This document shows positions 1 through 64,000 of a stretch of 64,000 nt of DNA, one piece after another. Source of the DNA: Gemmatimonadota bacterium. Its GTDB lineage: Bacteria > Gemmatimonadota > Gemmatimonadetes > Gemmatimonadales > GWC2-71-9. The stretch covers positions 806-64,805 of the forward strand of contig QHTZ01000066.1 of assembly GCA_003221005.1 (NCBI GenBank). Direction: 5' to 3'. Positions within the stretch are counted from its first letter, which is position 1; each line of letters begins with the position of its first letter. The notes under the pieces are model-generated. The model was not told where the DNA came from. It searched no databases and saw only the letters and a list, made by a program, of their open reading frames with translations. The position numbers were made by a program, and so were the translations under genes.

Positions 1-111
1 CAATTCGGCCTGGGCGCGACATTCCAGCCGTGAACCCTAGTAGCCCATCACGGGCCGTCACGCGCGTGAGATCTCCGCTCCGTTTCCGCTTTCCGTGCTT
101 GCCAGTTGCCG

Positions 112-1677
112 TTACCTCACCCCTTCCGGGGTGACAGTCCGGCCCACGCCCCCCCGCCGATCCAAGCTCCGATACTGAATCGCCTCGCTCACGTGCTTCG
201 GCGCGAGCTCCGCCGCCCCATCGAGGTCGGCGATCGTGCGGGCGATCTTGAGAATCCGGTGGTACGCCCGCGCCGACAGGCCCAGCCGTGTGATCGCCGT
301 GCGGAGCAGCGCGTCAGCGCCATCGGACACGCGGCAGCATGCCCGGATGTCGCGCGGCGCCATGTGGGCGTTGGCGTACACGCCGGGCCGCTTGGCAAAG
401 CGCTCCCGCTGCACCAGCCGCGCTCGATCCACGCGCTCGCGCACTGCGTCACTCGGCTCTCCCCCGCCCTGCTCCGCGAGAGCGCGGTATTTCACCGCCG
501 GCACCTCGAGGTGGATGTCGATCCGGTCGAGCAGCGGGCCGGACACGCGTGCGAGATAGCGCTCCACGCCGAGCGTCCCGCAGGAGCAATTGTGCTGCGG
601 GTCGCCGAAATAGCCGCACGGGCACGGATTCATCGCCGCCGCGAGCATGAAACGGGCGGGATACGACAGGCTCATCGCCGCGCGCGCGATCGTGACCACA
701 CCGTCCTCCATCGGTTGGCGCAACACCTCGAGCACGTTCTTGCGGAACTCGGGCAACTCGTCCAGGAACAACACGCCGCCGTGCGCCAGGCTCACCTCGC
801 CGGGGCGGGGATACGAGCCACCGCCGATCAGGCCGGCGTCCGAGATCGTGTGGTGCGGGGCGCGGAACGGCCGCCGCGCGACGAGCGACTCGCCGAGCGG
901 CAGGGTGCCTGCGACAGAGTGGATCTTCGTCGTCTCGAGCGCCTCGTCGAGACTCATCTGCGGGAGGATCGTCGGCAGCCGGCGGGCGAGCATCGTCTTC
1001 CCTGAGCCTGGCGGGCCAACCATCAGAATGTTGTGCCCGCCGGCGGCGGCCACCTCGAGCGCGCGCTTGGCGTGCGCCTGACCCTTCACCTCCGCGAAGT
1101 CCACGTCGTCGCGCTGACGGTCCTGGAAGAGACGAGTGACGTCCACGTCCGCGGCGGCAAGCTCTACGCGGCCGTCGAGAAAGTCGCCGAGCTCCGCCAG
1201 GTTCGCCGCGCCGAGCACGCGGATTCCGGAGACGACGCCAGCCTCCGCCAGGTTCTCGCGCGGCAGCACCAGCGTTTCCAGTCCGGCGGCGCGCGCCGCG
1301 AGGGCCACGGGAAGCGCACCCCGCACCGGCCGGATCGCGCCTTCGAGCCCGAGCTCGCCCAGGACGACCACGCGCCCCAGGCGCTCGCCCGAGATCTGCT
1401 CGGTGGCGGCAAGGATGCCCACGGCGATCGGCAGGTCGAACGCCGAGCCTTCCTTGCGGATGTCGGCCGGGGCGAGGTTCACGGTAATGCGCTTCAGGGG
1501 GAAGGTGTAACCCGTGTTGGCGACCGCGGCGTAGACCCGTTCGCGTCCCTCCTTCACGGCACCCTGCGGCAGCCCCACAGTGGCAAAGCTCGGGAGGCCG
1601 TTCGCGATGTCGGTCTCGACGTCCACGAGATAGGCGTCGATGCCGAGCACGGCGGCGGAACGGACCCGGGCGAGCAC
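112..1677 (-). CDS. comM: YifB/ComM-family Mg-chelatase-like AAA+ ATPase
   Basis: 521-aa ORF. N-terminal ChlI/Lon-like domain (AAVLGIDAYLVDVETD), Walker A GPPGSGKT, Walker B VLFLDELPEF, C-terminal Mg-chelatase domain. Confidence 0.9.
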   Translation of the reverse strand: MLARVRSAAVLGIDAYLVDVETDIANGLPSFATVGLPQGAVKEGRERVYAAVANTGYTFPLKRITVNLAPADIRKEGSAFDLPIAVGILAATEQISGERLGRVVVLGELGLEGAIRPVRGALPVALAARAAGLETLVLPRENLAEAGVVSGIRVLGAANLAELGDFLDGRVELAAADVDVTRLFQDRQRDDVDFAEVKGQAHAKRALEVAAAGGHNILMVGPPGSGKTMLARRLPTILPQMSLDEALETTKIHSVAGTLPLGESLVARRPFRAPHHTISDAGLIGGGSYPRPGEVSLAHGGVLFLDELPEFRKNVLEVLRQPMEDGVVTIARAAMSLSYPARFMLAAAMNPCPCGYFGDPQHNCSCGTLGVERYLARVSGPLLDRIDIHLEVPAVKYRALAEQGGGEPSDAVRERVDRARLVQRERFAKRPGVYANAHMAPRDIRACCRVSDGADALLRTAITRLGLSARAYHRILKIARTIADLDGAAELAPKHVSEAIQYRSLDRRGGVGRTVTPEGVR

Positions 1678-1795
1678 GGGCTACGTTACCGTCGACGTCA
1701 CCGCATCGTGGTACGCGAAGTTATGCCGTGTTGACCGGAATCACGCGAGACCGGGGCCCTGGTGACCCGCGCCCCCTCACACCATCGTTCGTGCC

Positions 1796-2614
1796 GTGAG
1801 CGCACCGAGTCAGACGTCAGGACTGCCCCAAGACTTCGCGCCCGCGAGCGACGAAGCCTGGCAGCGGGTCTCTGCCGCCCCGGGCTTCCTGAGCGAGCGC
1901 GAGGCGCGATTCCTGGCGTTGGTGGCCGCCGCGGCCCCCGCTCGCGGCGCCATCCTTGAGATCGGCAGCTTCAAGGGAAAATCGACCGTCGGCCTCGCAT
2001 CCATCGCCGCTCGCTACAGCCTCGGCAGAGTCATCGCCGTGGACCCCTTCACCGCGCCGTCGAGCACCGATCCGAGTCTTGGAGGCTCAGCTTCGTCGTA
2101 CGATGACTTTTGCCGCACGCTGGCGCAGGCGGGCCTCACCGACCACGTCGAGGTGCACCGCCACTTCTCCCGCGATCTCGCAAGCGGGTGGAATCGCCCC
2201 ATCCGGGTCCTCTGGGTCGACGGCGATCACACCTACCGGGGCGCGAAGGAAGACCTGGACCTGTTCGCACCACATCTCGCGGACGGGGGGATCGTCGCGA
2301 TGCACGACGTGTTGCACAATTTCGAGGGTCCTATTCGCGTGTTCGTCGAGGAGGTCCTCCAGTCGGACCGCTACGGTCCCGCGGGGTTCTGCGGTTCGAT
2401 CGGCTGGGCGCAATACCGGCCGCGCGACGGCGCGGCCCCGCGGTTCAGGGAGCTGCGTGCAGCGCAGGCGCGACGTGCGGCTCGACTACTGCCGTTCTCC
2501 ACCCGCGGACGGGGGCTCCGGGGGCTCGCGAAGCTACGCTATCAGATTTACCGGGCGGCTGTGCCCCACGGCGACGTGGATCCGCACGCCTGGGCCGACC
2601 TCATCCGTCGCTAG
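1796..2614 (+). CDS. class I SAM-dependent methyltransferase (Methyltransf_24-like)
   Basis: 272-aa ORF with GTG start. SAM-binding loop ILEIGSFKGKST and VDGDHTY motif typical of this methyltransferase class. Confidence 0.6.
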   Translation: MSAPSQTSGLPQDFAPASDEAWQRVSAAPGFLSEREARFLALVAAAAPARGAILEIGSFKGKSTVGLASIAARYSLGRVIAVDPFTAPSSTDPSLGGSASSYDDFCRTLAQAGLTDHVEVHRHFSRDLASGWNRPIRVLWVDGDHTYRGAKEDLDLFAPHLADGGIVAMHDVLHNFEGPIRVFVEEVLQSDRYGPAGFCGSIGWAQYRPRDGAAPRFRELRAAQARRAARLLPFSTRGRGLRGLAKLRYQIYRAAVPHGDVDPHAWADLIRR

Positions 2615-3720
2615 TTCGCCGCGATGCGCGCCTCGGCGCCGCGGGGGAAGCACTCCGCGAACAAGGACCCGATCGCCTGCTCCACGTCCCCCAGCGGGAC
2701 TTCGGCCACGCCGTCCGGGTGCCCCACCGCGCGGTGCGGGGAGCGATAGGGATACCACAGCGTCGAGCCGTCGAGCGGTTGATGGAAGAGACCGACGGTC
2801 GGAATCTTCCAAGCAGCGCCCAAGTGGACCACGGATGTGTCCGGCGTCAACAAAGCATCGAACTCGCGGACCATCGCCGCGAATTCGTGAAATGACGCTG
2901 CTGCAGGAATGACCCGAGCCCCAGTCGCGGCTGCGATCGCTGCGATCTCCTGAGAAAACTCCGGAGCGCCGCCCACGAGGACCTCAAAGCGCGGGTCGGA
3001 GTTCTGTATCCACCGAAGGCAGGCCACGAAATTGTCGCGGCCCCAATACCGTGGTGAGATGTTGACGCCGAGGCGTAACGGCCGCTCGGACGGCCCCAGC
3101 CGCTCGCGCGCGAGTCTGCGGTCACCCTCGCTGAGCTGATACTCCAGATCGAGCGGAACCTGGCTCGGGTCGATTCCGAACGGCAGCAACAGCTGGGCGA
3201 TGCGTTCCACGATGTGGAACCGCCGCTGGTCGAGGAGCGGGACGGCATGGGTGTAAAGCCCCGACCGTACGTGTCTGATGCCCACCCGGTAGCGCGCCCC
3301 GCTCAACCGAGCCACGAGCTGGGCGTTCGCAGAGGGGTTATCCATCAAGTCCACCACCACGTCGTAGCGCGCGCGTCGCAGTGCTCGCAGCAGTCGCACT
3401 GCGCCCATCGCGGTCCTGTCGTAGCACCACGCCTGGTCGATGTAGGGCTCGACCGCCTGGCGCACGCCGTAGTTCTTGCGGCTGAATAGCATGTGGATCT
3501 GAGCCTGGGGGTATGTGCGGCGCAACGCGCGGATCACGGGGACTGAGACCAGCACGTCGCCAATCCGGTCTTGTCGCAGCAGCAGGATGCGGGGCGAGCT
3601 GCCGAGCGCGAGCGAGCTCTGCGGCGTGGTCACGAGCTCGCCGCTGAAGGGCCGGTCGGTCACGGCGAGAAAGCCGCGCCGCACGTAACGCTCGAGGGAT
3701 TTGAGGACCGCGCTGCTCAC
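2611..3720 (-). CDS. glycosyltransferase family 9 (heptosyltransferase-like)
   Basis: The ORF is open to 4293, but its upstream part is an Arg/Pro-rich shadow of the thioredoxin gene. The GTG at 3720 overlaps the upstream stop (GTGA). RILLLRQDRIGDVLVSVPVIRAL and LLTPDTSVVHLGAAWKIPTVGLF match GT9 signatures. Confidence 0.75.
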   Translation of the reverse strand: MSSAVLKSLERYVRRGFLAVTDRPFSGELVTTPQSSLALGSSPRILLLRQDRIGDVLVSVPVIRALRRTYPQAQIHMLFSRKNYGVRQAVEPYIDQAWCYDRTAMGAVRLLRALRRARYDVVVDLMDNPSANAQLVARLSGARYRVGIRHVRSGLYTHAVPLLDQRRFHIVERIAQLLLPFGIDPSQVPLDLEYQLSEGDRRLARERLGPSERPLRLGVNISPRYWGRDNFVACLRWIQNSDPRFEVLVGGAPEFSQEIAAIAAATGARVIPAAASFHEFAAMVREFDALLTPDTSVVHLGAAWKIPTVGLFHQPLDGSTLWYPYRSPHRAVGHPDGVAEVPLGDVEQAIGSLFAECFPRGAEARIAAN

Positions 3721-4274
3721 CCGGCGCGCCACTTGATCGAGCACCCGATGCTCGGGACCTGCTCGAGCGGGCCCTGTCCCGTGCGCGCGACCTGGAGCAT
3801 CGCCTCGAACAGATCGCGCCGCACGTCGGCCGGCGCCGTCTCCTTGCGCGAAGCGTCGAGCCGGCCGCGGTACTGGAGCTCCAGGGCGGCGTTGAAGCCG
3901 AAGAAGTCGGGCGTGCACACGGCACCGTAAGCCTTCGCCACTTCCTGGCTCTCGTCCCAAACGTGCGGGAACGGATACCGGAACTGCTGGGTCACCTTCC
4001 GCATGTTGTCGAACGAATCCTCGGGATAGTCCGCGGGATCGTTCGACATGACAGCGATCGAGCCGATCCCCTGGCCCTGGAGCTCGAGACAGTCGCGCAC
4101 GATGCGCTCGCGCACCGCTTTGACGTACGGGCAGTGGTTGCAGATGAACATCACGAGCAGGCCCTGCTCGCCCCGGACGTCGGCGATGCCGTAGCGCTTG
4201 CCGTCCACTCCGGGGAGGTCGAAGTCCACGGCGTTCCAGCCAAAGTCGCAGATCGGGGTTTGCAGGCTGACCAT
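3717..4274 (-). CDS. thioredoxin-fold thiol-disulfide oxidoreductase (AhpC/TSA-like)
   Basis: 185 aa with a CNHCPY CxxC motif in a thioredoxin-like context (LLVMFICNHCPYVKA). Confidence 0.7.
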   Translation of the reverse strand: MVSLQTPICDFGWNAVDFDLPGVDGKRYGIADVRGEQGLLVMFICNHCPYVKAVRERIVRDCLELQGQGIGSIAVMSNDPADYPEDSFDNMRKVTQQFRYPFPHVWDESQEVAKAYGAVCTPDFFGFNAALELQYRGRLDASRKETAPADVRRDLFEAMLQVARTGQGPLEQVPSIGCSIKWRAG

Positions 4275-4324
4275 GACGCGAAAGGTAAGCCACCGGTCAA
4301 GATTTCCAATCGTATCTTTGCGGC

Positions 4325-4656
4325 ATGACCGACATCACTTACGACGACTTCGCCAGGGTGGACATCCGCGTAGGACGGATCATTCAGGTGGTCGATTTTC
4401 CCAAGGCGCGGAAGCCCGCCTACAAGCTGCGCATCGACTTCGGAGCGCTCGGCGTGAAGACCTCGAGCGCGCAGATCACGAAGCACTATGCGAGGGAAGA
4501 CCTGCAGGACCGCCTAGTGCTGGCGGTGGTGAACTTCCCGCCGCGCCAGATCGCCGACTTTTTCTCCGAAGTGCTGACGCTCGGGGTGATGCTCGGGGAC
4601 GCCGACGTGGCGCTCGTGCAACCCGACCGCGACGTGCCCCTCGGGAGCCGGATCGC

Positions 4657-4660
<4 letters not shown>
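4325..4660 (+). CDS. tRNA-binding domain protein (CsaA/YgjH-like)
   Basis: 111 aa. [26 protein letters not shown] pattern characteristic of CsaA-type OB-fold tRNA-binding proteins. Confidence 0.8.
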
Positions 4661-5964
<1,304 letters not shown>

Positions 5965-5998
5965 ATGCGTCGATCATCCCCGGGCTCGACGGTCGCTA

Positions 5999-6544
5999 TT
6001 AGAAGATCTTGTCTTGCAGGGCGACGCTGAGCTGCAGCGCAGTGAGTCGCGCCCGACCCTGCACCGGGGGGCTTGTCGCCGTGCTGGCGACCCGCGCGCC
6101 GATGTAGACCTTGGTGCTCGTGAAGAAGGGCTTGATGGCCGCCGGGATGTTAAGGCTGATCGGCGTATTGACCGAGTCACCGGGGCTCACGGACCCGGAG
6201 GACACCGTCAAGAGCGCCGCTCGCGTGTACACGGCGCGAGCCGTGTCGATGTACAGCTGATACGTAACCGAGCCCGTTCCCTGTGCGTCGACGAACGCGA
6301 TCAGGCCTGTGAGGCTGGCTGAATCAACTATCGAGGAGCCGGCACCGGTCGGGAGCAGGTTGACGGTCTGAACGGGAATAGTGTCGGGCACGCCGGGTGG
6401 TAAAGGCGCGTAATACGGCACCGTATCCCGGTTCGCGGTCTTCAGGAAGCTGTACACGTCCACGTTGAAGATCACGCGCCCCTGTCCGCAACCGGCCCCA
6501 AGGCTCGCGGCGATCAGCGTCACCGTAATCCAAGTCCTGTTCAT
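5999..6544 (-). CDS. hypothetical lipoprotein
   Basis: 181 aa. Signal peptide with lipobox (LIAASLGAGC). Lies 9 nt downstream of the barrel gene on the same strand. Confidence 0.5.
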   Translation of the reverse strand: MNRTWITVTLIAASLGAGCGQGRVIFNVDVYSFLKTANRDTVPYYAPLPPGVPDTIPVQTVNLLPTGAGSSIVDSASLTGLIAFVDAQGTGSVTYQLYIDTARAVYTRAALLTVSSGSVSPGDSVNTPISLNIPAAIKPFFTSTKVYIGARVASTATSPPVQGRARLTALQLSVALQDKIF

Positions 6545-6553
6545 CGCCGTCTC

Positions 6554-7960
6554 CTAGTAGATCGCGAGTGACGTCGCCATCGAAATGGCGCGCTGGTCCG
6601 CTAGAGCGTTGGAGCGCGTCCAGAATCCCAGATCGAATCCGAAGGGGCCGAAGCGGACTCCCCCGCCGAACCCGAACTCGACCTTTTTGCGCTGGTCGCG
6701 CGCGATGCCGCCCCGCACCGCGATTGGCCCAAACCGCTGCTCGGCACCGACGTGGACCGTCGCCCCGCGGCCGTTGTTCAACACCTCCGCACCCACCGTC
6801 GAGCTGCCGAGCGAGTAGATCACATTCGCCAAGTAGCTCACTGGCAGCTTGGTCTTCGTTTCCGCGTGCAGCTTGGTGGAATCGGTGACCCAGCCCCGGG
6901 CGCTGCCGCTCACCGTCGTCGTATCGTAGCGCTGGTAGTCGATGCGCGTGTCGGGCCACGTGATGGTCGCGCCGATGTCGTTCACGCCCAAGCCGAACAC
7001 GATCGGCCCGGCCACCCACGCGACGCCCGCGTCCACGCCCACGCCATGCCCGAGGCTGTTCCCCCACTTCGAGTAGCTGGTCGTGGCGCGCAGGTCGGGT
7101 CTCACGGGGTTGGCGCCGGCGAAGATGGTATCCCCCGTCGTGAACCCGCCGCTTCCCGTGGAGCTCCCATAGGCGGCCCCGAGGTAGTAGTGCACGCCGA
7201 TGCCCGCGTACATGCTCCGGTCCTCGTTGCCGTACACGCGGCCCGAGTACCCGACCGACGGGGCAAGTCCACCCTCGGCAAGGCCGTTTCCGAGCACGTT
7301 GTAGAGCGTCTGATGCCGGGCGGGGTGCGCGTCCTTGAGGAGCGCGAGCAGCGAGTCGCCGAGCTGGAGCTCCACTTCGTTGTGCAACCACATCGCCACA
7401 CCGACCTGGACGCCGTGAAAGTCCGGCTCAACGGTGATCGGCCGGCTCGACCAGGCTAAGCCGAACGGTTCTGCCGGGATGAGGGTCTGTGCCTTCCCGA
7501 GGTCCACCTGCAGCAAGTCCTTGCCGATGCCGAAGGTCACGTCGTTCGTGGGCGTCGGCGGCTCCTTGACCTGAATGAATAAGGGCGGGCTGAGGATCAG
7601 GTTCAGCAGCTCGACCGGATTGAAGCGCGCGGAGTCAGGGTGGAACAACGGATCGTTGGTGAGATTCCCAATCGGGTGGTCCTTGAAGAACTGAATCAGC
7701 CCGAACGGTATCGGGATCGACGCCTTGGCACCGCCCTGGATTGTGCGGGGCGGGACTGCCCGGTAGGCAACGTTATAGCGGCTGAGCGACGCGTCCACCC
7801 TGAGGCTCACGCCGCCCATGCCGGCGCGTTGGGCGTTGGTAAAGAATCCCTGGCCGGCGAGGGGCGCGGCGGCGAGGAACAGAACGGCCAGCGCGGAGCT
7901 CACGACAGTGGTGCGCACCTGTTGCCTCACGGGGAGCGGGTGGCTGACAGTAAGCTGCAA
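6554..7960 (-). CDS. putative outer-membrane beta-barrel protein
   Basis: 468 aa. N-terminal signal peptide (ALAVLFLAAAPLAGQG), alternating Gly/aromatic beta-strand pattern, C-terminal aromatic residue (..SLAIY). Confidence 0.5.
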   Translation of the reverse strand: MQLTVSHPLPVRQQVRTTVVSSALAVLFLAAAPLAGQGFFTNAQRAGMGGVSLRVDASLSRYNVAYRAVPPRTIQGGAKASIPIPFGLIQFFKDHPIGNLTNDPLFHPDSARFNPVELLNLILSPPLFIQVKEPPTPTNDVTFGIGKDLLQVDLGKAQTLIPAEPFGLAWSSRPITVEPDFHGVQVGVAMWLHNEVELQLGDSLLALLKDAHPARHQTLYNVLGNGLAEGGLAPSVGYSGRVYGNEDRSMYAGIGVHYYLGAAYGSSTGSGGFTTGDTIFAGANPVRPDLRATTSYSKWGNSLGHGVGVDAGVAWVAGPIVFGLGVNDIGATITWPDTRIDYQRYDTTTVSGSARGWVTDSTKLHAETKTKLPVSYLANVIYSLGSSTVGAEVLNNGRGATVHVGAEQRFGPIAVRGGIARDQRKKVEFGFGGGVRFGPFGFDLGFWTRSNALADQRAISMATSLAIY

Positions 7961-7986
7961 CAGGATAAGGGTTTTGGCGGTACGCG

Positions 7987-9939
7987 CTAGTGAGCCGCGT
8001 CACTTTGGGGGCGGCGGGACGCCGCTACCAGGGTGATCGTCACTGTGGTCCCCGCGCCCAGAGTGCTCGTGAGGGTGATCGTTCCGCCCCAACTGTCCAC
8101 GAGCCGCTTGGCGATGGCGAGCCCCAACCCCGAGCCGCTTGACGTCGTAGAGAACGCGGGCTCGAACACGCGCGGCAGGAGGTCGGAGGGAATGCCTCGC
8201 CCGTCGTCCTCCACAGCCACCTGACGACCGCCGGCGGAGACCCGCACCACCACGTGCCGCGCTCCCGCGTTGCGGGCATTCTCGAGCAGGTTGACGAGCA
8301 CCTCCTTCACTTCGTCACGACGCGCTTCGACGGGCGGGCCCGCCTCGCCAGCGAGCTCGAACCGAGTCGCACTCGCGGCGCCGCCGAGGGAATACAGCTG
8401 CACCACCTCGCGCGCCACGGCGTGGAGGTCCACGGGCTCGAGCGGGAGGGCCTCTTCCGCCGGCGAGCCGAAGCGCGAAAAGGCACGGGCGATAGCGTCG
8501 AGCCGGTTGATCTCGGCGAGAATCCGGCCGGCCGTGTCGCGCAGCGTGTTGTCGAAATCCGCCTTGCGGTAGGCGCGCTGCAGGTGCTGGATGCCGAGCC
8601 GGATGGGCGTCAGCGGGTTCTTGATTTCGTGCGCCACCTGCCGTGCCATCTCCCCCCACGCGAGCACCCGGGCGGCCCGCGTGAGTGCGGTCGCATCGTC
8701 GAGCGCCACCACGCAGCCTGCCGGCTCGGGCCCAAGGGGGGCGATCTGGACGCGGATCTGACGGCCGCCGATCGCGAACTCGCGCTCCAGGATCTCGCTC
8801 GCGCCGCGCGCGAGGAACTCGGCCACGGCGTTCCATACGGCTGTCCACTCGCCGGCACCGGCTTCGCGGAGGTTCGTCCCGCGCTCGAGCGCGCCGCCCA
8901 CCAGCTCCGCGGCCCGAGCGTTCGCGAGCGTGACGCGCAGCCCGCCGTCCACCGCAATCACGCCGGTCGCGACGTTCGCCAACACTTGCGCGATGCGTCG
9001 TTGTGCGTCTTCGAGCGCCGCCTGGCTCGTCCGCACGTCGGTCGCCATGCGCTCGAACGCCGTCATCACGGGCTCGAACTCCCGCGGCGCGCCCGGGGAA
9101 AACGCCGGCGGCGGCGTGCCTCGTCCCACAGCCACCGCCGCCTCCCGCAGGGCCGCAACCGGGCGGGCGAGCCCGCGCGCGGCAAGCCCCGCCAGGTAAA
9201 TCGCGGCGATCAAGCCCGCGCCGGCCGCACAGAGCAGCGTGAGCGCGAGGTTCTCCTGTTGCTGGCGCACCGCCTGGTCGTCGAGCAGTTGCGGCGCCGC
9301 GAGGATCGCCTGGGTCTCGGGCGGCCCGGCGACGACGACGCGGTAGCCGATCCGGATCGGACGGCCAGCGGTTGTGCCGTCCGCGGCCAGCTCAAGCTCG
9401 TCCTCCAACGCGAGGCGCTCGAACGCGGGCGGCGGGAGGAAAGGATCCACGAGGCCGAGCTCGCCAAGCACCGGCGTGCTGGTGCCCGCGAGCACGCCGT
9501 CGCGGTACAGCCAGAGGTCCGCATCGAGCTGCGTGCTGAGCTCGGCGACGGCCGCCGGGACCGCCGCCGGGCGCTCGAACGACAGCGCCCCCGCCGCACC
9601 CGCGGCGTCCTTGAGCGTCTGGCGGATAAGGAGATCCCGGTCGTCGCGGACCTCGTTGGAGACTCGCGCAAAGCTCCACAGCGCGAACGCCAGTACCGGC
9701 AACCCGAAGAATCCCGCGAGCGCGGCCGCGAGACGCAGCCGGTAGCTCGAGCGCACCGCTGAGAGGATAGGCGTGATCTGGGGGCGCCAGCCCTCAGCCA
9801 AGACCACGCCGAGCAACCAGCAGCCGGCGAGCAACGCCACGTCAACGACGACCACCAGCGCTCCGCGCACCAGCAGCGGCCACGGTCCCTGCAAGTCGAC
9901 CCGCAGGTGCACGTGCCGCACGCCCCCCGGCAAGTCCAC
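7987..9939 (-). CDS. sensor histidine kinase (NtrY-like: 2 TM, HAMP, PAS, HisKA, HATPase)
   Basis: H-box HEIKNPLTPI, N-box LVNLLENARNA, G-boxes EDDGRGIP and GSGLGLAIAKRLV. The start is uncertain (GTG 9939 or GTG 9840); see the frameshift finding. Confidence 0.8.
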   Translation of the reverse strand: MDLPGGVRHVHLRVDLQGPWPLLVRGALVVVVDVALLAGCWLLGVVLAEGWRPQITPILSAVRSSYRLRLAAALAGFFGLPVLAFALWSFARVSNEVRDDRDLLIRQTLKDAAGAAGALSFERPAAVPAAVAELSTQLDADLWLYRDGVLAGTSTPVLGELGLVDPFLPPPAFERLALEDELELAADGTTAGRPIRIGYRVVVAGPPETQAILAAPQLLDDQAVRQQQENLALTLLCAAGAGLIAAIYLAGLAARGLARPVAALREAAVAVGRGTPPPAFSPGAPREFEPVMTAFERMATDVRTSQAALEDAQRRIAQVLANVATGVIAVDGGLRVTLANARAAELVGGALERGTNLREAGAGEWTAVWNAVAEFLARGASEILEREFAIGGRQIRVQIAPLGPEPAGCVVALDDATALTRAARVLAWGEMARQVAHEIKNPLTPIRLGIQHLQRAYRKADFDNTLRDTAGRILAEINRLDAIARAFSRFGSPAEEALPLEPVDLHAVAREVVQLYSLGGAASATRFELAGEAGPPVEARRDEVKEVLVNLLENARNAGARHVVVRVSAGGRQVAVEDDGRGIPSDLLPRVFEPAFSTTSSGSGLGLAIAKRLVDSWGGTITLTSTLGAGTTVTITLVAASRRPQSDAAH

Positions 9940-11890
9940 CCGGCGCTCGCCGCGCGCCGCCCAGCCCGCGCGTTCCCACGCGCGATCTCGGGCCCACGCC
10001 GACCGCCAGCACCCCGCCGCCCTGCACCGGCGCGATCAGGACGTAGTGCACACCCGGAACCGCCGGCACGCGCTCCACCCGGGGGCCGCCCCGGGTCGCG
10101 GGTGAGCGCACCAGCGCCGCCACGAGCGCCGGGGCGAGGTCGAGACTGGCGAGGCGCAGCTCGGCCCGCGGCTCTCCCGCGGGCGTCCACTCCGAGAGAA
10201 CTGTCGGATAGTCCGCGACCGCGAGCGGCGAGCGCAGCCAGAGCGTGTACAAGTCACCCGCCGTGCGCGGCGCCGGCAGGGATGCCGCGCCGGCGTCCAT
10301 CCGCTCCAGCAACGCGGCGGCGAGCGGGTCACTCTCCCCTCCCAGGCCGCGAGCGTCCCGGTCCGCGAGCGCCAGCCGGCCCTCGACCGTCGCGCCCCAC
10401 GTGACGAGGGCCGCGGCCGTTCCCGCCACCGTGGCGATCGCCACCACGGCCCAACGCCGCGGCGCAGGCACCAAAACGCCCGCGAGCGCCGGAAGCCACA
10501 CGTACGTGTACCAATCGGGCCAGGCCCCGTTCGGCTCCCACAGCCACAACCCGGCGACGGCCGCGAGGACGGCCCAGCCGCACGCGGCGGGGAGGGGCCA
10601 CGGCACCCGCCGTGGCTCGGCCGAGCCGCGCACCAGCGCCGCGGCGAGGAGGATGAGCGCCATGCTCGCCACCGCGAGTGCCGCCTCCCACGAGAGCCAC
10701 AAGGCGATGCTGACGCCGCGGGCCGGTGGCGTGATTCCCCGCCCCAGGTTCCGGACCACGAATGGAGCCACCAGGACCAGCGCGCCGGCCAGGACGGGCG
10801 ACCACCACCGACGGGCCAACCCGCGGCGCCACAGCACACCCGCCGCGAACAGCATCAAGGCCGCGAGCACGGTGAGCGACCCCGCCGAAGAGGTGAACAC
10901 CCCGAGCAGCGGGCGATAGAACGTGGCGGGCGAGAAGAACGCAGCGAGGCTGGTCGCGGGGCTGAGCGGCGCGCGCGTGAGGCACCACGCCCCCGCTACT
11001 GCGACGGTCCAGCGCCACCGCCCGGGCGGTGCGGCGGCGAGGAGCAGCAGCAACGCCGCCGCGAGCGCCGCTGCCGCCAGTCCAGCGAACTGCGTCAGGG
11101 TGCTGAGCTGCGCGTCGCCTTGCTTCGGCGGCACTACCTGAACACTGAACAGCGTGTCCCCCTGCGGCGTGGTGAAGTCGGACACGTCGAGGCCAGCCGG
11201 CGCGAGCCGCGGCGGGAAGAACCGGAGCCCCGCGCCGTGCGCGCGCGCGAACACCGAGCTCAGGGCGCGGTCACGATCGGGAGCCGCGGGGGCAGCGTCG
11301 AGCAGGACCGTCCCGACGGCCGTGCCGCCCGCTTGCGTCTGGCGGCGGGCCTCGAGCGAGACGTAGAATGGAGTGATGACGGCGCGCAGCTCGGAGGTGT
11401 CGACCGCAGGGACGAAGCGATGCCGGCCGGCCCAAGCCCAGGGCTCGCCGTCGGCGGTGAAGACCACGGCGCCGCCTTCGATGTGCGGCCTCCCCCATCC
11501 GCGCGCCACCGCCTCCTCCAGGCGATCGAACGCGCCGAGCCGGGGCTGTAGCGAGGCCACCGCGCCGCGCTCCGCCAGTCGCCGCGCCTCGGTCACAGCG
11601 GCCGCGAGCGTGGTCGCGAGCTGCCGGGACGCCCGGGTCACCAGCCGCTCCCGCAACGCCGGCCAGCAGCACTCGATCTGCCGCACGGCGAGCGCGCCGC
11701 TCACGAGCACGGACCCGAGCCCGAGACAGGCGAGACTCGCCAACCCCTGGGCCAGGCTCCGGGATCGCCGAGTGAGAAACCACAGGACGGCCGCGGCGAG
11801 CCCCGCGCCCCCGCCGACCCACGCCCACACGGCCTCGCCCCCATGCAGCCACTCGGCGGCGGCGATCCCGGCGAGACACCCGGGGATCAC
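9842..11890 (-). CDS. polytopic membrane protein, possibly the N-terminal part of the downstream kinase
   Basis: Many hydrophobic helices and good codon bias. The ORF is open to 12007, but that region overlaps the divergent creatininase gene, so GTG 11890 is taken as start. The last ~32 codons (9842-9939) have low GC3 and look non-coding in this frame. Confidence 0.5.
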   Translation of the reverse strand: MIPGCLAGIAAAEWLHGGEAVWAWVGGGAGLAAAVLWFLTRRSRSLAQGLASLACLGLGSVLVSGALAVRQIECCWPALRERLVTRASRQLATTLAAAVTEARRLAERGAVASLQPRLGAFDRLEEAVARGWGRPHIEGGAVVFTADGEPWAWAGRHRFVPAVDTSELRAVITPFYVSLEARRQTQAGGTAVGTVLLDAAPAAPDRDRALSSVFARAHGAGLRFFPPRLAPAGLDVSDFTTPQGDTLFSVQVVPPKQGDAQLSTLTQFAGLAAAALAAALLLLLAAAPPGRWRWTVAVAGAWCLTRAPLSPATSLAAFFSPATFYRPLLGVFTSSAGSLTVLAALMLFAAGVLWRRGLARRWWSPVLAGALVLVAPFVVRNLGRGITPPARGVSIALWLSWEAALAVASMALILLAAALVRGSAEPRRVPWPLPAACGWAVLAAVAGLWLWEPNGAWPDWYTYVWLPALAGVLVPAPRRWAVVAIATVAGTAAALVTWGATVEGRLALADRDARGLGGESDPLAAALLERMDAGAASLPAPRTAGDLYTLWLRSPLAVADYPTVLSEWTPAGEPRAELRLASLDLAPALVAALVRSPATRGGPRVERVPAVPGVHYVLIAPVQGGGVLAVGVGPRSRVGTRGLGGARRAPGGLAGGRAARAPAGRLAGTVAAAGARSAGGRR

Positions 11891-11893
11891 GAC

Positions 11894-12604
11894 ATGAGCG
11901 GACCGCTGCACCTCAAGACCCTCGTTCCCGACGAGGTGCGCCTCGCGCTCGAGCGCGATCCCCGTCTGCTCGTTCCGGTCGGGACGTGCGAGCAGCACGG
12001 GCCGCACCTGCCCCTGGGGTGCGACACGCTGATCGTCGAGCGCCTGGCCGACGACCTGTCAGCCGATTTCCAGATCCTCCGTGCCCCCACCGTCGAGTAC
12101 GGCGTGAACTCTCTCAGCCGGCGGCAGTTCCCCGGCAACGCGTCGGTCCGCCGCAAGACCCTGCACCGCTGGATGAACGATCTCATCGGGTCCTGGGAGG
12201 AAGCCGGCGTCGACGCGTTCATCATTCTCACAGCTCACGGGTACGATCCCCACCAAGAGGCGCTGTCCACCCTGCGCACGCGCCGTGCGCGGGTGCTCAC
12301 GGTGGACGTCTTCGCCCTCGACTTCACCGGCCACCTGGAGGACGCGGACGGCCCGATGCACGGAGGTGAGCTCGACACGTCGCTACTCCTGTATGTCGCG
12401 CCTGCGGTGGTGCGCATGGAGGAGGCCCGGGATTTTGCGTTGCCCTCCCGGAGGCGCAATCGCTTCGGGCGCGCCTCCAAGCTGCCGGAGGAGAGCCCCG
12501 GCTCCGTGGGCCAGCCCACGGTCGCGACCCGCGAGAAGGGCGAGCGGCTGTATAAGATGATCTACGAGCGCATCGCGACGCGAGTGCTGGAGAGCGCCGC
12601 GTGA
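11894..12604 (+). CDS. creatininase-family amidohydrolase
   Basis: ATG at 11894 (MSGPLHLK). PVGTCEQHGPHLPLGCD and TAHGYDPH motifs of the creatininase family. Confidence 0.75.
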   Translation: MSGPLHLKTLVPDEVRLALERDPRLLVPVGTCEQHGPHLPLGCDTLIVERLADDLSADFQILRAPTVEYGVNSLSRRQFPGNASVRRKTLHRWMNDLIGSWEEAGVDAFIILTAHGYDPHQEALSTLRTRRARVLTVDVFALDFTGHLEDADGPMHGGELDTSLLLYVAPAVVRMEEARDFALPSRRRNRFGRASKLPEESPGSVGQPTVATREKGERLYKMIYERIATRVLESAA

Positions 12605-13266
12605 GCATGCTGCTGATCGCCCTGCTCGCGCTCCAGGCTCCGCTCGACCAGGGGACCTTCGTTGTGCGCGACGACACCGCGGAGATCGCGCGCGAGGCGT
12701 TCCGGCTGTCGAGCGTCCGCGTCGGGCTCAACGGGACCGGGTGGGCCCTCGCCGCCACCACGCGCTACGACCGCGTCCGGCCCATCGTGTCGCTTGCGCC
12801 GATCCTCACGGTGCAGAGCGATTCGCAGCCGTTGAGCCTCGAGTTCGAGGTCGCCGACCCCCGCGAGCCGCTCCGTATTCTTGGCCAATCGGCCCGCGGC
12901 CGCTTCACGGTCCGCATGTTGGGTCGCCGCAGCGAGCGGGCCCGCGAGTTTCCCGTCGCGGGCCGCACCGTCGTTCTGGACGATTCGGTGTACACCTTGT
13001 ACGTCTTCGCCGCCTGGGAGGCCCGTCTCCAACCGGTCGAGGTCACGGCGCTCGTGCCCCGCGCCGGCCGCCGGGAGACGCTTTCGATCCAGGACGTCGG
13101 CACGACCGCGACCACCCTGAACCGCGATTCGGCCGCCCTGCGGCACATCACGGTAACGGGGGGCGCGAACCAGCTGGTGCACCTCTGGCTCGACGCGAGC
13201 GGTCATCTCGTCAAGGTCGAAATCCCCTCTCGGCGCCTCCGGGTCGAGCGCCTTCCGGCTGCTTGA
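12601..13266 (+). CDS. hypothetical secreted protein
   Basis: 221 aa with an N-terminal hydrophobic leader (MSMLLIALLALQAP). Its start overlaps the upstream stop. No recognisable family. Confidence 0.45.
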   Translation: MSMLLIALLALQAPLDQGTFVVRDDTAEIAREAFRLSSVRVGLNGTGWALAATTRYDRVRPIVSLAPILTVQSDSQPLSLEFEVADPREPLRILGQSARGRFTVRMLGRRSERAREFPVAGRTVVLDDSVYTLYVFAAWEARLQPVEVTALVPRAGRRETLSIQDVGTTATTLNRDSAALRHITVTGGANQLVHLWLDASGHLVKVEIPSRRLRVERLPAA

Positions 13267-13394
13267 CCGGGCTCGTTTCGCCCCGCTACCTTCGCCGCAA
13301 CGAGCACCGCGAGCGCGCGACGTCGCTGCTCGAAACCGCAGACGGCGTTCGCGCGTACGGGGTGCGGCCGAACCACCCGTCCGCCAGGATACCG

Positions 13395-14867
13395 ATGAAA
13401 CAGGCGCTGCTCTCCGTCGGGCTCTTGCTGTGCCCGCTTCCAGCCCAGGGCCAGCGACCGGTCCCCGCGACCCTCTCCCTCGCCGACGCGATCGCCATTG
13501 CGCACGAGAACAATCCGGCCTACCGCCAGGCGCTGAACGACCGTGGCCCGGCAGCGTGGGGCGTGCGCAATGCCTACGCGAGCTTCCTTCCGTCGGTGAC
13601 GGCGTCGGCAGGCGGGGGGTACACGGGGCCGGGCGAGCAAACCTTCCTGACTGAGAGCTTCTCCCAGAACGTCTCCACCTGGTCCTCGAGCTACAGCCTC
13701 GGCCTGAGTTGGCAGCTGTCGGGCACGACGCTGAGTCAACCCGGTCTGAAGCACGCGCAGCTCGCGGCGGCCGACGCCGACATCGCCGGCGCCGAAGCCA
13801 CGCTCGTCAACAGCGTCACCCAGCAATACCTGACGGTGCGGCAAGCGCGCGAGAACGCGGGGCTGGCGCAGGCGCGGCTCGACCGCGACCAGGAGTTTCT
13901 GAAGCTCGCGCACGCGCGCTACGACGTCGGGCGCGCCACGCTCATCGACGTGCGGCAGGCGGAGGTAGCGCGGGGCCAGGCGGAGGTGGCGCTGCTGCGC
14001 GCGCAGACCGCGGTCGAGGTCGAGAAGCTGCGGCTGTTCCAGGTCCTGGGCGTCGCGCCTCCTGTGGACCTGGCCGCCGTGCAGCTCACGGACACCTTCC
14101 CCGTCACCGCACCGCCGTGGCGCCTCGACGAGCTCCTGACGATGGCGGAGCAACAGAACCCAGCGCTCAAGGCGCTGCGCGCGCGCGAGCACGCAGCCGC
14201 GTGGGGCGTGCGGGCCGCGGCGTCCAGCTTCGGGCCGGCGCTGTCGTTCTCCGCCGGCTGGTCGGGATTCACGCAGAAGCTGTCGGACATCAACCCGACG
14301 ATCGCGGCGGCTCGGGCGCAGGCGGACACAAACATGATCCTGTGCCAGTACGAGAACTCCAACTGGCTCAACCCCGGGGGGCTGATGCTCCCCTGCTCGG
14401 CGCTGGCGTTCACGCCGGCCCAGGAGCAGGCGATCCGCGACCAGAACATGGCCTACCCGTGGCATTTCTCGCGGCAGCCGTTCCAGGCGCGCCTCACCGT
14501 CACGCTGCCGATTTTCACGAACTTCTCGCGGCCGCTGCAGGTCTCGCAGGCCAAGGCGCAGCGCGACGATCTCGCCGAGTCGGTGCGGGCGCGAGGCCTC
14601 GAGGTGCGGACCGAGGTGAGCCAAGCGTTTCTGACGCTGCAGACGACCTACCGGGCGGTGTCGATCCAGGACACGAGTCGCGCCGCGGCGCGGGAGCAGC
14701 TGCAGCTCGCGACGGAGCGCTATCGCGTGGGCTCGGGGACGTTCTTCGAGCTGCTCGACGCGCAGGTGGCCCAGCTGAACGCCGAATTCGACTACGTGAG
14801 CGCCATCTACGACTATCACAAGGCCGTGGCGGCGCTCGAGGCGGCCGTCGGCCGCCGGCTCCGGTAA
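13395..14867 (+). CDS. TolC-family outer-membrane efflux protein
   Basis: Start at ATG 13395 (MKQALLSVGLLLCPLPAQG signal peptide) within a longer open frame. Two-repeat TolC architecture (LSLADAIAIAHENNPAYRQA.., YRVGSGTFFELLDAQ). Confidence 0.85.
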   Translation: MKQALLSVGLLLCPLPAQGQRPVPATLSLADAIAIAHENNPAYRQALNDRGPAAWGVRNAYASFLPSVTASAGGGYTGPGEQTFLTESFSQNVSTWSSSYSLGLSWQLSGTTLSQPGLKHAQLAAADADIAGAEATLVNSVTQQYLTVRQARENAGLAQARLDRDQEFLKLAHARYDVGRATLIDVRQAEVARGQAEVALLRAQTAVEVEKLRLFQVLGVAPPVDLAAVQLTDTFPVTAPPWRLDELLTMAEQQNPALKALRAREHAAAWGVRAAASSFGPALSFSAGWSGFTQKLSDINPTIAAARAQADTNMILCQYENSNWLNPGGLMLPCSALAFTPAQEQAIRDQNMAYPWHFSRQPFQARLTVTLPIFTNFSRPLQVSQAKAQRDDLAESVRARGLEVRTEVSQAFLTLQTTYRAVSIQDTSRAAAREQLQLATERYRVGSGTFFELLDAQVAQLNAEFDYVSAIYDYHKAVAALEAAVGRRLR

Positions 14868-14885
14868 CGGGAGCACGGGAGTCCC

Positions 14886-16163
14886 ATGTCCAAGCGGAAC
14901 AAGCTGCTCGCGGGAGGCGCTGGCGCCCTGCTGATCGTTGGGGTCGTGGCGGCGAGCATCAGCGCCAAGCGAGATCGCGCCACGGAGGTGCGGGAGGAAC
15001 AGGTGACGCGCCGTGATCTCGTGGCTGCGGTGACCGCGAGCGGACGGATCCAGCCCAAGAAGAAGGTGGACGTGAGCGCCGACATCACCGGCCGCATCAC
15101 GAAGATCGCGGTGCGGGAGGGCGAGCTAGTGGCGAAGGGCCAGTTCCTGCTCCAGATCGACCCCACGGTGTACGAGGCCAACCTGCAGCGCGCCCAGGCC
15201 GCCTACTCGTCCGCCGCCGCCGAGGTAGTGCAGGCGCGGGCGAACCGCGACCAGGCGCAGCGGGCCCTCAGGCGCACCAAGGAGCTGCGGGACCAGAGTC
15301 CCAACCTCGTGGCACCCGAGCAGCTGGAGCAGGCGGAGACCGCCTTCGAAGTCGCCGAGGCGAACCTGACCGCGGCGCAGCACCAGGTAGACCAGTCGCG
15401 CGCCGCCGTGCAGGAGGCGCGCGACAACCTCCGCAAGACGCACCTCGTCGCCCCGATGGCCGGGCGCGTGACCCGGCTCCCGGTCGAGGAAGGCGAGGTC
15501 GCGGTCCCGAGTACCTTCTCCAAGGACATCGGCCTGCTGATGACGATCTCCGATCTCTCGGTGATCCAGGCGAAGGTGCAGGTGGACGAGACGGACGTGG
15601 TGCGCCTCCACCTCGGCGACTCGGTCGAGGTTTCGATCGACGCCTTCCCGGACACGACCTTCATGGGCCGCGTGACGAAGGTCTCCAACAGCTCGACACA
15701 GAATCCCGCCACGACGGCTACCGGCCAGAACGACCGCGCGGTCGACTACGAGGTGGAGGTCACGCTCGACCATCCTCCGGCCGAGGTGCGTCCCGACCTC
15801 TCAGCCACGGCTCGCATCGTGACGGACACGCGCCGCGACGTGCTGTCGATCCCCATCATCGCCCTCACCGTCCGCGAGAACACGCCCGTGTCGACCGAGA
15901 ACCGGCCGGCCGACACCAGCGCGGCAGCACGTCGCAGGCGCGAGACGGAAGGCGTGTTCGTGGTGAACCGGGGCATCGCCACCTTCCGGCCCGTGAAGGT
16001 GGGGATCGCCGGCGACGAGTACTTCGAGGTGTTGGACGGGCTCAAGCCGGGCGAGGTGATCGCCGCCGGACCGTACCAGGCGATTCGTGACCTCAAGGAT
16101 GGCTCCCGGGTGCGCCGCCTGAAGCAAAAGGCCGACACGTCGAAGGCCAAGAAGGCGGGATAG
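14886..16163 (+). CDS. efflux periplasmic adaptor (HlyD/MacA-like membrane fusion protein)
   Basis: 425 aa. N-terminal TM, coiled-coil hairpin, lipoyl and beta-barrel motifs (VAPMAGRVTRLPVEEGE). Confidence 0.85.
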   Translation: MSKRNKLLAGGAGALLIVGVVAASISAKRDRATEVREEQVTRRDLVAAVTASGRIQPKKKVDVSADITGRITKIAVREGELVAKGQFLLQIDPTVYEANLQRAQAAYSSAAAEVVQARANRDQAQRALRRTKELRDQSPNLVAPEQLEQAETAFEVAEANLTAAQHQVDQSRAAVQEARDNLRKTHLVAPMAGRVTRLPVEEGEVAVPSTFSKDIGLLMTISDLSVIQAKVQVDETDVVRLHLGDSVEVSIDAFPDTTFMGRVTKVSNSSTQNPATTATGQNDRAVDYEVEVTLDHPPAEVRPDLSATARIVTDTRRDVLSIPIIALTVRENTPVSTENRPADTSAAARRRRETEGVFVVNRGIATFRPVKVGIAGDEYFEVLDGLKPGEVIAAGPYQAIRDLKDGSRVRRLKQKADTSKAKKAG

Positions 16164-17404
16164 TGCCGTTCGCCGAAGCGGTCGGCCTCGCCTTCCGGAC
16201 CCTCCTGGCACAAAAGCTCAAGAGCGCGTTTTCGATCGTCGGCGTCTTCATCGGCGTGATGTTCCTCATCGCCGTGGTCTCGGTCGTGCAGGGCATGAAC
16301 CGATACATGACCGAGAAGTTCGCCGGCACCGTACTCGGCGTGAACACGTTCCGCCTGCGCCAGTATCCGGACGTCCAGCTCGGCCACGTGACCGACTCCA
16401 CGTGGCGGCGGTGGGTGCGGCGGCCGCGTATCAAGCTGGGAGACGGGGAGGCCGTCGCGCAGGCGCTGACGGTCGCCGCGACCACGGGCTGGGAGTCGAG
16501 CACGCGCGTCAGGATCACCTCGGGCCGCCGGGCGGCGCCGGACGTGCTCCTCACTGGCGCGACCGACCGCTATTTCGACATCAAAGACCTCGCCATCGAG
16601 CGCGGGCGCGCATTTACGGCCGAAGAGCAGCGCGCCGGGGCGCCGGTCGTGGTCCTGGGATATGAGCTCGCAGACAAGCTGTTCGATGGCCGCGACCCCA
16701 TCGGCCGGGAGGTGCGCATCCGGGACCTGCCCTACCGCGTGATCGGGGTGGTCGAGCGTCAAGGGAATCTGTTCGGGATGTCGCTCGACAAGTTCGCCGT
16801 GGCCCCGGCGGCCTCGCCCGTGAAGCGCTTCATCAACCCGCCCGCCGTCATCGACGCCCTGGCGGTCAAGGCGAACTCCCCCGCGGAGATGCGCCAGGCC
16901 ATGGCGGACGCGGAGGCGATCATGCGCGTCCGGCGGCACCTGCGACCGCGCGACGCGGACAACTTCACGCTCGAGACGGCGGACGAGGTCCTCGACTTCT
17001 GGGGCAAGATCAGCCGCGTCCTCTTCGTCGCGCTCCCCGGCCTGGTCGCGGTGTCGCTCGTGGTCGGCGGCATCGTGATCATGAACATCATGCTCATGGC
17101 CGTGGCGGAGCGCACCCGCGAGATCGGGATCCGCAAGGCACTGGGCGCCCGCCGCCGCGACATCCTGCGCCAGTTTCTGGTCGAGGCAACGACGCTCTCG
17201 ACAGTGGGGGCCGCCGGGGGGGTCGCCACGGGCATCGCACTCGCGGGGCTCGTGACCGCCGTGACGCCACTTCCGGCCAGCGTCGCCCCGTGGTCGTTGC
17301 TGGTGGGCGTACTGCTCGGCACCGGGGTCGGGGTCGCCGCCGGGGTCTACCCCGCGAGCCGGGCCGCACGGCTCGACCCGATCGCCGCCCTGCGGCAGGA
17401 GTAG
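16163..17404 (+). CDS. FtsX/MacB-type ABC transporter permease (no ATPase domain)
   Basis: 413 aa. TM1, MacB periplasmic domain and FtsX domain (ERTREIGIRKALGARRRDILRQFL), conserved C-terminus YPASRAARLDPIAALRQE. Confidence 0.85.
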   Translation: MPFAEAVGLAFRTLLAQKLKSAFSIVGVFIGVMFLIAVVSVVQGMNRYMTEKFAGTVLGVNTFRLRQYPDVQLGHVTDSTWRRWVRRPRIKLGDGEAVAQALTVAATTGWESSTRVRITSGRRAAPDVLLTGATDRYFDIKDLAIERGRAFTAEEQRAGAPVVVLGYELADKLFDGRDPIGREVRIRDLPYRVIGVVERQGNLFGMSLDKFAVAPAASPVKRFINPPAVIDALAVKANSPAEMRQAMADAEAIMRVRRHLRPRDADNFTLETADEVLDFWGKISRVLFVALPGLVAVSLVVGGIVIMNIMLMAVAERTREIGIRKALGARRRDILRQFLVEATTLSTVGAAGGVATGIALAGLVTAVTPLPASVAPWSLLVGVLLGTGVGVAAGVYPASRAARLDPIAALRQE

Positions 17405-17407
17405 CCC

Positions 17408-18643
17408 ACGACCGCCTGGTTCGAGGGCGTCGGCATCGCGCTCGGCGCGCTCCGGGCCAACAAGGCGCGCGCCGCCCTGACGATCCTCGGCGTGGCCATT
17501 GGCGTGATGGTCGTCATGGTGATGGCGTCGCTCATCAGCGGCATCAACCGCAGCGTGTCGAATACCTTCGAGCAGATCGCGCCCCGCACGTTCCTCGTGT
17601 GGCGCTATTTCCGCGCGGGGGTGAACATCTCGGATGGGGGCGACGAGACGAGTCCGTGGCGCCGCAACCCTCCGCTCACCGAGGCCGAAGCCGACCGCCT
17701 CGGACAGCTACCCTCCGTTCGCTACGTCACGCGCAGAGAGGAAAGCTCGGCGACAGTCGAGTTCGGGGACCTCCGCCTCGAGTCCGTGGAAATCGGCGGG
17801 CTCAGCTCCCAGTGGGTCGAGGTGAACGGCGGGGACGTCTATCCGGGCCGCACGTTCACACGGATGGAGGACCTGGCCTCGAGCCAGGTCGTGGTGATCA
17901 ACCAGAAGCTCGACGCGCAGCTGTTCCAGGGGCGCGACCCGATCGGGCAAACGATCAAGATCGCCGGAGTGCCGTTCCAGGTCATCGGCGTCTACACGCC
18001 GCCGCCCAACTTGTTCAGCGGGGTCACACCGCCGTTCGCCGGGGTGCCGCACGGCGCGTTCGTGAAATACGTGCCCTTCTTCAAGGGTTGGATGCGCTTG
18101 GCCGTGGCGCCGGCGCCGGGCGTCCCGCAGCAGACCGCGATGGACGAGGTGGTCGCGACGCTCCGCACGATGCGCGAGCTCAAGCCGTGGCAGGAGAACA
18201 CCTTCTCCATCGTCACTCAGGACAAGCTGCTCGACACTTGGAACCAGGTCACAGGAATGGTCTTTCTCGCCATGATCGTCTTGTCGAGCATCGGCTTGAT
18301 GGTCGGCGGCGTCGGAGTGGTGGCGATCATGATGATCTCCGTGACCGAGCGGACCCGCGAGATTGGCGTGCGCAAAGCCCTGGGAGCGACCCGGCGGGAG
18401 ATCCTGTGGCAATTCCTGGTCGAGGCGGCGACGCTTACGCTGGTCGGCGGCGTGGTGGGCATGGTGACGGGCGGCGTGCTCGCGCTGGGTGTGTCGCAGC
18501 TCACGCCCGTTCCCGCCAACGTGCCCGTTTGGTCGGTGGCCGCGGCGCTCGCGGCCTCGGCCCTGACCGGCATCGGGTTCGGCCTCTACCCCGCCGTGCG
18601 CGCTGCGCGGCTCGATCCGGTGGAGGCGTTGCGATACGAGTGA
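17408..18643 (+). CDS. FtsX/MacB-type permease, start non-canonical or disrupted
   Basis: The conserved N-terminus (WFEGVGIALGALRANKARAALTILG) is encoded immediately after the in-frame TAG of the previous permease. The only codon at the expected start position is ACG 17408, preceded by AGGAG at 6-nt spacing. The first canonical start (GTG 17492) lies inside TM1. Confidence 0.7.
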   Translation, partial: TTAWFEGVGIALGALRANKARAALTILGVAIGVMVVMVMASLISGINRSVSNTFEQIAPRTFLVWRYFRAGVNISDGGDETSPWRRNPPLTEAEADRLGQLPSVRYVTRREESSATVEFGDLRLESVEIGGLSSQWVEVNGGDVYPGRTFTRMEDLASSQVVVINQKLDAQLFQGRDPIGQTIKIAGVPFQVIGVYTPPPNLFSGVTPPFAGVPHGAFVKYVPFFKGWMRLAVAPAPGVPQQTAMDEVVATLRTMRELKPWQENTFSIVTQDKLLDTWNQVTGMVFLAMIVLSSIGLMVGGVGVVAIMMISVTERTREIGVRKALGATRREILWQFLVEAATLTLVGGVVGMVTGGVLALGVSQLTPVPANVPVWSVAAALAASALTGIGFGLYPAVRAARLDPVEALRYE

Positions 18644-18647
18644 GACC

Positions 18648-18773
18648 GGGAGACGGGATGCGGGAAACGGGAAGCGGCCCCCCTCCCTTCTACCGTGTCG
18701 GCCCGACTCCGCCGTCACGTGTCACAGGATCACAAAACCCGTTTCTCGTTTCCCGTTTCCCGCCTCCCGCTTC
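18648..18773. repeat. inverted arrays of GGGRRRC heptads (element a)
   Basis: G-arm 18648-18677: GGGAGAC GGGATGC GGGAAAC GGGAAGC GG. C-arm 18738-18773: CCC GTTTCTC GTTTCCC GTTTCCC GCCTCCC GCTTC. GCGGGAAACGGGAAGCG pairs 16/17 with CGTTTCCCGTTTCCCGC. The spacer is about 60 nt. Confidence 0.85.
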
Positions 18774-18801
18774 AGGCCCCGATCTTGCGTATGCACCCCC
18801 G

Positions 18802-19311
18802 ATGATCCCCGCACTCCTCGCTCTGTTCGCGTACGCGTTCGTCTCCAACGTGGCGCTCGCGATCGTGCCACACGAGCCGGTGGTCATCTGGTACGGGGCG
18901 CGGCTCGGGATATGGGTGACAGCCGTCGTCGCAACGGCGGGGACCGTGGCCGCCGCCTGGGTGGATCACCGCCTGTTCGTGCCGCTGCTCGAGCGTGTCG
19001 CCGCGAAGCGGGGAGGTGCCGCACCGCGCGGCGTCGCCCGGCTGTTCGCCCGCTCGCCGTTCGCGATTCTCGCGCTGTCGGGCCTCACGCCGCTGCCATT
19101 CTTCCCGTTCAAGGCGCTCGCCTTTAGGACCCACTACCCGCTCGGCGCCTACCTCGCCGCGGTGGCGGTCGGCCGGCTGCCTCGCTACCTGCTGCTCGCC
19201 TGGCTCGGCCTCGCGGTGCACGTGCCCGCCTGGCTGCTGGCGTCGTTGTTCATCCTGCTCTTGATCCCGTCGCTCGGGGGACTCCTATGGCCACGCCGAC
19301 CCGCGAATTGA
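18802..19311 (+). CDS. YqaA/DedA-like (VTT-domain) membrane protein
   Basis: 169 aa from ATG 18802 within a long shadow ORF. Pattern IVPHEPVVIWYG ... LSGLTPLPFFPFKALA ... GRLPRYLLLAW resembles the YqaA family. Confidence 0.5.
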   Translation: MIPALLALFAYAFVSNVALAIVPHEPVVIWYGARLGIWVTAVVATAGTVAAAWVDHRLFVPLLERVAAKRGGAAPRGVARLFARSPFAILALSGLTPLPFFPFKALAFRTHYPLGAYLAAVAVGRLPRYLLLAWLGLAVHVPAWLLASLFILLLIPSLGGLLWPRRPAN

Positions 19312-19964
19312 CCTTCTGGCTCGCCGGACCTGAACGGCGCGTGCTGCGCGCGATCGCCGCGCGCATCCCGCTGCGCTGGCGCCCCAACCATTTCACGGTC
19401 CTCGGCGTCCTCGCGGCGACCGGCGCGGGCGCCGCGTACGCGCTGGCCCGGCACGGCGCCGGGTGGCTGTGGGCGGCGAGCGCGCTGCTCGTGGTCCAAT
19501 GGCTCGGGGATAGCCTGGACGGCACGCTGGCGCGCGTCCGCAACGTAGAGCGCCCGCGCTACGGCTACTACCTCGATCACATGACCGACGCGTACTCGAC
19601 AGCCGTCATCGGGGCCGGCATCGGCTTGTCGCACTACGTCCACCTGGGACTGGCGCTGGCGCTGGTGGTGCTCTACCTCGGCCTCTCGATCAACGTGTAC
19701 CTCGAGTCGCAGGTGCTGGGCCGCTTTCAATTGGGGTACGGCCGCGTCGGCCCCACAGAGGCCCGGATCGTGTTGATCGGGTTGAACACGGCCCTGGCGC
19801 TATACCGCGAGGTCCCCGAAGGCGCGTGGACCGCGCTCACGTCGGTGGAGAACGTGGTGACCGCGCTGCTCGTGGTGGGCTTGCTGGGCCTGCTCGTGGC
19901 CCGGTTCGCGCGGAACGTGAGCGTGCTCGCCAAGCTGGAGCCACAGTTCAAGAAGAACGTGTAG
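19287..19964 (+). CDS. CDP-alcohol phosphatidyltransferase family protein
   Basis: 225 aa. Signature D-x2-DG-x2-AR-x8-G-x3-D-x3-D present as DSLDGTLARVRNVERPRYGYYLDHMTD. Confidence 0.75.
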   Translation: MATPTRELTFWLAGPERRVLRAIAARIPLRWRPNHFTVLGVLAATGAGAAYALARHGAGWLWAASALLVVQWLGDSLDGTLARVRNVERPRYGYYLDHMTDAYSTAVIGAGIGLSHYVHLGLALALVVLYLGLSINVYLESQVLGRFQLGYGRVGPTEARIVLIGLNTALALYREVPEGAWTALTSVENVVTALLVVGLLGLLVARFARNVSVLAKLEPQFKKNV

Positions 19965-19965
19965 C

Positions 19966-20029
19966 GGGACACGGGAAACGGGAAACGTCCGTCGCCTCAC
20001 GTTTCCCCTTTCCCCTTTCCCGTTTCCCG
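19966..20029. repeat. heptad hairpin (element b), probable terminator
   Basis: GGGACAC GGGAAAC GGGAAAC G, 12-nt loop, then C GTTTCCC CTTTCCC CTTTCCC GTTTCCC G. Followed by GTAGAGTTTTCTCTC. Lies directly after the stop at 19962-19964. Confidence 0.85.
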
Positions 20030-20044
20030 TAGAGTTTTCTCTCC

Positions 20045-21285
<1,241 letters not shown>

Positions 21286-21289
<4 letters not shown>

Positions 21290-22527
21290 AGCTCCACTCG
21301 GTCTCCGAAGGCTGGCTCATCGCCCTGGACCAGCTCCGGGCCAACAAGCTCCGCTCGGGACTCACGATCCTCGGCGTCGTCATCGGCGTCGCGACGGTGA
21401 TGGCCATGGCGTCCATCGTCCAGGGCATCCGCGACCAGATCATGAACACCATCGAGGTCGCGGGCCCGACCACGTTCTACATCATGCGGTTCTTCTCGTC
21501 CACGCCGCTCAATCCAGACGCGCTGCCAAAGGAGGTCCGGATCCGGCCGGTGATCAAGCCCGAGGAGGCGGCCGCGATCGCGCGCCTCCCCGAGATCCGC
21601 TACGCCGGGGTTTGGGTGCAGCTGTTCCAGCGCATGGAGTATCAGGGCACCCACACTCAGGTGCTCACCGTGTTCGGCGCGGACGATCATTACATGGAGA
21701 TCCAAGGCGGCACGCTGCTCGACGGGCGGTTCTTCACCACGTCGGAGGTCCGCGGGGGCGTGCCCGTGATCGTGATCGAGCGGCGGTTCGCCGACAAGCT
21801 GTTCGGGCGGCTCGATCCGCTGGGGCGTGTGCTGCGCGTCTCCGGCAAGCCGCTGCGGGTGATCGGGGTGTACCAGAACCCCGACAACATCTTCCAGCCG
21901 CCCAGTCAGGAGATCGGAGCCATCATGCCGTTCGAGGCGGCGCGCCGGTTCTTCCGCTACGACGAGACCAACGCGCTGTGGATCGTGGTCAAGCCGCGGG
22001 ACGGCGTCAGCGTCGCGCGCGCCATGGACGAGGTGACGGTGCTGTTGCGCCGCGCACGCGGCATCCGCACCGCCGACCCCAACAGCTTTGATCTCATCAC
22101 CCAGGACCAGATCCTCGACGTCTTCAACCAGCTGACGGTCGTGTTCCTGCTCGTGATTCTCGTGCTGTCGAGCGTGGCGCTGCTGGTGGGCGGGATCGGG
22201 GTGATGGCGATCATGATGGTCTCGGTGACGAGCCGGACGCACGAGATCGGCGTTCGCAAGGCCCTGGGGGCGACCCGGCGCGAGATCCTGTGGCAGTTTC
22301 TCGTCGAGGCCGCCACACTCACGCTGATGGGGGGCATCCTCGGCGTCGGCCTGGGCATGATGACGGGTCAGGGCATCAAGCTCGCCTTGAACTTCGAGAC
22401 GCGGGTGCCGCTATGGAGCACGGTCGTCGCGTGCCTCGTGTCCATTCTCATCGGTCTGGTGTTCGGCATCGCGCCGGCGGCGCGGGCGGCGAGGCTGGAT
22501 CCGGTGGAGGCGTTGAGATACGAATGA
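21286..22527 (+). CDS. FtsX/MacB-type ABC transporter permease
   Basis: ATG 21286 overlaps the previous stop (ATGA). 413 aa. MKLHSVSEGWLIALDQLRANKLRSGLTILG.., SRTHEIGVRKALGATRREILWQFL, LDPVEALRYE. Confidence 0.85.
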
Positions 22528-22540
22528 ACACCAATGCGGA

Positions 22541-23284
22541 ATGCTTCCCCGAGGGGCCATGACGTCCCAACAGGTCGACCTCTTGGCGATCGCCGCCCAC
22601 CGCGACGACGTCGAGCTCACGTGCGGTGGCACGCTCGCGAAGGCGGCGCGCGCGGGGAACCGCGTCGGCATCATCGACCTCACGCAAGGCGAGACCGGCA
22701 CACGAGGCGACGCGGCCACGCGGGCCGCCGAGGCCGAGCGCGCGGCTGCGGCGCTGGGCGTGCAGGTGCGGCTCAACGCGGAGCTGCGCGACGGCTATCT
22801 CGCCAACGACGAGCCCTCACGCCGCCGGCTGATCGAGCTGATTCGGGCCACCCGGCCCCGGGTCGTCATCCTCCCATTCCCCGTCGGGCGGCACCCCGAC
22901 CACCGTGTCGCCTCCGAGCTCGGGCGTGACGTGTGCTACCTCGCCGGCCTCGCCAAGTACGACGCCCCCGGGGACCCGCACCGGCCGTTCAAGGTGCTGT
23001 ACGCCCTCGCCTACCGCGAAGACCCGGTGAAACCGTCGTTCGTGGTGGACATCTCGGACTGCTTCGAAGCGAAGCTGCGCGCCGTACGCTGCTACGCCTC
23101 GCAATTCGATGGCGCCAAGGCGGCGGGCGAGATCTTCCCCACCGGCCAGGACTTCTACGAGCTGATTCGCATCCAGTCGGCGCACTACGGCTCGCTCATC
23201 CGCAAACCGTACGGCGAGCCGTACTTCTGCCACGAGACGGTCGAAGTGCAAGACGTGCTGCAACTTGGCGTCGCGTCGTTGTGA
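22541..23284 (+). CDS. bshB1: PIG-L/LmbE-family deacetylase, BshB1-like
   Basis: 247 aa. AHRDDVELTCGGTLAK and IIDLTQGETGTRG are typical of bacillithiol-pathway N-acetylglucosaminyl-malate deacetylases. Confidence 0.7.
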   Translation: MLPRGAMTSQQVDLLAIAAHRDDVELTCGGTLAKAARAGNRVGIIDLTQGETGTRGDAATRAAEAERAAAALGVQVRLNAELRDGYLANDEPSRRRLIELIRATRPRVVILPFPVGRHPDHRVASELGRDVCYLAGLAKYDAPGDPHRPFKVLYALAYREDPVKPSFVVDISDCFEAKLRAVRCYASQFDGAKAAGEIFPTGQDFYELIRIQSAHYGSLIRKPYGEPYFCHETVEVQDVLQLGVASL

Positions 23285-23302
23285 CCTTTAGATTCCGCCC
23301 AG

Positions 23303-24478
23303 ATGCCTAAGCGTCCCGTCTATCTCGACCACGCCGCCACGACCGCGGTGCGCCCCGAGGTGCTCGAGGTCATGCTGCCGTTTCTCGGGCCCGACGCGTT
23401 TGGGAACCCCTCGTCCGCTCATCGCTTCGGCCGGGCCGCGCGCGCGGGGATCGAGGCCGCCAAGCGCACGATCGCCGAGGCGCTCGCCGCCGAGCCGAAC
23501 CAGGTGATCTTCACCTCGGGGGGCACCGAGGCGGACAACCTCGCGGTGGTCGGCGCGGCGCTCGCGTCGCGCGACGCGGGCGGGCCGTTCCGCGCGGCCG
23601 TGTCGGCCGTGGAGCACAAGGCCGTGCTCGCGGCGGCGCACTTCGTGGCGCACCTGGGGGGTGAGGAGGTCGTCCTCGCGGTGAATGCCTCGGGGGTGGT
23701 GGAGGCGGACGCGCTCGAGGACGCGCTGCGCCGCGGGGTCGGGCTGGTGAGCGTGATGTGGGTGAACAACGAGGTGGGGACGATCCAGCCGGTGCCGTCC
23801 CTCGCCGCGCGGTGTCGCGACGCGGGCGTGTGCTTCCATTCGGACGCGGTCCAGGCGTTCGGCAAGATCCCCGTGTCGGTCCGCGAGGCGGGGTGCAACT
23901 TCCTCACGATCTCGGGCCACAAGATCGGCGCCCCCAAGGGCATCGGCGCGCTCGTGGTGCGCGACCGGCGCGCGGTGGAAGCGATCATCCACGGCGGAGG
24001 GCAGCAGTTCGGGATCCGGCCGGGTACGGAGAACGTCCCGGGGATCGTGGCGCTCGGGAAGGCGGTCGAGCTCGCGGCCGCCGAACGGCCGGAGTTCGCG
24101 CGCCGCGTGTCCGCGCTGCGCGATGACTTCGAGCGACGGCTGCTCGACGTGGTCCCGGATGCGGTGATCAACGCGTGGCAGGCGGAGCGGGCCCCGCACG
24201 TGTCCAACGTGTCCATCCCGGGAACGGACAGCGAAGCGATGCTGATGCACCTCGACCTCGCGGGCGTCGCGTGCTCCTCGGGCTCGGCGTGCAGCACCGG
24301 CGCGGTCGAGCCCTCGCACGTGCTCACCGCCATGGGTGTCCCGCGCGAGCTCGGCGTCGCGGCCCTGCGGTTCTCCTTCGGCCGAGAGAACACTCCCGAG
24401 GACGTGGACGCGGCGATCGGGGCGCTCCCGCGGATCGTGGAGAAGGTGCGGGCGCTGGCGGCGGTGCTGCACCGGTGA
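23303..24478 (+). CDS. cysteine desulfurase (NifS/IscS family)
   Basis: 391 aa. PLP lysine context [11 protein letters not shown] and catalytic loop SSGSACSTG. Confidence 0.9.
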
Positions 24479-25533
24479 GGGACCGCGTCCTCGTAGCCAT
24501 GTCGGGCGGCGTCGACAGCTCAGTCGCCGCTGCGTTACTCGTAGAGGCAGGGTACGACGTCGTGGGCGCCACGATGAAGCTGTTCTGCTACGGCGACGAC
24601 GTTCCCGACCGCCCCTGCTGCTCGCTGGACTCGATCACCGACGCGCGGCTCGTCGCCCATCGGCTCGGCATTCCGCACTATGTGCTGAACTTCGAGAACA
24701 GGTTCGGGCACGATGTGATCGAGAACTTCGTTGCCGAGTACGCGCGCGGCCGCACGCCGATCCCCTGCGTGCGCTGCAACTCGTTCACCAAGTTTCGCGA
24801 CTTCTTGTACCACGCCGATGCCCTCGACTGCGCGTACATCGCGACCGGGCACTACGTGATCGCTCGCAATGGCGCCCTCTATCGCGCCCGCGATCGCGGC
24901 AAGGACCAGACGTACTTCCTGTGGGGGATCGACCGCGGCGTGGTGGCCCGCATGCTCACCCCGGTGGGCGCCCTGACCAAGCCGGAGACGCGCGCCGTGG
25001 CGCGGCGCCTCGGGCTCGTCACCGCGGAGAAGCCGGAGTCGGTCGAGATCTGCTTCGTGCCCGACGACGACTACGTCGCCGTGCTCGAGCGCCACCTCCC
25101 CGCGCACGCCCCCGCGCTCGCGCCCGGGCCGCTCGTAACGGTCGGGGGCGAAGTGGTGGGCGAGCACGACGGCTTCGCCCGCTACACGGTCGGCCAGCGC
25201 CGCGGACTCCCGGGCGGGTTCGCCGAGCCGATGTACGTGGTGGCGATCCGGCCCGACACCCGCACCGTCGTGATCGGGACGGGGGAGGAGTTGTTCGGAC
25301 ACGAGGTGACGCTCACGGAAGTCAACTGGCTCGCCGAGCCGCTCGAGGAGAGCGATGCGGTGTGGGTCCAGTGCCGCTACCGGGCGAAGCCGGTTCCGGG
25401 CACGGTTCGTGCGCTGGCCCCAGCCGCGCTGCGGCTCCGGCTCGCGGAGCCGGTGCGCGCGATCACCCCCGGGCAGTCCGGCGCCCTGTACGACGCCGCC
25501 GGCCGCCTGCTCGGCGGCGGGGTCATCGCCTAA
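24475..25533 (+). CDS. mnmA: tRNA 2-thiouridine(34) synthase
   Basis: GTG 24475 overlaps the previous stop (GTGA). PP-loop [13 protein letters not shown], catalytic Cys contexts PCCSLDS and PCVRCN, DQTYFLW motif. Confidence 0.9.
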
Positions 25534-25646
25534 GCCGGCGGCGCGTGTCGCGGGTCACAGCCGTTCCCGCTCGACGCGGCTAGATGTTCGAGCCTCAAGG
25601 TTCCAACGGTCCCAGCGCCCTAACTGACTTCCCACGGGAGGTGTAC

Positions 25647-26762
25647 ATGTCATTCCGTTCCCACGTGTGGGGCGCGGCGTTTGGCGTGGCAGGCCTAGCC
25701 CTCTTCCTCAGCGCGTGCAGCTCGTCAACGGCGCCCGTCTCGCTGAGCGACCCCGTCGCCACGGCCGCGCAGCTGGCGGCGCTCGACAGCGCGTTCGCCG
25801 CGCCCGTGGTGGCCAGCTTCCAATCCCTCGGCAGCTCGATCCATCCGCCGGCGCCGGTCGTTCACGCCGCCGTCGGAGCGCTGCGGACGGTACGGTCGCA
25901 AGCGGCACCGCAGCGTTACGCCATGCTCGCCACCCAGGGACGCACCCTCCAGCAGGTCGTGCCGATCTTCGCCTCGCTAGGCGCGACGAGCATCTTCCCG
26001 GACACCCTGCTCGGCGCCGTGTTCTCGTGGGACCCGAGCACGCACAGCTACTTCCGCAGCTCGAAGACAGGCGGCCCGCCCAACGGCATCCGCTTCCTGC
26101 TCTACGCCATCAACCCGCTGACCGACGAGCCCTCCACGCCCCTCACCCAGGTCGGATACGTCGACCTGCTCGACCAGAGCTCGGGTGGCACGGCGAGCCT
26201 CGAGATCCAGGTCAAGAACACCGACGGGTCGATCACGTACCTCGACTACACGTTCACGGGGTCCGGCACGAGCGCGAGCTTCATGGCCACTGTGACCGGC
26301 ACGATCACCAACGGTCTCGCAGGGTCCGCGAACAAGACGCTCACCTTTAGCCTCTCGATCACGGGCAACACCTCGTCGGTGACGTTGACCAGCACTTACA
26401 CGCTCAACAATCCCGCGGTGACGGTGCAGGAGACGGTGACGATCCTCGACGACGGGACCACCACGACGCTGACGATCAACTTCACCTTCACGCGCACGGG
26501 CGAAACGATTCAGCTCTCGGGCACCCTGTCCGCGTCTGACGCGACCGGTGACGGCACCATCAACCTCACGTTCAAGGTGAACGGCAGCACGTTCGCCACG
26601 ATCACCGGCTCGATCAGCAATCCCGTCATCGCTCGACCTGGCGGTGGGCAGCTCACTGCGGACGAGCTCAACGCCCTGATCCACGTGTTGGTGGCGTCCG
26701 AAGACGTGGGCGCGAGGATCAGCGACCTGTTCCAGCCCGCGGAGCAGATCCTCGGGTTCTAG
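25647..26762 (+). CDS. hypothetical lipoprotein, Thr/Ser-rich beta-strand protein
   Basis: ATG 25647 preceded by GGGAGG. Lipobox LFLSAC. C-terminal half made of T/S-rich strands (TLTFSLSITGNTSSVTLTSTYTL..). Confidence 0.5.
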   Translation: MSFRSHVWGAAFGVAGLALFLSACSSSTAPVSLSDPVATAAQLAALDSAFAAPVVASFQSLGSSIHPPAPVVHAAVGALRTVRSQAAPQRYAMLATQGRTLQQVVPIFASLGATSIFPDTLLGAVFSWDPSTHSYFRSSKTGGPPNGIRFLLYAINPLTDEPSTPLTQVGYVDLLDQSSGGTASLEIQVKNTDGSITYLDYTFTGSGTSASFMATVTGTITNGLAGSANKTLTFSLSITGNTSSVTLTSTYTLNNPAVTVQETVTILDDGTTTTLTINFTFTRTGETIQLSGTLSASDATGDGTINLTFKVNGSTFATITGSISNPVIARPGGGQLTADELNALIHVLVASEDVGARISDLFQPAEQILGF

Positions 26763-26788
26763 TCGGTCGCGCGAAACCGCGTTCTTTC

Positions 26789-26820
26789 CCCCGCCGGGCC
26801 TGGCTCGGCGGGGGATTTCG
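26789..26820 (+). terminator. rho-independent terminator
   Basis: Perfect 9-bp GC stem CCCCCGCCG / CGGCGGGGG with a 9-nt loop, followed by ATTTCG. Lies 27 nt after the stop at 26760-26762. Confidence 0.7.
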
Positions 26821-26841
26821 CTGTATAGAGGAGCATTGCGC

Positions 26842-27210
26842 ATGATCTACCGGATGCTCGCCGATGCGGTGGTGCTCGCCCACGCGCTGTTCGTGGGATT
26901 CGTGGTACTCGGCGGATTCCTGGTCTGGCGGTGGGGGTGGCTGGTGTGAGCGCACGTGCCGGCGGCCGTCTGGGGCGCGGCGATCGAGTACGGGGGGTGG
27001 GTCTGCCCGTTGACGCCGCTCGAGAACACGTTCCGCGCTCGCGCGGGGCTCGCGGGGTACGGCGGCGGCTTCGTGGAGCACTACGTGATCCCGCTGCTCT
27101 ACCCGGCTGACCTCACGGCTCCGAAGCAGGTGGTGCTCGGGACACTCGTGCTCCTCGTAAATCTCGTCGCCTACGGGGTGCTGGTGCGCCGCCTCCTCCG
27201 GGGGACGTGA
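26842..27210 (+). pseudogene. DUF2784-family membrane protein interrupted by an in-frame TGA
   Basis: ATG 26842 (after GAGGAG) gives MIYRMLADAVVLAHALFVGFVVLGGFLVWRWGWLV. An in-frame TGA follows at 26947-26949. The frame then continues AHVPAAVWGAAIEYGGWVCPLTPLEN.., the hallmark of DUF2784. Confidence 0.6.
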
Positions 27211-27226
27211 CCTGAGCGACCTCAGC

Positions 27227-28033
27227 TCACTCGCGAACCGTCCCCACCGGCAGCACGGCGACGATTCGCAGGGGCCCTCCAGTTCCGCCTTTGATCTTCA
27301 TCGGCAAGGCGATCACAAAGCTCCCGACGGGCGGGAGCGCCGACAGATGCGCCACGTTTTCGAACGCCGGGATGTCCGCCGCGAAGAGGATCTGGTGGGT
27401 GTCGAACGTCGTTGACTGCCCGCGGTCGATGCTGGGCGTGTCGATTCCGACCGCGCGCACGCGCCGCTGCACCAGCCAACGCGCCGCATCGGGGTGGATC
27501 CCGGGAAAGTGGAGCTCGTGAACGGCTGCCTGCCCGGTCTTCGTGGTCCCGAGATAGCGGGCGCGGTCGGGCCAGCGACTCCCCCAGCCGGTCCGGAACA
27601 GCACGAGCATCTCCTCCCCGACCGGGCCGTGCGCCTGCTCCCAGGCCATCAGGTCAGCGGGAGTGATCAAGTAGTCTCGGTCGGCGTCGGCCTGGCTACT
27701 CACGTCAACCACCGCGGCGCGACCGACCAATCTGGTGACGGGAATCTGGTCGGTCGTCCAGTGCCCTTCGGCGAAATGCACTGGGGCATCGAGGTGAGTC
27801 CCACCGTGCTCGGCCGCGGCGAAATTGTTGGCAGCGTAGTAGTATCCGCCGGGCGTGCGTTGGGCCGAGACCACTTCCAGCTGGAACGGCTTCGCGGTCG
27901 GCCAGTAGATGGTCTCGCTGGAAAAATCGTACGTGAGATCGACCCACGTCGCCCGCTGCAGCTGATCGAGTAGCGCAGGCCGCTGGCAGGCGGTGGCAGC
28001 GATTGCGAGGACGGCGATCAAGCGGCAGTTCAT
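27227..28033 (-). CDS. cyclase-family protein (kynurenine-formamidase-like)
   Basis: ATG 28033 (MNCRLIAVLAIAATAC). EHGGTHLDAPVHF metal-binding motif and DTPSID motif of the putative cyclase family. Confidence 0.75.
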   Translation of the reverse strand: MNCRLIAVLAIAATACQRPALLDQLQRATWVDLTYDFSSETIYWPTAKPFQLEVVSAQRTPGGYYYAANNFAAAEHGGTHLDAPVHFAEGHWTTDQIPVTRLVGRAAVVDVSSQADADRDYLITPADLMAWEQAHGPVGEEMLVLFRTGWGSRWPDRARYLGTTKTGQAAVHELHFPGIHPDAARWLVQRRVRAVGIDTPSIDRGQSTTFDTHQILFAADIPAFENVAHLSALPPVGSFVIALPMKIKGGTGGPLRIVAVLPVGTVRE

Positions 28034-28086
28034 ATGGGCCTCCGGTGTTCCACGGCCTTGGCAAGGACACGAGAAAGGGAATCGCG

Positions 28087-28320
28087 ATGATACAGCATCG
28101 GAAGTGGTACCTTCTGGCGCTCCCCTTGGCTCTCGCCGCTTGCCCCGGGAGTGAGTCGAAGAACGCGAGCTCCGGCACCACCGACACACTCACACAACGA
28201 CAGCGGGACAGCATCCTGGCCACGTCGCGGATCCCCGGCGCGCCAGGGGTCGGTGCGGCGATGCGAGCCGCGGACGCGACCACTGCCAAGATCCGGGCCG
28301 GGGACAGCGTAGCGCCGTGA
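28087..28320 (+). CDS. small hypothetical lipoprotein
   Basis: 77 aa from ATG 28087 with lipobox LALAAC. No family recognised. Confidence 0.4.
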   Translation: MIQHRKWYLLALPLALAACPGSESKNASSGTTDTLTQRQRDSILATSRIPGAPGVGAAMRAADATTAKIRAGDSVAP

Positions 28321-28799
28321 CCTCACCCCCTGACCCGCGGGTGTGGCTCGCGCTCACGCTCGTCGCCGCGTGCGGTCCCACCAACCCCTGCACGGCGTCG
28401 CGGATGCGCCTGGTGCGGCGTGCCGCGACGCCGTATGCGGGACGGTGGCGAGTGACGCGAGGCGACACCCTGACCCTGCCGCAGATGGGTGACCGCTTCA
28501 GGCTCGCGGAGATCAGGCTGGACACGGCGCGCGTGGTGGTGAGAGCGACCTGTCGCTTCCGCGGTGCGATCGCGTTCGCCGCGCCGCGTGCGGAAACGCT
28601 CGCCGTCACCTGGAGCGTCGCGCCGGATCAGGCGCTCATCTACGGCTGGCCCGCCGAGCTGGGGCCATTCGGCGGCATCGGCGCCGTGGTGACGGGGGAC
28701 TCGCTGCGGGGCGCGCTACTCTTCGATTCGCGGCTCGGCATCGAGGTCAAACCCGGCGTGACGGCGCAGTTCGTGGCCGGCCGTGTGCCGTTGCAGTAG
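28317..28799 (+). CDS. hypothetical lipoprotein
   Basis: 160 aa. Start overlaps the previous stop. Leader ALTLVAAC. Confidence 0.4.
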   Translation: MTSPPDPRVWLALTLVAACGPTNPCTASRMRLVRRAATPYAGRWRVTRGDTLTLPQMGDRFRLAEIRLDTARVVVRATCRFRGAIAFAAPRAETLAVTWSVAPDQALIYGWPAELGPFGGIGAVVTGDSLRGALLFDSRLGIEVKPGVTAQFVAGRVPLQ

Positions 28800-28807
28800 C
28801 TTCCAGT

Positions 28808-29293
28808 ATGCCCTTCACCCCTGCCGAGCGCGCGGCAATGATCGAGCGATATGAGCGCGGGCCCGCGCTCCTGAAGGCGGCCCTTGCCAAGGTGCCACGC
28901 GATGCGCTCCAGTGGCGTCCGGGGCCCAAGCGCTGGTCGGTGCACGAGATCATCGTGCACTGCGCCGATTCCGAGACGAACGGGCACGGCCGGCTCCGCT
29001 TTCTTCTCGCCGAGCAGAAGCCCGTGATTCAAGGGTACGACCAGGACCGTTGGTCTGAGACGCTCGACTACCACTCGTTGCCCCTCGAGCCGGCGCTGGC
29101 GACCGTCGAGGCGGTGCGCGCCAACACCGTGCCGATCCTGAAGCGCATGACCGACGCACAGTGGCGGCGCATCGGCCAGCATAGCGAGTCGGGGCCCTAC
29201 GCCGCGGAGGACTGGCTCGCGATCTACGCGGAGCACCTGGAAAGGCACTCCCGCCAGATCGAGCGCAACCTCGTGGCCTGGACTGACCGGTGA
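28808..29293 (+). CDS. DinB-family metal-dependent protein
   Basis: 161 aa. WSVHEIIVHCADSE and YAEHLERH histidine motifs of the DinB_2 four-helix bundle. Confidence 0.75.
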   Translation: MPFTPAERAAMIERYERGPALLKAALAKVPRDALQWRPGPKRWSVHEIIVHCADSETNGHGRLRFLLAEQKPVIQGYDQDRWSETLDYHSLPLEPALATVEAVRANTVPILKRMTDAQWRRIGQHSESGPYAAEDWLAIYAEHLERHSRQIERNLVAWTDR

Positions 29294-29685
29294 AGGGATT
29301 CCTCGTCCGGCTGCTCGTCACGGCGCTCGGCCTGTGGGCGGCGACGGCGATCGTGCCGGGCGTGACGATTCACGGCCTGGGCAGCCTGATCGGCGCCGCG
29401 CTGCTGCTTGGTCTCGTGAACGCGGTCATCCGTCCGATCATCCTCATCCTCACGCTGCCGTTGACCCTTCTCACCCTCGGGCTGTTCATTTTCGTCGTGA
29501 ACGGGATTTCGCTCGCGCTCGTCGCCTGGCTGATGCCCGGGTTCACGTTGAGCGGATTCGGCGCCGCGATCCTCGGCTCGATCGTCGTGGGGCTCACCGG
29601 CTGGGTGGCGTCGATTTTCATCGGCAGCACGGGGCGGCTCGAGCACATCCACCGCGTCGAGGTCACGGGCCGCCGCATCGACTGA
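29290..29685 (+). CDS. phage-holin-4_2 (DUF360) family membrane protein
   Basis: 131 aa. LGLWAATAIVPGV..., LLLGLVNAVIRPIILILTLPLTLLTLGLF typical of DUF360. Confidence 0.7.
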   Translation: MKGFLVRLLVTALGLWAATAIVPGVTIHGLGSLIGAALLLGLVNAVIRPIILILTLPLTLLTLGLFIFVVNGISLALVAWLMPGFTLSGFGAAILGSIVVGLTGWVASIFIGSTGRLEHIHRVEVTGRRID

Positions 29686-30074
29686 TGGAGCGAATCTTCG
29701 CCGTCAGCGGCGCCGTGTCGGCGTTTGTCGCGGTAGCGGCGGGGGCGTTCGGCGCCCACGCGCTCAAGGCGCGGCTCGACGCGGTGCGCCTCGCCGTGTT
29801 CGAGACGGCGGCGCGCTACCAGATATATCATGCCCTGGGTCTGCTCGCCGTCGCCTGGGCGCTGACGCGGTGGCCGGGACCGCCGGTGCGCGCGGCAGGC
29901 TGGTTGTTCCTGGCCGGCACGGTCGTGTTCTCGGGCAGCCTCTACGTCCTGGCCGCGACGGGCGCGCGCTGGCTCGGCGCGGTGACGCCACTGGGCGGGC
30001 TTTGCTTCCTCGCGGGATGGCTGTCCCTCGCGGTGGGCATTTGGGGAGGGGCTGGAGGGGGGGCCCGCACCTGA
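29685..30074 (+). CDS. DUF423-family membrane protein
   Basis: 129 aa. ATG overlaps the previous TGA. AAGAFGAHAL and ARYQIYHAL motifs. Confidence 0.7.
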   Translation: MERIFAVSGAVSAFVAVAAGAFGAHALKARLDAVRLAVFETAARYQIYHALGLLAVAWALTRWPGPPVRAAGWLFLAGTVVFSGSLYVLAATGARWLGAVTPLGGLCFLAGWLSLAVGIWGGAGGGART

Positions 30075-30093
30075 CGTCGCGCGCGTCGCCGCG

Positions 30094-30498
30094 ATGACCG
30101 CGCCGCCGCAGGCGGTGGCGGGGCTCGTCTGGGCCATTGTCGGCCCTCCGGTCGTCCTGTTCGCCGCCACGCGGGTGCGCCGCGGCCGCCTCCGGCTGCA
30201 CGCGGCGCTGATGCTCGCGAGCGTCGCGATCGAGCTCGCGGTGTTCGTGTCGTTCAAGCTCCTGATGGCGCCCGGCCCCCGGCGACCGCTCCTTACGGCG
30301 TTGCCGTTCTTCAAGGTCCACCTCGCGTTCGCCGTCGCGACCTTCGCGGGGCTCGCCTGGCAGCTCGCGAGCCGGGCCACTCCCCGGCTGCGCCCGCTGC
30401 ATCGGCACACCGGGCCTTATGTGGTCCTCGTGTGGTGTCTCGCTCTGCTCACGGGGGTCTACAACTACGTCTTTCTCTACCTGATGAGCCGCTCATGA
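30094..30498 (+). CDS. hypothetical 4-TM membrane protein (DUF420-like)
   Basis: 134 aa with four hydrophobic helices and a conserved-looking HR.TG segment. Family assignment is tentative. Confidence 0.4.
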   Translation: MTAPPQAVAGLVWAIVGPPVVLFAATRVRRGRLRLHAALMLASVAIELAVFVSFKLLMAPGPRRPLLTALPFFKVHLAFAVATFAGLAWQLASRATPRLRPLHRHTGPYVVLVWCLALLTGVYNYVFLYLMSRS

Positions 30499-30761
30499 GA
30501 ATGCTCCTGCGCCACCTCCTCATCGCCGCCCTGCCGCTCGCGTGCGGTATCGCCGCCGGTTCCGGGTTCGCCTTTAAGGCGCGGCAGGCGTCCTGCACCG
30601 CGCTCGTCGGCCCGATCTTCGCGGCCAAGTGCCACGGGCGCCAACTCGAATACCAGCTGCAGTTTCAGACCGCCGGCACGGCGGCCGGCAGCCTGCTCGC
30701 CGCGGTCCTCGGGGCCTGGCTGGAACACAGGCGGCGCCGCGCCGTACAACCTCCCGCGTAA
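30495..30761 (+). CDS. small hypothetical membrane protein
   Basis: 88 aa. ATG 30495 overlaps the previous stop (ATGA). Two hydrophobic segments. Confidence 0.3.
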   Translation: MRMLLRHLLIAALPLACGIAAGSGFAFKARQASCTALVGPIFAAKCHGRQLEYQLQFQTAGTAAGSLLAAVLGAWLEHRRRRAVQPPA

Positions 30762-30777
30762 TCACTTGGAGGGTGAC

Positions 30778-31254
30778 ATGAAACTGATCGCATATCTCGC
30801 AGCGCTGCTCGCGGCCGGTGTGGGCTCGCTGGCAGCCCAGGACACCACGCATGCGGCTGCTCCGGCGGCGGCTGCTCCAGCCCCCGCCGCTGCCCCTGCG
30901 GCTGCCCCCGCTGCGGCTCCCGCGGCGCCGATGCTCGCCGTTGCGGAGGCCGCGGTTGCGAAAACCGTCGTGGACCGAGTGCCCCAAGACACGGGGACCG
31001 CTTTCACAGTGGACGTCGGCCAGCTCGTCTGCTGGACGAAGGTCACCGGCGCGTCCGGCGACGCGACGATTCACCACGTATGGTTCCACGGCGACACGCA
31101 GGTCGACGACACGGAGCTGCACGTCGGAGGCTCGCCCTGGCGTACATGGAGCCGCAAGACGATCCCGGCAGACTGGACCGGGGCCTGGCATGTAGAAGTG
31201 AGAGACGCGGCCGGGACTGTATTGAAGCGGATAGACTTTAGGGTTGGGTCGTGA
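30778..31254 (+). CDS. DUF2914-domain protein with Ala/Pro-repeat linker
   Basis: ATG 30778 after GGAGGG. Signal peptide, then the low-complexity run AAAPAAAAPAPAAAPAAAPAAAPAAP (about 30850-30930). C-terminal IHHVWFHGD...WRTWSRK...GAWHVEV matches DUF2914. Confidence 0.6.
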   Translation: MKLIAYLAALLAAGVGSLAAQDTTHAAAPAAAAPAPAAAPAAAPAAAPAAPMLAVAEAAVAKTVVDRVPQDTGTAFTVDVGQLVCWTKVTGASGDATIHHVWFHGDTQVDDTELHVGGSPWRTWSRKTIPADWTGAWHVEVRDAAGTVLKRIDFRVGS

Positions 31255-31275
31255 GGAACGGCAAAGACTAGCTAG

Positions 31276-31348
31276 CTGGGGCGGGAGGACTCGAACCTCC
31301 AACTTCCCGGTTAACAGCCGGGCGCTCTGCCAATTGAGCTACACCCCA
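31276..31348 (-). tRNA. tRNA-Asn (anticodon GTT)
   Basis: Cloverleaf read on the minus strand: acceptor TGGGGTG/CGCCCCA, D-arm GCTCAATTGGCAGAGC, anticodon stem-loop CCGGCTGTTAACCGG, T-arm GGAGGTTCGAGTCCTCC. CCA is not encoded. Confidence 0.9.
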
Positions 31349-31384
31349 AGGCACTGTTGCACGTTACACGATGCCACGTCACAC

Positions 31385-31419
31385 AAAGCGCCCCCGGAAC
31401 CGCCTGGTGCCGGGGGCGC
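31385..31419 (-). terminator. rho-independent terminator downstream of dnaJ
   Basis: Perfect 10-bp stem GCGCCCCCGG / CCGGGGGCGC with a 12-nt loop, followed on the minus strand by TTTGTGTG. Confidence 0.65.
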
Positions 31420-31587
31420 GGTTACACGATCGTCGCGACGCTACGCCGCCGGGCTCCCGAAGCAGCGGTCCCGATTGCAATTCGACCCTACGGCGAACGT
31501 CAGCACGGGGTCAACACTACCACCGCCCGAAGCGTGGAGCAAGGGTTCGCACTCCGTGCAACGTGGCGTCGTGGCGTCGTGTAACCC

Positions 31588-32685
31588 TCAGTATCTGATC
31601 CCCGCCTTCTCCGCGTACGCGCGGATCGCCGCTTGCTCCTCCGGTGTGAGGTGCTCGGGGATCGCGACATGGACCTCGACATACTGATCGCCCCGGCGGC
31701 CGTTCTTCTCGATGCCCTGGCCCGCAATCCGGAACCTCTGGCCGTGCTGCGTGCCGGGTGGAACCCGCAGCACGATGTGACGGCCGGCCAGCGTTTTCAC
31801 CTTGATCTTCGAGCCCAGCATCGCCTGGGCCACGTTGATGGGCACGACGCAAATCACGTCGAGCCCCTCCCGCCGGAAGAACCGGTCGGGCTCGACATGA
31901 AACACCACAACGACGTCCCCGCGCCCCCTCGTACCCTGACCCTTGAGCCGCACGCGCGTGCCGTCCTCGGTCCCCGGCGGCACCGTGATCATCAAGCGCT
32001 TCTCGACCCGCACCTCCCCCTCGCCCTGGCATGTCGGGCACCGCTGGGAGGGCACCTTGCCCTTGCCGCGGCACACGGGACAGGGACGGGTCACCGCGAA
32101 GCTCCCCTGGCCGAACGAAATCGTTCCGCGCCCTTTGCACTCGGGACACGTCGAGATCGTCGCGCCCGGCGCCGCCCCGTTGCCGCCGCACGTCGGGCAG
32201 ACCTCGCTCACGGGCAGCGTGACGGGAACTTTGCCCCCCAAGGCGGCCACGCGGAACGGAATCGAGACTGCGGCCTCGACCTCCTCGTCCGCCTCGACCT
32301 CACTGTCCGGGCCGCGCCGGCCGAAGATCGAGGAGAAGAGATCGCCGAGCCCGCCGAACGACCCGAGGTCCGAAAGGTCGAAGTCAGCGCTGAAGCCACC
32401 GGCTCCCCCCGGCCCACCGGGCCCCCCGTACCCCTTACCTCCCGCACCGCTTCCCGCGAACGCTCCGTAGCGGCGCAGCTGGTCGTACTTCTTGCGCTGT
32501 TCGGCGTCGCTCAACACGTCGTGCGCCTCGCTGATCTCCTTGAAGCGCTCGGCCGCCTGCGGATTGTTGGGGTTACGGTCGGGGTGGTATTGCTTGGCAA
32601 GACGGCGAAACGCCTTCTTGATTTCGTCGGTGGTCGCCGTCTCGGACACGCCCAAGGTCTGGTAGTAATCCCGCTGCGCTGGCAT
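31588..32685 (-). CDS. dnaJ: molecular chaperone DnaJ
   Basis: 365 aa. J-domain with HPD (YHPDRN), G/F-rich region, four CxxCxGxG zinc-finger repeats. Confidence 0.95.
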   Translation of the reverse strand: MPAQRDYYQTLGVSETATTDEIKKAFRRLAKQYHPDRNPNNPQAAERFKEISEAHDVLSDAEQRKKYDQLRRYGAFAGSGAGGKGYGGPGGPGGAGGFSADFDLSDLGSFGGLGDLFSSIFGRRGPDSEVEADEEVEAAVSIPFRVAALGGKVPVTLPVSEVCPTCGGNGAAPGATISTCPECKGRGTISFGQGSFAVTRPCPVCRGKGKVPSQRCPTCQGEGEVRVEKRLMITVPPGTEDGTRVRLKGQGTRGRGDVVVVFHVEPDRFFRREGLDVICVVPINVAQAMLGSKIKVKTLAGRHIVLRVPPGTQHGQRFRIAGQGIEKNGRRGDQYVEVHVAIPEHLTPEEQAAIRAYAEKAGIRY

Positions 32686-33285
32686 TTACCCCTCTCCCGT
32701 CCCCCGTCCCTCTTCCCCGCCCCATGTGAGTACCTGAACGCGTGCCGGCCGGATCAGCATGTCGCCGAGCTTGTATCCGGCCTGAAGCACCGCCCCCACA
32801 GTGTGGTCCTGGGACGGATCAGACGCAGCTGCAGTGGTCACGGCCTCGTGCAAGTTCGGGTCGAACGCGACGCCCACCTCATCCACCCGGCGGACGCCTG
32901 CCGCCTCGAGCTCCTTGCGGAGCTTCCGCTCCACCAGATCGACGCCGTCATGAATCGTCTTCGCGTCCGTCGCGGCCGGATCCACATGAGCGAAACGCGC
33001 CAAATCGTCCAGCGCGTCAACCAGCCGGGCCAGCAGATCAGCTTGAGCTTTAGTCCACAGCTCGGTGCGCTCGCGGCTGCTGCGCTTGCGGAAGTTGTCG
33101 TACTCGGCCGCGAGCCGCAGGTAGCGGTCGTTAAGCTCCGCAAGCTGGTCCTCGAGCCGCGGTGCGGTCACCGCCGCTGGCTCGACTCCAGCCGCTGCGG
33201 CGCCGGACTCGGAATCCGGCGGCGCCGTGCTCGCGTCCGGCTGCTCGGTCGGCCGCGCGTCGCGTTGGTGTTTCTTGTCGGTCAT
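32686..33285 (-). CDS. grpE: nucleotide exchange factor GrpE
   Basis: ATG 33285 (MTDKKHQ). LRLAAEYDNFRKR and FDPNLHEAV motifs. The stop abuts the dnaJ start. The last 12 codons (WGGEEGRGTGEG) are encoded by a heptad-repeat arm. Confidence 0.9.
   Translation of the reverse strand: MTDKKHQRDARPTEQPDASTAPPDSESGAAAAGVEPAAVTAPRLEDQLAELNDRYLRLAAEYDNFRKRSSRERTELWTKAQADLLARLVDALDDLARFAHVDPAATDAKTIHDGVDLVERKLRKELEAAGVRRVDEVGVAFDPNLHEAVTTAAASDPSQDHTVGAVLQAGYKLGDMLIRPARVQVLTWGGEEGRGTGEG
32689..32723. repeat. solo GGGGACG-type heptad arm (element e) inside the grpE 3' end
   Basis: Plus strand CCCCTCTCCCGTCCCCCGTCCCTCTTCCCCGCCCC. Its complement contains a 21-mer, GGGGAAGAGGGACGGGGGACG, identical to 49228-49248. 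Confidence 0.85.
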
Positions 33286-33452
33286 CGGTTCGGGCTGGCA
33301 GGAAGCAATCCCCGTGCCCGCCGAACGTGCCGTTCGGGCGGAGGAGATTTCCGGGCGTCTCCGGAAGCTACTGTGAGGCAACAAGATAGCGGCGCACACC
33401 TGGGTTGTCGAGCTTGCGCCGAATATGCAGACCGTACGGGGCGGATCGAGCC

Positions 33453-34277
33453 TCAGGCGACCCCGCGCGTCGCGAGGAACGCCACGATGTCGGCGATCAC
33501 CTGCTCGTTTTGGGGATCGTGCAGCAGCTCGTGGTACATCTCCGCGTACCACTGCACCTGGACGGGCACGGTGAGGCCGTCCGCGAAGGCGCGCGCCGCA
33601 TGAGCATCCACGATGCGGTCCTCGCCGCCCAGCAGGAACAGGAGCGGCGTGTCGATGCGGTGACCGTCCGTCGTCACGGCGCGCTGCGCCCACTGGATCT
33701 CGCGCCAGGCGCCGGGCGAGGCGAGCCCGTGCACGGCACGGTCGGACTCGTACGCGGCGTTCACCGCCGGGTCGCGGCTCAGCATCGCCGCATCGATGCC
33801 CGCCGGGATTGGGAGCGTCGGCCAGAGATCGGCGAACATCCGGCTCAGCACGAGCTTCCACGCGGGCGGCGGCGTCGCCAGCGCCAGCGCCGGGCTCGCG
33901 GCCACGGCCGCGGCGAGCGGGTCGCTCGGCTGTGTCTCGAGGTAGCGCAGCGCGACCAGCCCGCCGAACGAGTGGCCGAGGAGGATCTGCGGGAGCTCGG
34001 GCCGGCGTCGCCGGACGGCGCGTCGGAACGCCTGGAGGTCGCCGAGCAGCTGGCTGAACCGGGAGAGGTAACCGCGCCGGCCTCCGGAGCGACCGTGGCC
34101 GCGCTGATCGAGCAGGTAGACTGCGAACCCCGCGTCCCGGAGCCGCTCCCCGACGCCGCTCCAGCGTCCCGCGTGGTCCGACCAGCCGTGAAGAAACAAC
34201 ACGGCGGCGCGGGGCGACAGCGGCTCACAGGCGTCGTAGACCAGCTGCGTGCCGTCCGGCGCGGTGAGCGTCGCCAT
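33453..34277 (-). CDS. alpha/beta hydrolase (lysophospholipase / monoacylglycerol-lipase-like)
   Basis: ATG 34277 overlaps the cinA stop (ATGA). 274 aa. HG oxyanion motif FLHGWSDH and nucleophile elbow GHSFGG. Confidence 0.8.
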   Translation of the reverse strand: MATLTAPDGTQLVYDACEPLSPRAAVLFLHGWSDHAGRWSGVGERLRDAGFAVYLLDQRGHGRSGGRRGYLSRFSQLLGDLQAFRRAVRRRRPELPQILLGHSFGGLVALRYLETQPSDPLAAAVAASPALALATPPPAWKLVLSRMFADLWPTLPIPAGIDAAMLSRDPAVNAAYESDRAVHGLASPGAWREIQWAQRAVTTDGHRIDTPLLFLLGGEDRIVDAHAARAFADGLTVPVQVQWYAEMYHELLHDPQNEQVIADIVAFLATRGVA

Positions 34278-35527
34278 CAGGCAGGCGCGAGCAGGCGGCG
34301 CAGCAGGTCGAGCGCGGCTTGGGCGGCGCGCCGCCGGATCTCGTCGCGATCCCCCGGAAACACGCGCCGCACCGCGCGGCTGTCCGTGTGCACCCGGGCG
34401 GCGAGCCATACCGTGCCGACGGGCTTGTCCGACGTCCCGCCGCTCGGCCCCGCCACGCCGGTCACCGCGATGCTGCAATCCACGGCGAAGAGTCGTTGCG
34501 CTCCCTCAGCCATCGCGCGCACGGTTTCTTCCGAGACCGCGCCGTGCGCCTCGATGACTTCGAGCGGCACCTTGAGCGCGGCGGTCTTGATCACGTCGGC
34601 GTACGCAACCACACCGCCGATGAACGTGTCCGACGCCCCCGGAACGTTCGTGATTCGCTCGGCCACCATTCCCCCGGTGCAGGATTCGGCGACGCCTAGC
34701 CGGTGACGCTGCTGCCGCAACGCTTGCAGCACCACCGCGGCGAGATCGCTGTCGTCATCGCCGTAGTAGTGCTCGCCGACGAGCCGCGCCACCTGCCGGG
34801 CCGCCGCGGCGAGACGGGCGTCGGCGTCCTCGGGCTCCAGGTCCCAGGCGGTGAGTCGCAGGTCCACGCCGAACACGGACGGCAGGTACGCGAGGGTGAG
34901 GGGAGCGAGCGAGTCCTCGATCGGGTCGACGCGCTCCGCCAGCGCGGACTCCGGCACGCCCGTCGTCCGCACGGTCCGAGAGCGCACCACGCGCCGGGAC
35001 GTCCCGCTCCGCAGCGCGAGGCGAGGCAGCACCTCGTCCAGCACGAGCCCCCGCATCTCCCGGGGCACGCCCGGCAACAGCACGGCGACGCGGCCGCCCG
35101 AGTCTTCCAGCCACAGACCCGGGGCGGTCCCGGCCGGGTTCGGCAGCACCGTGGCTCCCTCGGGGACCTCGGCCTGGGAGCGGTTCGCGGGGGGCATGGG
35201 CCAGCGGCCCATCCGCTTGAAGCGGGCCTCCAAAGCTGCGAGCAGGGCGTCATCGAGCACCAACGTCCGTCCAAACAGCTCGGCGACGACAGTCTTCGTC
35301 AGGTCGTCGCGGGTGGGGCCGAGGCCGCCCGTGCTGATGACGAAACCAGTGCGCTCGAGCGCCTCCGCGACCGCTGCCCGGATCGCTTCGCGGCGATCTG
35401 GCACGCTGGTGCGGCGCACGACCTCCACGCCCGCCGCCGCGAGCGCCCGGCCCAGCTCGGCGCCGTTCGAGTCCAGGGTGTAGCCGAGCAGCAGCTCGGT
35501 GCCGATGGTGACGATTTCGAGCTTCAC
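34277..35527 (-). CDS. cinA: CinA-family protein (MoCF domain + nicotinamide-nucleotide amidohydrolase PncC domain)
   Basis: GTG 35527 overlaps the pgsA stop. VKLEIVTIGTELLLG.. TGGLGPTRDD N-domain and ESCTGG C-domain motif. Confidence 0.85.
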   Translation of the reverse strand: MKLEIVTIGTELLLGYTLDSNGAELGRALAAAGVEVVRRTSVPDRREAIRAAVAEALERTGFVISTGGLGPTRDDLTKTVVAELFGRTLVLDDALLAALEARFKRMGRWPMPPANRSQAEVPEGATVLPNPAGTAPGLWLEDSGGRVAVLLPGVPREMRGLVLDEVLPRLALRSGTSRRVVRSRTVRTTGVPESALAERVDPIEDSLAPLTLAYLPSVFGVDLRLTAWDLEPEDADARLAAAARQVARLVGEHYYGDDDSDLAAVVLQALRQQRHRLGVAESCTGGMVAERITNVPGASDTFIGGVVAYADVIKTAALKVPLEVIEAHGAVSEETVRAMAEGAQRLFAVDCSIAVTGVAGPSGGTSDKPVGTVWLAARVHTDSRAVRRVFPGDRDEIRRRAAQAALDLLRRLLAPA

Positions 35528-36165
35528 CGGTCGCTCTTGAAGAGCGCGCGGTAACGGTACATGTAGACCGCTAGCGAGTACACGGTCAGGAGGACGGCGC
35601 CCGCGAGGGTGATGGCTACCACGGCGCCGTGGAACTTGTCCCAGAAGTTGCGGAACGATCCCGCCCAGCGATGAGCGGCGAGGGCGTCCTTCCAGGCGAA
35701 CCAGGCGATGGTCGCGCCGATGAACACGTTCTGCACGACCGCCTTGAGCTTGCCCGGCCCCTCGGCCGGGATCACGACGCCCCGGCGCCGCGCAAAGAAC
35801 CGGAACACGGTGATCAGCACCTCCCGCCCGACCAGCAGCAGCGCAACCCACACGGGCAGGCTGCCCCACCACGGAATGCGGTAGTCCACAAGGATCGTGG
35901 GGTGCCGCGTGATCCAGAAGATCGGCACGAGGGTCGCGAAGAGGAGCCACTTGTCGGCGATCGGGTCGAGCAGCTGGCCGAGCTCGCTCACCTGCTTGTA
36001 GCGGCGCGCCAGATAACCGTCCACCACGTCGGAGGCCCCGGCCGCGAGGAAAATCAAGAACGCGATGACCTTGGGCCAGTACCCCTGGATGAACGGCAGC
36101 AGCGCGATGACGGGGGTGAGGCAGATGCGGGCGAGCGTGAGGATGTTCGGCAGGGTCCAGCGCAT
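35524..36165 (-). CDS. pgsA: CDP-diacylglycerol--glycerol-3-phosphate 3-phosphatidyltransferase
   Basis: 213 aa. MRWTLPNILTLARI.. and DVVDGYLARRYKQVSELGQLLDPIADK CDP-alcohol transferase signature. Confidence 0.85.
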   Translation of the reverse strand: MRWTLPNILTLARICLTPVIALLPFIQGYWPKVIAFLIFLAAGASDVVDGYLARRYKQVSELGQLLDPIADKWLLFATLVPIFWITRHPTILVDYRIPWWGSLPVWVALLLVGREVLITVFRFFARRRGVVIPAEGPGKLKAVVQNVFIGATIAWFAWKDALAAHRWAGSFRNFWDKFHGAVVAITLAGAVLLTVYSLAVYMYRYRALFKSDR

Positions 36166-36175
36166 CGGACGGTCT

Positions 36176-36850
36176 TTAGCTCAGCGTCTTCAACACCAGT
36201 TTGCTAACCGCCTTGAGCGTGTCGAACACGCCGTCCCCGCGAATGGCCACCGCTTCGACGTACGAGGCCCGCCCGACCCACGCGCCGCCGGCTTGCTCGA
36301 TGAGGTTCTCACCGGGGTGCGCGGGATCGGGGGTCGCCTTCTGCTGCGCCGGGTCCTCGACCGGCCACCCGGGATTGAGCGACGCCTGAAGGTCCCTGAT
36401 GGGCGCGGCGTTCGGCAAATCACGCTTGTTGTACTGAATGACGAAGGGGATCCTGGTCAGGTCGTAGCCGTATTCCGACATGTTGTCGTACAGGTTCTGC
36501 ATCGACTCGACGTTCGCCTCCATGCGCTCGATCTGGCTGTCGGCGACGAAGACGAGCCCGTCCACCCCCTTGAGAATCAGCTTGCGGCTCGCGTTGTAGT
36601 AGACCTGGCCCGGCACGGTGTACAGGTGGAACCGCGTCTTGAAGCCGCGGATCGTGCCGAGGTCCACCGGCAGGAAGTCGAAGAACAGCGTTCGCTCGGT
36701 CTCCGTGGCCAGCGAGATCATCTTGCCCCGGGTGTTGGGCGACACCTTGCCGTAGATGTGCTCGAGGTTGGTCGTCTTGCCGCCCAGCCCCGGGCCGTAA
36801 TAGACGAGCTTGCAGTTAATCTCGCGGGACGCGTAGTTGATCATCGACAT
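36176..36850 (-). CDS. mglA: Ras-like small GTPase MglA
   Basis: 224 aa. [51 protein letters not shown] and GVFDTLKAV closely follow the MglA pattern. Carries an extra ~30-aa segment before the last helix. Confidence 0.85.
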
Positions 36851-36862
36851 GCGCGCGTCCCC

Positions 36863-37351
36863 TTAGCCGAAGAGCTTGTCAATTTCGTCGTCTGCTCCCT
36901 CGAGCAGCCCCTTCTGCGGCGCGCTCGGGCCGGCGCCGACCCGGTTGAACATGTCGGCGAACACCTTGTTGAGGTGCTCGACGGCACCCTTGCCCTTGAG
37001 CTTCACGAGGCCGAGGGTGGTGCGCTGGTCGAAGAGCACGACGAGGATCACGCGCTTCGCGATGTCGGCCAGGAACATCGACTCCTTTTCGCCCTGATGG
37101 ACGAGGGAGGCGAATTCGGCTTCGCCGATCATTTTCGCGAGCTGGTCGTTGGCGCTGAAGTCGGCGGCGGTGAGGGAGGCGAAGGCGGTGGAATCGAATT
37201 GCGGCGTCTCGCCGACGGTCGCCACGAGCTGCCCCGTACGGTCGACGAGCAGCGCGCAGCGGGCGTTCGAGTCGCGGAGGAACGCCTGGAGGTGCTGCTG
37301 GATCAGTTTGAAGTCGTTCTCAGAGAACGACCAGCTCGCCGCACCCGCCAT
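36863..37351 (-). CDS. mglB: Roadblock/LC7-domain protein MglB (MglA GAP)
   Basis: 162 aa. Roadblock fold pattern (ALLVDRTGQLVATVG..) and position immediately upstream of mglA. Confidence 0.75.
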   Translation of the reverse strand: MAGAASWSFSENDFKLIQQHLQAFLRDSNARCALLVDRTGQLVATVGETPQFDSTAFASLTAADFSANDQLAKMIGEAEFASLVHQGEKESMFLADIAKRVILVVLFDQRTTLGLVKLKGKGAVEHLNKVFADMFNRVGAGPSAPQKGLLEGADDEIDKLFG

Positions 37352-37363
37352 CCCGAACCTCGG

Positions 37364-37966
37364 TCAGTCGGCTTCGGACATCTCGCGCCGCGCCTCGAGC
37401 GCCTGCGCGATCGTGACGTCGTCGGCGTACTCGAGGTCGCCGCCCACCGGCAGACCCCGTGCGATGCGGGTGACCCGCACGCCGGTGGGCCGCAGCACCT
37501 GCTGCAGGTAGGTCGCCGTGACCTCCCCCTCCATCGAGGGGTTCGTCGCCACGATCACCTCCCGCACGCCGGACCCGTTGCCCACCCGCTCGAGCAGGCG
37601 CTCGAGCCGCAGCGCCTCCGGCCCCACGCCATCCAGCGGGCTGAGGCGGCCCCCCAGCACGTGGTAGCGGCCCCGGAAGCGTCCCGTGCGCTCGATGGCG
37701 CCGACGTCGGCCGCTTCCTCCACGACGCACAGCAGGGCACCGTCCCGCCGCGGGTCGGCGCAAATGGCGCACGGCTCCTCGTCGGTCAGGTTGCCGCAGA
37801 CGCCGCACACCGTCACGCGCTCGCGCACCTGACGGATGGCGTCAGCCAGGCGCCCCGCCTCTTCCGGCGGCTGCTTCAACAGGTGAAACGTGAGACGCTG
37901 TGCCGTCTTGCGCCCGATCCCGGGGAGCTTGGCGAGCTCCGTCACGAGATCATCGATGGCCGACAC
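37364..37966 (-). CDS. recR: recombination protein RecR
   Basis: 200 aa. HhH (LPGIGRKTAQRL), C4 zinc finger (CGVCGNL..CAIC), Toprim domain. Confidence 0.95.
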   Translation of the reverse strand: MSAIDDLVTELAKLPGIGRKTAQRLTFHLLKQPPEEAGRLADAIRQVRERVTVCGVCGNLTDEEPCAICADPRRDGALLCVVEEAADVGAIERTGRFRGRYHVLGGRLSPLDGVGPEALRLERLLERVGNGSGVREVIVATNPSMEGEVTATYLQQVLRPTGVRVTRIARGLPVGGDLEYADDVTIAQALEARREMSEAD

Positions 37967-37972
37967 GGCGAA

Positions 37973-38287
37973 CTACAGCGGCAACTGAAACGGGAACGGA
38001 AGGCCCGACGCGAGCTTGCGCACTTCCGCCTGGTAGAGCTCGGCGGCGCGCTTCTGCGCCTCCGCCACCGCGGCGAGGACGAGATCCTCGAGCATCTCGA
38101 TGTCCCCGCTGGCGGCCTGGGGAGCGATCTTGATCGCGCGAATCTGGCCGCGCCCGTCGGCCGTCGCCTGGACGATCCCCCCACCGGCCGAGCACGTCAC
38201 GGTCTGCTGCGCGAGCTGGGACTGGATCTCCGAAAGCCGCCACTGCATCTGCTGCCCCAGCTGGAGCAGGCTCGATAAATCCGCCAT
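37973..38287 (-). CDS. ybaB: YbaB/EbfC-family nucleoid-associated protein
   Basis: 104 aa from ATG 38287. AGGGIVQATADGRGQIRAIKI pattern and canonical dnaX-ybaB-recR synteny. Confidence 0.9.
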   Translation of the reverse strand: MADLSSLLQLGQQMQWRLSEIQSQLAQQTVTCSAGGGIVQATADGRGQIRAIKIAPQAASGDIEMLEDLVLAAVAEAQKRAAELYQAEVRKLASGLPFPFQLPL

Positions 38288-38324
38288 GTGTCGAAAGTTA
38301 CCCCTCCCCTTCCAGAGTGGCAAG

Positions 38325-39980
38325 CTACTCCAGCAGCTCGAGGTCGAGCGCGTCCACGGCGGCGTTGAGACTGGCATCGCTGGCGCGCAATTGCGTGAGC
38401 CGCTCAGCCCGCGCCGCGTCCTCGGTGAGCCGGACGGGGCGCGGCCGGGGCGCCGCGCCGCTCGCCGGACCGGCGAACGCGACGCGCGCCGGCACCGTTA
38501 AATATCGTCCGACCAGCTGCACCAGCGCGTCGCGCTGGCGCTCGATGCCTTGCGCGTGGACAGCGTTGTCCTCAAGCAACCGGATGGTGACGGTTGTCCC
38601 CTCGACCGCTGCCACTTCGGTCGCCGCGAGGAGCGCGCCGAGCAGCTGACTCTGCGCGCGCGCGTCGGCGACCACGCGAGGCCACAGGGCGCGGAGGCGA
38701 TCGAGCGTCAACGAACCCTGTTCGGGGACGGGGGACGTGGGACGGGGGACGGGTGGGGTCCCCGGACTGGGCGCCGCATCGCGCAACTGGACGGGGGCAG
38801 CCGCGGTGCGACCAGCACCACTCGTCCCCCGTCCCCCCTCCCCCGTCCCACCGCCCAATGCTCTTATGACCTCTTCCAGCTCGACCGTGCGACTCATCAT
38901 CGCCCAGCGGAGCAGCAGCACTTCGACGGCGAGGCGCATGTTGCCGCTCGCGCGCAGCGGCACCTCCGTTTCGCTCAACACCGTGAGCATCCGGACGACG
39001 TCCGGCGGCGGGAGAGCGGGGGCGTAGCGCCGCACAAGGCCCTGCAGGCCTTCCGTCAGGCCCTCGGGCTCGCCGCCCATCCCCACGACCAGCACGGCCC
39101 GGAGGGTCTCGCCGGCGCCACTCACGAATTCGCCCAGGTCGGCCCCCGCCTCCGTCAACCGGTCCACCAGCGCGAACACGGCCGGCGCATCCCGCTCGGC
39201 CACGAGGCGCAGCATCTCCCCGTAGAGCTCGTCGGGGATCAGCCCCAGCACCTCGCGCACGCGCGCGACGGTCACGGGGCCTTCGCCGAACGAGAGCACC
39301 TGGTCGAGGAGCGAGAGCCCGTCGCGCATGCCCCCGTCCGCGCTCTTCGCGATGAGGTGGAGCGCGTCCTCGTCTGCGGCCAGACCCTCGGCTGCGAGCA
39401 CGTGCTTCAGGCGCTCGACGATGGCGTGCGGGCCGATGCGGCGGAAGTCGAAGCGCTGCAGCCGTGACAGGATCGGGGCCGCGCTCTGCGCGATCTTCTG
39501 CGGCTCGGTCGTCGCAAACACGAACACCACCCGCGACGGCGGCTCCTCCAGGATCTTGAGGAGCGCGTTCCACGCCTCGCGCGTGAGCATGTGCGCCTCG
39601 TCCACGATGTAGACCTTGAAGCCCGCCTCGGTGCTCGCAGCGTACATGGCGCGCTCCCGCAGGTCGCGGGCGTCGTCCACGCCGCGGTTGGACGCCGCAT
39701 CGAGCTCCACGACGTCGAGGTTGACCGCCCCACCCCAGATCCGTCTGCACGAGTCGCACTCCCCACACGGCTCGCCCGCCGCCGAGCGACGCTCGCAATT
39801 GAGTGCCATCGCGAGGATGCGCGCGGCCGTGGTCTTGCCCACGCCGCGGGGGCCGGCGAACAGGTACCCGTGCGCCACCCGGTTCTGGGCGACGGCGCCA
39901 CGCAGCGCGGCGGCGACGTGGTCCTGGACGATGAGGTCAGCGAACTGCTTGGGGCGGTACTTCCTCGCGAGCGCGATCAT
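38325..39980 (-). CDS. dnaX: DNA polymerase III subunit tau/gamma
   Basis: ATG 39980 (MIALARKYRPKQF). Walker A GPRGVGKTT, zinc module CGECDSC, Walker B VYIVDEAHML, SRLQRF sensor. The linker after domain III contains a complete heptad element. Confidence 0.9.
   Translation of the reverse strand: MIALARKYRPKQFADLIVQDHVAAALRGAVAQNRVAHGYLFAGPRGVGKTTAARILAMALNCERRSAAGEPCGECDSCRRIWGGAVNLDVVELDAASNRGVDDARDLRERAMYAASTEAGFKVYIVDEAHMLTREAWNALLKILEEPPSRVVFVFATTEPQKIAQSAAPILSRLQRFDFRRIGPHAIVERLKHVLAAEGLAADEDALHLIAKSADGGMRDGLSLLDQVLSFGEGPVTVARVREVLGLIPDELYGEMLRLVAERDAPAVFALVDRLTEAGADLGEFVSGAGETLRAVLVVGMGGEPEGLTEGLQGLVRRYAPALPPPDVVRMLTVLSETEVPLRASGNMRLAVEVLLLRWAMMSRTVELEEVIRALGGGTGEGGRGTSGAGRTAAAPVQLRDAAPSPGTPPVPRPTSPVPEQGSLTLDRLRALWPRVVADARAQSQLLGALLAATEVAAVEGTTVTIRLLEDNAVHAQGIERQRDALVQLVGRYLTVPARVAFAGPASGAAPRPRPVRLTEDAARAERLTQLRASDASLNAAVDALDLELLE
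38724..38856. repeat. complete inverted heptad element (element f) inside the dnaX coding sequence
   Basis: G-arm 38724-38758: GGGGACGGGGGACGTGGGACGGGGGACGGGTGGGG. C-arm 38823-38856: CGTCCCCCGTCCCCCCTCCCCCGTCCCACCGCCC. The spacer is 64 nt. Translated in frame as GGGTGEGGRGTS...PPVPRPTSPVP. Confidence 0.85.
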
Positions 39981-40008
39981 CTCCAGGAATTTAACGCGGG
40001 CGCGCCCC

Positions 40009-41556
40009 CTACGGGCGCGGGCACTGCGACTGCCGGAATTGCCGCTCCGCGGCGTCGACGGACGCTCGCTGCGCCCGTTCACGGGACACGCGACCAGCGT
40101 CCAGTGCGCCGCGCACGGCGGCGCGCTGCACGCCGTAGGCCACGAGCCGGCGCTCGACGGCGATGATGCCGCGCCCCAGGCTGGGGCAGTCGAGCTGGCG
40201 CTTGTCGTAGAGCCGTGCCCGGTCGTCGTAGTTGCGCACGGCCTGTGCGAGCGAGTCGGCGAGTGCGTCGAGCCGCGCGAGCGCGGGACTCGCGGGCACG
40301 GTGGTGGCGTGTGGAAGCTGCAGCGTTTGCCGGGCGCGCGACGCCAGCTCTTCGCCGCGGCGCAGCAACTGCGGAGGTAGCCCGAACCGCCAATAGTACA
40401 GGGCTCCCCCGACTCCGCCCAGCACGACGAGCCCGAGGACGGCGACCCGGCCCCAGCGGCGCCGCTTGCGTCGCGGGATCGCGGCCGGGGCGGTGCGGCG
40501 TGAGGTGGGCGTCGGCGCGGCCGGCTGGCGCCAGGCCGCGGCCTGCTGGCGCCGCGGCAGCGGGGGCAGGGGCGGGGGCGCGGGCGGGGCGGGCGGGGCC
40601 GGCGGGGGCGGGGGCGGGGGCGGCCACTGTGAAGGCGCAGGCGTGTGACGGCTCAGCATGTCGTCCGCAGCGCTCAGAAACCGCAGCTCGTTCCGGTCGT
40701 CAGGCTCTTCCTCGCGCTCCTCTGGTTCCTCCTCGCGCTCCTCTGGTTCCTCCTCCCGCTCCTCTGGTTCCTCCTCCCGCTCCTCTGGTTCCTCATCGCG
40801 CTCTTCGGGCTCCTCATCGCGCTCTTCGGGCGCCGCGACCGGAGGGGGAGGCGCTGGACGCCGCGGGGGCGGCGGGATAGCGTCCTGGCGCGGCACGCTC
40901 ATGACTCGCGTTGTCCGGTCGGACACGGCGTTGAATGCCCGGTAATTCTTCCACACGACGTAGGAACGCTTCTTCCCGCCTTCGCCCAGCGACTCGTCTT
41001 TCAGCACCTCGTAGAACGGCAGGCACGTCGCCGCCCAGCTCTCGTCCCCTCCCGACCGGTAGAATCCGGCCGCGGGCTCTCCCTCCGCGGTTCCGATGAC
41101 CACGGCCACCTGCCAGGGCTCCGTGAAGTAGCGTTCGTGCGTCTCCACGTCGTAGGAGGAGAGCTCGATGCCGAGGTCCTGGTGCGTGTGGTACCACCCC
41201 AGCAGGCGGCGGCCGGCCTTCTTCACCTCGGCGCGGACCCGATCCCACAACGCCTTGACGACGATCGTGGTGCGGTCACCCTGCACAGGTTGTGTGACCC
41301 GGATCAACGAGCCCACGAGGATGTAGCGGGTCGCGGTGTCGGGGGTCTGGCACAGGTCGCCGACCAGGAAACCGAGCAGACTCTTCTCGGGCGCCGAGCC
41401 GGCGTGCTCGCGCAGGGCGGCCACCGCCGCCTGCGCGACAAAGATGGAATCGGGGATCAGTCCGGTGCCGCCGCCCCCGCCTTCGACTCCAGGCTTCCAG
41501 AGGATGGAGCGATCCAGCGGGAGCGGCTGGTGGAGGAGATCCGGCCCCTCGAGCAT
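40009..41556 (-). CDS. membrane-anchored JAMM/MPN-domain protein with acidic heptad repeats and a proline-rich linker
   Basis: 515 aa. N-terminal MPN domain with an intact JAMM motif (E..., GWYHTHQDLGIELSSYD = HxHx7SxxD). Then 6 x PEER(D/E)EE, a poly-Pro run, one TM helix (VAVLGLVVLGGVGGALYYW) and a C-terminal helical domain. Confidence 0.6.
   Translation of the reverse strand: MLEGPDLLHQPLPLDRSILWKPGVEGGGGGTGLIPDSIFVAQAAVAALREHAGSAPEKSLLGFLVGDLCQTPDTATRYILVGSLIRVTQPVQGDRTTIVVKALWDRVRAEVKKAGRRLLGWYHTHQDLGIELSSYDVETHERYFTEPWQVAVVIGTAEGEPAAGFYRSGGDESWAATCLPFYEVLKDESLGEGGKKRSYVVWKNYRAFNAVSDRTTRVMSVPRQDAIPPPPRRPAPPPPVAAPEERDEEPEERDEEPEEREEEPEEREEEPEEREEEPEEREEEPDDRNELRFLSAADDMLSRHTPAPSQWPPPPPPPPAPPAPPAPPPLPPLPRRQQAAAWRQPAAPTPTSRRTAPAAIPRRKRRRWGRVAVLGLVVLGGVGGALYYWRFGLPPQLLRRGEELASRARQTLQLPHATTVPASPALARLDALADSLAQAVRNYDDRARLYDKRQLDCPSLGRGIIAVERRLVAYGVQRAAVRGALDAGRVSRERAQRASVDAAERQFRQSQCPRP
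40705..40830. repeat. 6 x 21-bp tandem repeat (encodes PEER[D/E]EE)
   Basis: Six consecutive 21-nt units, TTCCTCCTC(G/C)CGCTCCTCTGG and variants. Units occur as near-identical adjacent pairs. Confidence 0.9.
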
Positions 41557-41600
41557 GCCCCAAAATAGGAAACAGGCCTGCTTGGCGCTCTAGCGCGAGG

Positions 41601-42626
41601 TCACGCCAGCACGCCCGCCACGATGCGAGCCGCCCGCTCGATGTCCGCTCGGCCGACGTCGAGGTGTGTCACCGCCCGCAGCCGCCGGACACCGAAGGGG
41701 ACGAGGAGCAGGCCCTGCTGGGCGAGCTTGGGGACCACGACGTCGGCCGGGTCGCGCTCCCGGAGCAGATCCAGCATCACGATGTTCGACTCGGGTGGCA
41801 CGGCGCGCACCCCGGCGCAGTCGGCCAAACGCTCGGCCAGGAGCCGGGCGTTGGCATGATCCTCGGGCAGCCGCGGGAGGACGTGATCCAGCGCCCAGAG
41901 GGCCGCGGCGGCGAGGATACCCGACTGCCGCATGCCGCCCCCGAGCCGCTTGCGGATCTCCCAGGCCCGCGCACGGTCGGCGGCGCGAAACCCGAGGCAC
42001 GAGCCGACGGGGCAGCCGAGCCCCTTGGAAAACGAAACCATCACGGTCGCCGCGCCTGCGGCCAGGCGGGACAGCGGGGCGCCCAGCGCGGCGGCGGCGT
42101 TCCAGAGGCGCGCGCCGTCCAAGTGCACAGGCAGCCCCGCGGCGCGAGCGGCGGCGACGATGCCCGTCATCACGTCCGGTGCCATGAGCTTGCCGCCCGC
42201 CGCATTGTGAGTGTTCTCGACCGCCACGGCAGCCGCCCGGGGGACGTGCGGCGACGGCGGCCGCAGCGCGCCGCGCACCAGGGCGCCGGTGAGGACGCCG
42301 TCGCTCGTGGCGATCGGCCGAATCTGCACTCCCCAGTTGGCGGCGACGCCCGCGAGCTCGTAGTGCACCAAGTGCGCGTCCGCTTCGACCAGCAGCTCGG
42401 TGCCGGGGCGCGCCAGCAGCGCGACGCCGGTCTGGTTGGCCTGGGTCCCCGACGGGAAGAACAGCGCGTCCTCCGTCCCGAGCATCTCGGCGACGCGCGC
42501 TTCGAGGCGCCGGGTCGTCGGGTCGCCGTCCAGGACGTCGTCTCCCACGTCGGCCTCCGCCATCGCACGGCGCATCCCGGGCGAAGGCCGGGTGACCGTG
42601 TCCGAGCGCAGGTCGATCGGGGTCAC
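41601..42626 (-). CDS. ltaE: low-specificity L-threonine aldolase
   Basis: GTG 42626 overlaps the upstream stop. IDLRSDTVTRP, FFPSGTQANQ and PLP-lysine context VSFSKGLG. Confidence 0.85.
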   Translation of the reverse strand: MTPIDLRSDTVTRPSPGMRRAMAEADVGDDVLDGDPTTRRLEARVAEMLGTEDALFFPSGTQANQTGVALLARPGTELLVEADAHLVHYELAGVAANWGVQIRPIATSDGVLTGALVRGALRPPSPHVPRAAAVAVENTHNAAGGKLMAPDVMTGIVAAARAAGLPVHLDGARLWNAAAALGAPLSRLAAGAATVMVSFSKGLGCPVGSCLGFRAADRARAWEIRKRLGGGMRQSGILAAAALWALDHVLPRLPEDHANARLLAERLADCAGVRAVPPESNIVMLDLLRERDPADVVVPKLAQQGLLLVPFGVRRLRAVTHLDVGRADIERAARIVAGVLA

Positions 42627-43513
42627 CCGAGACGGACGCCTTGCGCCCGGCGCATGCGGATCAGGTCGAACGTCTCCGCGACCTCGCCGCCGAGCAGGAA
42701 GAGATACGCGGTGTAGTAGACCCAGAGCAGGCACAGAAACAGCGCCACGATGTTCGCATCCGACGCCAGGCGATCGAATGTGACGAACTGCGCCACATAC
42801 AGCGCGTACAGCCGCCGCGCGACTTCGAACCCCAGCGAGCAGAAGACCGACGCAACGAGCGCGGTGCGCCAATTGATGCGGCGACTCGGTAGCAGCTTGA
42901 AAACGACGAAGAACATCCCGACGCCGAGCGAGAAGGCCACGGTCTCCACGCTCAGGCGCCACAGCCAGAACACGAGGAAGCTGCCGCTCACGACCGGCGC
43001 GTTGCGGACCTGATACGCCGACAGCACGCCGTTGGCAACCAGGAACACTCCCGTCACGCACACCATGAGCAGGTCGAGCAGCTTGGCCGCGGGCCACGCC
43101 CGGCGCTCGTCGGTGTCGAACACTTCGTTCAGCGCGGCGCGCAGGCCGCCGAATAGCCGCGTGGAGAACCACAGGAACAACGGCAGGCCGAACAGCGTGA
43201 GCCGCCCGCGCAGCCGCAGCACGCCCCCCAACGCGCGCTCCACCGCCTGGAACGCCCCAGCGGCGTTCGAGCCGGAGACGCTCGGCAAGAGCTGGGCGAG
43301 CAGCTCGTGCAGGCTGATCTGATGTGACGTGATCTGGTGCTGCACGAGATAACCGACGACGGCGAGGAGGAGGACGATGAAGGGGATGGTCGTGAGCAGC
43401 AGGTCGAACGACAGCGCGCTCGCGAGAAACGGAATGTTGTCCTCGAAGGCTGCTTCGATGGTGCGGCGCGCGATGCCGGGGATCGAGCCATGCCACCCGC
43501 TCTCGCGGTTCAC
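42623..43513 (-). CDS. YihY/BrkB-family inner-membrane protein
   Basis: 296 aa, six hydrophobic helices. N-terminal ASALSFDLLLTTIPF and C-terminal YYTAYLFLLGGE motifs. Confidence 0.8.
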   Translation of the reverse strand: MNRESGWHGSIPGIARRTIEAAFEDNIPFLASALSFDLLLTTIPFIVLLLAVVGYLVQHQITSHQISLHELLAQLLPSVSGSNAAGAFQAVERALGGVLRLRGRLTLFGLPLFLWFSTRLFGGLRAALNEVFDTDERRAWPAAKLLDLLMVCVTGVFLVANGVLSAYQVRNAPVVSGSFLVFWLWRLSVETVAFSLGVGMFFVVFKLLPSRRINWRTALVASVFCSLGFEVARRLYALYVAQFVTFDRLASDANIVALFLCLLWVYYTAYLFLLGGEVAETFDLIRMRRAQGVRLG

Positions 43514-43785
43514 TCGACTGGCTCGTCTCCCTCCTCCGGTGTGGCCCGCGGCCGCCGCCGGCCACGCGTGAGACGCCGCGCCCCCCCGCCCACGACGGCC
43601 GCGTCGCCCACCAGCTCTCCCAACTCCTCGGCCTTCTCCCCCGCCAGATCCCGCAGGGTCTTCAGCCGGCGGCCCAGCTTGCCCCGGAAGTCCTCACCGG
43701 GCTCCGGGGCGAAGAAGAGACCCAGCACCACCCCTGTCGCCACGCCCAGCACGAACGACCCGAACCCGGATTCGCGCTCGCTCAC
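43510..43785 (-). CDS. YtxH-domain protein
   Basis: 91 aa. FVLGVATGVVLGLFFAPEPGEDFR followed by a helical segment. Confidence 0.7.
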   Translation of the reverse strand: MSERESGFGSFVLGVATGVVLGLFFAPEPGEDFRGKLGRRLKTLRDLAGEKAEELGELVGDAAVVGGGARRLTRGRRRPRATPEEGDEPVE

Positions 43786-45158
43786 TCCCCCGCCTCGATG
43801 TCATCTGGGGCTGCCACGGCCACGGGACGCGGTGCGGCGTGCGACGCGAGCGGCGGCTGCACGTACCGGTCGACGACGGCGCGCGTCCCGGCGACCCGCA
43901 GCTTGTCGAACAGGAACGCGAACGTCTTCTCGAGGTCGGCGCCCATGGCGGCACGTGCCTCTTCCGGCAGCTCCCACATGCGTTGCTTGAACGGGCCGAT
44001 GGCCTTCTTCCGGCTCTTATAGAAGAACTGCTCCTCGGTGTCGCCCTTCTTCCACTCCTCCTTGCACTCCTGCTTCACCCACTCGATGATCTCGCGCCGT
44101 AGCTCCTTGGGGAGCTTCGGATGGTCGAAGATCATGCTCTGGTAGTTGGTCGCCAGATGGATCTCCACCGCCTGGCAGGCAGGGAAATGTCCAAACGCAT
44201 CGGGCGGCAGAGTCGACGCGCCGTGCTGCACCGCCCCGCCGAGGCCGTACTTGACGCGCGCGTCGTGCGACAACGCCTGCAACGCCTCGAGATCGATCTG
44301 CACCCGCGCGATCGAGCCGTCGGGGAGCACGACCCCGCCGTGGCTGGTGCCCGTCTGCACGGAGATCTTGCTGATACCGGTGTACGGTCCCAGGCGCTTG
44401 AGCGTACGCTGGTAGCCCTCCATGAACGCCTTCAGCTCGTGCACGTCGCTGTTCTTGCCGCCCACTTCCCCGATCTCCGCCCCGACGGACACCGTCACGC
44501 CCTCGGGCTCGTGCTCGCGAATGTACTGGGTCAGCTCGGCCGCGCGCTCGTAATTCTCACGCTGCTGCTCGTCGAGCGTCGGCTGGGACAGGTCCACCAA
44601 CGTGGACGTGTCCACGTCGATGTTGTACAGGCCGGCGTGCAGCTCCTCGTCGACGAGGGCCCGGATGGCGGCGAGCTCCGCCTCGCGGTCGGTGGCGTAC
44701 TTCTTGGCGTTGACCTGGACGTGGTCGCCCTGGATGAAGAGCGGCCCGACATACCCCTCCCGCAGGGCCGCCGCGATCATGACGATCACGTACTCCGCGG
44801 GGCGCTGCCCGGTGTAGGCGATCTCGCTGCGGGCGATCTCGGTGATCACCGCCCCGACGTCGAGCCGGCGCGCCGCCCGGTACACCGCCCGCGCCGTGTC
44901 GTACGCGAGCACGCGGATGTTGATGGCGGGCGTCGTGAATACGGGGATCTCACCCCGGCCCTGCGCCAAATAGAGCTCGTGAATCGACGCCGGGCGCACG
45001 CCCGCGTGCTGCCCGATCTCCCAGATCAGCCAGCGCGCCTCATCGCGCTCCGCGGGAGAGCCGAACACCGCCTGCCGCAAGAGCCTATCCATCGCCGGGC
45101 TCTGGCGCTTGGCGGGGTTGTCGAAGCGGCGCAGCGTCTGCTCGAGCACACCGGGCAT
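43782..45158 (-). CDS. class II ketose-bisphosphate aldolase family protein
   Basis: ATG 45158 preceded by AAGGAG. LFIQGDHVQV, GAEIGEVGG, QTGTSHGG and VQHGAST metal/substrate motifs of class II aldolases. Confidence 0.75.
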   Translation of the reverse strand: MPGVLEQTLRRFDNPAKRQSPAMDRLLRQAVFGSPAERDEARWLIWEIGQHAGVRPASIHELYLAQGRGEIPVFTTPAINIRVLAYDTARAVYRAARRLDVGAVITEIARSEIAYTGQRPAEYVIVMIAAALREGYVGPLFIQGDHVQVNAKKYATDREAELAAIRALVDEELHAGLYNIDVDTSTLVDLSQPTLDEQQRENYERAAELTQYIREHEPEGVTVSVGAEIGEVGGKNSDVHELKAFMEGYQRTLKRLGPYTGISKISVQTGTSHGGVVLPDGSIARVQIDLEALQALSHDARVKYGLGGAVQHGASTLPPDAFGHFPACQAVEIHLATNYQSMIFDHPKLPKELRREIIEWVKQECKEEWKKGDTEEQFFYKSRKKAIGPFKQRMWELPEEARAAMGADLEKTFAFLFDKLRVAGTRAVVDRYVQPPLASHAAPRPVAVAAPDDIEAGE

Positions 45159-45198
45159 GAAGACTCCTTGGTCGTAATGAAGATGGATCGGGACGAAT

Positions 45199-45981
45199 CT
45201 AGACCGGGCCGACCTCGATGGCCAGTCCATCGTAGGCGGGGGCGATCCCCGCGGGAAGTCGCGCCGCGAGCTCGGCGTGCGGCGTCTCGTGGGTCAGGTG
45301 CGTGAGGTACGTGCGCTGTGCGCCGATCTGCTGCGCTGCCGATACAGCTTCGGGGATGGAGAGATGCAGCGGGTGCGGTCGCGACAGCAGCCCGTTCAGC
45401 ACCAGCACCGCGAGCCCGCCGAGCTGGGCCCGCGCGTCCTCCGGGATCGCCTTGGCGTCCGTCAGGTAGGCGATCGGGCCCACGCGGTACCCGAAGACGC
45501 TGTCCGACCCGTGCGGCAGCCGCAGCGGGCGCACCGGCATCCCGGCGATTTCCGTGTCGCGGTCTGGCTCGAGCGCATGGGCGTGCAGCTCCGGTTTGGT
45601 CGTGCCGGGCGCCGCCGCCACGTCCGGATCGAAGATGTACGCGAACCGCCGGCTCATCTCGGCCAGCGTGTCACCCGGCCCATAGACGGGGAGCCCGCCC
45701 GCGTGCTTCACGGAGATGGCGCGCAGGTCGTCGATCCCGTGAACGTGGTCGGCGTGCCCGTGGGTGAACAGCACGGCGTCTACACTCGCGAGGGCTGCGG
45801 CGACGAGCTGGAGGCGCAGCTCGGGAGCCGTGTCGATCAGGAGGCGGCGGCCGTCCGATTCGATCACGGCCGAGGTCCGGGTGCGTTTGTCGCGGGCGTC
45901 GGTCGAGCTGCAGGTGCGGCAGGTGCATCCCACTTGCGGCACCCCAAACGAAGTGCCGGTGCCGAGAAAGATCAGGCGCAC
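45199..45981 (-). CDS. MBL-fold metallo-hydrolase (PhnP-like)
   Basis: 260 aa. LGTGTSFGVPQ, Cys-rich CTCRTC insert and HGHADH motif. Confidence 0.75.
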   Translation of the reverse strand: MRLIFLGTGTSFGVPQVGCTCRTCSSTDARDKRTRTSAVIESDGRRLLIDTAPELRLQLVAAALASVDAVLFTHGHADHVHGIDDLRAISVKHAGGLPVYGPGDTLAEMSRRFAYIFDPDVAAAPGTTKPELHAHALEPDRDTEIAGMPVRPLRLPHGSDSVFGYRVGPIAYLTDAKAIPEDARAQLGGLAVLVLNGLLSRPHPLHLSIPEAVSAAQQIGAQRTYLTHLTHETPHAELAARLPAGIAPAYDGLAIEVGPV

Positions 45982-45982
45982 C

Positions 45983-47383
45983 TCATACCTCTTCGACCTT
46001 GAGCAGGTTTGTCGCCCCCGACACTTCCCAGGGCACCCCGGCGGTCATCACGATGCGGTCGCCGGGCTTCGCATAGCCGCGTTTCAGGATCAGGTCTCGC
46101 ACCACCGCGAGCATGGCGTCGTACCCCGGCACCTGGTCCACGCGCACGGGCGTGACTCCCCAAACGAGGGCAAGCTGGCGATAGGTCGTGACCTCCGTCG
46201 TGACGGCGAGGATGGGAACGGGGGGGCGGAGGGCGGCCACCTTCCGCGCCGTGAAACCGCCCTTGGTGAGGGTGACGATGAGAGGCGTCTTGAGCATGCG
46301 GGCCACGGCGCTCGTGCCCAAGGCGATCGCATCCTCCACCGACACGTCCTCGCCGGTGAGCGCGAGCCGTCGCTCAGCCCGGTCCGTGCTTTCCCGCTCC
46401 ATCTCCCGGATGATGCGATCCATGGCGCGCACCGCCTCGAGGGGATAGGCGCCCACGGCGGTCTCGGCGGAAAGCATGACGGCATCCGTGCCGTCGAGAA
46501 TGGCGTTCGCCACGTCGGAAGCTTCCGCGCGGGTCGGGCGGGGGTGGTGGACCATCGACTCGAGCATCTGCGTCGCCGTGATCACGGGCTTGCCGCGCTG
46601 ATTGGATTCGCGGATGAGCCGCTTCTGGACGATCGGCACCCGCTCGAACGGCAGCTCGACGCCGAGGTCGCCGCGGGCCACCATCACCGCGTCGCACGCC
46701 GCGAGGATGTGCGGCAGATCCTCGAGCGCCATCGCCTTCTCGATCTTGGCCACGAGCTTCATGGTCGGCGGCACGAGCCGCCGCAGCTCCGCCAGGTCGT
46801 CCGCCCGCCGCACGAACGAGAGCGCAAGGTAGTCGGCGCCCGAGTGCACGGCGTGCGCCACGTCGTCACGGTCCTTGTCGGTGAGCGGGGGCGCGCTGAC
46901 CTGCAACCCGGGGAGGTTCATCCCCTTGTGCGAGGTCAGCGTGCCCCCGTCCACCACCCTCCCCTCGACGCGCGGCACCACGATGCGCACCACTTGCACC
47001 GACAGGAGCCCATCGTCGAGCAGGATGCGCGCGCCCACCCGGGCGTCCTTCGCGAGATCGGCGTAGGTGGTGGGGATTTCGTCGTTCCGGGCCACCTCTT
47101 CGGGCGCGAAGACGACCGTCTGCCCCGGTGTGAGCTCACGGGGAGACGGCAGCTCCCCCACCCGAATCCGCGGGCCCTGCAGGTCCACCAGCACCGACAC
47201 CGGCTGCCCGGCTTGGTCCGCCGCGCACCGCACGCTCTCGATCCACCGGGCCCGCAGCTCCGGCGTGCCGTGCGACGCGTTAATGCGGATGACGTTGGCC
47301 CCCGCCTCGAGCAGGCTGGCGATGGCGGCGTCGGTCCCGGTAGCGGGGCCGATCGTGGCGACGATTTTGGTGCGGCGGATCAA
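45983..47383 (-). CDS. pyk: pyruvate kinase
   Basis: 466 aa. TTG start at 47383 preceded by GGGAGG. RTKIVATIGP, MVARGDLGVE and MLESM motifs. Confidence 0.9.
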   Translation of the reverse strand: MIRRTKIVATIGPATGTDAAIASLLEAGANVIRINASHGTPELRARWIESVRCAADQAGQPVSVLVDLQGPRIRVGELPSPRELTPGQTVVFAPEEVARNDEIPTTYADLAKDARVGARILLDDGLLSVQVVRIVVPRVEGRVVDGGTLTSHKGMNLPGLQVSAPPLTDKDRDDVAHAVHSGADYLALSFVRRADDLAELRRLVPPTMKLVAKIEKAMALEDLPHILAACDAVMVARGDLGVELPFERVPIVQKRLIRESNQRGKPVITATQMLESMVHHPRPTRAEASDVANAILDGTDAVMLSAETAVGAYPLEAVRAMDRIIREMERESTDRAERRLALTGEDVSVEDAIALGTSAVARMLKTPLIVTLTKGGFTARKVAALRPPVPILAVTTEVTTYRQLALVWGVTPVRVDQVPGYDAMLAVVRDLILKRGYAKPGDRIVMTAGVPWEVSGATNLLKVEEV

Positions 47384-47681
47384 GACGGGCCTCCCGTGGC
47401 GCGCGGGCTATAAATGACAACCGGAGGCTGCTTCCACCAGCCCTGCGCGGTCAACGGGAGTAATCCACATTCGCCAACACACGTGGTGATGTGGAAAACT
47501 GGCGGAGCAGGGCGGCTCCGACCGACGTAGTGCGCACCCGCGCTGGAGCCGCGATGACCCGGCCTAACCGCTTCGCTCTTGGTCGACTAGAGCGCGCACT
47601 TGAAGTCCCTTCTCCACCGCCTAGCGGCCCTCACCCCACAACTCGCACAGCGCATAAACATACGCACATCCGCATAGCGGA

Positions 47682-48143
47682 CTACGTGACCACCTGGATT
47701 TGCTTCTCGTCCAACCGGCGCTTGAATGCGTGGAGCAGGCTGACGGCGCGCGCCAAGCCGGAGGCGGGCATCCCTTCGATCGCCCGCGCGGCAAGGCGCC
47801 GCTCCCGCTGCCCGGCGCGCAGCAGCGTTTCCAGTCCGCGGCGCGTGAGCGTCACCCGCACCCCGCGGTCGTCCTCCGGGTCGGGGGTCGTCTCCACAAA
47901 CCCCTTCGCCTCGAGCCGCTGGATGAACGTGGTCGCCGCCGCCCGGGACACCCCCAGCTGCTCCGCCACATCTTTGGGCCGGGCCCCGCCGGGCCCCCCC
48001 TCGTCCACCGCGCAGAGCGCCTGATGAGCGCGGTGGGACAAGCCGTACGAGTGGAACGCGCGATCCGTGGACCGCCCCACGGCGGCGTGAGCGCCGGCGA
48101 CGGCGGCGGCAAGCTGCAGCGCGAGCTCGGAGCGGTCAGCCAT
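47682..48143 (-). CDS. MarR-family transcriptional regulator
   Basis: 153 aa. Winged-helix segment (PKDVAEQLGVSRAATTFIQRLEAKGFVE..DPEDDRGVRVTLT). Confidence 0.8.
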   Translation of the reverse strand: MADRSELALQLAAAVAGAHAAVGRSTDRAFHSYGLSHRAHQALCAVDEGGPGGARPKDVAEQLGVSRAAATTFIQRLEAKGFVETTPDPEDDRGVRVTLTRRGLETLLRAGQRERRLAARAIEGMPASGLARAVSLLHAFKRRLDEKQIQVVT

Positions 48144-48177
48144 CAGCCGTCAGCGATGAGCCGTCAGTTGCGGCGAA

Positions 48178-48222
48178 GGTTAACATATTGATGATTAATA
48201 TACTAATTAGAAACATGCCGCT
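48178..48222 (-). promoter_or_regulatory. AT-rich marR promoter/operator region
   Basis: The only strongly AT-rich stretch in the window (GGTTAACATATTGATGATTAATATACTAATTAGAAACATG). Contains the 12/14 palindrome ATTAATATACTAAT (48194-48207) and TATATT/TATTAA -10-like hexamers on the minus strand. Confidence 0.5.
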
Positions 48223-48236
48223 GCGCAAGGCTCCAA

Positions 48237-48599
48237 TCAACACGTCTCCGACCAATCGACGGGAGCGGCCGCCCCGCAGCGGGGGCAGACCAGCGTGGCG
48301 GGTTTGCCGCTGAAGTCCTCACGTTGGTGGCAATGGGGACAGACGGCATAGGTGTTCACCACCTCTTTGCCCTGCCCCCCGAGGGTGGGGCGCAGCACAC
48401 CTGTGCGGACCACGATGCTCCAGCGCTCCGGCCGCTGGCGACGCACGCTGACGTCGCCGGCGCTCAACCGCACCCGCTGGCCGCGCACCTCGACAACCAG
48501 GTGCCCATCCGCCGACTCCTCCACGATCGGGTACCATGCCCCGCGCCGCAGGATGTCCGCCACGGCGTCCGTGCACCGTGCCCAACCAAAGGTCGTCAT
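48237..48599 (-). CDS. hypothetical protein with C-terminal zinc ribbon (paralog A)
   Basis: 120 aa from ATG 48599 (MTTFGWAR); the ORF is open to GTG 48623. CPHC...CPRC ribbon. Paralogous to 49291-49689. Confidence 0.55.
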   Translation of the reverse strand: MTTFGWARCTDAVADILRRGAWYPIVEESADGHLVVEVRGQRVRLSAGDVSVRRQRPERWSIVVRTGVLRPTLGGQGKEVVNTYAVCPHCHQREDFSGKPATLVCPRCGAAAPVDWSETC

Positions 48600-48641
48600 G
48601 GAGCGCGGTTCCCATGATACCACGTTTCGCTAGATTCCGTT

Positions 48642-49220
48642 ATGCACTCGATCGGCACTATCGTGCGCCTGCAAATCCAGCGGTCCTCGCTCAAGACGGG
48701 CGCATCGCCGCACCGCGTCTACGACCCAGCGCCGCTGCTGCCGGTCGAACAGCTCGCGGTGGGACCCGACGGGACCCTGGGCTTCGCGCGTGACCAGGGC
48801 TGGATCGTGGACATCCACCATCGCGCTCACCCGGAGAGCAAGAACCCGGACGGCCAGCACGGGATCTCGCTGGGCTTCACGGGGCACTACGCGGCGATGC
48901 GGGACCGCTTCGGGAGCCGGATCGACGTCGGCTGTGCCGGCGAGAACATCATCGTAGACGCGCCACGGCAGTTCACCCTCGACGAGCTGCGGAACGGGAT
49001 CGCGATCATTTCCCCCGAAGGCGCCGAGGTGCTGCGTCTCGCGGTGCTGGACGTCGCCCACCCCTGCCGGCCGTTCACCGGCTGGGCCGTGGGGGGCGTG
49101 GTGGAGAACGACGTGCTGAAGGCACATCTCCAGTTCCTGGACGGCGGGATGCGGGGGTTCTGTCTGGCAGGAGAGAAGACGGCACTTGTCTCGGTGGGAG
49201 ACCGGGTAGCGATCCTGTAA
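48642..49220 (+). CDS. MOSC-like beta-barrel domain protein
   Basis: 192 aa. GCAGENIIVD and PCRPF segments resemble MOSC-domain proteins. Assignment is moderate. Confidence 0.5.
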   Translation: MHSIGTIVRLQIQRSSLKTGASPHRVYDPAPLLPVEQLAVGPDGTLGFARDQGWIVDIHHRAHPESKNPDGQHGISLGFTGHYAAMRDRFGSRIDVGCAGENIIVDAPRQFTLDELRNGIAIISPEGAEVLRLAVLDVAHPCRPFTGWAVGGVVENDVLKAHLQFLDGGMRGFCLAGEKTALVSVGDRVAIL

Positions 49221-49221
49221 C

Positions 49222-49291
49222 GGGACGGGGGAAGAGGGACGGGGGACGAGTGGCACGACGCCACCCGTCCCACTTCCCCCGTCCCCGTCTC
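49222..49291. repeat. GGGGACG-type heptad hairpin (element d), bidirectional terminator candidate
   Basis: GGGACGG GGGAAGA GGGACGG GGGACGA G, inner mini-hairpin TGGCACGACGCCA, then CCCGTCCCACTTCCCCCGTCCCCGTCTC. Fills the whole gap between convergent genes. Confidence 0.85.
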
Positions 49292-49689
49292 TAGCTCAGC
49301 TCATCCCATGCCAGTCCCGCTCTGTTGTGGCAGCGGTCGCACGTGAGCTCGCGCGAGTCGCCTGAGAACGCCTGCCGGTGACGGCAGCGGGGGCATACGG
49401 CGTAGGTGAGCGGGAAGGTCCGTCCCACGCGCTGCAGCTCCCGGGGCTCGCACCGCACCACGCTCCAGCGCTCCGGCGGATGGTAGCGAATCTCGAGGAA
49501 GCGCCGGTCCACCGGGACGTTCCGCCGGTTGACGTCCAACACCACGATGTGACTCGAGGAGATGCGCACGACGGGGTACCAGGCGCCGCGCCGTAACAGA
49601 TGCGCGCCGGTTCTGCCGACGCGGGCCCAGCCCTTGGCCTGGAGCCGCGTCGGAGTGATGGCACGGGACGGCGTCGCCGGAGTCGTCAC
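49291..49689 (-). CDS. hypothetical protein with C-terminal zinc ribbon (paralog B)
   Basis: 132 aa, GTG start. Shares GWAR, LRRGAWYP(I/V)V, PERWS(I/V)V, YAVCPxCxxRxxFSG and LxCxRC with paralog A. Confidence 0.55.
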   Translation of the reverse strand: MTTPATPSRAITPTRLQAKGWARVGRTGAHLLRRGAWYPVVRISSSHIVVLDVNRRNVPVDRRFLEIRYHPPERWSVVRCEPRELQRVGRTFPLTYAVCPRCRHRQAFSGDSRELTCDRCHNRAGLAWDELS

Positions 49690-49772
49690 GGTTCACATGA
49701 TACACAGGAGAGGGTGCACATGGTCGTGACACGGGTCACACGTGTTGCGGCACCGCGACAGTGACGACTGAC

Positions 49773-52268
49773 CTATCCACACTCCGAGTAACCGCACACG
49801 TGACACTTGGCGCAGCCCTCGGCGAAGGCGAGTTGCGAGCCGCAGTCGGGACAGGCACCGAGGAACTCCTGGTCGGTCCCGCGGTCGCGGGCGGCGACCT
49901 CGCCGCCCGTGCCGCTCACCACCTCGCGGGCGGAGAGGGTCGAGACGGCGGCGTCACCCAGGAGCTCCTGCTGGATTCCTTGCTTCTCCTGCATCCATTT
50001 CTCGATCGTGATCCCGATCGCATCCGGCACCGAGGACACTTTCTGGGGCCCGAGGCCGATGGTGCGATCGCTCGAAATGCCGCGGAGCTGGCGGTAGATC
50101 TCCTTGATGGGGATCCCGGAGCGGAGGGCGAGCGAGATCAGCCGGCCGATCGCCTCCACGTCGGCCATCAGCGCGCCGCCGGCCTTGCCGAGGGAGATAA
50201 ACATCTCGAACGGCTGCCCCTTGTCGTCCTCCGTGATCGTCACGTACATCGTGCCGAGGGGGGTTTCGATGCGGCGCGTGGTGCCGCTGAGCAGGTCCGG
50301 GCGCGACCGCTTGGCGCGGCGCTGCAGGTTCTCCGCCTCGACGTCGTGCAGGTTGGCGCGGGTGCGGGCGAGCTCGGCCTCGAGCTCGGCGAGGCGCCCC
50401 AGCGCATCGGCGAGCTGGCGTTGCGCCTCGTCGGGCGCGGCCACCCCCGCCACCCCCGCCCCACCGGACGCCTGCTCCTGCACCTTCTTGGCGGTGGCCC
50501 CGGTCGACAGCACCTGCATCTCCCGCGATGCGTCGCGGTACACGGTGACGCCCTTGCACCCCAGCGTGTACGCGACCCGGTAGATCTGCTCCACATCCTC
50601 CTCGGTGGCGTCGTGCGGGAAGTTGCAGGTCTTCGAGATCGCCGAGTCGGTGAATTCCTGGAAGGCGGCCTGCATCCGGATGTGCCACTCGGGCGTCACG
50701 TCGTGCGCGGTGACGAACACGCGCTGCCACGTCTCGGGCACCTCGGGGAAATGGATGTGACCGGCCTCGGCGATCCGCTGAATCAGCGCGTCCGAGTGCC
50801 ACCCCTCCTGACGCGCGACCGCTACGAACTCCTCGTTCACGTCGGGCATGAGGACGCCCGCCTGATTGCGCATGAACGCGACGGCGAACAGCGGCTCGAT
50901 CCCCGAGGAGCAGCCGGCGATGATCGAGATCGTCCCCGTGGGCGCGACGGTCGTCAGGTTGCAGTTCCGCAGCCGGCGCATCGGCCGGATGCGCTCGCCC
51001 TCAGAGCTCCGCGCACACGTCGCGTCCGGCCCCCAGATCGACCGCTCCCACTCCGGGAACACGCCGCGCAGCTCGGCGAGCTTCTCCGACGCCCGCTTCG
51101 CTTCCTCGTCCACGAATGTCATCACCTTGCGGCCCAGGTCGACGCCTGCGTCCGCGTTGTACGGGATGCCGAGCCGGACGAGCAGGTCGGCCCACCCCAT
51201 GACGCCGAGGCCGATGCGGCGGATGCGCTGCGCGAGGCTGTCGATCTCGGGCAGGGGGTACCGGTTGGCGTCGATGACGTTGTCGAGGAAGTGGGTACAG
51301 AGGTGCACCGCGGTGCCGAGCCGCTCCCAGTCCACCGCGCCGTCCTTCACGAACAACCCCACGTTGATCGAGCCGAGGTTGCACACGTCGTACGAGAGCA
51401 GCGGCTGCTCGCCGCACGGGTTGGTGGCCTCGTAGCTGCCGAGGCGCGGGACCGGGTTGTAGTGGTTCGCCCGGTCGATGAAGAAGACCCCCGGCTCACC
51501 CGTCTGCCACGCGCCCTGGACGATCTTGCGGAACACCTCGCCAGCATCGAGTCGCGCCACGGCCTTGCGGGAGCGCGGGTGGATGAGGTCGTAGCTCGCT
51601 CCGGCCTCCACTGCTTGCATAAAGGCGTCGGTCACGGCGACCGAAATGTTGAAGTTCGTCACCTGGGTCAGGTCGTCTTTGCAGGTGATGAACTCCATAA
51701 TGTCGGGGTGGTCGACGCGCAGGATCCCCATGTTGGCGCCGCGCCGCGTGCCGCCCTGCTTCACCACGTCGGTCGAGGCATCGTACAGCTTCATGAACGA
51801 CACCGGGCCCGAGGCCACGCCCATCGTGGACCGCACCACGTCGTTCTTGGGGCGGAGCCGGGAAAACGAGAAGCCCGTCCCCCCGCCCGACTGGTGCACC
51901 AGAGCCATCGCCCGCAGCGTGTCGTAGATCCCGCTCTGCCCGTTCGAGAGGCAATCGTCGATCGGCAGCACGAAGCACGCCGACAACTGGCCCAGCGGGC
52001 GGCCGGCGTTCATGAGGGTGGGCGAGTTGGGCATCCACACCCGCCGCGCCATCAGCTCGAAGTACGTCTCAGCGAGCCCCTCCACGGCTTTGGCGGAGGC
52101 GCCGTAGGCCTTGTCCGGAGCCGCGATCGTCCGCGCCACCCGCCAGAACAGGTCCTCAGGGCGCTCGGCGGGGCGCCCGGTCTCGTCCTTGACCAGGTAG
52201 CGTCGCTCCAGCACGGTGAGGGCGTTGGGACTGAGGGCCAACGATCCCTTAGCAGCGGCAGCAGTCAT
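49773..52268 (-). CDS. nrdJ: class II (adenosylcobalamin-dependent) ribonucleotide reductase
   Basis: 831 aa. TLMNAGR, catalytic NPCGEQPL, SNCNL-like CNLTTVAPTGTIS, C-terminal Cys-rich tail CPDCGS..CAKCHVCGYSEC. Confidence 0.9.
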   Translation of the reverse strand: MTAAAAKGSLALSPNALTVLERRYLVKDETGRPAERPEDLFWRVARTIAAPDKAYGASAKAVEGLAETYFELMARRVWMPNSPTLMNAGRPLGQLSACFVLPIDDCLSNGQSGIYDTLRAMALVHQSGGGTGFSFSRLRPKNDVVRSTMGVASGPVSFMKLYDASTDVVKQGGTRRGANMGILRVDHPDIMEFITCKDDLTQVTNFNISVAVTDAFMQAVEAGASYDLIHPRSRKAVARLDAGEVFRKIVQGAWQTGEPGVFFIDRANHYNPVPRLGSYEATNPCGEQPLLSYDVCNLGSINVGLFVKDGAVDWERLGTAVHLCTHFLDNVIDANRYPLPEIDSLAQRIRRIGLGVMGWADLLVRLGIPYNADAGVDLGRKVMTFVDEEAKRASEKLAELRGVFPEWERSIWGPDATCARSSEGERIRPMRRLRNCNLTTVAPTGTISIIAGCSSGIEPLFAVAFMRNQAGVLMPDVNEEFVAVARQEGWHSDALIQRIAEAGHIHFPEVPETWQRVFVTAHDVTPEWHIRMQAAFQEFTDSAISKTCNFPHDATEEDVEQIYRVAYTLGCKGVTVYRDASREMQVLSTGATAKKVQEQASGGAGVAGVAAPDEAQRQLADALGRLAELEAELARTRANLHDVEAENLQRRAKRSRPDLLSGTTRRIETPLGTMYVTITEDDKGQPFEMFISLGKAGGALMADVEAIGRLISLALRSGIPIKEIYRQLRGISSDRTIGLGPQKVSSVPDAIGITIEKWMQEKQGIQQELLGDAAVSTLSAREVVSGTGGEVAARDRGTDQEFLGACPDCGSQLAFAEGCAKCHVCGYSECG

Positions 52269-52434
52269 ACGGGCGCATCCTTCACGGCGAGAGCGCTGTC
52301 ACGACAGCGGGTGCCATGTACGGAAGATAACGGCTCAGGACCGGGGGAACGTGGAGGGGCAAGGTAGGAACGTCCCGCGACCCGGACAAGACGCGCGGAA
52401 ACGGCGGTGGCATCGAGGCGTTCCAGTATTCACA

Positions 52435-52974
52435 TCACAAACTTGTCCGCGCGAGCGGGAACCTCCCCGCCCGGTGCCGCTCCGCCTCCGCGACGTAGTG
52501 TTCCCATGTCGAGCGGATCCGCGCCCGCAGCGCCTCGTCCACGGTCCGGGTCACCCGGGCCGGCACGCCGACGACCACTGAGCCGGGGGGGATGACGAGC
52601 CCCTCCGGCACGACCGCCCCAGCCGCCACGACGCTCCCTGCCCCGATGCGCACGCCGTTCAGGAGCACACTCCCCATGCCGATCAGGCAGTCGTCCTCGA
52701 CCGTGCACCCGTGAAGGACGACCCGATGGCCAATCCCCACCCGGGTGCCCACGGTTGTCGGGACACCTGCGTCGACGTGGATGATGGTGCCGTCTTGCAC
52801 GTTCGACGCCTCGCCCACCACGATGGGCGCGGTGTCGCCCCGCAACACCGCGTGGTACCAGACGCTGGCGCGCGGCCCGAGGGTGACGTCTCCGAGCACC
52901 ACAGCGCCGGGGGCGATGAACGCGGTCGGGTGGATGTTGATTACTGGGTCACCGGCTTGGGCATGAACGGCCAC
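52435..52974 (-). CDS. gamma-carbonic-anhydrase-like hexapeptide-repeat protein
   Basis: Left-handed beta-helix repeats (IHPTAFIAPGAVVLGDVTLG.., VWYHAVLRGD, HGCTVED). No ATG is available. GTG 52974 (or 52983) is taken as start and overlaps the kinase 3' end by about 34 nt. Confidence 0.75.
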   Translation of the reverse strand: MAVHAQAGDPVINIHPTAFIAPGAVVLGDVTLGPRASVWYHAVLRGDTAPIVVGEASNVQDGTIIHVDAGVPTTVGTRVGIGHRVVLHGCTVEDDCLIGMGSVLLNGVRIGAGSVVAAGAVVPEGLVIPPGSVVVGVPARVTRTVDEALRARIRSTWEHYVAEAERHRAGRFPLARTSL

Positions 52975-54785
52975 TGCACCCACGCGTCCACCGGCTCGCC
53001 GTTCTTCTGCGCCGGGTTCCAGCGCAGGTTTCTGGCGATGTCCAGCGCCTGATCGTTGAAGGTCTCGACATTGGAGCGGACGAAGATCCGGGCCTCGACG
53101 GTCTCGCCGGAGCGGGACACGTGGCACAACAGGATGGCCTGCCGCGGAATGACCGGGGCGTCGGACGGCACGGGAATGTAGGTCTGCGTAAGCGGGAGCG
53201 GGCGGGTGTCGAAGCAGATTTGGTCCTGGTTGTACGCAGGGCCGTACTGGTCGCACGGGCCGCCCCCCTCGCCGCCCCCCAACCCGGCAAGCTTGAGGTC
53301 GACCTTCACGGTGCTGGACGCGCCCGGCGTGATCACGACCTGACGCTCGAACAGATCGTACCCGGGGGCCCGCACGGCCAGCTTGTACACGCCGGGGGGC
53401 ACGTCGAGCTGGCTGCCCTTGACGGGCTGGCTGTTGAGGGTGACGTGTGCGCCTTGCGGGATTCCCTGGAGCGTGAGCTTGCCGGGTGTGCCGGGCGGCG
53501 GGAGGTGGGCGCGGGTCGTGTCCCCGCTCGTCTCGCTCGCGGTCGTGTCCTGCGGACTCGTCTCGACCGCCCCGCCGGCCGTGTCGTGTGCCACAGCAAC
53601 GGTGCTGTCGGGCCGGGTCGGGCTGGTGGACGCCAACAGCCAGCCGCGCTTGTAGGCATAGAACCCGCCGCCGCCCGCCACCGAGCCCACGATCAGCAGC
53701 CACGCGAAAATGGTCCCCGCCACGGAGTGCTTGTGCTGCGTAGCCACACGCGCGCCCAAGCCGCGCGGCAGCGGCGTGGTCGGCCGCGCGCCGAGGCGCC
53801 CGCCGAGCGACGGAATCGCCTTCGTGGGAGCACTCGCCAGGGTCACGGCCGCGAAGCCACCGGCGCCCTCCAGCACCTGCACCAGGTCCTCGGCGCTTTG
53901 GAACCGGTCGTCGGACGATTTCGCCATCATCGTGCGGATGATCTCGAACAGCTCGCGCCGGTCCGGAGTGTCGAGCGGCGGAGTCGGCAGTTCCTCCATG
54001 AGGTGCTTGTAACCGATCGAGAAGGAGTCTTCGCCGTCGAAGGGGACGGAGCCGGTCAGGCACTGATAGGCGACGACGCCGAGGGAGTAGATGTCGCTCC
54101 GCCCGTCGAGCGGCTGGGCCCGGGCCTGTTCGGGGCTCATGTAATGCGGCGTCCCGATGGACATCCCGGTCCCGGTGAGCTTGCTCCCGCCGGTGGCCGC
54201 CTTGGCGATGCCGAAGTCCGTCACCACCGCGTGCCCGTGCTCGTCGAACATGATGTTGTCGGGCTTGATGTCGCGGTGCACGATTCCGGTCTTGTGGGCG
54301 TAGGCGAGCGCGCGGCCGACCTGGGCCAGCACCAGCCGGATCTCCCCGGGGGGCAGCGAGCGGCGGGCGGCGAGCACGGAGGAGAGCGGCTTACCGCGCA
54401 GGAACTTCATCACGAAGTAGATCACGCGCCCCGACTTGCCGACGCGGTAGATCGGGATGATGTTCGGATGCTCGAGCTTGGCCGAGGTGCGCGCTTCGCG
54501 CTGGAAGCGCTCGACGAATTCCTTGTCGAAGGCGAGCGAAAACGGCAGGACCTTGATGGCGACGTCGCGCTCGAGCTGGCGCTCGCGGGCCTTGAAGACG
54601 ATCGCCATGCCTCCGCGGCCCAGCTCCTCGACGATGTCGTACTCCTCTTTCAGCTCCTGGCGGACCAGATCGACTTCCGAGACCTCCGACTCACCCTTGA
54701 GCGGCGTCGCCGCCAGGTCCAGACCGCAGGACCGGCAGAACTTACTGGCATCGTCGTTTTGGGTGCCGCAGCGGGAGCAATACAT
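52941..54785 (-). CDS. Ser/Thr protein kinase with N-terminal zinc ribbon, TM, PEGA and TonB-C-like domains
   Basis: ATG 54785 (MYCSRCGTQNDDASKFCRSCG). Kinase motifs GRGGMAIVFKA, HRDIKPDN, DFG and SPE. One TM, a PEGA-like segment (GKLTLQGIPQGAHVTLNSQPV..) and a TonB_C-like tail. Confidence 0.85.
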   Translation of the reverse strand: MYCSRCGTQNDDASKFCRSCGLDLAATPLKGESEVSEVDLVRQELKEEYDIVEELGRGGMAIVFKARERQLERDVAIKVLPFSLAFDKEFVERFQREARTSAKLEHPNIIPIYRVGKSGRVIYFVMKFLRGKPLSSVLAARRSLPPGEIRLVLAQVGRALAYAHKTGIVHRDIKPDNIMFDEHGHAVVTDFGIAKAATGGSKLTGTGMSIGTPHYMSPEQARAQPLDGRSDIYSLGVVAYQCLTGSVPFDGEDSFSIGYKHLMEELPTPPLDTPDRRELFEIIRTMMAKSSDDRFQSAEDLVQVLEGAGGFAAVTLASAPTKAIPSLGGRLGARPTTPLPRGLGARVATQHKHSVAGTIFAWLLIVGSVAGGGGFYAYKRGWLLASTSPTRPDSTVAVAHDTAGGAVETSPQDTTASETSGDTTRAHLPPPGTPGKLTLQGIPQGAHVTLNSQPVKGSQLDVPPGVYKLAVRAPGYDLFERQVVITPGASSTVKVDLKLAGLGGGEGGGPCDQYGPAYNQDQICFDTRPLPLTQTYIPVPSDAPVIPRQAILLCHVSRSGETVEARIFVRSNVETFNDQALDIARNLRWNPAQKNGEPVDAWVQWPFMPKPVTQ

Positions 54786-54846
54786 CCGTACTCCGAGGGA
54801 ATCGGCCAAACTTAGGGGCGGCCGCGACGAAGTGTCAACAACCGCA

Positions 54847-57126
54847 TTAGCGCGAGACGACCGTGAAGCGCTGATGCCGCGTGAGCGTGACGCCGCTGGC
54901 GGGGTCGCTGATGCGCACACTCAGGACGTACTCGCCGCGCGGGACGTCGCGCAGCTCCAGCCGCCGGTGTACCCGTGTGACCGGCCCATCGCTCGGGGCA
55001 TCGAACCCGAACACCACGGGCGCGCGCCCGCCGCCACCGAACAGGCGAGCGATGGAGCCGAAGAACGAGCGACCGCCCTGTCGCTCGAGGCGCAGCACGG
55101 TGTGGTAAGGTGCTCCGCTTGGAAGGCCGTACACTTCGTAATAGAGCTCGGCCGCGGTGCCCGGGGTGAAGCGGTCGAGCGGATTGAGGAACACCGTGTC
55201 GCCGCGATCGTTCCAGACCAGCCCCGAGCCGGCGCGCCCCACAACCAGATCGCTGACGGCGAAGTGCTGGCCACTGAGCGCGCTCACCGCCACCGAATCG
55301 CGCGTGACAAGGTCGCCTGCGTCGCGACCCGGCTCTTCGACGAGGAGCCGGTACCGGTAGCTCCCGGGCGGAACCGCGACCGCGAGCCGCCCGGTCAGGT
55401 ACGTCCCCTCGGCGAGAGGCTGCCGCGCCGCGAACACGCGGGTCGTATCGAGCCGCGCCACCAGGCTGTCGGCGCCGTCGGTGACGAGCAACCGGAACGA
55501 CAAGGGATACACCACGCGCTCGCCCGCGGCAAAAGACGCGAGCCGTTGCGCCGGAATCGCGAACACGACGTGCAGTGCCGTGCCGGGGAGCCCCGAGTCC
55601 CCAACGACGAACTGTGACGTGATCACGTCCAGCGGCTGCTCGAACACGCGCCGGTAGCTGTCAGATGTCGTGCCGACGGCGATGCTATGCTGGCCCACGT
55701 CCCGCTCCTGGGCGAGCGCGCCGTTCACGTTCGCCGAGCCGAGTGCGTGGCCCAGCCGGGCGTACACCGGGCTCAGGTCCGCGCGCGACGCGAACAGACC
55801 GGTCGCGACGGGGCTCATGCCGCGTCGCGCCTGCAGTGCGAGCGCTCCACCGAGCCCGGCCGTCAGCGCGTCGGCGAGGCTTTCGACGAGTTTGAAGTCC
55901 TGCACCCCTTTGCGCGCGACGAAGTGGAAGAGTAGGTCGCCCTCGGGAGGGGGGCGGTGATACAACCACGTCTCGTTCGGCTCGACGGAGTCCGGAGCGA
56001 CATAGGTCGCGCGTCGGTCCGGGGGCCCGTGCCGCAAGTAGATGATCCCGCGGTCGTCGAGCTCGGTCTGGTCGCTGCGGAATCGCTCGGTGACGTCGTA
56101 GTGCCGGTGCCGGCTGACGAGCCGGAAGTTGCGCTCCGCGTAGAACCAACGGCGGTAGTGCTCGGCGAGGCGCTCGCCCGCGTCCCGCGCCTCGGCCAGG
56201 TCGCGCCGCTCCCAGAACGCCCGCAGCCACCGCACGCGGGCCGGCCCGCTGTCGAGCGAATCGAACGTCGCGCGCTCCCCGGGCGACGCAATCCACGCGA
56301 GGTCCTCGCGGTACAGCGCCACGGCCGCGGGCGTGGCGCTCGCCTGCGCCCCGGCGACGTAGGCGCGATAGCCCTCAGCCGGCCGGTGGCCGAAGTACAG
56401 CGTCCGCGCCTCTTCCAGCAGCCCGACGCCGGAGTCGCCCCGGAGCACGAGATAGGCCTGGAACGCCGCGAGCGCCGAGTCCGCGTCGCCGGCCGCGCGC
56501 TCCACGCGGCCCCGCGCCAGCTGGACTGCGGGCGCTCGTCCCGCCCCGGAGGCCGCCGCTTCTCGCGCCGCGCCCAGCGCGAGGTCAAGCCGCGGGGCGA
56601 TGCGCTGCGCCAGCGCTGTGCGCGCGAGGTCGACCGTCGCCTGGGCGTAGGAGGGATCGGCCTCCACCGCCTTCGCGAACGCGCGCGCCGCTTTGGACAG
56701 GTAATCCTTCCCCAGGATCTGCCGCAGGTTCTCGAGGCCGACGACCGCGTGCTCGCCGAGGGCGAGCTCGGCGAGCCCGTCCCCGTACCAGGGATACGGC
56801 CACTCCGGACGCAGCTGGGCCGCCCACTCGAACTCGCCCGCCGCGTCGTCGAAGTGCGACTTGCCCGCGACCTCGCCCAGCCGGTACGCGATGAGGCCGA
56901 GCCGGAGGTGAATGAGCGGATCGTCGCGGTTGCGCTTGGCGACGCCGATCGTCGTCGCCTCGAGCCGCTTGAGGCCGATGCTGTCGGTCGCACGGCTGAG
57001 CGAATCGCGCAGGCTGTCGAGCGCCGCGCGCTCGGTCGGGCTCTGCGCGCTGACGCTGGCGACGAGCGCGACGAGAGACAGTGGGAGGAGCGAGGGCCGC
57101 ACGCCAACCATGGTCGTCACTTTCAT
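54847..57126 (-). CDS. TPR + GWxTD-like domain protein (secreted)
   Basis: ATG 57126 (MKVTTMVGVRPSLLPLSLVALVASVSAQ signal peptide). N-terminal TPR-like helices. The central segment YRRWFYAERNF...DDRGIIYLRHGPPD...ETWLYH...FHF resembles the GWxTD domain. Confidence 0.55.
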   Translation of the reverse strand: MKVTTMVGVRPSLLPLSLVALVASVSAQSPTERAALDSLRDSLSRATDSIGLKRLEATTIGVAKRNRDDPLIHLRLGLIAYRLGEVAGKSHFDDAAGEFEWAAQLRPEWPYPWYGDGLAELALGEHAVVGLENLRQILGKDYLSKAARAFAKAVEADPSYAQATVDLARTALAQRIAPRLDLALGAAREAAASGAGRAPAVQLARGRVERAAGDADSALAAFQAYLVLRGDSGVGLLEEARTLYFGHRPAEGYRAYVAGAQASATPAAVALYREDLAWIASPGERATFDSLDSGPARVRWLRAFWERRDLAEARDAGERLAEHYRRWFYAERNFRLVSRHRHYDVTERFRSDQTELDDRGIIYLRHGPPDRRATYVAPDSVEPNETWLYHRPPPEGDLLFHFVARKGVQDFKLVESLADALTAGLGGALALQARRGMSPVATGLFASRADLSPVYARLGHALGSANVNGALAQERDVGQHSIAVGTTSDSYRRVFEQPLDVITSQFVVGDSGLPGTALHVVFAIPAQRLASFAAGERVVYPLSFRLLVTDGADSLVARLDTTRVFAARQPLAEGTYLTGRLAVAVPPGSYRYRLLVEEPGRDAGDLVTRDSVAVSALSGQHFAVSDLVVGRAGSGLVWNDRGDTVFLNPLDRFTPGTAAELYYEVYGLPSGAPYHTVLRLERQGGRSFFGSIARLFGGGGRAPVVFGFDAPSDGPVTRVHRRLELRDVPRGEYVLSVRISDPASGVTLTRHQRFTVVSR

Positions 57127-57217
57127 TATACCACAGCCGCCGTGGGCCTTTCGAGCCGTGAGTTTGTCCAATAGATTGGCAACCCGTAACTTCTGCGCTC
57201 TTGGAGCACCTCTCTCA

Positions 57218-58249
57218 GTGACGGCGTGCGCGTACTGCGGCCGCGACAACGAAGCGGGCGCCCAGTTCTGCATCGATTGCGGCAAGCCCCTCGGCAAGTC
57301 CAGCGGGATCAAGGCGGCCGCGGCGGTGTCGGGCACGCGCGACGCCGCAGCGCCCCTCCCGGCCGCGGCGCTCGGAGAGGAGGCGCGCTGTCCCTTCTGC
57401 GGCGCGCGTGCGACCGCCGGGCTGCCGTTCTGCGCGCACTGCGGGCGACGCCTCACCGCTCCCGGATCGGGCCCGAGCTGCGCGCGCTGCGCTTCGCGGG
57501 TGGCCCCGGGAGCGCGCTTCTGTCCTACCTGCGGCGCGCCGCTCAGCGAGCCGCCCCACGCGCTGGCGCGCACGTCCCCCGTGCCGCGGCGCAGCGGAGG
57601 CACGATCGCTCTCGTGCTGCTCGACGAGGCCGGCAACGTGACGGAGCGCTTCGACGGCCACAGGCCCGACGTGACGATCGGCCGGCAGGTCGGTGACATC
57701 CGCTTCCCGGACGATCCCTTCCTGTCCCCGCTGCACGCGAGGATCTCCTGGGAGCGTGATCGTCTCCTCGTCCGCGACCTGGGAAGCCGCAACGGCACCT
57801 GGGTATTCCTCGAGGCGCCGCATCGCCTGGCGGACGGCGATCTCCTGTTGATCGGCTCGCAGGTCGTGCGGTTCCGGCGCCTCGGTTATCCGGGACCGCA
57901 CGCACCGGACGCGGACGCCACCAAGCGCATGGGCAGCCTGATCCCGAGCGCCGACATCGCGAGCCTCACCCAGCTCCGCTCGGACGGCAGCGCCCGCGAC
58001 GTCGTGCAGCTCTCTCCCGGCCGGGACATCCAGATCGGGCGCGAGCAGGGAGACTGGACGTTCCCCTACGACCCCTCGATGAGCGCCGTCCACGCCACCG
58101 TCCGCTCAGAGGACGCCGACTTCGTGGTGATTGACGCCGGCAGTCGGAACGGCGTCGCCCTCGCCGCGCGCGGGGACGTGCCGTTGCAGCACGAGTCGCG
58201 CATTCTCGTGGGCGACAAGCTGCTGCGCGTCGACCTGCCGGCGTCATGA
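57218..58249 (+). CDS. triple zinc-ribbon, double FHA-domain protein
   Basis: GTG 57218. Three CxxC..CxxC ribbons (CAYCG..CIDCG, CPFCG..CAHCG, CARCA..CPTCG). Two FHA cores (TIGRQ..SPLHARI..DLGSRNGT and QIGRE..SAVHATV..DAGSRNG). Confidence 0.8.
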   Translation: MTACAYCGRDNEAGAQFCIDCGKPLGKSSGIKAAAAVSGTRDAAAPLPAAALGEEARCPFCGARATAGLPFCAHCGRRLTAPGSGPSCARCASRVAPGARFCPTCGAPLSEPPHALARTSPVPRRSGGTIALVLLDEAGNVTERFDGHRPDVTIGRQVGDIRFPDDPFLSPLHARISWERDRLLVRDLGSRNGTWVFLEAPHRLADGDLLLIGSQVVRFRRLGYPGPHAPDADATKRMGSLIPSADIASLTQLRSDGSARDVVQLSPGRDIQIGREQGDWTFPYDPSMSAVHATVRSEDADFVVIDAGSRNGVALAARGDVPLQHESRILVGDKLLRVDLPAS

Positions 58250-59838
58250 AAATCTGCTCCGTCTGCTCCACCCAGTATCCCGATGACGTGAGATTCTGCC
58301 CCAACGACGGGCAGACGCTGCGTGCAGCGGCGCCGGCGACGGACCTGGTCGGGCAGGTGGTGGCGGACCGCTACCACGTGCTGAAGAAGCTGGGCGAGGG
58401 CGGCATGGGTCAGGTGTACCTGGCCGAGCACGTGAAAATGGGCCGGCGCAGCGCCATCAAGGTGATGAACCCGTCCATGGTGCACGACCCCGATGCCGTC
58501 TCCCGGTTCAATCGCGAGGCCGCGAACGCAAGCCGCATCACGCACCCTAACGTCTGTGCGATCTATGACTTCGGCGAGACTACCGACGGCACCATCTACC
58601 TCGCGATGGAGTTTATTGAGGGCGAGCCGCTGACCGACCTGCTGCAGCGCGAGGGCGCGCTCGCCCCGTTGCGGGCCGCTCACATCTTCGTGCAGGTCGC
58701 GGACGCGCTCCAGGCAGCGCACGACCTCGGGATCGTCCACCGCGACCTGAAGCCCGACAACATCATGCTGACCCGCGCGCGCGACGGCGCCGACGTGGTG
58801 AAGGTGGTGGACTTCGGCATCGCCAAGGCCGTGGGCGGCGACGACAGCCAGAAGGTCACGAAGACCGGTCTCGTGGTCGGGACGCCGGAGTTCATGAGTC
58901 CGGAGCAGCTGGCGGGCGACAGGCTCGATGGCCGGAGCGACCTCTATTCGCTGGCGCTTGTCCTCTACAGGATGCTGGCGGGCAAGCTGCCGTTCGAGGC
59001 GACGTCGGTGCAGGAGACCATGATCAAGCGCCTCACGGACGAGCCGACGAAGCTCGCGGCGGCGCGGCCCGACCTCACGTTCCCGCCGGGCCTCCAGGAG
59101 ACGCTCGACGGCGCGCTCGCCCGCAATCCCGCCGAGCGCTACCAGTCGGTCGCCAAGTTCGCCGCGGACGTCGCGGCGGTCACCGGCCTCGGGCGTGGTG
59201 CCGGACCCACGACACCGATTCCCGTCACGCGCGCGGGCGCGAGCGCCGAGGGGAAAACCCAGCTGATGGACGCGGGCGGCGCGGTCAAGCCCGCGACCCC
59301 GCGGCCAGCGCCGCGCGCGTCCCCGCAAGCGCCAGCCAAGCGGCGCTCGCTGGTGCCTGCGATCGCCGGGGCCGTCGTCTTGCTCGGGGCCGGAGGCGGC
59401 TACATGCTCTGGGGACACCGCGGCGGCGCGACCGGCCCCGACACTGCACACGCTCGGACCGCGCCAGACACCGTGCGCCGGGACTCCGCCACACCGCCCG
59501 CCGCGAGCGGCGGTGGCCGTGCCACAGCGACCTCCGGACGCGACCACGGAACCACGCGCGCCGGCGGCATCGATCCGGCGAAGGCGGGAGCGCTGTTGAA
59601 CGGCTGGTTCGACCGGATCGACGACCTCAGCGGCGCGCTGCTCCGGGACTCGGCGCAGGCGGTGTTCGACACGCCGGGAGTCGCTGCGAAAGACCGCGCG
59701 CTCGCCGCCTACCTCGTCGCCAACGCCTACGCCAAGCTCGACCAGCGCTCTCAGGGGTGTGACTGGGCGCGTCGCGCCGCCACCCTCGACGGCGGCGTGC
59801 GGTCGTACCCGGCGCTGGTCCAGTCCCTCTGCCTCTGA
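58246..59838 (+). CDS. Ser/Thr protein kinase with N-terminal zinc-ribbon-like motif
   Basis: 530 aa. GEGGMGQVYLA, AIKV, HRDLKPDN, DFGIAK and SPEQ. One TM and a C-terminal extracytoplasmic domain. Confidence 0.9.
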   Translation: MKICSVCSTQYPDDVRFCPNDGQTLRAAAPATDLVGQVVADRYHVLKKLGEGGMGQVYLAEHVKMGRRSAIKVMNPSMVHDPDAVSRFNREAANASRITHPNVCAIYDFGETTDGTIYLAMEFIEGEPLTDLLQREGALAPLRAAHIFVQVADALQAAHDLGIVHRDLKPDNIMLTRARDGADVVKVVDFGIAKAVGGDDSQKVTKTGLVVGTPEFMSPEQLAGDRLDGRSDLYSLALVLYRMLAGKLPFEATSVQETMIKRLTDEPTKLAAARPDLTFPPGLQETLDGALARNPAERYQSVAKFAADVAAVTGLGRGAGPTTPIPVTRAGASAEGKTQLMDAGGAVKPATPRPAPRASPQAPAKRRSLVPAIAGAVVLLGAGGGYMLWGHRGGATGPDTAHARTAPDTVRRDSATPPAASGGGRATATSGRDHGTTRAGGIDPAKAGALLNGWFDRIDDLSGALLRDSAQAVFDTPGVAAKDRALAAYLVANAYAKLDQRSQGCDWARRAATLDGGVRSYPALVQSLCL

Positions 59839-59843
59839 CGCCC

Positions 59844-60881
59844 ATGTTCGGACGCGACCGCAAGACCATCCAGATCCGGGTGTTCGGCAAGACGGACCTC
59901 GGCCGCACGCGCGACCACAACGAGGACCGGTTCCTCGTGGCCGATCTGACCCGCCAGGATGCATCGCTGCTACCGCGCGTGCGGGAGCACGACGTCGGCG
60001 AGCGCGGCTCGCTGCTCGTGGTAGCGGACGGCATGGGCGGCGCGGCCGCGGGCGAGCTCGCGAGTGAGATGGCTACGGACACCATCTATGCTCAGATGGT
60101 GAAGATGTGGGGAGGCGAGGGAGAGCGAACGTCGCAACGGTTCGCCTATCGGCTCAAGGAGGCGGTCGAGGTCGCGAACAGCCACATCCACGCGTACGCC
60201 AAGGCGCACCCCGAGGTCCGCGGGATGGGAACTACGACCACGGCTGTAGGCGTGCTGGGCGACCACGTCTACCTCTCGCAGGTGGGAGACAGCCGCGCGT
60301 ACCTGATCCGGGACGGCGCGGCGGTCCAGCTCACGAAGGACCAGTCGTTGATGCAGCGCCTGGTGGAGGCGGGCGAGCTCACGGAAGAGGAGGCGGCCCA
60401 GAGCGAGCGCCGCAACATCATCCTCCAGGCGCTCGGTCCCGACGCCAAGGTGAAGGTCGACCTGACGCACCAAGAGCTGCGCCGCGGCGACGTGCTCGTG
60501 CTGTGCTCCGACGGGCTCTCCGGCCAGGTGAAGAAGGAAGAGATCGCCGAGATCGCCGGTAACGCGCCCGACCTCCAGGCGGCCTGCGAGCGACTGATCG
60601 CGCTCGCCAACGAGCGTGGCGGGCCGGACAACATCACGGTGATCGTCGCGCGCTTCGACGGCGATGGCCTCGCGCCCCCTGATGCGCGCGAGGAAGTGGG
60701 TCACCAGAGCTACCCGCTGATCGACACCGAGACCAGCACCGAGCCCGTTCCGGTGTATCGGGGTAGCCGGCCCCCGGAGCCCGCCCGGCACGCCCGCTGG
60801 CGCGCCGTGGTGACGGTGCTCCTGGCCGCCGCGCTCGTCGGCCTCGGCGTCTATCTGTACCGCTTCATGCGGAGCCCGTGA
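59844..60881 (+). CDS. PP2C-family Ser/Thr phosphatase, membrane anchored
   Basis: 345 aa. RDHNEDRF, ADGMGG, LCSDGL and GGPDNITV motifs. C-terminal TM helix. Confidence 0.9.
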   Translation: MFGRDRKTIQIRVFGKTDLGRTRDHNEDRFLVADLTRQDASLLPRVREHDVGERGSLLVVADGMGGAAAGELASEMATDTIYAQMVKMWGGEGERTSQRFAYRLKEAVEVANSHIHAYAKAHPEVRGMGTTTTAVGVLGDHVYLSQVGDSRAYLIRDGAAVQLTKDQSLMQRLVEAGELTEEEAAQSERRNIILQALGPDAKVKVDLTHQELRRGDVLVLCSDGLSGQVKKEEIAEIAGNAPDLQAACERLIALANERGGPDNITVIVARFDGDGLAPPDAREEVGHQSYPLIDTETSTEPVPVYRGSRPPEPARHARWRAVVTVLLAAALVGLGVYLYRFMRSP

Positions 60882-62314
60882 GAGTCCAGCTCCGCTACCT
60901 GTCAGGCGCCCGCGCCGGACAGGTGGAGGTCTTCCGCAAGGCCTACATCGGGCTGGGCCGGCATCCGCTTTCAGACGCGCGCTTCGACGCCGAGCGCGAC
61001 CTCGATGTCTCCTCGCGCCACGCCGCCATCATCCGCCAGGGCGACAGGTTCATCCTGCGCGACCTCGGCAGCAAGAACGGCACCCTCGTCAACGGACGCC
61101 TCGTTGCGGCTGACCTGCCGATCAAGGACGGCGACGTGATCGGATTCGGCGCGCAGGGACCTTCGGTCGAATTTCACGTGCTCGAGGCCGACGCCCGAGA
61201 GGACGTTTCCGCCGCGGCGCACGCCTCCGCGGCGCGGATCTCATCCCCGCGCGATCAGTTCCAGGCCGTCCCTCCAACCCCCGCGCCGGCTCGCTCGAGT
61301 ACGGCGGCCCGCATCGCGACCGAAGTGCAGCATCAGACGCGGCACCTGCGGCGCACCACCAAGGTGCTGCTTGTGCTGCTGCTCGCGAGTGTAGCCGGCT
61401 TCACGTGGGTGCAGTGGCGGAGCGCCCGAAACGCGCGCGAGATCGTCAGCCTCCAGGCGCGAGCCGACAGCCTGAACGTCGCGGCCCAACAGCTGCTGAC
61501 CCGGCTGCAGTCCGAACTCCAGAGCCTGCGCGATGCGCTGCGGCAGTCCCAACTCGAGGTGGCCCACCTGCGGAGCGAGCTCGCTGCCGCCGGCGCGAGC
61601 GGCGACCCGACGTCGGTCGCCCGCCTGCGCGCCGAGCTAGCCTCAGCCGAAACGCGGCAACGGGGCATCGCCGACGCTGCGACGGTGGACTACCGTGCCA
61701 TCTCGCACCACAACGCCGACGCGGTCGCGCTGCTGGAGGTGAAGTTCTCCGACGTTGAAGTGTTCAGCAGCACCGCCTTCGCCATCGACTCGCAGGGCAC
61801 CCTGGTGACCAACCGGCACGTGCTCGTGGGTGAGGAAGGCAATCGCCGGCCCCTCGCCATCGCCGTCAAGTTCTCGGGGAGCAAGCAATGGTTCCGGGGG
61901 CGGATCGTCGGCGTGTCGGACTCGGCCGACATCGGAGTGCTCAAGGTCGAGATTCGGGGCGGCACGCCTCGCGTCACCGGCCTCGCGGCAGGCCCGGAGA
62001 GCGTGCAACGGGGCGACCCCGTGGCCATCATCGGCTACCCGCTCGGGGAAGACCTCCCGATGGAGCGGCAGGGCCTGAGCGCCATCGCCGATCCCACGCT
62101 CACCGTCGGAACCGTGAGCAAGGTGTTGCACGCGGTGGTCCAGGTGGACGGGTACGGCGCGCCGGGATCATCGGGGAGTCCGGTCTTCGGCCGGGACGGC
62201 CGCGTGGTGGCGGTGCTCTATGGTGGCGAGCGTGAATCGCAGGGGAAGATCATCTACGCGGTTCCCGCCAGTGCGGTCGCGGAGTGCTTGAGGCGGCTTC
62301 AGGCGATCCACTGA
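60878..62314 (+). CDS. FHA domain - TM - coiled coil - trypsin-like serine protease fusion
   Basis: 478 aa. FHA core (GLGRHP..SSRHAAI..DLGSKNGT), TM (VLLVLLLASVAGFTWV), coiled coil, and an S1 protease triad context (TNRHV, DIGVLKV, GSSGSPV). Confidence 0.8.
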   Translation: MRVQLRYLSGARAGQVEVFRKAYIGLGRHPLSDARFDAERDLDVSSRHAAIIRQGDRFILRDLGSKNGTLVNGRLVAADLPIKDGDVIGFGAQGPSVEFHVLEADAREDVSAAAHASAARISSPRDQFQAVPPTPAPARSSTAARIATEVQHQTRHLRRTTKVLLVLLLASVAGFTWVQWRSARNAREIVSLQARADSLNVAAQQLLTRLQSELQSLRDALRQSQLEVAHLRSELAAAGASGDPTSVARLRAELASAETRQRGIADAATVDYRAISHHNADAVALLEVKFSDVEVFSSTAFAIDSQGTLVTNRHVLVGEEGNRRPLAIAVKFSGSKQWFRGRIVGVSDSADIGVLKVEIRGGTPRVTGLAAGPESVQRGDPVAIIGYPLGEDLPMERQGLSAIADPTLTVGTVSKVLHAVVQVDGYGAPGSSGSPVFGRDGRVVAVLYGGERESQGKIIYAVPASAVAECLRRLQAIH

Positions 62315-63732
62315 AGGACGCGTCTCGCCGCCGCGCGCTGCATCAGCGGCTGCCCGTGCCAGCAGCACAGGATCGCAGCGTCCCCGGGGATTTGCGCGAC
62401 GAGCCGCGGGTGGGCGAACAAGACGACGAGCGCGGCTCCGGGCGCGAGCCGCCGCAGCGCGCGGAGCGAGCGCGCACCCAGGTCGGCCCGCCCCTTCCAC
62501 GACCGTGGCTCGGCGTAGACGAGCACCACCCTCGTCCCCCGTCCCCCGACCCCCGTTCCCACACCGTGCTCACGTAGCTCCCGCGCGAAGATATCCCGCG
62601 GCCCGACGACGTATGGCCCCCCGACGTCATCATCCACGATCGACACCGCGAGCGGAGCTCGGATCACGAGAGTCGTGCCGCGCACCAGACGCATCACCCG
62701 ATCGGCCAGCCCGTCGGCGAATGCGGCGTGGCCCGCGAGATCAGGCTCCCCCTGATCGGGCCCGCGGTCCCACGACGCGGCCGCGCGCTCGCAGCGCGCG
62801 AGCGCCTCGTCGGCCCGCGCGGTGGGGATGACGCTTCCCACCGCGCGATCGAGCGCCCGCACCACGGAGGCAAAGTCCTCCGGATAGAGGAGCGCGTCGC
62901 ACCCGGCCGCGACGGCCGTTGCCGTCGCGGGCGCCTCCCGCTCGCTCGCCGTAGCCCCGGCCATGATGAGGGCGTCGGTCACGACGAGTCCGGAGAAGGC
63001 GAGCGTGTCGCGCAAGGCCCCGAGGATCACGGGCGAGAACGAGGCGGCGCGCCCGCTCGGGTCCCACCCGGGGTAGGCGACGAAGGCGCTCATCACGCTC
63101 CCGACTCCGGCGCGGACGGCGGCCGCAAAGGGCGCGAGGTCGGACTGCTCGAGCTCCGCGAGAGGCGCGGTGACGCGGGGCAGCACCGCATGCGAGTCCT
63201 GCGTGGTGCGGCCGTGCCCGGGATAGTGCTTGGCGCACGCCAGGACGCCGTGTTCCTGGCAGCCACGGATCCAGGCGACGGCGTGCTCGCCGACGAGGCT
63301 GGGGTCGGCGCCGAACGAGCGCGTCTGCACGATCGGATTCCGGGGCTCGGCGTCGAGGTCGCACACCGGGGCGAACGCCCAGTTCACGCCTACCGAGCGA
63401 GCTTCCGTCCCGGAGATGACGCCGGCCGTATGGGTCGTCTCGACGTCCCCCAGGTCCCCGAGCGCGGCGGGCGGGGGCAGCTCCGTAAGGCCGCCGACCT
63501 GCTGCGCCGCTCCGCGCTCCAGGTCAGCGCCGATGAGCAGCGGACGAGCGGCCGCACGGCGCAGCTCGGCCGTGAGCGCGGTGACCGACTCGCGGTCGCC
63601 GCCGAACAGGATGAAGCCGCCCACGCCGGCCGCGAGCGCCGCGTCGATCTTGGCGTGCTCGTGCGCGAAGCCGCCGTGCGCGGGCCGCGAGCGCAGCGAG
63701 GGGAAGACCAGCCGCGCGAGCGACGCGCTCAT
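62299..63732 (-). CDS. nagZ: beta-N-acetylhexosaminidase (GH3, NagZ-like)
   Basis: 477 aa. KHYPGHGRTTQDSH and VVTDAL motifs. The C-terminal extension contains a heptad-repeat-encoded GVGTGVGGRGT segment. Confidence 0.8.
   Translation of the reverse strand: MSASLARLVFPSLRSRPAHGGFAHEHAKIDAALAAGVGGFILFGGDRESVTALTAELRRAAARPLLIGADLERGAAQQVGGLTELPPPAALGDLGDVETTHTAGVISGTEARSVGVNWAFAPVCDLDAEPRNPIVQTRSFGADPSLVGEHAVAWIRGCQEHGVLACAKHYPGHGRTTQDSHAVLPRVTAPLAELEQSDLAPFAAAVRAGVGSVMSAFVAYPGWDPSGRAASFSPVILGALRDTLAFSGLVVTDALIMAGATASEREAPATATAVAAGCDALLYPEDFASVVRALDRAVGSVIPTARADEALARCERAAASWDRGPDQGEPDLAGHAAFADGLADRVMRLVRGTTLVIRAPLAVSIVDDDVGGPYVVGPRDIFARELREHGVGTGVGGRGTRVVLVYAEPRSWKGRADLGARSLRALRRLAPGAALVVLFAHPRLVAQIPGDAAILCCWHGQPLMQRAAARRVLQWIA
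62531..62563. repeat. solo GGGGACG-type heptad arm (element g) inside nagZ
   Basis: CTCGTCCCCCGTCCCCCGACCCCCGTTCCCAC. The first 17 nt are identical to 38821-38837 in dnaX. Confidence 0.85.
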
Positions 63733-64000
63733 GCGGGCGTGACGTGGCCCAGCACGCGCGGGCCCCGGGCGCCGGTCGCGCCGGGAAGATTCCCGGCCTC
63801 CCCGCGCAACGTCAGATAGCCCAGGAACGCGAACGCCAGCGCTTCCTTGGCCTCCCCGTCGAAGAACAGCTGGTCGAACGGCGTGATCGGGCGCGGCTGC
63901 ACCCGCGCCGCGAGCAGCTCGACGAGCGCCGGATTGCGCGCGCCGCCCCCCGAGATCACGAGCTCGTCCTCCGCGCCAGCCGGCGTAAACCGCTCGATGG
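63729..64000 (-). CDS. anmK: anhydro-N-acetylmuramic acid kinase, C-terminal part (gene runs off the window)
   Basis: The frame is open to the window edge. GGGARNPALVELL...EAKEALAFAFLGYL...LPGATGA matches the AnmK C-terminus. The stop overlaps the nagZ start. Confidence 0.7.
   Translation of the reverse strand, partial: IERFTPAGAEDELVISGGGARNPALVELLAARVQPRPITPFDQLFFDGEAKEALAFAFLGYLTLRGEAGNLPGATGARGPRVLGHVTPA

Follow-up and report, generated by a model that had tools for sequence, protein, structure and literature searches.

A tandem-repeat hairpin class of Gemmatimonadales and its copy in the dnaX linker

Rickettsia palindromic elements are discrete insertions that are present in some orthologues and absent from others, and their copies are similar over their full length. 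MITEs also occur in frame inside genes (reviewed in PMC2229807; for Coxiella MITEs, PMC5896051), and repetitive extragenic palindromes are known in paired form as REP/REPIN (PMC3733652, PMC12306157). G-rich heptameric repeats have been described in Xanthomonas (GGGAATC) and in Nostoc (GGGGA(C/T)T, or STRR), including convergent inverted pairs (Rehm et al. 2015, PMC4692102). These heptamer repeats are dispersed, usually no more than about 50 nt from an ORF end and in occasional cases within genes, and each Xanthomonas genome has 70–75 pairs of opposite-strand arrays able to form a stem-loop (PMC4692102). A literature search on hairpin repeats of Gemmatimonadetes or Gemmatimonas found nothing specific.

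DnaX is essential, and its short form is made in three unrelated ways in bacteria, all at the boundary between domains III and IV. The three known routes to gamma (bioRxiv 10.1101/2022.11.10.516041) are a −1 frameshift with a downstream stem-loop in E. coli, transcriptional slippage in Thermus and, in Caulobacter, partial proteolysis by ClpXP at a Gly-rich tract (PMC5009743). The Caulobacter-type feature is a Gly-rich tract between domains III and IV, beside a folded domain (PMC6677533). Here we describe dnaX, the replication clamp-loader gene, in a soil bacterium of the order Gemmatimonadales, within a stretch of 64,000 nt (the window). The same boundary here holds a strong hairpin of short tandem repeats with co-varying arms.

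The dnaX hairpin and its relatives

The initial annotation had placed an in-frame pair of repeat arms in dnaX right after domain III, and TRF, an inverted-repeat search, the ORF and Pfam all confirm it; the translation also agrees with the linker peptide that had been proposed, including its Pro-rich part. The features of the gene are as follows.

38325..39980, minus strand: dnaX (tau) CDS, 551 aa from the ATG at 39980 (ORF list, Pfam)
38712..38855, minus strand: inter-domain linker, 48 aa, residues 376-423 (alignment of 158 orthologues)
38818..38856, minus strand: 5′ mRNA arm of G-rich heptads, encoding GGGTGEGGRGTSG and adjoining domain III
38757..38817, minus strand: hairpin loop (spacer), encoding ...AGRTAAAPVQLRDAAPSPGT..., with the LRD codons at 38778-38786
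38724..38756, minus strand: 3′ mRNA arm of C-rich heptads, encoding PPVPRPTSPVP

The mechanical ORF of dnaX (38325..40082) reaches a GTG at 40082. The likely start is the ATG at 39980, with TAAATT 7 nt 5′ of it and the stop of the upstream gene at 40012. Pfam recognises DNA_pol3_delta2, DNAX_ATPase_lid, DNA_pol3_gamma3 (236-374) and DnaX_C (421-518) in the protein. Since DNA_pol3_gamma3 ends at residue 374 and DnaX_C starts at 421, the element makes up roughly the whole linker between domain III and the tau C-terminal domain, which reads GGGTGEGGRGTSGAGRTAAAPVQLRDAAPSPGTPPVPRPTSPVPEQGS. Directly after ...EEVIRAL comes GGGTGEGGRGTSGAG, and 57% of the first 14 linker residues are Gly.

On the plus strand, TRF finds GGGGACG in 4.3 copies at 38724-38753 and CGTCCCC in 3.9 copies at 38823-38849 (90-91% matches). 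The best inverted repeat joins 32-nt arms at 38725-38756 and 38818-38849, which are 91% complementary and 61 nt apart. Each arm is about four GGGGACG-type heptads, in frame within dnaX. In the dnaX mRNA (minus strand) the G-rich arm precedes the C-rich one, and the 5′ heptads are GGGACGG GGGAGGG GGGACGG GGGACGA GTGG. Over 181 nt, the mRNA is predicted to fold into a hairpin of −109 kcal/mol (z = −4.3), and the inverted-repeat score of the linker is 23, against 8.1 ± 1.3 under codon shuffling (0/200).

Related repeats lie at five other places in the window.

49222..49291, no strand assigned: intergenic hairpin of the same family as the dnaX arms, exactly filling the gap between convergent genes
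62528..62560, minus strand: single G-rich array of the dnaX-arm family, translated as GVGTGVGGRGTRV in a GH3/NagZ-like gene
32689..32718, minus strand: single G-rich array of the dnaX-arm family, encoding the GrpE C-terminal tail (GGEEGRGTGEG, stop)
19964..20031, no strand assigned: heptad hairpin of a second family (CGGGAAA / TTTCCCG), beginning right after a stop codon
18647..18773, no strand assigned: hairpin of the CGGGAAA/CGGGATG family, beginning a few nt after a stop codon

The left dnaX arm and its inner junction (GGGACGGGGGAnGnGGGACGGGGGACGAGTGG) are identical to the hairpin at 49222 at 30 of 32 nt, so the DNA-level match that had been claimed for the arms stands; the nagZ copy named alongside it is a single arm of the same family. 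The dnaX and 49222 copies have arms and junction in common, and their spacers are unrelated. The intergenic hairpin folds with −52.7 and −56 kcal/mol on its two strands (z about −6) and the one at 18647..18773 with −72.6 kcal/mol (z = −6.0). All three hairpin copies (49222, 19964, 18647) begin 1-10 nt past stop codons, and the CGGGAAA family of 19964..20031 also builds a dnaX linker arm in one relative (L090). Where the nagZ-like gene has its array, its orthologues encode a loop that is hypervariable and contains repeat-like peptides. The array was considered as an insertion, a reading rejected because the loop is equally long in the orthologues and there is no clean indel. With up to 2 mismatches, GGGGACGGGGGACG has 23 matches in the window, where 3.7 are expected and none of 100 shuffles reaches 23. 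The class is dispersed, multi-copy and found mainly near ORF ends, with copies after stop codons.

The same kind of hairpin recurs across the lineage. In 1.18 Mb, 111 of 128 strong inverted repeats have tandem-repeat arms. Outside dnaX, 50 of 56 strong hairpins are G-first, a count that overstates the number of independent cases, since many of the 56 are one orthologous site beside ffs. In relatives, the SRP RNA gene lies just 5′ of dnaX and has tandem-repeat hairpins after it or on both sides. Labels of these hairpins as intergenic or coding are approximate, as the gene caller is crude and merges or misses genes. The fraction of T downstream is 0.32 for non-dnaX hairpins (partly owing to TAGATT promoter-like boxes) versus a background of 0.16, and it is 0.14 for the dnaX copies; no U-tract follows the stems of the class. 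Judged by position, the native job of the class is most likely that of a transcript 3′-end or terminator hairpin. The class is strongly polar and previously undescribed, dominates the inverted repeats of these Gemmatimonadales and sits at positions that would suit terminators.

Orthologous linkers and their exchange as cassettes

How widespread is the hairpin in dnaX? We compared 158 dnaX loci, whose 148 distinct linkers comprise 94 from the close clade and 54 from more distant relatives, and called an inverted repeat significant if at most 1 of 200 codon shuffles reached the observed score. By this measure 75 of the 148 linkers carry one (66/94 in the close clade, 9/54 in the distant set), all at the same place in the gene. 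Their arms have a period of 7 in 42 cases and of 8 in 27; 74 of the 75 have a G-rich 5′ arm and none a C-rich one. The units vary by lineage and include GGGGACG, GGGGAAG, CGGGATG, GTCGGACA, GGCGGACC, GCGGATCG and others. The linker had been described as permissive, and it is indeed hypervariable, ranging from 72 to 288 nt across the 158 orthologues; linkers without arms are comparable in length to the others. Among close relatives about 30% have no significant repeat, and among distant ones 83%; the former figure means that whatever maintains it is not absolute.

The two arms change together. A left arm scores 13.1 on average against its own right arm and 7.8 against foreign right arms, and the own partner ranks in the top 10% for 78 of 147 linkers. 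RNAalifold predicts 13 pairs, 9 of which have changes on both sides. Outside the linker, orthologues whose protein is 68-80% identical match the window at 0.45-0.56 of third positions. A 27-nt run of arm is identical between the window and L137, and the GACGAGTGG junction of the window is common to L102 and the 49222 copy. The closest relative (L081, 98.6% nucleotide identity to the window) has an identical hairpin and is thus uninformative on micro-evolution. Hence a hairpin stands at this dnaX site in about half of the sampled orthologues, with co-varying arms and lineage-specific units.

The spacer follows a different rule. It encodes a conserved peptide motif, (V/Q)LRD(A/V)AP, with varied synonymous codons (CTC AGG GAC vs TTG CGC GAT). 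The motif also occurs in 19 linkers that have no significant repeat, and it lies inside the loop in 50 of the 57 significant hairpins that have it. Conservation is at the nucleotide level in the arms and at the peptide level in the spacer. Peptide-level conservation of a segment not built of heptads is what the initial annotation itself had set against insertion, and it holds here for the spacer. Its proposal of a repeat-derived insertion therefore survives in part. The arms are repeat-derived: they match the intergenic copy, including a non-repeat junction, they exceed the codon-shuffle null, and the Gly codons of the linkers are shifted toward GGG/GGA (GGC makes up 28% of Gly codons in linkers vs 52% in the rest of dnaX). 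These observations support viewing the arms primarily as repeat DNA and only secondarily as coding sequence. The element is not one 133-nt unit, however: the spacer is ancestral and conserved as peptide, and the 158 orthologues contain no clean presence/absence indel of the element or of the expected ~45-aa segment. No target-site duplication or flanking direct repeat is visible at either element edge.

Whole linkers are swapped as units between near-identical dnaX backbones and are shared between diverged ones. In the clearest pair (L002 and L089), only 2 of 5,458 nt differ outside the cassette, against 83 of 196 columns inside it, and four further pairs with near-identical backbones have swapped linker cassettes. 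Among 12 pairs with four-fold-site divergence below 0.08, 6 show saturated linker divergence, and in most of the remaining pairs the linker diverges about as much as neutral sites. The exchanged unit comprises the linker and about 9-28 nt upstream, including the last codons of domain III, and measures about 150-230 nt. Since the swapped tracts carry these last codons with synonymous changes, the donors are other dnaX alleles and not an intergenic element. Among the 158 loci, no donor for the swapped cassettes was found; there are only partial cases, in the form of islands of identity. For example, the linkers of L009 and L115 differ by 4% in diverged backbones that differ by 36% at neutral sites, and L093 and L099 are 97-100% identical from −60 to +90 nt vs 75-88% in the flanks. 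The hairpin-bearing linker is among the most changeable pieces of the locus.

The initial annotation had not foreseen cassette exchange. A separate observation is that linker DNA evolves more slowly than four-fold sites in some pairs, which could mean selection on a function of the hairpin in dnaX.

Passenger or signal

What maintains a hairpin in the linker of an essential protein? The probable, though not assured, answer is that dnaX holds a resident copy of the Gemmatimonadales hairpin class whose arms flank the ancestral LRD motif, and that this copy is a passenger maintained by repeat turnover and recombination. Members of the class pair two inverted arrays of 7- or 8-nt tandem units, and their G-rich arm stands 5′ whichever strand is read. 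The arms of the dnaX copy are translated into Gly-rich and Pro-rich low-complexity stretches and form, together with the peptide-conserved motif between them, the disordered linker from domain III to the tau-specific C-terminal domain. The element would act at the nucleic-acid level and not as a recoding signal. Several processes may keep the arms complementary: homogenisation of the tandem repeats inside each arm, templating or conversion from one arm to the other and with copies elsewhere in the genome, and recombination among dnaX alleles. A hairpin of this length would be expected to trigger such recombination through broken or stalled replication. The protein would tolerate the element because the linker needs only flexibility and the LRD motif.

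Other accounts of the arms fit the data less well. Gly-rich and Pro-rich stretches are automatically self-complementary because GGN and NCC codons pair, so that the hairpin could be a by-product of protein selection. The arms do encode such peptides, and Gly makes up 33% of the first 14 residues in linkers with a hairpin and 20% in the others. Nevertheless, we find this scarcely credible: shuffling the same codons destroys the repeat (0/200), a control that refutes it, while arms built of GTCGGACA or GCGGATCG do not code for Gly/Pro and are equally complementary, identical arms occur in non-coding copies, and the codon choice is atypical for dnaX. A complete mobile palindromic repeat of the MITE or Rickettsia palindromic element type, recently inserted and tolerated in the linker, would account for the near-identity of arms and inner junction to the 49222 hairpin, for the family members in nagZ and grpE, and for a permissive linker with quick turnover between close strains. 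Yet arms stand at the same boundaries in 75 of 148 linkers with no presence/absence among the 158 orthologues, the spacer is not common to other copies and encodes a motif that is present also without arms, target-site duplications are not seen, and the swapped tracts come from dnaX alleles with their domain III codons. For the whole element, recent insertion is largely refuted, and we consider it very unlikely.

A hairpin at this boundary could instead be a selected signal for dnaX expression, terminating transcription within the gene, causing a pause or serving as an RNase III-type stem between gamma and tau. Tau would be lowered or a gamma-like product made, and the Gly-rich tract beside domain III could stall ClpXP as in Caulobacter. 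The position exactly at the domain III/IV boundary favours such a signal, as do the retention of a hairpin with co-varying arms across a family with saturated neutral sites, the pairs in which linker DNA is more conserved than four-fold sites, and the presence of the same hairpin class at transcript ends, including right after the SRP RNA. Under selection on the sense RNA, G.U-type mismatches in the stem should outnumber A.C-type ones, but the counts are 27 and 23 and give no such signal. The repeat is also missing from many relatives, the product of a stop-less mRNA is normally tagged and degraded, and at the dnaX hairpin there is a stem with no T-run, which a consensus scan for intrinsic terminators does not flag. 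On balance a selected signal is unlikely, and its most specific form, in which the hairpin ends or cuts some transcripts and the Gly-rich tract stops ClpXP at domain III to give a gamma-like subunit, distinctly more so. Programmed recoding, by an E. coli-type −1 frameshift or Thermus-type slippage with the hairpin as stimulator, has a probability close to negligible. The position of the hairpin within dnaX is that of the E. coli signal, and the window has a formal in-frame G GGG GGA. This heptamer, however, lies inside the stem rather than upstream and is found in 7 of 158 orthologues. Among the 158, neither a slippery heptamer nor an alternative-frame stop is conserved, and none has seven or more A in a row. 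The −1 frame is open for 94 codons in the window, and the first −1 stop is 1 to 220 codons away across orthologues. Rfam searches (the whole window at the gathering threshold, the dnaX region at E up to 5) returned a tRNA and chance miRNA-like hairpins only, and the DnaX frameshift element had no match in the dnaX region. Of the hint at a shortened gamma subunit in the initial annotation, the position stands, and the slippery site, A-run and nearby alternative-frame stop are missing. The initial annotation also hinted at a G-quadruplex. In the window, the G-rich arm contains at least four G3+ tracts separated by short loops, and related Xanthomonas and Nostoc heptamer repeats form G4 in vitro (PMC4692102), so that a G4 in the mRNA or the non-template DNA could be the functional form. 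But only 43 of 75 hairpin-bearing linkers have the motif, the complementary arm is always present and the predicted duplex is very stable, making this highly improbable.

Whether as passenger, which we favour, or as signal, the locus offers a testable case in which an essential gene contains a repeat hairpin that may serve as a recombination hot spot or an expression signal. If it were a selected hairpin that splits gamma from tau, this would be a fourth way to make gamma, and the cassette exchange between near-identical strains would reflect selection or drive on the gamma/tau signal.

Comparison with known systems

Like the Xanthomonas and Nostoc repeats, the dnaX arms have at least 3 tandem 7-nt copies (4.3 and 3.9), pair into a stem-loop and belong to a class dispersed near ORF ends. 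Unlike them, the units are GGGGACG, CGGGAAA and many others rather than GGGAATC or GGGGAYT, which makes the class an analogue and not the same family. Moreover, many units and two periods (7 and 8) occur within and between genomes, and pairing and G-first polarity are the rule. Neither these traits nor an in-frame copy at a conserved site of an essential gene, exchanged as a cassette, has been reported for Xanthomonas or Nostoc. REP/REPIN are likewise species-specific hairpin repeats at gene ends, often in inverted doublets and with several families per genome, but a REP arm is one imperfect palindrome tagged with GTAG or CGTC, whereas the arms here are tandem 7-8-nt arrays. As in Rickettsia palindromic elements and MITEs, palindromic repeat DNA is translated in frame in a permissive part of a protein; unlike in those, there is no indel, the coding sequence of the spacer is ancestral, and the similarity to other copies is confined to the arms. 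The dnaX element lacks the slippery site upstream of the stem, the A-run and the nearby alternative-frame stop of the E. coli and Thermus genes. As in Caulobacter, a Gly-rich tract is present between domains III and IV, and proteolytic processing at it is putative. With the known gamma/tau signals the element shares its exact location, where domain III of dnaX meets domain IV, and the two ingredients found there, a nucleic-acid structure and a Gly-rich tract.

The dnaX linker in the window

All relatives of the window dnaX found by homologue search are Gemmatimonadales without exception. The top protein identity among species-representative genomes is 77%, and L081, a contig from a soil metagenome, matches at 98.6% DNA identity. 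The likely start is the ATG at 39980, with TAAATT before it and the stop of the upstream gene just before; translation probably does not begin at the GTG at 40082 that the ORF finder gave. A −10-like box lies 7–8 nt 5′ of this ATG (TAAATT in the window, 39981-40011; TAGATT in relatives), a position that suggests a leaderless transcript. By Pfam, clamp-loader domain III spans residues 236-374 and the C-terminal domain of tau 421-518; a 48-residue linker, GGGTGEGGRGTSGAGRTAAAPVQLRDAAPSPGTPPVPRPTSPVPEQGS, separates them. The gene at 40012..41556 (- strand) encodes a JAB/MPN-domain protein with long Pro-rich stretches, and a 21-nt tandem repeat within it (40709-40824; 5.5 copies, 93% matches) encodes (EEREEEP)n.

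38325..40082, - strand: dnaX, mechanical ORF from the ORF finder
38724-38753: heptad array GGGGACG x4.3, DNA level, in the dnaX linker
38823-38849: heptad array CGTCCCC x3.9, DNA level, in the dnaX linker

The two arrays pair as 32-nt arms that are 91% complementary and separated by 61 nt, and the dnaX mRNA is predicted to fold into a single long hairpin (181 nt, -109 kcal/mol, z = -4.3). The GGGGACG-type family is enriched in the window (23 matches vs 3.7 expected), and the dnaX left arm plus inner junction matches the intergenic hairpin at 49222-49291 at 30/32 positions. Shuffling the linker codons, with amino-acid and codon content preserved, gave an inverted-repeat score of 8.1 +/- 1.3; the observed score of 23 was reached in 0/200 shuffles, which rules out complementarity as a codon artefact. 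Linker glycine codons are shifted to GGG/GGA, away from GGC (52% in the rest of dnaX). The repeat DNA dictates the linker peptides, not the reverse. The arrays, arms, fold and over-representation bear out the in-frame inverted heptad element of the initial annotation, and the match to the intergenic copy, with complementarity beyond the codon-shuffle null, upholds its proposal that the arms are repeat-derived.

Conservation and exchange of the linker

The orthologue survey covered 160 dnaX loci, half of them (80) drawn from species-representative genomes and half (80) from metagenomes; 157 of the loci were aligned, and an inverted repeat counted as significant when no more than 1/200 codon shuffles reached it. 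Every orthologue surveyed has a linker, 72-288 nt long, and insertion of the segment as one complete, recent unit is not supported. A repeat-built hairpin occurs in the dnaX linker across the order, being significant in 75/148 distinct linkers (66/94 in the close clade, whose members are ≥65% identical to the window, and 9/54 in the more distant clade). Arm units in these 75 have a period of 7 in 42 cases and 8 in 27, and the 5′ arm is G-rich in 74/75 and C-rich in 0/75. The unit depends on lineage (GGGGACG, GGGGAAG, GGGGACA, CGGGATG, CGGGAGG, GTCGGACA, GGCGGACC, GCGGATCG, CGGGCAGG and others), and the arms co-vary: left arms score a mean of 13.1 against their own right arms vs 7.8 against those of other genomes, and the partner arm ranks within the top 10% in 78/147 linkers. 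RNAalifold on 22 sequences yielded 13 consensus pairs, 9 of them changed on both sides, which is supporting evidence only, since periodic arms cannot be aligned unambiguously. Stem mismatches show no G.U excess (27 G.U-type vs 23 A.C-type) and so give no hint that the sense RNA in particular is under selection.

The hairpin loop encodes (V/Q)LRD(A/V)AP. Both major clades have this motif, which 76/148 linkers carry; in 50/57 motif-bearing significant hairpins it lies inside the loop, and a further 19 linkers have it although they show no significant repeat. Its LRD codons differ synonymously (e.g., CTC AGG GAC vs TTG CGC GAT), and conservation is therefore at the peptide level. The spacer is ancestral coding sequence: as a non-heptad homologous segment conserved in protein, it refutes the insertion reading for the spacer by the condition that the initial annotation had set, while the arms are still repeat-derived.

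Unexpectedly, the linker is exchanged as one piece. Two dnaX loci, L002 and L089, differ at 2/5,458 nt outside the linker region and at 83/196 alignment columns inside it, and the same pattern is seen for L148/L152, L096/L109, L107/L122 and L112/L136. The divergent tract begins 9-28 nt 5′ of the linker and ends near the PEKGP codons, after which the flanks are identical; it includes the final domain III codons with synonymous changes, and the donors are therefore other dnaX alleles. Linker divergence is saturated (0.28 or more) in 6/12 pairs with four-fold-site divergence <0.08 and is similar to that of neutral sites in most remaining low-divergence pairs, a bimodal pattern. Linkers are also shared between diverged backbones: L009 and L115 differ by 4% in the linker vs 36% at four-fold sites, and L093 and L099 are 97-100% identical from -60 to +90 nt and 75-88% identical in the flanks. 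Recombinational whole-tract replacement accounts for both swapped and shared linkers; gradual hypermutation accounts for neither. Misassembly is unlikely to have produced the swapped linkers, since the flanks on either side match exactly for kilobases and independent assemblies repeat the pattern.

Tandem-repeat hairpins beyond dnaX

An inverted-repeat census of 1.18 Mb (the window and all loci) found 128 strong inverted repeats, 111 of them with tandem-repeat arms (77 with a period of 7, 33 with 8 and one with 9), including the three strongest of the window. Fifty-five of the 111 are in the dnaX linker. Of the 56 elsewhere, most of which represent one orthologous site, 50 are G-first; since an inverted repeat has the same polarity on either strand, this is a property of the element and not of transcription direction. 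Among the few exceptions is a C-first hairpin conserved between two relatives (L013 2054-2188 and L019 7256-7443; GGCCTCACCCCCTGTCCCCC... / ...GGGGGTGAGGCC). A perfect 38-nt inverted repeat 3′ of dnaX in L137 (6612-6723, 36 nt apart) lacks tandem structure, unlike the other hairpins.

Unit families are common to coding and non-coding sites and to different genomes; the L090 dnaX arm (GGGACACGGGAAACGGGAA) is of the same family as the window intergenic hairpin at 19964-20031. The window intergenic hairpins begin 1-10 nt past stop codons, and one fills a convergent-gene gap. An SRP RNA gene (RF00169) lies just 5′ of dnaX in most relatives, not in the window, with a tandem-repeat hairpin after it, before it, or both.

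SRP RNA with tandem-repeat hairpins: L090 1866-2073, L113, L045, L007, L104, L001, L041, L136 5755-5977, others

AATGATC-unit arms flank the SRP core on both sides in one clade (L136/L155/L139/L010/L050), and in L020, L156 and L016 the RNA then scores as large SRP RNA (RF01854). Sites next to stop codons and SRP RNA are where transcript-end hairpins are expected; no U-tract was found after the intergenic or SRP-adjacent hairpins.

Two further arrays in the window are coding.

32689-32718, - strand: heptad array of the GGGGACG-type family, encoding the GrpE C-terminal tail (...LTWGGEEGRGTGEG, then stop)
62528-62560, - strand: single G-rich array in the GH3/NagZ-like gene 62299..63732, encoding GVGTGVGGRGTRV

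The TAA that ends grpE lies directly against the dnaJ start codon, the ATG at 32685. Across 120 GH3/NagZ-like orthologues, the array site is a hypervariable loop of 10-14 residues with repeat-like peptides (GKGETGKGKR, GTGDGGRGTG, VQRATRNVQR), and therefore represents another coding repeat site of long standing rather than a clean insertion/deletion. A period-7 array, AGCCGTC/AGCCATC (48131-48167), adjoins an AT-rich island (48170-48215; ttaacatattgatgattaatatactaattagaaacat) amid the 70% G+C of the window.

Possible roles of the hairpin

The initial annotation raised a hairpin or G4 effect at the gamma-subunit region. A frameshift-like signal is not supported: the 158 orthologues share no conserved X XXY YYZ heptamer and lack runs of seven or more A, stops in the alternative frames are dispersed (the first -1 stop in the window is 94 codons off), and the Rfam search returned no match for the dnaX element. 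The window arm contains a G4 motif, but only 43/75 hairpin linkers have one, so it is not their common factor.

What, then, maintains the hairpin? We lean toward the reading, taken as a whole, that it is a passenger and exchange hot spot acting at the nucleic-acid level. Arm complementarity may be kept by within-array homogenisation (in L104, one arm has three CGGGAGG units and the other still complements CGGGATG), by templating or conversion, whether arm to arm or involving other copies of the element, and by exchange of alleles. The long hairpin is a plausible trigger of breaks or stalls that would invite exchange, and DnaX may tolerate the element because its linker would need only flexibility and LRD. 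The main rival, in which selection would keep the hairpin as a signal within the gene at the gamma/tau boundary, draws on Caulobacter, where gamma arises because ClpXP halts at a Gly-rich tract separating domains III and IV (PMC6677533). The 5′ arm likewise encodes a Gly-rich tract next to domain III. Selection as a signal nevertheless seems unlikely, and ranks below the passenger and hot-spot account, because the repeat is patchily distributed among orthologues.

The finding exceeds the initial annotation in interest: an essential replication gene carries a hairpin cassette that is conserved, co-varying and exchangeable. The tandem-repeat hairpins form a polar, undescribed class; our search found no literature on such repeats in Gemmatimonadota. 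Among described repeats, the convergent GGGAATC heptamer pairs of Xanthomonas and the heptamers of Nostoc (PMC4692102) come closest, and the dnaX element is classed as a variant of inverted heptamer-repeat pairs or in-frame palindromic repeats.
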